Virus record (IMG/VR): IMGVR_UViG_3300023203_000722
Coordinates: 1 to 22,215 of that record
Length of the DNA stretch: 22,215 bases
From: a virus
Direction: 5' to 3' (one strand)
How positions within the stretch are numbered: the stretch's first letter is position 1; every line of letters begins with the position of its first letter. Both the position numbers and the translations under genes were made by a program. Shown here piece by piece: positions 1 to 22,215 of the stretch. Under the pieces are notes generated by a model, which worked only from the letters and a program-made list of their open reading frames with translations, was not told the origin of the DNA and did no database searches.

Positions 1-10
1 TTACCTCCTT
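1..10 (-). promoter_or_regulatory. RBS (AAGGAGGT) overlapping the hub stop codon, for a further gene beyond the left edge
   Basis: The minus strand reads AAGGAGGTAA at 10..1, the same RBS motif used by other genes here. Confidence 0.55.
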
Positions 11-2295
11 TGGACAAAAGCACCTGCACCACTGAAACCCAAGTTTCCCAGGCCCTCCCTGGAATACATGGCCTCTGATCTCAGCCTATTTAATCCAAGT
101 AATTCCTGTTTCATTCGTAGTACAATTGATTTAAACCTTTTAGATGGTATGTTAAGGTCTATATCTGCCCTGAATTCTCCTTTTTCTAGATTTAGCTTAT
201 TGGTCATTGATTTGATTTCATGATTCCCTGAAAGAAGAACATGTGGAACATTTGTTATAATGTAATTAGCAGGGTTTAACTGCACTGTGCCCAGCATATC
301 TAATGTAAAACCAATATATGAGTAAGACCTGGAATCAACTGTATCTTTAGCGTCTTTTTCAGCTTCGGCCTGGGTTGTGGTATTCGTCATGTCTTTATAA
401 TTGACCCATGTCCCATAACGAAGCATACTATCTATATTAACATATCCTGTGCCAGCAGCTCGTTTTTCAGCATAATCAGGAGGATAGTACTTTCTGAATG
501 CACGGTTGCAAATACTGTTATTTCCAGTTCCAATCGTGGGTTTATAGGTGATTCCAGTCACGTCCAGAATATTTAATCCCTGTTTTGCTGTCACAACTCC
601 AGCAGATCCTGAAATCTCTTCAAATATAAAAACATCATCTTTTCGTTCAGCCCCTGGCTCGATGTATCCAGTGTAACCGACCAGTTCACAAACATCTCTG
701 ATGACTTCAATAGGGTACTGTGCATCAGATTCAAGGGTGGTTTGTAACATTACATCAGATCCAATCAATCCAATGTTATCGAACCACATTACTCTTTGTT
801 TAATTGGTCCGGGATGTGTTGGAATGGTTATAGTGTCTACAAACCTTATTTGAGTGATATAATATTCATCAGACGTGGCAGAATTATCAAAAGCATTCTT
901 TAAATTGAATTTAAATTCCTCTGGAATTCCAGATAAATTTAATTCAAAATGTCCAATAACTTTGCCTTCAACACGAGATGAATTAACCGTTATTGTGTAA
1001 TCCAATGCATCATCTGGAGTTTCATTCCCTCGATACATTGTTATAACAATGTTGAATTTGAAAGGATACACAGTAGAATTCCCTTTGGCCATGTAATCGA
1101 ATACAAGATAAGGGTTTTCTGATACTTTCAATGGTTGGGATGAATTACCCCAAATCAGTGCTTCACAATCTTTACTATTGTTTTCTGAACAATTACTCAG
1201 ACTTATGTCCTCATAATACAACATAAGCCCGGGTGGGGGCATACCTATTGATTTATCCTGTTTTTTATCAAATCCAGAAACACCAATACTATTAAAGTCA
1301 TTAATATTGCTCATGTCTTTTAGGAATGCATAGGAACCTTTGTATTTGTAAAATAATGGGAATTCAATACCTGTGGATATGTATTCCATGAATTGCATCA
1401 AATTGCTGAAATTATATCTGTAGGCATTCACGGCCAGGTCCTGGCCAGATGTACCATAACCTATCGCGAAATTCTTAAAAGTAGGTGCACGGTAGAAATC
1501 TGCTTCTCTACCTACACAATCCATTTTTAGCAAATCATCATTTAATGTGAATCCTAATACATAGCCTCCAAAGTCGGGTTTAGCATGCTTTCGATCTTCA
1601 CCCACATAAAAAGTTACAGCGTCCATGAAGTCGAAAATCATCCGTGAATACAAGTTTTCAGGGCATAAAAAGTCTTCTTTGAATGTAACATTTAGTTTAG
1701 CAGTGTTCATCTCAGCAATTGTATTTTTAGTGTATTCTGCAGATTGAGCTTCTAGAGAAGTGGAAATATTAGAACTCTCAGTTGATAAGATGTTAACACG
1801 CATGACTATGAATGATTCAAACCAAACATCACGTTCATAAAAAGAAGCTTCTAAATTATGCGTACCTGCATTTAGCCTATGGCGGCCAAAATCCATCCAT
1901 GCGAAATGATAAGCAGGTGTTTCAACACTTTTAACATCCACCAATTTATCATCAAGTTCTAAACGTAATTGTGGGGGTAGTTGTCCGGCCTGTTTGATGG
2001 CTTTAACCACTCTGACAAAAATTCTGTAATCGCCAGTTTTTTCAAGATATACTTCTTTTGAAATACTTCCTGATTGATAAGAGGAGTATGATGGAAACCC
2101 AAAGATAGGAAATCCATCATAACCACTTTGAGTCATATCTGCAGGTGTGCGGATACAGTTACTTCCAGGGAGGTAATAGATAGCGGTCACATCTTTGGCT
2201 TCAATTTCTGCTCGAAAGTATGGATCTTCATGGATGGTGACGGGATCCACACCATTGAGTAAAGGTATGAAGTTTACTTCTTTCATTCCATTCAC
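1..2295 (-). CDS. Baseplate hub / Tal-like tail protein with inserted beta-sandwich (CBM-like) domains, ~764 aa
   Basis: Second gene downstream of the tape measure. Hub-like segments (FGGYVLG...MDCVGR; EVIRDVCELVGY; LRYG...TTQAEAEKDA; FTLDMLGTVQLNP) are interrupted by aromatic beta-rich inserts. TAA at 1-3. Start is GTG 2295 or ATG 2286. Confidence 0.65.
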   Translation of the reverse strand: MNGMKEVNFIPLLNGVDPVTIHEDPYFRAEIEAKDVTAIYYLPGSNCIRTPADMTQSGYDGFPIFGFPSYSSYQSGSISKEVYLEKTGDYRIFVRVVKAIKQAGQLPPQLRLELDDKLVDVKSVETPAYHFAWMDFGRHRLNAGTHNLEASFYERDVWFESFIVMRVNILSTESSNISTSLEAQSAEYTKNTIAEMNTAKLNVTFKEDFLCPENLYSRMIFDFMDAVTFYVGEDRKHAKPDFGGYVLGFTLNDDLLKMDCVGREADFYRAPTFKNFAIGYGTSGQDLAVNAYRYNFSNLMQFMEYISTGIEFPLFYKYKGSYAFLKDMSNINDFNSIGVSGFDKKQDKSIGMPPPGLMLYYEDISLSNCSENNSKDCEALIWGNSSQPLKVSENPYLVFDYMAKGNSTVYPFKFNIVITMYRGNETPDDALDYTITVNSSRVEGKVIGHFELNLSGIPEEFKFNLKNAFDNSATSDEYYITQIRFVDTITIPTHPGPIKQRVMWFDNIGLIGSDVMLQTTLESDAQYPIEVIRDVCELVGYTGYIEPGAERKDDVFIFEEISGSAGVVTAKQGLNILDVTGITYKPTIGTGNNSICNRAFRKYYPPDYAEKRAAGTGYVNIDSMLRYGTWVNYKDMTNTTTQAEAEKDAKDTVDSRSYSYIGFTLDMLGTVQLNPANYIITNVPHVLLSGNHEIKSMTNKLNLEKGEFRADIDLNIPSKRFKSIVLRMKQELLGLNRLRSEAMYSREGLGNLGFSGAGAFVQRR

Positions 2296-2302
2296 ACATC
2301 CT

Positions 2303-4189
2303 TTAGATGATTCGTATCCTTTGATTTACTGGGTTTAACCACTCCAGGGCCAATTTGGAATAATGATTCTGGTTAGAGGATGGTAATGTGTTGTCATAAA
2401 ATCCTATACCTGTTAAACTGGTTGCAGGTATTTTGTTTGATTTTATGGTGGTTGGATACTTTTGTAAAATCATTGTACGCAAATTCTGTGCAGGGTTAGG
2501 GTTTGCACAGGTTCCACTACCTTTATCCCAGAACAAAGCATAATGAGTGTCTGACATTGAAATAGATTGATCATCTGCTGTTATTTCTAATGGAGTCCCA
2601 TCATGGTAACAACATGAGAATTTAGGATATGTTAAATCATTATATTCATGTTTGATGTACACAAATGGTTCACTACGTCGTAAAATCCATTTAGTCCTAT
2701 TAATGGCCAGTATTAGTTCTTCAGGAGTTTTGTTCAATAATTTAATGAATGAAATAGGTCCAATGTCCACGTTAAAGAATTTTTCAAAAGAAGCACCATT
2801 TATTCTGTGTATTTCAATACCTGTGGATGTGGGAATTATTTGAATTAAATCATTGTAAAACTTGCATTTGTCTACTTTCAAACTTTCTTCTAGGTTATGT
2901 ATTTCATTCCATTCGTTCTGAGGATTATTATTTGAATATAACCTTGGTGAACCATTGAAAATTGCCATTGGGTCACTCGCACTGTTTTGGAATGAATTGT
3001 CTGATTCTCCATTTTTATGCAAATATGAAGAACCACGACTCCCCAAACCGGTTGAAGCATTTCTTCCAGTTACAGGAATTTTAGCAACACTTTCAAGAAC
3101 CTGGGCCTGTGTTTTGTATAATTTAATTCTGTCTGTGTATACAGTGTGATTCACTGGTTCATGACTATGGTAAGTGAAACCTACAGTTAAACCCGTCATT
3201 CTACTGAGACTACAAGGGCCTTTCCAGAAGAAATCCCATTCGGAAGTTGTGGAATTCCACAACCAGGCTGTGATTAATCCATCTTCACCAACTAAAACTT
3301 TCCATTTGTGGAGTTTATTGTCATTTGAGACTAATACTTTAACCAAAGGATCGGTAAAGGGTTTAACAAACCGCATATCTCTAGAATTACTCCCCACATC
3401 ATGGATTATTAAAAAGGTATCTTGCCATCCTTCCTGGTCTAACCATTGTCCAGGTCTTAAAACAAAATGATGATTGTGCCCATCATAATAAGGTGCAGTA
3501 CTGGAATCTGGAACTTCTAAATCAAATTCTACATAGAATGGTGCATCAAATGACTGTTTGGATTGGATACTTCTGGCACCCCAACAGGGCATCCCTGGGA
3601 TAATAGCGGTTTGTACTCCACTCATCCCAAGTTTACCTCCAGATACTGTGTGACTTCCACCGGTCATGTTCCACATGGTGGCAGACCATTTGGATGTGTC
3701 AAGGGTTGTGCCTGGAAAATCATCTTCTAACAATACTAATTCTTCGGTTAAATCATAACCATGTTTTAATGGTGTTCCAGCGTAGGGGCTTGTAGTATAA
3801 TCCATTTCAAGGAATACATCCATGGCATTGTTAATTAATTCAACTGTTAATGTTGCTTTAGCTTCAAACTGGTTGATATTATCAATATCCACGTTGCGGA
3901 TGAGGTACCATCCTTTATGGTTTAATCGAACATTATCGTACTCTTCAGGACGGCTAGCTGTTGCATTTATCCACACAGGACCCCAATCTTTCTGTTTAGT
4001 GCTCCTGATAGTTATGCCTCCAGATTCTTCAGTACCTCCTCGTGTTATCAGGCCACGGAGTTGGTTTATTTTCCAGATGGGACCGGCGATAGTGAACTTT
4101 TCCTTACCATCCATGACTCCGTAATCATTGTTTTTTTCGTAGTAGAATCCTCTATCGAAAACTACAGGTCCGATTATACAAGTATTCAT
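2303..4189 (-). CDS. Distal tail (Dit)-like protein with inserted lectin/ConA-like domain, ~628 aa
   Basis: Immediately follows the tape measure. Internal LLEDDFPGTTLDTSKW resembles the start of GH16/LamG-type beta-sandwiches. Start moved from 4225 to ATG 4189, which follows GGGTGT. Confidence 0.6.
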   Translation of the reverse strand: MNTCIIGPVVFDRGFYYEKNNDYGVMDGKEKFTIAGPIWKINQLRGLITRGGTEESGGITIRSTKQKDWGPVWINATASRPEEYDNVRLNHKGWYLIRNVDIDNINQFEAKATLTVELINNAMDVFLEMDYTTSPYAGTPLKHGYDLTEELVLLEDDFPGTTLDTSKWSATMWNMTGGSHTVSGGKLGMSGVQTAIIPGMPCWGARSIQSKQSFDAPFYVEFDLEVPDSSTAPYYDGHNHHFVLRPGQWLDQEGWQDTFLIIHDVGSNSRDMRFVKPFTDPLVKVLVSNDNKLHKWKVLVGEDGLITAWLWNSTTSEWDFFWKGPCSLSRMTGLTVGFTYHSHEPVNHTVYTDRIKLYKTQAQVLESVAKIPVTGRNASTGLGSRGSSYLHKNGESDNSFQNSASDPMAIFNGSPRLYSNNNPQNEWNEIHNLEESLKVDKCKFYNDLIQIIPTSTGIEIHRINGASFEKFFNVDIGPISFIKLLNKTPEELILAINRTKWILRRSEPFVYIKHEYNDLTYPKFSCCYHDGTPLEITADDQSISMSDTHYALFWDKGSGTCANPNPAQNLRTMILQKYPTTIKSNKIPATSLTGIGFYDNTLPSSNQNHYSKLALEWLNPVNQRIRII

Positions 4190-4205
4190 GCATACACCCT
4201 TTTTT

Positions 4206-7200
4206 TTAGTCGAATAATTCGTCAACTACTCCGTTTAACTCCTCATGCACCACGTTTTTAATTTCCTTGATCAGACCATCTTTGTCATAGATTGGGCCGG
4301 TAATGTTAAACACGAATTGCAGCACTCTTTTAACAGGGTTTGCAATTCCAAAGCCACCAGCACCACTACCTGGTGGAGGTGACCAGGTTCCACGGTTTTG
4401 GAAGGCTGTGGTATCGAATGGTATTCCGTTTACCATGGCCCATACGTGTGGTATGCCTGTGGATCCCCAGGTTCCATGGGCCATATAGGCTGATAATCCC
4501 ATTGCCTGGGCCAGGGCTATGATAATCTGAGCGCCATCAAAACAATTGAATCGACGATCTCTTAAAGCCTGAGCATTACTTTTCTGATCCCCATAGTAGA
4601 ATTGATATGCTGTTCTTCCAATGATTGAACTAGCCAGGGCTGCGAAAGCTGATAAGCTTCCTCCATTTTTGAGTGTTGAAAGTGAAAGACTAACTCCTCC
4701 AATGTTCATCTTCCAACCATAAACGGTTGAGAGGATCCTGTCAATCCAGTTGTCACTGAAATCCCATCCACCAGCATAACAGTTACCATCATAATAGCAG
4801 GTATCATCATTTTCAGGGGCAGGACCTGCACCATATATTCTATTCTGGGTTGACCTGAAAACCATAGGTGCGATACCAGCAAAGAGACCATCATTTGAAA
4901 GTCCTCCACTGTAATTCAACACACTTATGTCTGGTCCTCCCGCAGCACCGGGCCAGGTTGTACCCCCATAGCCACCAGCACCTCCGGAACCACCGCCACC
5001 TCCGGTGATGAAGTCCCAGAATCCTTTCAGATGATCGTATAAAGTTTTGATAGGACCCCATACTCCATCCCTTATAGCAACTGCAGCTGCTAGCATACCA
5101 TTTTTCATCTGATTCCAGGCAGACAGTATCATACCCACATAAGGAGATACAGCTCCCCAGATCTGATTCATCACATTCCAGATGGTCATGAACACATTAT
5201 TCCAGATCCATTGTGTGGTGGATTGTATGGTGGACCAGGTGGATCCTATGAAACTGGCCAGGATGTTAATCACACCCATGATGACCTGGATACCGAGCAT
5301 CAGGCCCTGGGCTGCGAATATGAAAATGTTCATGAGCATGGTGCTAAATGTCTGACCAGCTGCATCACCAAAGAGAAGAGTTACAATCATGGTCAAAGGA
5401 TTATATTGAGCTATGAACTGGAACATGGCCATAAGGATACCATACCAATCAATACCAGAAGCCCAAAGAGTAATAGCTTCCAGTAAACCACCACCACCAT
5501 CACCCCCAAAGATGTAACCTATTAACACACCTATCGGGTTGAATTGGATTAACCACTCACCAATAGCCATGAAAAGACCAATCCAATCAACATTAACGAG
5601 CCATGACATGAATTGACCAATGATATCTCCACCAGCACTGAAGATTCCCATGAGACTGTTCCAAAAGAACACCCCTAAACCTATCCAGTCAATATTTACA
5701 ATAGCATTCCAGATCATACCTCCAAGATTCTGAAGACCCGGAATAATACCCTGCCATTCACCATCCTTGAAGAAAGCACCGACCAGAGCATCCCAAGCAC
5801 CAGTTAAGGAAGTGAAAATACTGTATAAAAATTGACCAACACTAACCAGAGTATTCCAGTACCCAATTAGTACCTGCCAGGCACCATTCAAAATCAATCC
5901 ACCGATCCAAGACAGGGCCGATCCAATAGGTGATAAAACACCCCAAAGGTACCCTGCAACTCCTCTTAATATTCCTATAAAGTTCATCAGAGCATTTAAG
6001 GCAGGGAAAAGTATGCTCCTTATACCTATCACAAATTGGTTTGCCACCGTGTCACCAAAGAGCAACCGGATCAGCATAGTAACTGGATTATAATTAGCGA
6101 AGAAAATGATAATTTGGCTAAGAATTCCATACAGAATCCCTTCTAAACTTACATTTTCAAGACCACCAAATAAGGCATTCCAGATGTATTGGCCCAATCC
6201 TTTAACACTGTTGTAGATAGCTGTAACAAATCCAGTAGCAACAGCTCCCCAATCAATACTCAGTAACCAGTTCCAAAGCATCCCAAAAGCATTCTGGAAA
6301 CCTTGAATCAAACCAACAAAACGCCCTTCACTATCAAAGAATGCTCCAAAAAAGGCTTTAATTGCATTGCCTGCCTGACTTATAATCCATACAAGTTTAT
6401 TGAAATTTAGAATTATGAAGAGTAAAGGATTCACAAAAATGGTCAATAAACCTAGTACCTGGCCCAGAGGATTATTCTGGAAGAAACTCCAAACCCGGGC
6501 AACAGCATTACCTAACAATCCAAATAAGTCAATAATGGCCCGGACAATATCAAAACCTTCTGTAGGAGGGAATAATTGATTCCATAATCCTTGGAAGTAT
6601 GAAATTAGTGGTGAGAAGAATTGTAATAAACCATACCAAGCTTCTTTAATCCCATTAATAGTAGCCACAACATGAGGATTATTCACGAAAGCAGCCCACA
6701 ACCTCATGACACCAGACCTAATGGCCTCAATCATTGTGGGGATGTCTTTCCACCAATGGAAATATTCTCCTATTTTATAGATTATGACTGCAGCAGCTAT
6801 ACCAGCTGCGATGAATGGCAATAATGGAGCCAATGCGCTCCAAATTGCCCCTGCAAGCAATATGAATCCTCCAGACGTGCTTATTGCTGTCACTTCAAGA
6901 CCGAAAAGAGGAAGTAACATGTTTATAAAGTTTAGAGTTGCGGCACTTGCTGCAGGGATGATGGTGGAAGTTAATATTATTCCAAACCCTATTAGTGCAA
7001 TGCTTGCTATGCCTATTATAATTCCTAACTGAACCCATCCTGGTAATGCAGCCCAACTACTAGATAACCATCCAATTACATTTTTAGCACCATAGGCAAG
7101 GTCTGCCAGGGCCATGGTAATGGCATAAATCAATGGAGCAGCAGGTATCAGGAAAGCTCCGAGGAGCTGGCCACCAGCAATAGTTAAGACTTGGACAGCA

Positions 7201-8069
7201 TCATCAAGACTATTGATTTCTTTTGCCATCTGGGTTAAACTACGCTGTTCCAGGACCTGATTGAGTGCAGCTATGATTCCTTTTTTATCTTCTTTATCAC
7301 CACTCCACAAGCCTGTGGCTTTAAGTGCATCAGCTGTAACTCCAATCTCACTTAGTCTGCGTTCCCATCCTTGGCCCTGATCTATTAAATCTTTGAGAGC
7401 TAGGGCAGAGTCCCGGGCCGATCTTCCTTCCATGGCCATTGCACTAGAAAATACTGCACTGGTTTCTATGAAATCTTTAGCTTCACTTGCATTCAGTTTG
7501 TAGATACGAGCCATCTTGGCAACTTCCATGCCGACCTGGTTCATGTCAGTTTTGCGGTAGATTGTTTGGAGTCTGGCCATCTCGTTGGTGTACGCGGTTA
7601 GTTGTGAGGAGTCCCATCCCATGCCTCTGGCCATTCCTGCGATTTGTCCTTGGGCATTGACTGCACTGTTGGCAACATTCATTATTTGCATGGCTAGGTC
7701 CATACCTAATGTGATGGCTAGCATTCCTGCTGTAGCCTTTAGCAGGTTCATTGCATTGTTAAGGCCGTGCATCTTTGATTGTGCTGTAGTTGCATTGTTC
7801 CCGGCGTTACTGGTTGATTTTGCTGTGTTTTCTAGTTCTTTGCCGGTTTTGCTGGTGGTTTGGCTGAGGTTGTTCATGGTCTGATTCAGACCATCACTAT
7901 TCTGCTTTAGCTTTGAAACCTCAGAGCTGGATCCACTTGCTCCTTTCTGGAGGCCATTTAATTCAGATTGTAAGGATGTTGCTTTTGATTTAGCACCGCT
8001 TAACCCCTGAGTAAAATTGGTAATATCCAGAGTTAGGAATGATTTAATTTCTCGTCCACCGAAAGCCAT
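4206..8069 (-). CDS. Tail tape measure protein with C-terminal transglutaminase-like (Pei-type) cysteine protease domain, ~1287 aa
   Basis: N-terminal coiled coil, Ala/Gly-rich helical body, long hydrophobic segments, Trp-periodic repeats. NCFD / PHVW / FDTT triad near the C-terminus. ATG 8069 follows GGAG; ORF track start is 8084. Confidence 0.92.
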   Translation of the reverse strand: MAFGGREIKSFLTLDITNFTQGLSGAKSKATSLQSELNGLQKGASGSSSEVSKLKQNSDGLNQTMNNLSQTTSKTGKELENTAKSTSNAGNNATTAQSKMHGLNNAMNLLKATAGMLAITLGMDLAMQIMNVANSAVNAQGQIAGMARGMGWDSSQLTAYTNEMARLQTIYRKTDMNQVGMEVAKMARIYKLNASEAKDFIETSAVFSSAMAMEGRSARDSALALKDLIDQGQGWERRLSEIGVTADALKATGLWSGDKEDKKGIIAALNQVLEQRSLTQMAKEINSLDDAVQVLTIAGGQLLGAFLIPAAPLIYAITMALADLAYGAKNVIGWLSSSWAALPGWVQLGIIIGIASIALIGFGIILTSTIIPAASAATLNFINMLLPLFGLEVTAISTSGGFILLAGAIWSALAPLLPFIAAGIAAAVIIYKIGEYFHWWKDIPTMIEAIRSGVMRLWAAFVNNPHVVATINGIKEAWYGLLQFFSPLISYFQGLWNQLFPPTEGFDIVRAIIDLFGLLGNAVARVWSFFQNNPLGQVLGLLTIFVNPLLFIILNFNKLVWIISQAGNAIKAFFGAFFDSEGRFVGLIQGFQNAFGMLWNWLLSIDWGAVATGFVTAIYNSVKGLGQYIWNALFGGLENVSLEGILYGILSQIIIFFANYNPVTMLIRLLFGDTVANQFVIGIRSILFPALNALMNFIGILRGVAGYLWGVLSPIGSALSWIGGLILNGAWQVLIGYWNTLVSVGQFLYSIFTSLTGAWDALVGAFFKDGEWQGIIPGLQNLGGMIWNAIVNIDWIGLGVFFWNSLMGIFSAGGDIIGQFMSWLVNVDWIGLFMAIGEWLIQFNPIGVLIGYIFGGDGGGGLLEAITLWASGIDWYGILMAMFQFIAQYNPLTMIVTLLFGDAAGQTFSTMLMNIFIFAAQGLMLGIQVIMGVINILASFIGSTWSTIQSTTQWIWNNVFMTIWNVMNQIWGAVSPYVGMILSAWNQMKNGMLAAAVAIRDGVWGPIKTLYDHLKGFWDFITGGGGGSGGAGGYGGTTWPGAAGGPDISVLNYSGGLSNDGLFAGIAPMVFRSTQNRIYGAGPAPENDDTCYYDGNCYAGGWDFSDNWIDRILSTVYGWKMNIGGVSLSLSTLKNGGSLSAFAALASSIIGRTAYQFYYGDQKSNAQALRDRRFNCFDGAQIIIALAQAMGLSAYMAHGTWGSTGIPHVWAMVNGIPFDTTAFQNRGTWSPPPGSGAGGFGIANPVKRVLQFVFNITGPIYDKDGLIKEIKNVVHEELNGVVDELFD
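5360..6350 (-). repeat. Internal protein-level repeats in the tape measure (IDWxG and YNPxTMxxxLLFGD units)
   Basis: GAFFDSEGRFVGLIQGFQNAFGMLWNWLLSIDWG versus GAFFKDGEWQGIIPGLQNLGGMIWNAIVNIDWIG; NYNPVTMLIRLLFGD versus QYNPLTMIVTLLFGD. Confidence 0.75.
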
Positions 8070-8088
8070 GATAAAAGACTCCATTAAG

Positions 8089-8144
8089 TGACTACAAAAT
8101 AGGGGTTTTTATATACAAAATTTAAATATAATGACTACAAAATA
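8089..8144 (+). repeat. 13-bp direct repeat TGACTACAAAATA (8089-8101, 8132-8144) with a central TACAAAAT copy (8114-8121); candidate operator array
   Basis: Read directly. TACAAAAT cores start at 8093, 8114 and 8136 (spacing 21 and 22 bp). Confidence 0.8.
8115..8128 (+). promoter_or_regulatory. Archaeal BRE-TATA promoter for the plus-strand cassette
   Basis: ACAAAA (fits RNWAAW) directly followed by TTTAAATA, about 40 bp upstream of ATG 8169. Confidence 0.55.
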
Positions 8145-8168
8145 ATAATTACAAGAATCAAATCGAAG

Positions 8169-8360
8169 ATGATAAAAATGGGGAATAATATACCAACAAG
8201 CGTGAGAATACCATCTGAATTTAAAGATGATATTGAATTATTAGCAAAACATAGGGGAAAATCTGTCTCTAAAACAATCATCACAGCAATAGAATATTAC
8301 ATAGCTCACGAATATGACCTAATACGCATGTTAAAACTTAAAAAACTTGAAGAGGTATAA
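8169..8360 (+). CDS. Ribbon-helix-helix (CopG/Arc/MetJ-like) DNA-binding protein
   Basis: PTSVRIPSEFKDDIELLAKHRGKSVSKTIITAIEYY has the strand-helix-G-x-S-helix RHH pattern. Start is 8169 or 8178. Confidence 0.85.
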   Translation: MIKMGNNIPTSVRIPSEFKDDIELLAKHRGKSVSKTIITAIEYYIAHEYDLIRMLKLKKLEEV

Positions 8361-8362
8361 AA

Positions 8363-9211
8363 ATGGGGGATTATACAACTAAAAAAAATTTAAAGAAATA
8401 TTTGAAGAAAAGATTAGGATCTGATTTAGGGGGAGCAAGTAAAGAAATTCGTGAACTCTTTGGAGCAAGCATGATGTCTGTTAGTAAAAACCAAAAAGCA
8501 AATTTGTTTGCTCTCCGTTTACGTACAGAAATCAAACCACAACTAGATAATGGGAGTATAACTTCTATTGAACAATTAGATGAAATAATTAATGAACAAT
8601 TCTCAACCTTACGACAAGTCATGCAATGTCCTCCTCTTAAGATCAAGATTTATAAACCTTCAACCAAAGCAATTGTGTCTGCCCATCGTGGAACTAAAAA
8701 AGCCGGAGGAGCTTTAGCAGGGGGATTACTTTTAGGCCCAGTAGGGGCAATTGCAGGGTATGCACTTGCTAGCGGTGATGGGAGCACAACTAAAGAAAGT
8801 ATCATTAACAACAATAAAACTTTTGAAAATGCTCGTATTGCGATATATGATAATAAACTTCAAATTTACAACAAAATGGTGTGCCATGAAGGCACTATCC
8901 TTTTTAATGACATTAACTCCATTGATTGGAATGAAAGAGGTCGTGTATTTCGACTTAAAACAAATGGGTATGGTACTATTGTGATTTCAAGTAAAAACAC
9001 ATCTCTTAATTCTTTGTTTGATGAGTTGATGTTAAAATTCAACGAATTTGAGCCCCAAGTATCCAACAAGGAAACTGAAGCCCCCAAACCCAAACTAAGT
9101 AATCATGACCCTTTTGACACTCTTAAAAAGCTTCATGAATTACATGTTTCTGGAATACTCACTGAAGAAGAGTATAAATCCAAAAAAGCTCAATTATTAA
9201 ATCAAATTTGA
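8363..9211 (+). CDS. SHOCT-domain protein with glycine zipper and possible PH-like domain, 282 aa
   Basis: C-terminal DPFDTLKKLHELHVSGILTEEEYKSKKAQLL matches SHOCT. GGALAGGLLLGPVGAIAG is a glycine zipper. RBS GAGGT just upstream; starts 2 nt after the RHH stop. Confidence 0.8.
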   Translation: MGDYTTKKNLKKYLKKRLGSDLGGASKEIRELFGASMMSVSKNQKANLFALRLRTEIKPQLDNGSITSIEQLDEIINEQFSTLRQVMQCPPLKIKIYKPSTKAIVSAHRGTKKAGGALAGGLLLGPVGAIAGYALASGDGSTTKESIINNNKTFENARIAIYDNKLQIYNKMVCHEGTILFNDINSIDWNERGRVFRLKTNGYGTIVISSKNTSLNSLFDELMLKFNEFEPQVSNKETEAPKPKLSNHDPFDTLKKLHELHVSGILTEEEYKSKKAQLLNQI

Positions 9212-9288
9212 TTATAAATCTAAACTGCTAATTTTTTATAGTTAATGTGAAAGTAAAGTATTATAACTATTAATGGGGAGGCTTTAAA

Positions 9289-9738
9289 ATGGATTTTAAA
9301 TGGATTATTGGAATAGCAATAGCAATCGTTTTGATAGTAAGTGTTGGTGTTTTTGTAAGTGGATCTATGACTACCACCACGTCATCCAATCCAAGTAAGA
9401 TATATGCTGAAGTGATAAACGAAAATTCATCCAGTGGAGAGATTTACAGTCTTAAAATTAAATTAACTGCTTCTGATTTGCCAGAAGGTCAAAAAAATTA
9501 CTTTAAAGTTGTTGGTAATTTAAATGGAACTCCTGCAGATGAATTATGGTTCATGGTCCCAGAAGGTAGTAAACTGGCCAATGGTATGATTATCACAATT
9601 AACGAGCCTAATGACCTAAGACAATATGATAGTTTCACAATCTACCTTTACGACAAGCCGGACCGTGATGACGAAGGCAGAGCTATTGAACGTAAACCTA
9701 TAACGAATATTACTGTGAACAATACGATTCACATTTAA
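9289..9738 (+). CDS. Membrane-anchored or secreted protein of unknown function, 149 aa
   Basis: N-terminal hydrophobic helix WIIGIAIAIVLIVSVGVFV, Ser/Thr linker, beta-rich body. RBS GGGGAGG at 9275-9281. Confidence 0.75.
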   Translation: MDFKWIIGIAIAIVLIVSVGVFVSGSMTTTTSSNPSKIYAEVINENSSSGEIYSLKIKLTASDLPEGQKNYFKVVGNLNGTPADELWFMVPEGSKLANGMIITINEPNDLRQYDSFTIYLYDKPDRDDEGRAIERKPITNITVNNTIHI

Positions 9739-9741
9739 TAT

Positions 9742-9758
9742 TTCTTTTTTATTTTTTT
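9742..9758 (+). terminator. Oligo-T archaeal terminator for the plus-strand cassette
   Basis: TTCTTTTTTATTTTTTT directly after the stop at 9738, at the convergent junction with the gp10-like gene. Confidence 0.55.
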
Positions 9759-10143
9759 AATCTATCAATCTGTAAAATTCTTCTTCTATGATGTTGTATA
9801 TTTCTGTTTCTGCGGATGTTATTCCTTTTTCTAGGTATTTCCAGGTTCCACGTTTGGGGTGGTTGAATTGTTTTTCGTGTTGGATCCAGCTGTAGTCGTA
9901 TCCTCGGCTCCAGGGGTTGTTTTGGACTGAGTATCCGAATTCCATTTTATAAAGATTGGTTAGGGTGTAGATGATTTGTTCGTAGGATTCTTCTAGGTAT
10001 CCTTTGTCAAGGGGTACGTAGGGTGTGGTTTTGGTTTTGATTAGTAGGCCTGCGTCGATTAGTGCATCGAAGAATCCGGTTTTTAGTTTCAGTTCCACTT
10101 TTTTGGCCCATGATTGGAACTGTGAATCATCAACCCTATACAT
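9757..10143 (-). CDS. HK97 gp10-like tail completion / minor virion protein
   Basis: YVPLDKGYLEESY and YSWIQHE...HP...WKYLE resemble the PVDTGxLxxS and YAxxQHE...KYLE patterns of this family. Confidence 0.7.
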   Translation of the reverse strand: MYRVDDSQFQSWAKKVELKLKTGFFDALIDAGLLIKTKTTPYVPLDKGYLEESYEQIIYTLTNLYKMEFGYSVQNNPWSRGYDYSWIQHEKQFNHPKRGTWKYLEKGITSAETEIYNIIEEEFYRLID

Positions 10144-10151
10144 AGTATTTC

Positions 10152-10400
10152 TTATGCCTCTGTTTGTAGTTCACTCATTAGTTCTTCCATTTCCTCTGAA
10201 TTTTTCTCTCTGGGTTTGGTTTTGCCTTTTTGTTTGTTGTATTCTTCTTCCTCTTTGTCCATGATTTCTTTCTCACGTTTTAGAAGGTGTGAAGTGGTGT
10301 AGGTGTCGAGGTTCCAGTATGCGTCTGGTGAGAGGCTGATGCCGGGTATCCGCCTCACTATTAAGAAATAGTTATCCAGCATCACCTCTTCCAGGATCAA
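10152..10400 (-). CDS. Tail assembly chaperone extension (gpT-like), probably expressed by frameshift
   Basis: Follows the chaperone. The frame is open from 10466, overlapping the upstream ORF, and the TTG at 10400 has no RBS. Sequence YFLIVRRIPGISLSPDAYWNLDT. Confidence 0.55.
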   Translation of the reverse strand: MILEEVMLDNYFLIVRRIPGISLSPDAYWNLDTYTTSHLLKREKEIMDKEEEEYNKQKGKTKPREKNSEEMEELMSELQTEA

Positions 10401-10410
10401 ACTTAATGGT

Positions 10411-11010
10411 TCAGATTTTTTGGAGTTGTTTTTGTCGAAAGTTTTCGGTTCGGTCCATATTGGCTTTTATAACTTCACGGACTTTCTTATCTATCTGTGT
10501 CTGAGTGAAGCCGGATTGGCACATATTATAGAACATTCCCAGGTTTTGTACTTTAATGAGGTCTATGCTGTCGTATTCTTCTTTGAATTCTTCCGGTGTG
10601 AGGGGGTCTATGAGTAAGCATGCGAGTTCTGCATATGTGTTTTCCAGTTTTTCTTCCAGTTGCCTCATCTGATCTTTACGTTCATCTCCATCTTCACGTA
10701 ACTGTTTCTCCAGAGTTCTTTTCTCCATGGAGAGGGTGTCAATATCGTCAAGTAGTTTGATGGCTTTTCGTATTTCTGCATCAGTGGGGTTTTCTGCTGA
10801 TTCAATTAACTGTATCCTTCTATTAGTCCTGTCAATCTGTGCCTGGATATCTTCTAATTGTTCTTCCAGGTCTATGTTGTCCTGGAAGACTGGTTTCATT
10901 TCTTCCTGGAGTTTTTCTATGTCTTTTTGGAAAGTGACTAAGGTTTTGTTACTGCATCTTTTGAATTTCCGTTCTTTTCCACAAAATTCTATTTTAGCAC
11001 GAGTAAACAT
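10411..11010 (-). CDS. Tail assembly chaperone (gpG-like), coiled-coil rich
   Basis: Directly downstream of the tail tube gene; acidic and helical; RBS GGGGTG. Confidence 0.65.
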   Translation of the reverse strand: MFTRAKIEFCGKERKFKRCSNKTLVTFQKDIEKLQEEMKPVFQDNIDLEEQLEDIQAQIDRTNRRIQLIESAENPTDAEIRKAIKLLDDIDTLSMEKRTLEKQLREDGDERKDQMRQLEEKLENTYAELACLLIDPLTPEEFKEEYDSIDLIKVQNLGMFYNMCQSGFTQTQIDKKVREVIKANMDRTENFRQKQLQKI

Positions 11011-11032
11011 CTAAAAAACACACCCCTTTTTT

Positions 11033-12124
11033 TTATATGGTTCCTATATGTAAGTTTGCTAGTTCAGAAATTACTTCAACAGTCATGAAACTGGCCAGGC
11101 TTTCATCATTGATTTTGAACTCAGTTTCGATTGATTTACGCTCATCACCAGACTGTGGACTGTCACATTTAGTAATAGTCACATCTGGTATTAGGATGGC
11201 TGTTTTATGGAATACGTCAGTTGATGTAACAGTTTCGATTTTGGGTCCGATGGATTCTATGAGGATCTGTTTCCTGAGTGGTTCTGATGATACTTTAGTC
11301 CCGTTAGTTGTTCCAGATTCATATTCGGTCTGGATCCATTTGGTCTGTTCTGTCCAGGGTATGGTGAATCCTCCCTCGGATTCTCTTATGCCCATGTTTT
11401 TGGTTTCAGTACCGAAATCATCTCCACCACATGGTTCACTTTCGGCGTTGTTGTTTACTTTTACATTGCCTTCTATTACACATGGGAAGGCATATTGTGC
11501 TTTGTTTGCTTCGGTTAATGTTACACCTACAGGTGCATAGTACAGAACAGTCTGGCCTGCTTCTATTTTGACTTTTTTAGTAGGTACTACTCGGGCAGGG
11601 TTGGGTTGTTTGAATTGGGGATAGTCACTGACAAATTTAGGGGCTATGCTCATGGGTTCATCGTTTTTGAATTTAACCTCTAGTTCATTGAGCATGCAAT
11701 TATCATAGACGTATGCATCATTTGCAGTCTTAGCATAACCATTATACAATGTACAGAGTGGTGGATCGGATGGGTTTACAACATCAACTGCAAAGACGTA
11801 TTTTTTGGCCTTGGTGGCTCCAGCTATTGCGGGGTCTGGGCCTGTCACATGTCCAAAGAGTAAATACCAGTAGTCTTCCCATCCTTGTTGGTATCGTGCT
11901 TTATCTTCGTAACCTGGACTACTGGCTGCTTTTTTACGGTACATTCCCATGGTTAGACTGGATCCACCTGTGTGGCCTTTATCTTCTTCGTGTTCGATTT
12001 CTTTTTCAGGTTCGAACTCGGTTCCTGGGATCATTATTAGTGGTTGTTCAGGGGCTGTCTTACCCGTGGGTTTGATCCCCAGGGACCAGTAGTGATATGC
12101 TAGGTTAGGTGCTATAACTCCCAT
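11033..12124 (-). CDS. Major tail tube protein, 363 aa
   Basis: Position, size, acidic beta-rich composition, and motifs WSLGIKP..., AYVYDNCMLNELEVKF and AILIPDV typical of siphoviral tube proteins. TAAATG coupling to the upstream gene. Confidence 0.75.
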   Translation of the reverse strand: MGVIAPNLAYHYWSLGIKPTGKTAPEQPLIMIPGTEFEPEKEIEHEEDKGHTGGSSLTMGMYRKKAASSPGYEDKARYQQGWEDYWYLLFGHVTGPDPAIAGATKAKKYVFAVDVVNPSDPPLCTLYNGYAKTANDAYVYDNCMLNELEVKFKNDEPMSIAPKFVSDYPQFKQPNPARVVPTKKVKIEAGQTVLYYAPVGVTLTEANKAQYAFPCVIEGNVKVNNNAESEPCGGDDFGTETKNMGIRESEGGFTIPWTEQTKWIQTEYESGTTNGTKVSSEPLRKQILIESIGPKIETVTSTDVFHKTAILIPDVTITKCDSPQSGDERKSIETEFKINDESLASFMTVEVISELANLHIGTI

Positions 12125-12349
12125 TTAGTCAGTCCTCCTTTTCTGTTTAGGTTTTTTTACGGGTTTAGATTCTTCTTTTTCCACCCGTTTAAAATATCCT
12201 GATGCATCCAGACATGAAACCAGCCTTTTATTATCATCAGGTACTTCAATTATCTGATTTTTCTTTAGTTCTTCGTCTTTTTCCATTATTTCAAAAGCTA
12301 CTAGTTCCAGGGTCTTATGTTTATCTGGCCCTGTATATTGAAACTTCAT
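12125..12349 (-). CDS. Small hypothetical virion-module protein, 74 aa
   Basis: ORF with RBS GGAGGG, a basic C-terminus, and a stop abutting the tube gene ATG. Confidence 0.7.
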   Translation of the reverse strand: MKFQYTGPDKHKTLELVAFEIMEKDEELKKNQIIEVPDDNKRLVSCLDASGYFKRVEKEESKPVKKPKQKRRTD

Positions 12350-12365
12350 AACAAAATCCCTCCTT

Positions 12366-12821
12366 CTATAAAGTATATCTGAGTTTGAATGCTACCCTGA
12401 GCAGATTACTGAAAAAAACCTCTTTATTATCCTCATGGCGCTTATAAACCAAAGCACCGATGGGATAAGTTTTATGATACTCCAGTTCTATACTATGCCG
12501 TGTTGAAAGCTCACCATTAACACCACCCCTTCTGATCAGGGTTATTATTTCTTCCTCAAAATCCCATAACTCCATTAGAAGCTTATTTTTATCCAATGTG
12601 GCTGTATGTCTGCGTATTTCTAGTTCTTTAACGTATTCATCACAGCCGGATGGTTTTTCCTGTTTCATTTCCCCGACTTTGTAGCTAAGGGCAGGTAAGG
12701 ATGTGTTCGGATCCATGGTAGAATCATCATAAAAGATCCGGGTGTACTTCCCTGATTTAATGATGAATCCGGTTAGGTCTTCTAGGATTTCCTGTAATTT
12801 ACTCAAAAAAATAGCCCCCAC
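12366..12821 (-). CDS. Putative tail terminator (SPP1 gp17 / lambda gpU-like)
   Basis: About 150 aa, upstream of the tube gene, with a helix-strand pattern including LPALSY and ELWDFEEEIITLI. True start may be TTG 12806 after GTGGGGG. Confidence 0.5.
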   Translation of the reverse strand: MGAIFLSKLQEILEDLTGFIIKSGKYTRIFYDDSTMDPNTSLPALSYKVGEMKQEKPSGCDEYVKELEIRRHTATLDKNKLLMELWDFEEEIITLIRRGGVNGELSTRHSIELEYHKTYPIGALVYKRHEDNKEVFFSNLLRVAFKLRYTL

Positions 12822-12827
12822 AAATAT

Positions 12828-13652
12828 TTAGATTAAGCTGAATCCAATCAAATCCTCGTTAATACCATCATCGATGTTATCATCAGTGGGAGTGTTTTTA
12901 TACGTGTCTATGGCCCTGTCTACTATTCCCAAGAGACGGTCCGCATAGTTTTTACTTTTCTGTGTTCCATCACCCATTACCTGGCCTTCATGCTCCCACC
13001 GAGTGAGCCAAGTCATGGCTGCAGCTGCAATGTATTTGTACTTGAGTAGTTGGTCTGGTAAGGTATCTGTCTGGAGGCCATCTCTAACATAATTCTCACC
13101 ATCAATTAAACCAAGATCCAGACTTTCAAGTGTGCAAACAGGACTGTTATTCTTAAATATGATGTCGATGATGTCAAGTGAATCTAAAGTTGTATCTAAG
13201 TGGATACTTAGCGACTTAATACCAGACAATAACTGACTTTTTGGATCCATCCCTTGATCATTGACTTTAAAAGTAACTGCTCCAGACTGCCCAGCACTGA
13301 TAATATCACCCGATCCCTGAAGAGTTAAAAGAGTGACTTCAGCACTCATAGTGTCATGAAAACCTAGACTAATCTTTGAAGGATCCAACTCACTACCTGG
13401 AGTTAGTTTGATTTCAACTGTATCTATCGAAAAATAATCACGCTTTAATGTAGGAATGATAATCACATCATCCGCCAAACCAGTGAACCGTAACAAGTTT
13501 GCATGAACAGACCCGGCCACCAAACATTTACTTGATGGTTGTACGTTGTCTGATGATTCAAAAGAGTAAGGGTATTGTCTGTCAACTTTGAATTCCCTGA
13601 GGTAGTGGAGGATTTTATAATAATCCTCCATCCGGGTTGCAGGGTCTGCCAA
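12828..13652 (-). CDS. Putative head-tail adaptor with inserted beta-sandwich domain, 274 aa
   Basis: TTG start after GGAGGGGTGA. Short N-terminal helix and C-terminal helical part (DGENYVRDGL...LPDQLLKYKYIAAAAM) resemble gp6/gp15 adaptors and flank a beta-rich insert. Confidence 0.5.
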   Translation of the reverse strand: MADPATRMEDYYKILHYLREFKVDRQYPYSFESSDNVQPSSKCLVAGSVHANLLRFTGLADDVIIIPTLKRDYFSIDTVEIKLTPGSELDPSKISLGFHDTMSAEVTLLTLQGSGDIISAGQSGAVTFKVNDQGMDPKSQLLSGIKSLSIHLDTTLDSLDIIDIIFKNNSPVCTLESLDLGLIDGENYVRDGLQTDTLPDQLLKYKYIAAAAMTWLTRWEHEGQVMGDGTQKSKNYADRLLGIVDRAIDTYKNTPTDDNIDDGINEDLIGFSLI

Positions 13653-13667
13653 AGGTCACCCCTCCAT

Positions 13668-14120
13668 TTATGCTTTTTCATATCTGACAATAACCAGGCC
13701 GCCAGGGAATGCTTGGCCATCGCCAGTAACAGTCTTTTTCAAAGTGATTGACTGTCCTTCGGTGACTTCTGCATCAGTTGAAACTAGGTCCGCACCAACA
13801 AAACCCGAGATTGGATTGGTGCTGTTGACAGCTCTGGTTCCTAAACTTGTAGTTCCAGTTCCAGCAGCTCCCTTATTTTGCACGTCAAGGGTCATGTAAT
13901 TGGTTGCCTGACCAATGTTTCCATCTGGCACTACTTTTACATCCTTTACTATACAGTTGTATGGTGCTGTGAAAACTGTTTTTTCAAAGGTTCCTGATGC
14001 AGCATCAGCGGGCAGTTGCACCCTTGAAAAAAGGTCCTGGTGTGACACAAAAACTTCTTTGAACTTTTTTATCTCTTCCGTATTTGCATCCACGGCTTTT
14101 TTAAACACTCTAGAATCCAT
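13668..14120 (-). CDS. Putative capsid decoration / minor head protein, 150 aa
   Basis: Directly after the MCP; RBS GAGGTGA; Gly/Thr/Val-rich beta composition. Confidence 0.5.
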   Translation of the reverse strand: MDSRVFKKAVDANTEEIKKFKEVFVSHQDLFSRVQLPADAASGTFEKTVFTAPYNCIVKDVKVVPDGNIGQATNYMTLDVQNKGAAGTGTTSLGTRAVNSTNPISGFVGADLVSTDAEVTEGQSITLKKTVTGDGQAFPGGLVIVRYEKA

Positions 14121-14133
14121 ACCAAATCACCTC

Positions 14134-15078
14134 TTATGGGGTTGCAGACACCAGGTCTTCAAAGCGGATCATCCTTTCGCCCTTAGCTCTTGGGTATGCT
14201 CCAGCGGCACATGCCACTTTTATGGTAGTGCGAGGTTTGGTTTCAGTTTCACTGTTGTCAAACATTAACATCTGAACTGGAGGAAGTAAGTTTTCCATTC
14301 CTTCGATTGTGGGCATTGATTTGATTTTAGGGTTGTTGAATTTCATCATGATGACATCCAATGCAGGCATGTCTCTGTCAAACCCTATAGCTTCACCATC
14401 ATCAAAGTTCACACCACCCCAGAAGTTCTTAGCATTTACCAAGTCCAATGTGTCCTTAACTGTGAATCCGTTCTGTGGAAGGGTGTAATCAGATACAGAT
14501 TGACCTGCACGTGCTTTAAGTTCCACGTCTGCTTCACTTCCATATGCTATCATGTTGATATTGTATGGTTTAGGCCTTATGCTAGACTGGAATCTTATAA
14601 CGTCCCTTACCAATGATTTGAATTCCGTGGCGTTTTCGCCCCATTCACCGATTATTTTGTCATCAGTTACAAGAGTAGCATTTTCCTTGGCAGTGTTGTA
14701 AACAATTTCATCCAGATCATTAGCAAACACATATCCCATTGCATTAATCTCATCCATCAAGTTAAAGTTAGGATGTTCCATGTCTTTGTTAGGGATAGAG
14801 TATTCTATCTCGTTGTGTACCAGTTTAAAACCAGATGGGGTTATGACTTCTCCACGGATCTTCCTTGCACTGGCTCCTTTAGCTAACTTTTTAGATTTAC
14901 CTGTTTGAGTCAGGAATTTATCAATAGGTGAGCTTTCAACTATAGTGACCTGTTCATTGTCTACTTTCATGAGTGGAAAGTTACCTGCGAATCTGTAACC
15001 TTCAACCATGGAAAGTTTGAGTTCTGCTAAGTAGGTTCCGTTCTCAAAATCGGCGTATATTTCTTTTAAACTTGCCAT
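14134..15078 (-). CDS. Major capsid protein (HK97 fold inferred), ~314 aa
   Basis: Position after scaffold and decoration genes; size; strong RBS GGAGGT 7 nt before ATG 15078 (ORF track start 15093 lies within the RBS). Confidence 0.75.
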   Translation of the reverse strand: MASLKEIYADFENGTYLAELKLSMVEGYRFAGNFPLMKVDNEQVTIVESSPIDKFLTQTGKSKKLAKGASARKIRGEVITPSGFKLVHNEIEYSIPNKDMEHPNFNLMDEINAMGYVFANDLDEIVYNTAKENATLVTDDKIIGEWGENATEFKSLVRDVIRFQSSIRPKPYNINMIAYGSEADVELKARAGQSVSDYTLPQNGFTVKDTLDLVNAKNFWGGVNFDDGEAIGFDRDMPALDVIMMKFNNPKIKSMPTIEGMENLLPPVQMLMFDNSETETKPRTTIKVACAAGAYPRAKGERMIRFEDLVSATP

Positions 15079-15113
15079 TTTTATTACCTCCAAAAAGAAT
15101 GATATTCAAATTT

Positions 15114-15635
15114 TTATGTCCTAGTAGTGCAGCTAATGAGGCCTCGGCAGTCCACAGTTACATATCCACCAGTATTAGCTGGAATTGCATCGTAACTGTA
15201 TACAACATTACTGGTTTCACTGGTTTTGCCCAGTTTGCCAGTTGCAGGGTTGATGTTGAGTTTATCACCTACAGAGATTTCTACGTTGTTATCTTCTAAA
15301 GGTAACTGGATTTCATCATTAGGCAATCTGGCTGCACCAACGTACCTGTTATTGTAATTTCCCTGGGTTTTGGTTTCTTTGGGTAGTGTTCCGTTTACTT
15401 CTGGTTCGTATAAGTTGATATGGGTTGCTACATCTCCATTTGCAACTTTTTTCATAGTCCTTTCGCCAGTTCCACGAATCAGGAAACTTTCCTCATAGAC
15501 TTGTGAAGCAAAAGTGACCTGTTCATTAGGCAATCCATTATTAGGATCCACTCCTTCACGGTAGGTCATGGTTCCTTCTTCAACTTCGTAGGTTTTAACA
15601 TCCTTTTCTTCGAAAAATGTTCCAATTTTAGTCAT
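15114..15635 (-). CDS. Putative head decoration / cement protein, 173 aa
   Basis: Between scaffold and MCP, a usual position for cement proteins; RBS GGAGGT; beta-rich. Confidence 0.5.
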   Translation of the reverse strand: MTKIGTFFEEKDVKTYEVEEGTMTYREGVDPNNGLPNEQVTFASQVYEESFLIRGTGERTMKKVANGDVATHINLYEPEVNGTLPKETKTQGNYNNRYVGAARLPNDEIQLPLEDNNVEISVGDKLNINPATGKLGKTSETSNVVYSYDAIPANTGGYVTVDCRGLISCTTRT

Positions 15636-15656
15636 AAAATACCTCCAATAATCATT

Positions 15657-16502
15657 TTACCATCTTTTCTTTTTCTTTCGTATTTCTGCAAAATTCCCGG
15701 GTTTATCTTCTCCAATGTGTTGGGTTCCATCATCATCAAGGCCTGGAGCTCCACCAGCTGGCACTCCTTTGGGTTTTTGAGTGATGATTTTATGTTCCTT
15801 GAAAAATTCCAGCTTCTCCAGGGACATGTCTTCGAGTTCTTTTTTCAACTCTTCATCGTCCCCGGCCAGTTCTTTTATTAATTTTTCCTTCTTTTTTCCT
15901 TCTAATTCATCATATTTCTTGGCTTTGTCTTCTAACTCTTTTATTTTATCTTCATTCTCCTTCTGTTTTTTTTCAGCTTCTTTCAAATCCTTCTCTAGTT
16001 GCTGTTTTTCTTCAACAGTTTTATTAGCACTTTTAAGCTTGGATTTAAGAATTCCAATCTCTTCTTGCTGTTCCTGCTGTTTTTCTAAAGCTTTTTCCAA
16101 AACTTCGCTTTTATCACTCAAATTATCATCCTCCTCAGGCTTTTCAATACTATTATAAAGAATATGACTCCTAGGAGTGGCTGTTAAACCAACCTCCTTG
16201 AGGTAACCAGTTATTGGTAGGTAGTATTCATCATATTCCACCAGGTTAAGGTCATCAAAGACTGGGCTGATTCCTTTATCTTTCAGGTCAAGATCCTTTG
16301 GGGGTTTGACTTGTAGGCTGCCGTCTTTGTAGACAAAATTATCAAGTTCTGCTATGACCTTCTTGGTGTGCTCATCAGTCACTTCAAGGCCACTAGTGGT
16401 GGCTGCTATTTCTTTTAAAAATTCCTCTGTGAATTTAACGGGTTTGTCCAGGCCATGATCCGTATAGTTGACCAGGCCAGGTTTGAAAATAGGTATTAAA
16501 AT
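15657..16502 (-). CDS. Prohead protease-scaffold fusion (Mu gpI-like inferred), ~281 aa if initiated at ATT 16502
   Basis: Frame open from 16538. The N-terminal domain has DEH and GISPVF (His/Ser dyad pattern), followed by a Lys/Glu coiled coil. ORF track start GTG 16382 would cut off 40 protein-like codons (ILIPIFKPGLVNY...). Confidence 0.65.
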   Translation of the reverse strand: MLIPIFKPGLVNYTDHGLDKPVKFTEEFLKEIAATTSGLEVTDEHTKKVIAELDNFVYKDGSLQVKPPKDLDLKDKGISPVFDDLNLVEYDEYYLPITGYLKEVGLTATPRSHILYNSIEKPEEDDNLSDKSEVLEKALEKQQEQQEEIGILKSKLKSANKTVEEKQQLEKDLKEAEKKQKENEDKIKELEDKAKKYDELEGKKKEKLIKELAGDDEELKKELEDMSLEKLEFFKEHKIITQKPKGVPAGGAPGLDDDGTQHIGEDKPGNFAEIRKKKKRW

Positions 16503-16550
16503 AGTACCATGCCTCCAAAAAAAAAGGTAAAATATGGATTAAAAAATTAG

Positions 16551-17339
16551 TTAAATAAGAGTTAAATCAGCGTATTTTTGAGATTCTTCTAAATAGGACT
16601 GGTATTCCTTAGTAGCGTTATCTTTCTCAGGAACGAGTTCACAATGGCCATTTGGGTGGTCATATTCCCATTTGTCCATGGGTCTTGGTGGTAGCCGGGC
16701 CTTGGCATAGCATTTCTCACAAGTACGTCGTCCAGCAACAACCCAGTAATATAACATGTTTTTACCATATCTCATCTTCTGAGCTGCTCTCTTGATTTTT
16801 TGCTTAGCAAACTGTGCATTGAACTTAACAAAATTCTTAGTACGCCTTATGGCCCTGTTGAAATTAGCTTTAAGATTGAAATCTTTGGGTTCACCCATAC
16901 CTGCCTTGAATGATGCGGCCTTGGTGGCCACGTCATCTTTTAACTGATTGATAGTTGCTTTAGCACTTAAACTAAGAGCATTTAAGGTTGGTTTAAGGTC
17001 CAGGTCAAGTTTGACCTTGGGGATGACTTTTTCGTGTATGTTGAATTCTTTCAGTACAGTTATACGGTGGTCTTCGACTATTTTAGTCAGTTCGGTTTTA
17101 CTGGTTTCTGCTAGTTTCTTCCCGGCTTTGGTGACAGCATCAGGGAATTTTTCAAGGACATAATCAACTGTTTTATGCTCAAAATCTGTGTAAAGTTTAG
17201 CAAAAATAACAAATAAAGCGATAAACATTAACTGTTCGTCCATGTCCATATCTTCAACATCTGGATCATCTGGTTGGAATGTTTCATTATCCCATCCAAG
17301 GAGCTCCTCATTCAGGGGTACTTCAGTCACCATCATCAT
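16551..17339 (-). CDS. Head morphogenesis protein, SPP1 gp7 / MuF-like
   Basis: Follows the portal. C-terminal YYWVVAGRRTCEKC...HPNGHC resembles the CxxC...HPNCRC motif. Confidence 0.75.
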   Translation of the reverse strand: MMMVTEVPLNEELLGWDNETFQPDDPDVEDMDMDEQLMFIALFVIFAKLYTDFEHKTVDYVLEKFPDAVTKAGKKLAETSKTELTKIVEDHRITVLKEFNIHEKVIPKVKLDLDLKPTLNALSLSAKATINQLKDDVATKAASFKAGMGEPKDFNLKANFNRAIRRTKNFVKFNAQFAKQKIKRAAQKMRYGKNMLYYWVVAGRRTCEKCYAKARLPPRPMDKWEYDHPNGHCELVPEKDNATKEYQSYLEESQKYADLTLI

Positions 17340-18561
17340 TCACCCCTTCGTCTGTTTCCTCTTCTGATGCTTTTTTACCTTTATTTTCGTCAGTTTCTAG
17401 GTATCCTGATTTCTTATCTTTGTCCTTGGGATGGAAGTTAATCCAGACATTTCCTTTTTTACCTGCTAGTTCTAGTTCAGGTGTGAATAATTCATTTTCA
17501 ATATATTTTTTCAACCATTCCCTGTTGTATTCAAGGAATACAACTCTTCCACTGGTTTCACTATCCATTAATACTTCCGCTGTGGCCCTGTTACTTCCTT
17601 CTGTATCAAATAGTGCATGTGGTGTTGAAAGTCCATCGAAAATTTCATTCTTAAAATCCTGTTTATATTTTGGAATATCTGGAAGCTGACTTGTACCAAT
17701 CATTTCAGCTTCAAGCCCGAAAGGGAGAACCACAACTCCTTTTTTATGGTAATCAGTAGTGGCCTCCACAACCGCCTCCCGGGACTTTTTAGTTAAACGT
17801 TTACCTGGGGCATCCTTGTTCCCCATAGTCACAATTAAAATATTGGAATTTTTGAAAACAGTCTTCGGCATCAAATCAGATAGGACCCTACGATAGTATA
17901 CCGGATCCAGGATGTCCATCACAATGGATCTGCCCTTACCTTTTAACTCCATGTATTTGGCATTAATGATCTCTCCTGGCTGGAATGGTACAGTCCATTC
18001 TTCTAATTTTTCTTCCAGTTCCTCGAACTTTTTAGCCAGCCATCCTTTATTGGTTTCTTTGTTTCTTTGTGTTAGTTGTTTGAATCCGGTTACTTTACCA
18101 TATTCATCGTAAACCTTTTTGATTCGATAATTTTCAGCATCAAAGGCTAATATTCGGATGTGGATTCTATTTTCAATAATAATCTTATTCATGAATACCT
18201 CACCATCAACCTGACCCGCCCAGAGTAAATCCCTCATGACCTGGTTAATATCCCAGTCCGTGCTCTTACAACGTTCAATTATATAATCCACTGCGTCTTG
18301 GTTATCTCCTTCTATTACAAAGTTAGATATTGTTTTAGTGATGTTATCATTGATGATACCCTTCACTATGGGGTCGTTGGCTGCGAAACGGCAGTTCTTT
18401 ATTGTTCTTTTGACCTTGAAAGGTACCGTGTCAATAAAATCTATTGCATCTGTATCATTAGTGGTAGTGTCATCAGTGTCTATCCCTGTTTCTTCTATCG
18501 CGTTGGGTTCCGCATTCCGTAAAATGAAATTTTTGTAGTTGATCCTGTCTAATAATCCCAT
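17323..18561 (-). CDS. Portal protein, 412 aa
   Basis: Directly after terminase large; size; helical pattern (DLLWAGQVDGEVF; NEIFDGLSTPHALF; WLKKYIENELFTPEL). Confidence 0.8.
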   Translation of the reverse strand: MGLLDRINYKNFILRNAEPNAIEETGIDTDDTTTNDTDAIDFIDTVPFKVKRTIKNCRFAANDPIVKGIINDNITKTISNFVIEGDNQDAVDYIIERCKSTDWDINQVMRDLLWAGQVDGEVFMNKIIIENRIHIRILAFDAENYRIKKVYDEYGKVTGFKQLTQRNKETNKGWLAKKFEELEEKLEEWTVPFQPGEIINAKYMELKGKGRSIVMDILDPVYYRRVLSDLMPKTVFKNSNILIVTMGNKDAPGKRLTKKSREAVVEATTDYHKKGVVVLPFGLEAEMIGTSQLPDIPKYKQDFKNEIFDGLSTPHALFDTEGSNRATAEVLMDSETSGRVVFLEYNREWLKKYIENELFTPELELAGKKGNVWINFHPKDKDKKSGYLETDENKGKKASEEETDEGVNDDGD

Positions 18562-18578
18562 ATACTCCCACCACTCTT

Positions 18579-19793
18579 TTAGTAGACGTAAGCGTCTTCT
18601 TCTTCAATTTCCTGTTTTTTGTATTTGCTTAAAGGTCCAAGAACACCGTAAACATCATAGCCCATTGCATCCATGGCATGGTTCTTAAAATCAACAGGTT
18701 TATCTAAAATATTCCCATCCTTATCCTTCTGATACTTGTAATTTTTAATTTCTCTTTTAGTTTCAACACAACCAGGGCTTATGTGGATTTGTACACTGCG
18801 ATTAGTTTCCAGTCGTGCAGCAACATCTTTAACTCCCGGAACAGCATCAAAACCTTGCTGGCAAAATTCTTGAATCCTATCAGGTTCGGCAGCATCACAA
18901 TAAACTTTATCTAATTTTCCAGGTGTCAGTCCCTCATCATTTAAAACTGCAATAATCTCATCAATAAACTCGGAATTAGTTAAACGCCTTTTGTAAACTT
19001 CACGGACAATATAAGGTTCACCATCATACCAGCCAATTAATAAGAAACAGGAAGGATTATTATAACCGAAATCAACACCAGCAGTCCATTTCTCAACACC
19101 ACTGACCGGGGGCTGTTCATCCCAATTTTCAAAAACAATATTCGATAACTTACCCCACTTACCCAGAGTGTACTTATAATAAAGCTCAATATCTATCTCT
19201 TTTAACTCCTCATACTCTTTAACATACTCTTCTGGAAGAAATGGGTTCTCAGTATAATGAAAATGAAGAATAGTGCCTCTTTTTTGGCGGTGAAAATAAT
19301 TATAAATCCAATGATCTGTACCTTCAGGAGTGACCGTTAACAAGAACTGTCCAAAACTTTTCTTACTAACTATTCCACGGATACGTTTTTCAAGTTCTGC
19401 AAACACGGCAAAAGATATTTCCTCAGCCTGTTCCACCCAAACAAAATCAAGGTTAAGACTTCGAATCTTCTTAAGATCATCCAAGGGTTTAAAAAGAATC
19501 GTGGATCCAGTAGGTAACCGTATGATACCCTCATTCTTATTCTCATAAAAAGGAATACCATAATTTTCCAATGCTTCCCGGAGTTCAAGCCAACTAGTAG
19601 CCTTCAATGCAGGAAGAGTATCACGAAAAACACCAATACGAGCATTCTTATGCTCAAGACCATATTTTAAAACCTTATGAACAGCATAAATAGTTTTACC
19701 AGAACCAGCACTACCCTCAATCAATAACTTACGATCAGTCCGGTTGATGTTCTTCTTCTGCTTCCGGCTCAACCTCCACATTATCCTCTTCAT
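18579..19793 (-). CDS. terL: Terminase large subunit (PBSX-type)
   Basis: Walker A EGSAGSGKT, Walker B-like DFVWVEQAEE, coupling motif LLTVTP, RNase H-like acidic residues GVDFG, YCDAAEP and NHAMDAMGY. RBS GGGGTG. Confidence 0.95.
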   Translation of the reverse strand: MKRIMWRLSRKQKKNINRTDRKLLIEGSAGSGKTIYAVHKVLKYGLEHKNARIGVFRDTLPALKATSWLELREALENYGIPFYENKNEGIIRLPTGSTILFKPLDDLKKIRSLNLDFVWVEQAEEISFAVFAELEKRIRGIVSKKSFGQFLLTVTPEGTDHWIYNYFHRQKRGTILHFHYTENPFLPEEYVKEYEELKEIDIELYYKYTLGKWGKLSNIVFENWDEQPPVSGVEKWTAGVDFGYNNPSCFLLIGWYDGEPYIVREVYKRRLTNSEFIDEIIAVLNDEGLTPGKLDKVYCDAAEPDRIQEFCQQGFDAVPGVKDVAARLETNRSVQIHISPGCVETKREIKNYKYQKDKDGNILDKPVDFKNHAMDAMGYDVYGVLGPLSKYKKQEIEEEDAYVY

Positions 19794-20235
19794 CAGAATC
19801 CACCCCTACAATAGTAATGATGAATTCCTTCTCATCTTCAGAACCAGCCTTAAACACTTCCTGCTTAGCACGAACCGCCTGAATTCCAAGTTTTTTAATA
19901 TCCAACTCGGAAATATTCTTCTCAGGATCCACTTCCAAACCCGTATCATTAGCCACCGTGATGATATTGTCAAGAAATTCCAGATCGCTAACCGTCTGAG
20001 CAACAGCACCATTCAACCGCTCTTTACTCTTCTTTTCATGATATTCCCTGGTAGCTTCCTTGTTTATATTGAAATCATTTTTCCTGTAATTGTACAGAGT
20101 GGTCCGACCTATCTTCTCAGGTGGATCCTGCTGTTTGAGTAACTCAATGATTTCAGTGTCACCTTTACCCTCAATGATCCAGTTGTCAATCTTTTCCCTG
20201 TACTTGGATGTCTTGACTTTGTTAGGTCTGGCCAT
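19735..20235 (-). CDS. terS: Terminase small subunit (inferred), ~166 aa
   Basis: Upstream of terL and overlapping it by 59 nt. N-terminal HTH-like segment (DTEIIELL...IGRTTLYNY). ATG 20235 follows GTGGT. Confidence 0.65.
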   Translation of the reverse strand: MARPNKVKTSKYREKIDNWIIEGKGDTEIIELLKQQDPPEKIGRTTLYNYRKNDFNINKEATREYHEKKSKERLNGAVAQTVSDLEFLDNIITVANDTGLEVDPEKNISELDIKKLGIQAVRAKQEVFKAGSEDEKEFIITIVGVDSDEEDNVEVEPEAEEEHQPD

Positions 20236-20242
20236 GGAAACC

Positions 20243-20283
20243 ACTATTTCGGAAATGTTCAGAAACTATTCAAAAATGTTCAA
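20243..20283. repeat. Helically phased imperfect repeats upstream of terS
   Basis: ACTATTTCG GAAATGTTCA GAAACTATTCA AAAATGTTCA: TTC(G/A) ends at 20251, 20261, 20272 and 20282. Confidence 0.6.
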
Positions 20284-20450
20284 GAATAGGTGAGATGAAG
20301 GGCTGAAACTGTATGTTAAATAAAAAAATCTTTACAGTATTTGGGCAATTACCAAGAAGATGTCTAATTTAATTAATTGTAATTTTGTTTTACTTGTTTG
20401 TGGATAAATAAAAATGGTTTCGGAACAATCCAGTGTTTACGAACATTACA

Positions 20451-21431
20451 TTATCTAAATAAGAAAGGTTGATGTTTTTTCATAGCGTGTAACGATTTTT
20501 TGTTTGAAACTGTATAGTATGGATTTGCAGGGTAGTTAGATCCCTGTATTCCTTTAAAAAAACGTTCAATAGTACCAATTTCTTCATCTTCTAATCCGTA
20601 GGCAGTAGTCAGGATTCTTTTATCTTTGAGAAGAGAAGTATCTAATAAATCTTCGATATTTGATCGGTTGTTATATAAGTCCAATCCTAAAAAATAAACT
20701 TTCTCAGATTCTTCAATGAATTTATTAGCTTTATCAATAGTATTTAGTTCCTTAGTTTCATGAATTAACTTAATTCCTTCACTTAAGCTTAAAAGAGTTT
20801 TAGTTTCAATTTTTTCCCCATAATTTCGTCCTACCCCCCAGTCTCCTTCCCACGGTAAACTATCTAGTCTACCATATATATGAACTATTTGAAAGTTTTT
20901 CATAATAGATGCGGCATCTTTAAATGAATTTATCCGATCATATCCTTCCAATGGGCCAATCAAAAAAGTCTCAAGGGATCTATCATAATTATATGATATA
21001 ACTCTAATATTCTCAAAAATTTCTTCAAAATTGGGTCCATAAAGCGTTTCTACAAGGTATGTGTACCAATCATCAATTTCATAGATTTTATTTACATCAT
21101 TGTAGTCTTCTGGTTTGAATAATCGTGGGGTTGATTCACTTTGTGAAATTATGTCTAAAATGGCTATTTTTCCAATTTTTGTGAAATTTAAATTTTCTTT
21201 ATTTCTCTCTAAAAAAGAATCAATTGATGGGGCTTTAGAAATTTCAAATTTATGGGCAAAATCTAAAATTAATTCTTTAGGACATCCCAACTCCTTTACC
21301 CAACCGCTGTCATTTTTTACCATTTCGCGTAAAGAAGAGATAATTTTTGTTCTTAAACCCTTTCCAACAGGATAGCCATATGGTGCACTTGCCCCTGCAC
21401 CTAAAACTAGAGTAATAGGTGATTCTTTCAT
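20451..21431 (-). CDS. SIR2-like (SIR2_2-type) domain protein, 326 aa
   Basis: LVLGAGAS NAD-binding loop, ISYNYD, VHIYG and YFLG motifs in sirtuin order. Visibly more AT-rich than the structural genes. Confidence 0.85.
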   Translation of the reverse strand: MKESPITLVLGAGASAPYGYPVGKGLRTKIISSLREMVKNDSGWVKELGCPKELILDFAHKFEISKAPSIDSFLERNKENLNFTKIGKIAILDIISQSESTPRLFKPEDYNDVNKIYEIDDWYTYLVETLYGPNFEEIFENIRVISYNYDRSLETFLIGPLEGYDRINSFKDAASIMKNFQIVHIYGRLDSLPWEGDWGVGRNYGEKIETKTLLSLSEGIKLIHETKELNTIDKANKFIEESEKVYFLGLDLYNNRSNIEDLLDTSLLKDKRILTTAYGLEDEEIGTIERFFKGIQGSNYPANPYYTVSNKKSLHAMKKHQPFLFR

Positions 21432-21453
21432 ATTAGTTAGTACAATAATTTAA

Positions 21454-21468
21454 TATAATAATTTTTCC
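21454..21468 (-). promoter_or_regulatory. BRE-TATA promoter for the SIR2-like gene, probably giving a leaderless mRNA
   Basis: Minus strand reads GGAAAAA-TTATTATA ending about 23 nt before ATG 21431. No RBS is present. Confidence 0.55.
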
Positions 21469-21475
21469 AAAAAAA
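21469..21475 (-). terminator. Oligo-T terminator after the 81-aa membrane gene
   Basis: T7 run on the minus strand about 20 nt after the stop at 21497. Confidence 0.4.
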
Positions 21476-21496
21476 TAATATTCTTCACCCATGATA

Positions 21497-21742
21497 TTAT
21501 TTGCCACAATTAACCTCACCAAATTTTTCTTTACTCACTCTTTTCAATTTCTTCAAAAACTTCTTATACTCTGTTTTGTCGCTAATTTCACCATTTAAGC
21601 ATGCTACCCATTGCAACATCAAATTCATGTTTGTTTCTAGTTTTGCTAGTCGGGTTGTGATGTTGATGAGCATCGTGATTAAAAAAATCGAGAGAGCAAC
21701 CAATGGTGCTATAATCGCAACAATAATCTCTAAAGTAGTCAT
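21497..21742 (-). CDS. Small single-TM protein with coiled coil; holin-like candidate
   Basis: IIVAIIAPLVALSIFLITMLI hydrophobic helix, then RLAKLETNM and a Lys-rich tail. RBS GGAAGG. Confidence 0.6.
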   Translation of the reverse strand: MTTLEIIVAIIAPLVALSIFLITMLINITTRLAKLETNMNLMLQWVACLNGEISDKTEYKKFLKKLKRVSKEKFGEVNCGK

Positions 21743-21795
21743 AATAGGTCCTTCCTGCCTTCCTCTCCCATCTATAAAAGCCCCTTATAGATTTT

Positions 21796-22026
21796 TTAGT
21801 TTAACTGAAATTGAGGGAATTTAACTTTAATGTAGAGTCGTGCTACAGCTGCAAGTATCAGAACTAATCCAAGTGGAGTTATTGACTGGTCTCTCGATAT
21901 TGCATCTCCAAGGTACACAATGAATATCAAAACCCAAAGAGAAATTTCCTGTAATACTGCATTTCTCTTGTTGTTTTCTAATCCTTCAGTTATGGTTTCT
22001 TCTGGTTTAGTTTCCTCTTCTGCCAT
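21796..22026 (-). CDS. Small protein with two hydrophobic segments; holin-like candidate
   Basis: Acidic N-terminus, then ISLWVLIFIVYLG and ITPLGLVLILAAVARLYI. RBS GGAGATGG. Confidence 0.6.
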   Translation of the reverse strand: MAEEETKPEETITEGLENNKRNAVLQEISLWVLIFIVYLGDAISRDQSITPLGLVLILAAVARLYIKVKFPQFQLN

Positions 22027-22215
22027 TATTCCATCTCCATTTTTAGTTCTTTTTTGTTCATTAAATAATGAAAATCAGTATCTAAGATTAGTATAATGTC
22101 CAGTGTCTTCAGGCTGTCGCGGGTGCAGCTGCATTGCAGTTGTGGCCATGGTAACTGAACAATCTAGTAAACTGTGAGATTGTATGCCATGAATAAGAAA
22201 AAGAAAAGTATCCAT

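Follow-up and report, generated by a model that had tools for sequence, protein, structure and literature searches.

A predicted transglutaminase-like peptidase domain at the C-terminus of the tape measure protein of a Methanobacterium provirus, a candidate enzyme for entry through pseudomurein

Several bacteriophages carry wall hydrolases for entry in their tape measure proteins (TMPs) or tail-tip proteins, among them Pb2 of T5, the TMP of mycobacteriophage TM4, and Tal of the lactococcal phages Tuc2009 and TP901-1. These hydrolases have lysozyme or transglycosylase, M23 or Rpf-like folds and act on murein. In viruses of the Methanobacteria, the closest described enzymes are the Cys-His-Asp pseudomurein endoisopeptidases (Pei), namely PeiW (prophage psiM100) and PeiP (phage psiM2), which have a transglutaminase-like fold (PMC2989375; MEROPS C71/PF12386; PDB 8jx4, 8z4f). 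Enzymes of this family hydrolyze the epsilon-Ala-Lys isopeptide bond of pseudomurein. The Pei proteins are free endolysins of ~300 aa that serve egress, and PeiW and PeiP bear N-terminal pseudomurein-binding repeats (PMBR), although such repeats are not universal in Pei-like proteins and are absent from the M. smithii homologues (PMC2989375). A review from 2024 on how archaeal viruses enter and leave their hosts treats the pseudomurein enzymes under egress only (PMC10791045).

Could the tail of an archaeal virus also deliver an enzyme of this type at entry? We analyzed a 22,215-nucleotide stretch of viral DNA (hereafter, the window; IMG/VR record IMGVR_UViG_3300023203_000722), in which a sequence-only reading had proposed that a TMP is fused to a Pei-like Cys-His-Asp domain. 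The fusion holds up: the protein matches TMP families, its C-terminal domain aligns with Pei endolysins at the profile level, and the triad is kept in every TMP-borne copy recovered. No report of a TMP joined to a Pei-like domain was found in the searchable literature, and an annotation of the domain in Medvedeva et al. 2023 (the Nat Microbiol compendium of methanogen viruses) or in the MSTV1 supplements is possible.

The tape measure gene and its genomic setting

The window DNA is ~95% identical to a provirus of M. formicicum, and the C-terminal region of its TMP is 99–100% identical in M. formicicum proteins. Judged from these identities, the host is a Methanobacterium (formicicum-type); the source is a siphovirus-type provirus. 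The window is a 39%-complete fragment that stops before the endolysin position, and a megablast search of the phage collection returned no match for either the whole window or the contig L062.

The TMP gene (P0001) contains, in its minus-strand translation, the peptide quoted in the sequence-only reading. Its product matches phrog_167 (3e-13), phrog_58, phrog_1272 and phrog_4704, all of them tape-measure families, and is homologous to the annotated TMPs of MSTV1 and vir075; one of its relatives carries PF10145. The gene occupies the slot between a tail protein gene and the large genes that close the module, an arrangement shared by Drs3, PhiF3 and MSTV1. By its position in the module, the 363-aa upstream product is likely the tail tube. 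The 640-aa protein directly downstream of the TMP gave no Pfam or PHROG match. The features are collected in Table 1.

Table 1. Features of the window that bear on the tape measure protein and its C-terminal domain
Feature	Coordinates	Strand	Basis
Second large downstream protein, 764 aa visible	1..2295	-	Truncated at window end; tail role from position only; counterpart is a 761-aa gene in the near-identical provirus L004
640-aa protein, directly downstream of TMP	2303..4225	-	Tail role from position only; equivalent slot holds a 628-aa gene in L004
Tape measure protein gene (P0001)	4206..8084	-	One open 1292-aa frame (translation)
C-terminal tape-measure tail, 46 aa, aa 1247-1292	4209..4346	-	Conserved behind the domain in the family alignment
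Gly/Pro linker 2, aa 1235-1246, SPPPGSGAGGFG	4347..4382	-	Translation
Transglutaminase-like catalytic core, aa 1141-1235	4380..4664	-	YxFYY and NCxDGA motifs; phrog_38386 1.5e-16
Asp1224, predicted third triad residue	4413..4415	-	Invariant; just after model strand 132-134
His1213, predicted general base	4446..4448	-	Invariant; aligns with GH motif of endolysins and PMBR proteins
Cys1181, predicted nucleophile	4542..4544	-	Invariant in alignments A1 and A2; aligns with NCTD Cys of PeiW and PeiP
N-terminal subdomain of enzyme module, aa 1090-1140	4665..4817	-	Cys pair C1096/C1102 and AGGWDF motif
Gly-rich linker 1, aa 1029-1052	4929..5000	-	Translation
Hydrophobic, membrane-span-like cluster, aa 307-327, 346-382, 406-439	6768..7166	-	Kyte-Doolittle, 19-residue window, >=1.8
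363-aa tail protein	11033..12124	-	phrog_290 'minor tail protein' 3.7e-10; slot of the MSTV1 putative tail tube protein
Portal gene, after terminase	17323-18561		phrog_9232
Terminase large subunit	18579..19793	-	Pfam Terminase_3 2.8e-27; marks start of morphogenesis module

Upstream of the C-terminal domain, the TMP has a hydrophobic cluster in which charged residues are very scarce, and further hydrophobic segments at aa 540-562, 645-663 and 917-948 pass the same Kyte-Doolittle threshold. By their composition, these segments are consistent with membrane insertion.

Layout, predicted fold and triad of the C-terminal domain

The translation reproduces the Gly/Pro-rich flanking linkers and the terminal tape-measure motif that had been described from the sequence, and it places the Cys, His and Asp residues at the codons given there; the earlier residue numbering holds because residue n starts at 8084-3(n-1). 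All three residues are invariant in alignment A1. The location that had been proposed for the domain (4370-4660) is also correct, but its extent is too narrow, since an N-terminal subdomain, itself conserved and containing a Cys pair, widens it to ~4350-4817. C1096 and C1102 of this pair are nearly invariant in alignment A1 and invariant in alignment A4; together with Cys1181, they are the only cysteines in the whole 1292-aa protein. The absence of PMBR that had been noted was borne out, with no match to PF09373 anywhere in the protein at E<=1.

AlphaFold2 (AF2) modeling with a 19-row alignment predicts that residues 1090-1245 adopt a transglutaminase-like cysteine peptidase fold (pLDDT 83.3, pTM 0.72). 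A single-sequence model of aa 1063-1292 reached a pLDDT of only 37.8 and was discarded in favor of it. Judged by the secondary structure of the model, Cys92 (model numbering) begins helix 92-105, His124 lies within strand 122-129 and Asp135 comes directly after strand 132-134, in regions with pLDDT 93-96. The Cys is thus placed at a helix N-terminus, and His and Asp on or next to adjacent strands. A Cys-His-Asp triad on a transglutaminase-like fold is a feature that the domain shares with Peptidase_C71. The N-terminal subdomain is modeled as strands and one helix at a pLDDT of ~65-82 and is covered by few of the structural matches in the PDB.

The fold comparison with PeiW and PeiP that had been suggested favored the proposal. 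In an exhaustive VIA-align comparison of the model with 48,161 PDB chains, the top two, both matching over model residues 52-155, were PeiW (104 aa aligned at rmsd 2.5, Z 11.3) and PeiP (Z 10.7), ahead of LapG (Z 9.7) and TglA (Z 9.1). Both Pei enzymes were also among the top Foldseek matches, and all of the fold matches were transglutaminase-like or papain-like. In the BFVD collection, the only significant matches were ORF31 of Drs3 (the Drs3 TMP), the unnamed entry A0A6B9J578_2 and PeiP.

Relatives of the domain and its probable chemistry

At the sequence level, the family profile matched only PeiW (1e-3) and PeiP (1.5e-3) among 177,635 PDB sequences. When compared by hhalign with an alignment of Pei endolysins and cellular PMBR-transglutaminase proteins, it gave a probability of 97.5% (E 5.4e-12); the five proteins of that target alignment that were scanned score 54-105 bits on Transglut_core (PF01841). 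Furthermore, BLASTP aligned 65 aa of the domain at 35% with the endolysin of the near-identical provirus (E 2e-8). Such matches, like the conservation of the triad, go well beyond what chance would give. Profile-profile comparison and fold together place the domain in the transglutaminase-like superfamily, and it shares the motifs Yx[FY]YYN and NCxD with PeiW and PeiP. One MAFFT alignment (A3), in which the PhiF3 ORF27 slice and the Asp of PeiP were wrongly positioned, was kept out of the conclusions.

Within Pfam, the domain scores below both of the relevant cut-offs. Against Peptidase_C71 (PF12386; cut-off 22 bits), the whole protein scored 13.7 bits and the isolated domain 16.8-17.7, with the latter match spanning only profile positions 20-79 of 149, and just 1 of 19 family members matched at E<0.01. 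Against PF01841 (cut-off 23 bits), the scores were 16.7 for the whole protein and 19.6-20.7 for the isolated domain, with matches at E<0.01 in 11 of 19 relatives; several homologous TMPs have a precomputed PF01841 match. The N-terminal repeats that PeiW and PeiP share are absent from P0001. In the tree, the TMP-borne domains form one group (support 82). By these sequence comparisons, the domain is its own clade outside Peptidase_C71 at the Pfam level, and the transglutaminase-like proteins of cells, which are linked to PMBR, score nearer to it than the endolysins do. Because of this separate clade, and because the Z lead of PeiW and PeiP over LapG is only 1-1.6, substrate specificity is not confidently transferable from the Pei enzymes.

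The best-scoring relatives of the family profile outside the TMPs are indeed cellular proteins that combine PMBR with Transglut_core (44-57 bits vs 32 for the endolysin). They occur in 147 of the 151 Methanobacteria genomes searched; the nearest ones in M. formicicum (e.g., the genes at L012 and L014) have 2-3 PMBR plus Transglut_core and pass the C71 cut-off. These proteins have the catalytic motifs and the triad in common with the TMP domain. Unlike it, they are chromosomal and PMBR-fused, and none is a virion protein. Since the nearest known relatives cut or bind pseudomurein, the TMP domain is a candidate for breaching the wall at entry.

Several other readings of the same fold have to be weighed. 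The domain might be an active cysteine protease with a protein target, which would process the TMP or tail itself at assembly or ejection or cleave a protein of the host surface or membrane. The fold includes true proteases such as LapG, whose Z is close to those of the Pei enzymes, the domain lacks PMBR and stands in a clade apart from Pei, and in some phages the C-terminus of the TMP undergoes proteolytic processing (lambda gpH, T5 Pb2). However, its relatives at the sequence level are only wall-directed or wall-bound proteins of Methanobacteria, that is, the Pei endolysins and the PMBR-linked proteins. Moreover, in the collections searched the clade is confined to viruses of hosts with pseudomurein, and there is no reason to expect a general protease for TMP maturation to follow a single wall chemistry. 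We regard a protein target as unlikely.

Acyl transfer is a more improbable chemistry still. As a transglutaminase or transpeptidase, the domain would attach the tail tip by cross-links to peptides of the wall or to virion proteins and would not hydrolyze the wall. Bacterial and animal transglutaminases cross-link with the same fold and triad, the 4xz7 TGase and TG2/TG3 are among the structural matches, and the cellular PMBR-linked homologues could themselves be wall cross-linkers. PeiW and PeiP, the nearest characterized enzymes, are nevertheless hydrolases, and anchoring would leave the passage through a thick sacculus unsolved; in addition, pseudomurein peptides are not known to offer a Gln donor.

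The sub-threshold Pfam scores might also be taken to suggest an enzyme-derived domain that no longer catalyzes anything and acts as a wall binder or as a structural plug of the tail tip. Conservation makes this very improbable: all 296 TMP-borne copies retain Cys1181, His1213 and Asp1224 (250 of these copies belong to proteins of at least 900 aa), and the triad persists with the YxFYY and NCxDGA motifs across lineages down to ~35% identity, which would be unexpected after loss of catalysis.

Carriers, the separate endolysin and a possible route of entry

The domain always lies at the TMP C-terminus, with the profile envelope ending a median of 4 residues from the last residue in 237 long homologues. 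The TMPs of Drs3 (ORF31, annotated 'prominin'), PhiF3 (ORF21), MSTV1, vir075 and vir249 carry a homologous domain near the C-terminus at 33-44% identity, whereas their bodies are highly divergent from the TMP of the window; in the records examined, the domain is unannotated in all five.

The survey of hosts that had been proposed agrees with a link to pseudomurein. The domain was sought in 50,697 phage records with three divergent tblastn queries, in BFVD by fold and in 185,579 species genomes by a pattern scan, and every TMP-borne copy recovered in this way belonged to a virus or provirus of Methanobacteria. The genome scan used a hand-made degenerate DNA pattern, and 4 of its 11 matches (in Methanosarcinales, Pseudomonadota, Prevotella and Thermoplasmatales) had no profile match and were dismissed as chance, of which ~5 were expected by estimate. 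Three occurrences in 'bacterial' MAGs were rejected as mis-binned methanogen or virus contigs on the basis of flanking genes and TMP similarity. These three MAGs with a TMP match contained no PMBR, which says nothing about the host given that many Pei-like endolysins lack PMBR. A scan of viral contigs with the single domain as query recovered only three near-identical loci, and in a search of genome contigs with alignment A6, none of the 24 stretches matched was confirmed. The TMP of psiM2, which infects a pseudomurein host, has no such domain; therefore, the domain is not required by every virus of a pseudomurein host.

Drs3, PhiF3 and L004, the near-identical provirus of M. formicicum, each encode a separate endolysin beside the TMP, which in L004 carries PMBR and Transglut_core; these relatives thus pair a lytic-type domain in a tail protein with a distinct endolysin. 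By analogy, the two-enzyme layout matches the entry-lysin plus endolysin arrangement of bacteriophages. As in T5 Pb2, the TM4 TMP and Tuc2009 Tal, a lytic-type domain in the tail protein that would exit first is accompanied by a separate endolysin and by a TMP with hydrophobic segments. Unlike in those phages, the predicted fold here is that of a transglutaminase-like cysteine peptidase, the virus is archaeal and the polymer would be pseudomurein. The domain differs from PeiW and PeiP, which are likewise encoded by viruses of Methanobacteria, in sitting at the C-terminus of a 1292-aa protein, in lacking PMBR and in having the extra Cys-pair subdomain. For MSTV1, a PeiW-like endolysin has been reported (PMC11375127).

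We consider it probable that the TMP carries an active Cys-His-Asp peptidase ~50 residues from its C-terminus that cuts pseudomurein at entry, with egress left to the separate endolysin. In this scheme, the C-terminus of the TMP would be held at the tail tip and would leave the tail first once the receptor triggers ejection. The peptidase would then cleave the peptide cross-links of the host sacculus locally, and the hydrophobic central part of the TMP would pass through the gap, insert in the membrane and conduct the DNA. For egress, the virus would rely on another enzyme, the Pei-type endolysin with PMBR whose gene lies downstream of the tail genes. We infer the catalytic activity, the pseudomurein substrate, the bond cut, the inclusion of the domain in the virion and the sequence of these steps. 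Three folded domain copies of ~150 aa would have to be fitted in the tail lumen or tip, which counts against a role at entry, as do the Pfam scores under both cut-offs and the psiM2 TMP that lacks the domain.

We also lean slightly towards a broader view, in which the domains on TMPs make up a distinct and monophyletic family of pseudomurein peptidases that the virion delivers. They would then be the first enzymes of any archaeal virus to be described as degrading the wall at entry; the bond that they cut may differ from that cut by PeiW and PeiP, and they may act from outside on intact cells. If they do act from outside, they would be a new pool of pseudomurein-lytic enzymes, with possible uses in the laboratory lysis of methanogens and in the anti-methanogen applications now based on PeiW, PeiP and PeiR. 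If the role at entry is correct, the bacteriophage rule of one entry enzyme and one exit enzyme would extend to a separately evolved archaeal wall polymer. The domain is a concrete, widespread and testable candidate for the means by which tailed viruses of Methanobacteria get through the thick pseudomurein sacculus of their hosts, and two cultured systems are already at hand, Drs3 with its host M. formicicum Khl10 and MSTV1 with M. smithii.

The TMPs that bear the domain vary widely in length, from 1,100 aa to 4,200 aa, and some of them have two catalytic cores.

The tape measure gene and its module

The tape measure protein (TMP) is encoded by a single open frame of 1292 aa, whose translation matched the PHROG tape-measure families phrog_167 (3e-13), phrog_58 and phrog_1272. 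The surrounding genes form a head-to-tail morphogenesis module, every one of them on the minus strand. The hydrophobic segments of the TMP lie at aa 307-439, 540-562, 645-663 and 917-948.

Features of the window (positions on the window; strand as indicated)
Feature	Position	Strand	Basis or remark
Terminase large subunit	18579-19793	-	Pfam Terminase_3, 2.8e-27
Portal	17323-18561	-	Start side of module, after terminase
Tail protein	11033-12124	-	Between portal and TMP
TMP	4206-8084	-	Open frame and PHROG tape-measure families
Two large genes downstream of TMP	2303-4225 and 1-2295	-	Presumed tail proteins, from position alone
SHOCT-domain protein, 282 aa, and 149-aa protein	8363-9211 and 9289-9738	+	Island genes

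The source record is an IMG/VR provirus fragment, 39% complete. Proteins named Methanobacterium formicicum match the C-terminal region of the TMP at 99-100% identity, and the DNA is ~95% identical to a provirus in an M. formicicum assembly (L004), except for a variable island and one indel; therefore, the host has a pseudomurein wall. Within the central part of the TMP, which is hydrophobic and rich in Trp, positions 6513-6971 could not be aligned with the M. formicicum relative, whose TMP has 1341 aa compared with 1292 aa here, which suggests that TMP length, and hence tail length, may differ between near-identical proviruses. The island (8356-9751), on the opposite strand between small upstream genes and the TMP, is the sole block in that part of the window that did not align with this provirus, where five other small genes (DUF2188, MJ0788, DUF2283, DUF8108_N and Zn-ribbon) occupy the position; the site seems to be an accessory-gene hot spot. 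A 326-aa ORF (20451-21431, minus strand), situated upstream of the terminase genes, weakly matched SIR2_2 (E 0.005, under the cut-off) and could be a defence-type accessory gene.

The peptide quoted in the sequence-only reading as a Cys-His-Asp domain was found in the translated TMP, and its residue numbering was exact: Cys1181 (4542-4544), His1213 (4446-4448) and Asp1224 (4413-4415). The linkers that it described can be read from the translation (Gly-rich, aa 1029-1052; Gly/Pro, aa 1235-1246), the second being followed by a C-terminal tail of 46 aa, and, as it had noted, no pseudomurein-binding repeat (PMBR) was detectable in this TMP. Cysteine occurs at only three positions in the whole protein: C1096, C1102 and C1181, the last being the putative nucleophile.

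Fold and nearest relatives of the domain

AlphaFold2, supplied with aa 1090-1245 and an alignment of diverse homologues with 19 rows (A2), returned a model with a pLDDT of 83.3 and a pTM of 0.72. In this model, helix 92-105 has Cys92 (Cys1181) at its N-terminus, strand 122-129 contains His124 (His1213) and Asp135 (Asp1224) directly follows strand 132-134, with the triad regions at pLDDT 93-96; as modeled, this is the canonical papain/transglutaminase arrangement. The resemblance to the pseudomurein endoisopeptidases (Pei) PeiW and PeiP, proposed from sequence, held at the level of fold, as these two led the VIA-align ranking of 48,161 PDB representatives (PeiW 8jx4, Z 11.3, rmsd 2.5, 104 aa, 22% identity; PeiP 8z4f, Z 10.7), followed by LapG (9.7) and TglA (9.1). 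The top Foldseek matches in the PDB were 3isr, PeiP, a TGase and PeiW; in BFVD, at E ≤ 1e-3, they were Drs3 ORF31 (the TMP of that virus), A0A6B9J578_2 and PeiP only. Similarly, the A2 profile retrieved only PeiW (1e-3) and PeiP (1.5e-3) from 177,635 PDB sequences at E ≤ 0.01, and hhalign of A2 against PeiP, two endolysins and three cellular PMBR-transglutaminase proteins gave a probability of 97.5% (E 5.4e-12). Since the Pfam scores for Transglut_core (19.6-20.7, cut-off 23) and Peptidase_C71 (16.8-17.7, cut-off 22) are both under the curated cut-offs, the domain is a divergent superfamily member and not C71 by Pfam's rule. That it is a cross-linking transglutaminase seems quite improbable to us.

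The A2 profile matched 147 of 151 sampled genomes of M. formicicum's class, taken to be Methanobacteria. An upper tier (116-231 bits, 14 genomes) consisted mostly of ORFs of 1,200-1,720 aa, which are proviral TMPs, and a lower tier (about 50-64 bits) of cellular proteins, several per genome. The cellular relatives in M. formicicum carry 2-3 PMBRs and Transglut_core and pass the C71 cut-off. The provirus endolysin reached only 32 bits, and thus the closest relatives outside TMPs are proteins with a physical link to pseudomurein. In an unrooted tree (93 columns, 100 sequences), a single branch with modest support (SH-aLRT 82) separated the TMP-borne domains from the other sequences, and endolysins were intermixed with cellular proteins.

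Relatives of the window also encode a separate endolysin. In L004, a 300-aa PMBR and Transglut_core endolysin (L004:21327-22229) lies downstream of the TMP with four further genes intervening, and in a BLASTP alignment it shares 35% identity with the domain across 65 aa (E 2e-8), the Cys and the His being in register. Drs3 and PhiF3 each have a separate endolysin, and a PeiW-like one is reported for MSTV1 (PMC11375127). The endolysin of L004 shares 83% identity with ORF35 of the lytic virus Drs3, whereas the TMP domains of the window/L004 lineage and Drs3 share only 44% identity, which points to a probable exchange of the lysis module between the two lineages.

The family and its hosts

A HMMER scan of the full set of 1.84 billion representative proteins yielded 311 clusters at E ≤ 1e-3, 183 of which also passed E ≤ 1e-10. 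Among the 150 matches listed, most were proteins of 1,000-4,300 aa with the domain ~50-60 residues before the C-terminus; shorter proteins appear to be fragments of genes. Re-scoring every retrieved sequence with A2 gave 250 domain instances in proteins of at least 900 aa, and the profile envelope ended close to the C-terminus (median distance 4 residues; 237 long homologues scored). Two tandem copies of the core occur in 22 proteins (P0050, P0034, P0028, P0041 and 18 others). The Cys, His and Asp columns were invariant in all 296 TMP-borne copies, contradicting the idea that the domain is a non-catalytic plug, which we regard as very improbable. Homologues of 4,234 and 2,252 aa, among the longest, showed the terminase-portal-capsid-tube-TMP order seen in the window, the former (P0088; L028:10001-22705) on a 62-kb contig. 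At the usual figure of ~1.5 Å per residue, TMPs exceeding 4,200 aa (P0088 and P0136, the latter with 4289 aa) imply tails of ~0.6 µm; P0165, with the same C-terminal domain, has 3807 aa.

When 50,697 records of phages and archaeal viruses were searched with three divergent versions of the domain, the only matches were PeiP and the Methanobacteria viruses or proviruses Drs3, PhiF3, MSTV1, vir075 and vir249, in the latter five always within the TMP. Every homologue whose source names an organism came from Methanobacterium, Methanobrevibacter or Methanobacteriales. A degenerate DNA pattern for FNCxDGA...G[LF], run on one genome per species (185,579 species), gave 11 matches, 7 of them real, of which 4 had Methanobacteria-lineage labels (two Methanobacteriaceae, one Methanobrevibacter and one Methanobacteriota). 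The remaining three were in MAGs labelled as bacterial, and bacterial hosts were rejected for them. A 49-kb "Clostridia" contig has archaeal flanking genes (NreA, split GuaA and an archaeal-type methyltransferase) and a LeuA 89-90% identical to those of three genomes of M. formicicum's class; the two smaller contigs (3 kb and 5.6 kb), placed in Bacteroidales and Synergistaceae bins, carry TMPs that either share 41% end-to-end identity with that of PhiF3 or best match a Methanobacteriaceae provirus TMP. These contigs (Clostridia, CALLZZ010000172.1, L054/L061-L063; Synergistaceae, JBFXIQ010000081.1, L050; Bacteroidales, PWRF01000004.1, L060) are really Methanobacteria chromosome with a provirus, or TMP fragments of Methanobacteria viruses, and such binning errors in public MAGs could mislead host assignment. 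Across the virus records and the pattern scan, we found no bona fide host without pseudomurein that carries the domain; the sequence-only reading had named an equal frequency in viruses of such hosts as grounds for refuting it. The TMP of psiM2 lacks the domain, which, although common, is therefore not universal.

Proposed role in entry

Could the module open the cell wall ahead of the DNA? TMP C-termini are located at the tail tip and are first out, and muralytic domains occur on several bacteriophage TMP or tip proteins. The domain is probably a virion-delivered, pseudomurein-cutting entry enzyme: on triggering, the C-terminal module would be expelled and would locally cut pseudomurein peptide links, and the hydrophobic segments of the TMP would afterwards enter the membrane. 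Pei enzymes are Cys-His-Asp endoisopeptidases that require reducing conditions and divalent cations (PMC2989375). Alternatively, the domain could be a protease with a protein target, a reading that we consider unlikely.

Both Pei-type enzymes and TMP-borne lysins are already known, and we rate the domain as a variant of these. In the searchable literature, we found no mention of a TMP-borne domain of this kind. Drs3 ORF31 (L005:5473-9684, MH674343.1), which has the TMP position in the tail module and a C-terminal domain 44% identical to that of the window, is named "prominin" in GenBank and BFVD; PhiF3 ORF21 is labeled "hypothetical" in GenBank and PHROG 38386 "unknown function".
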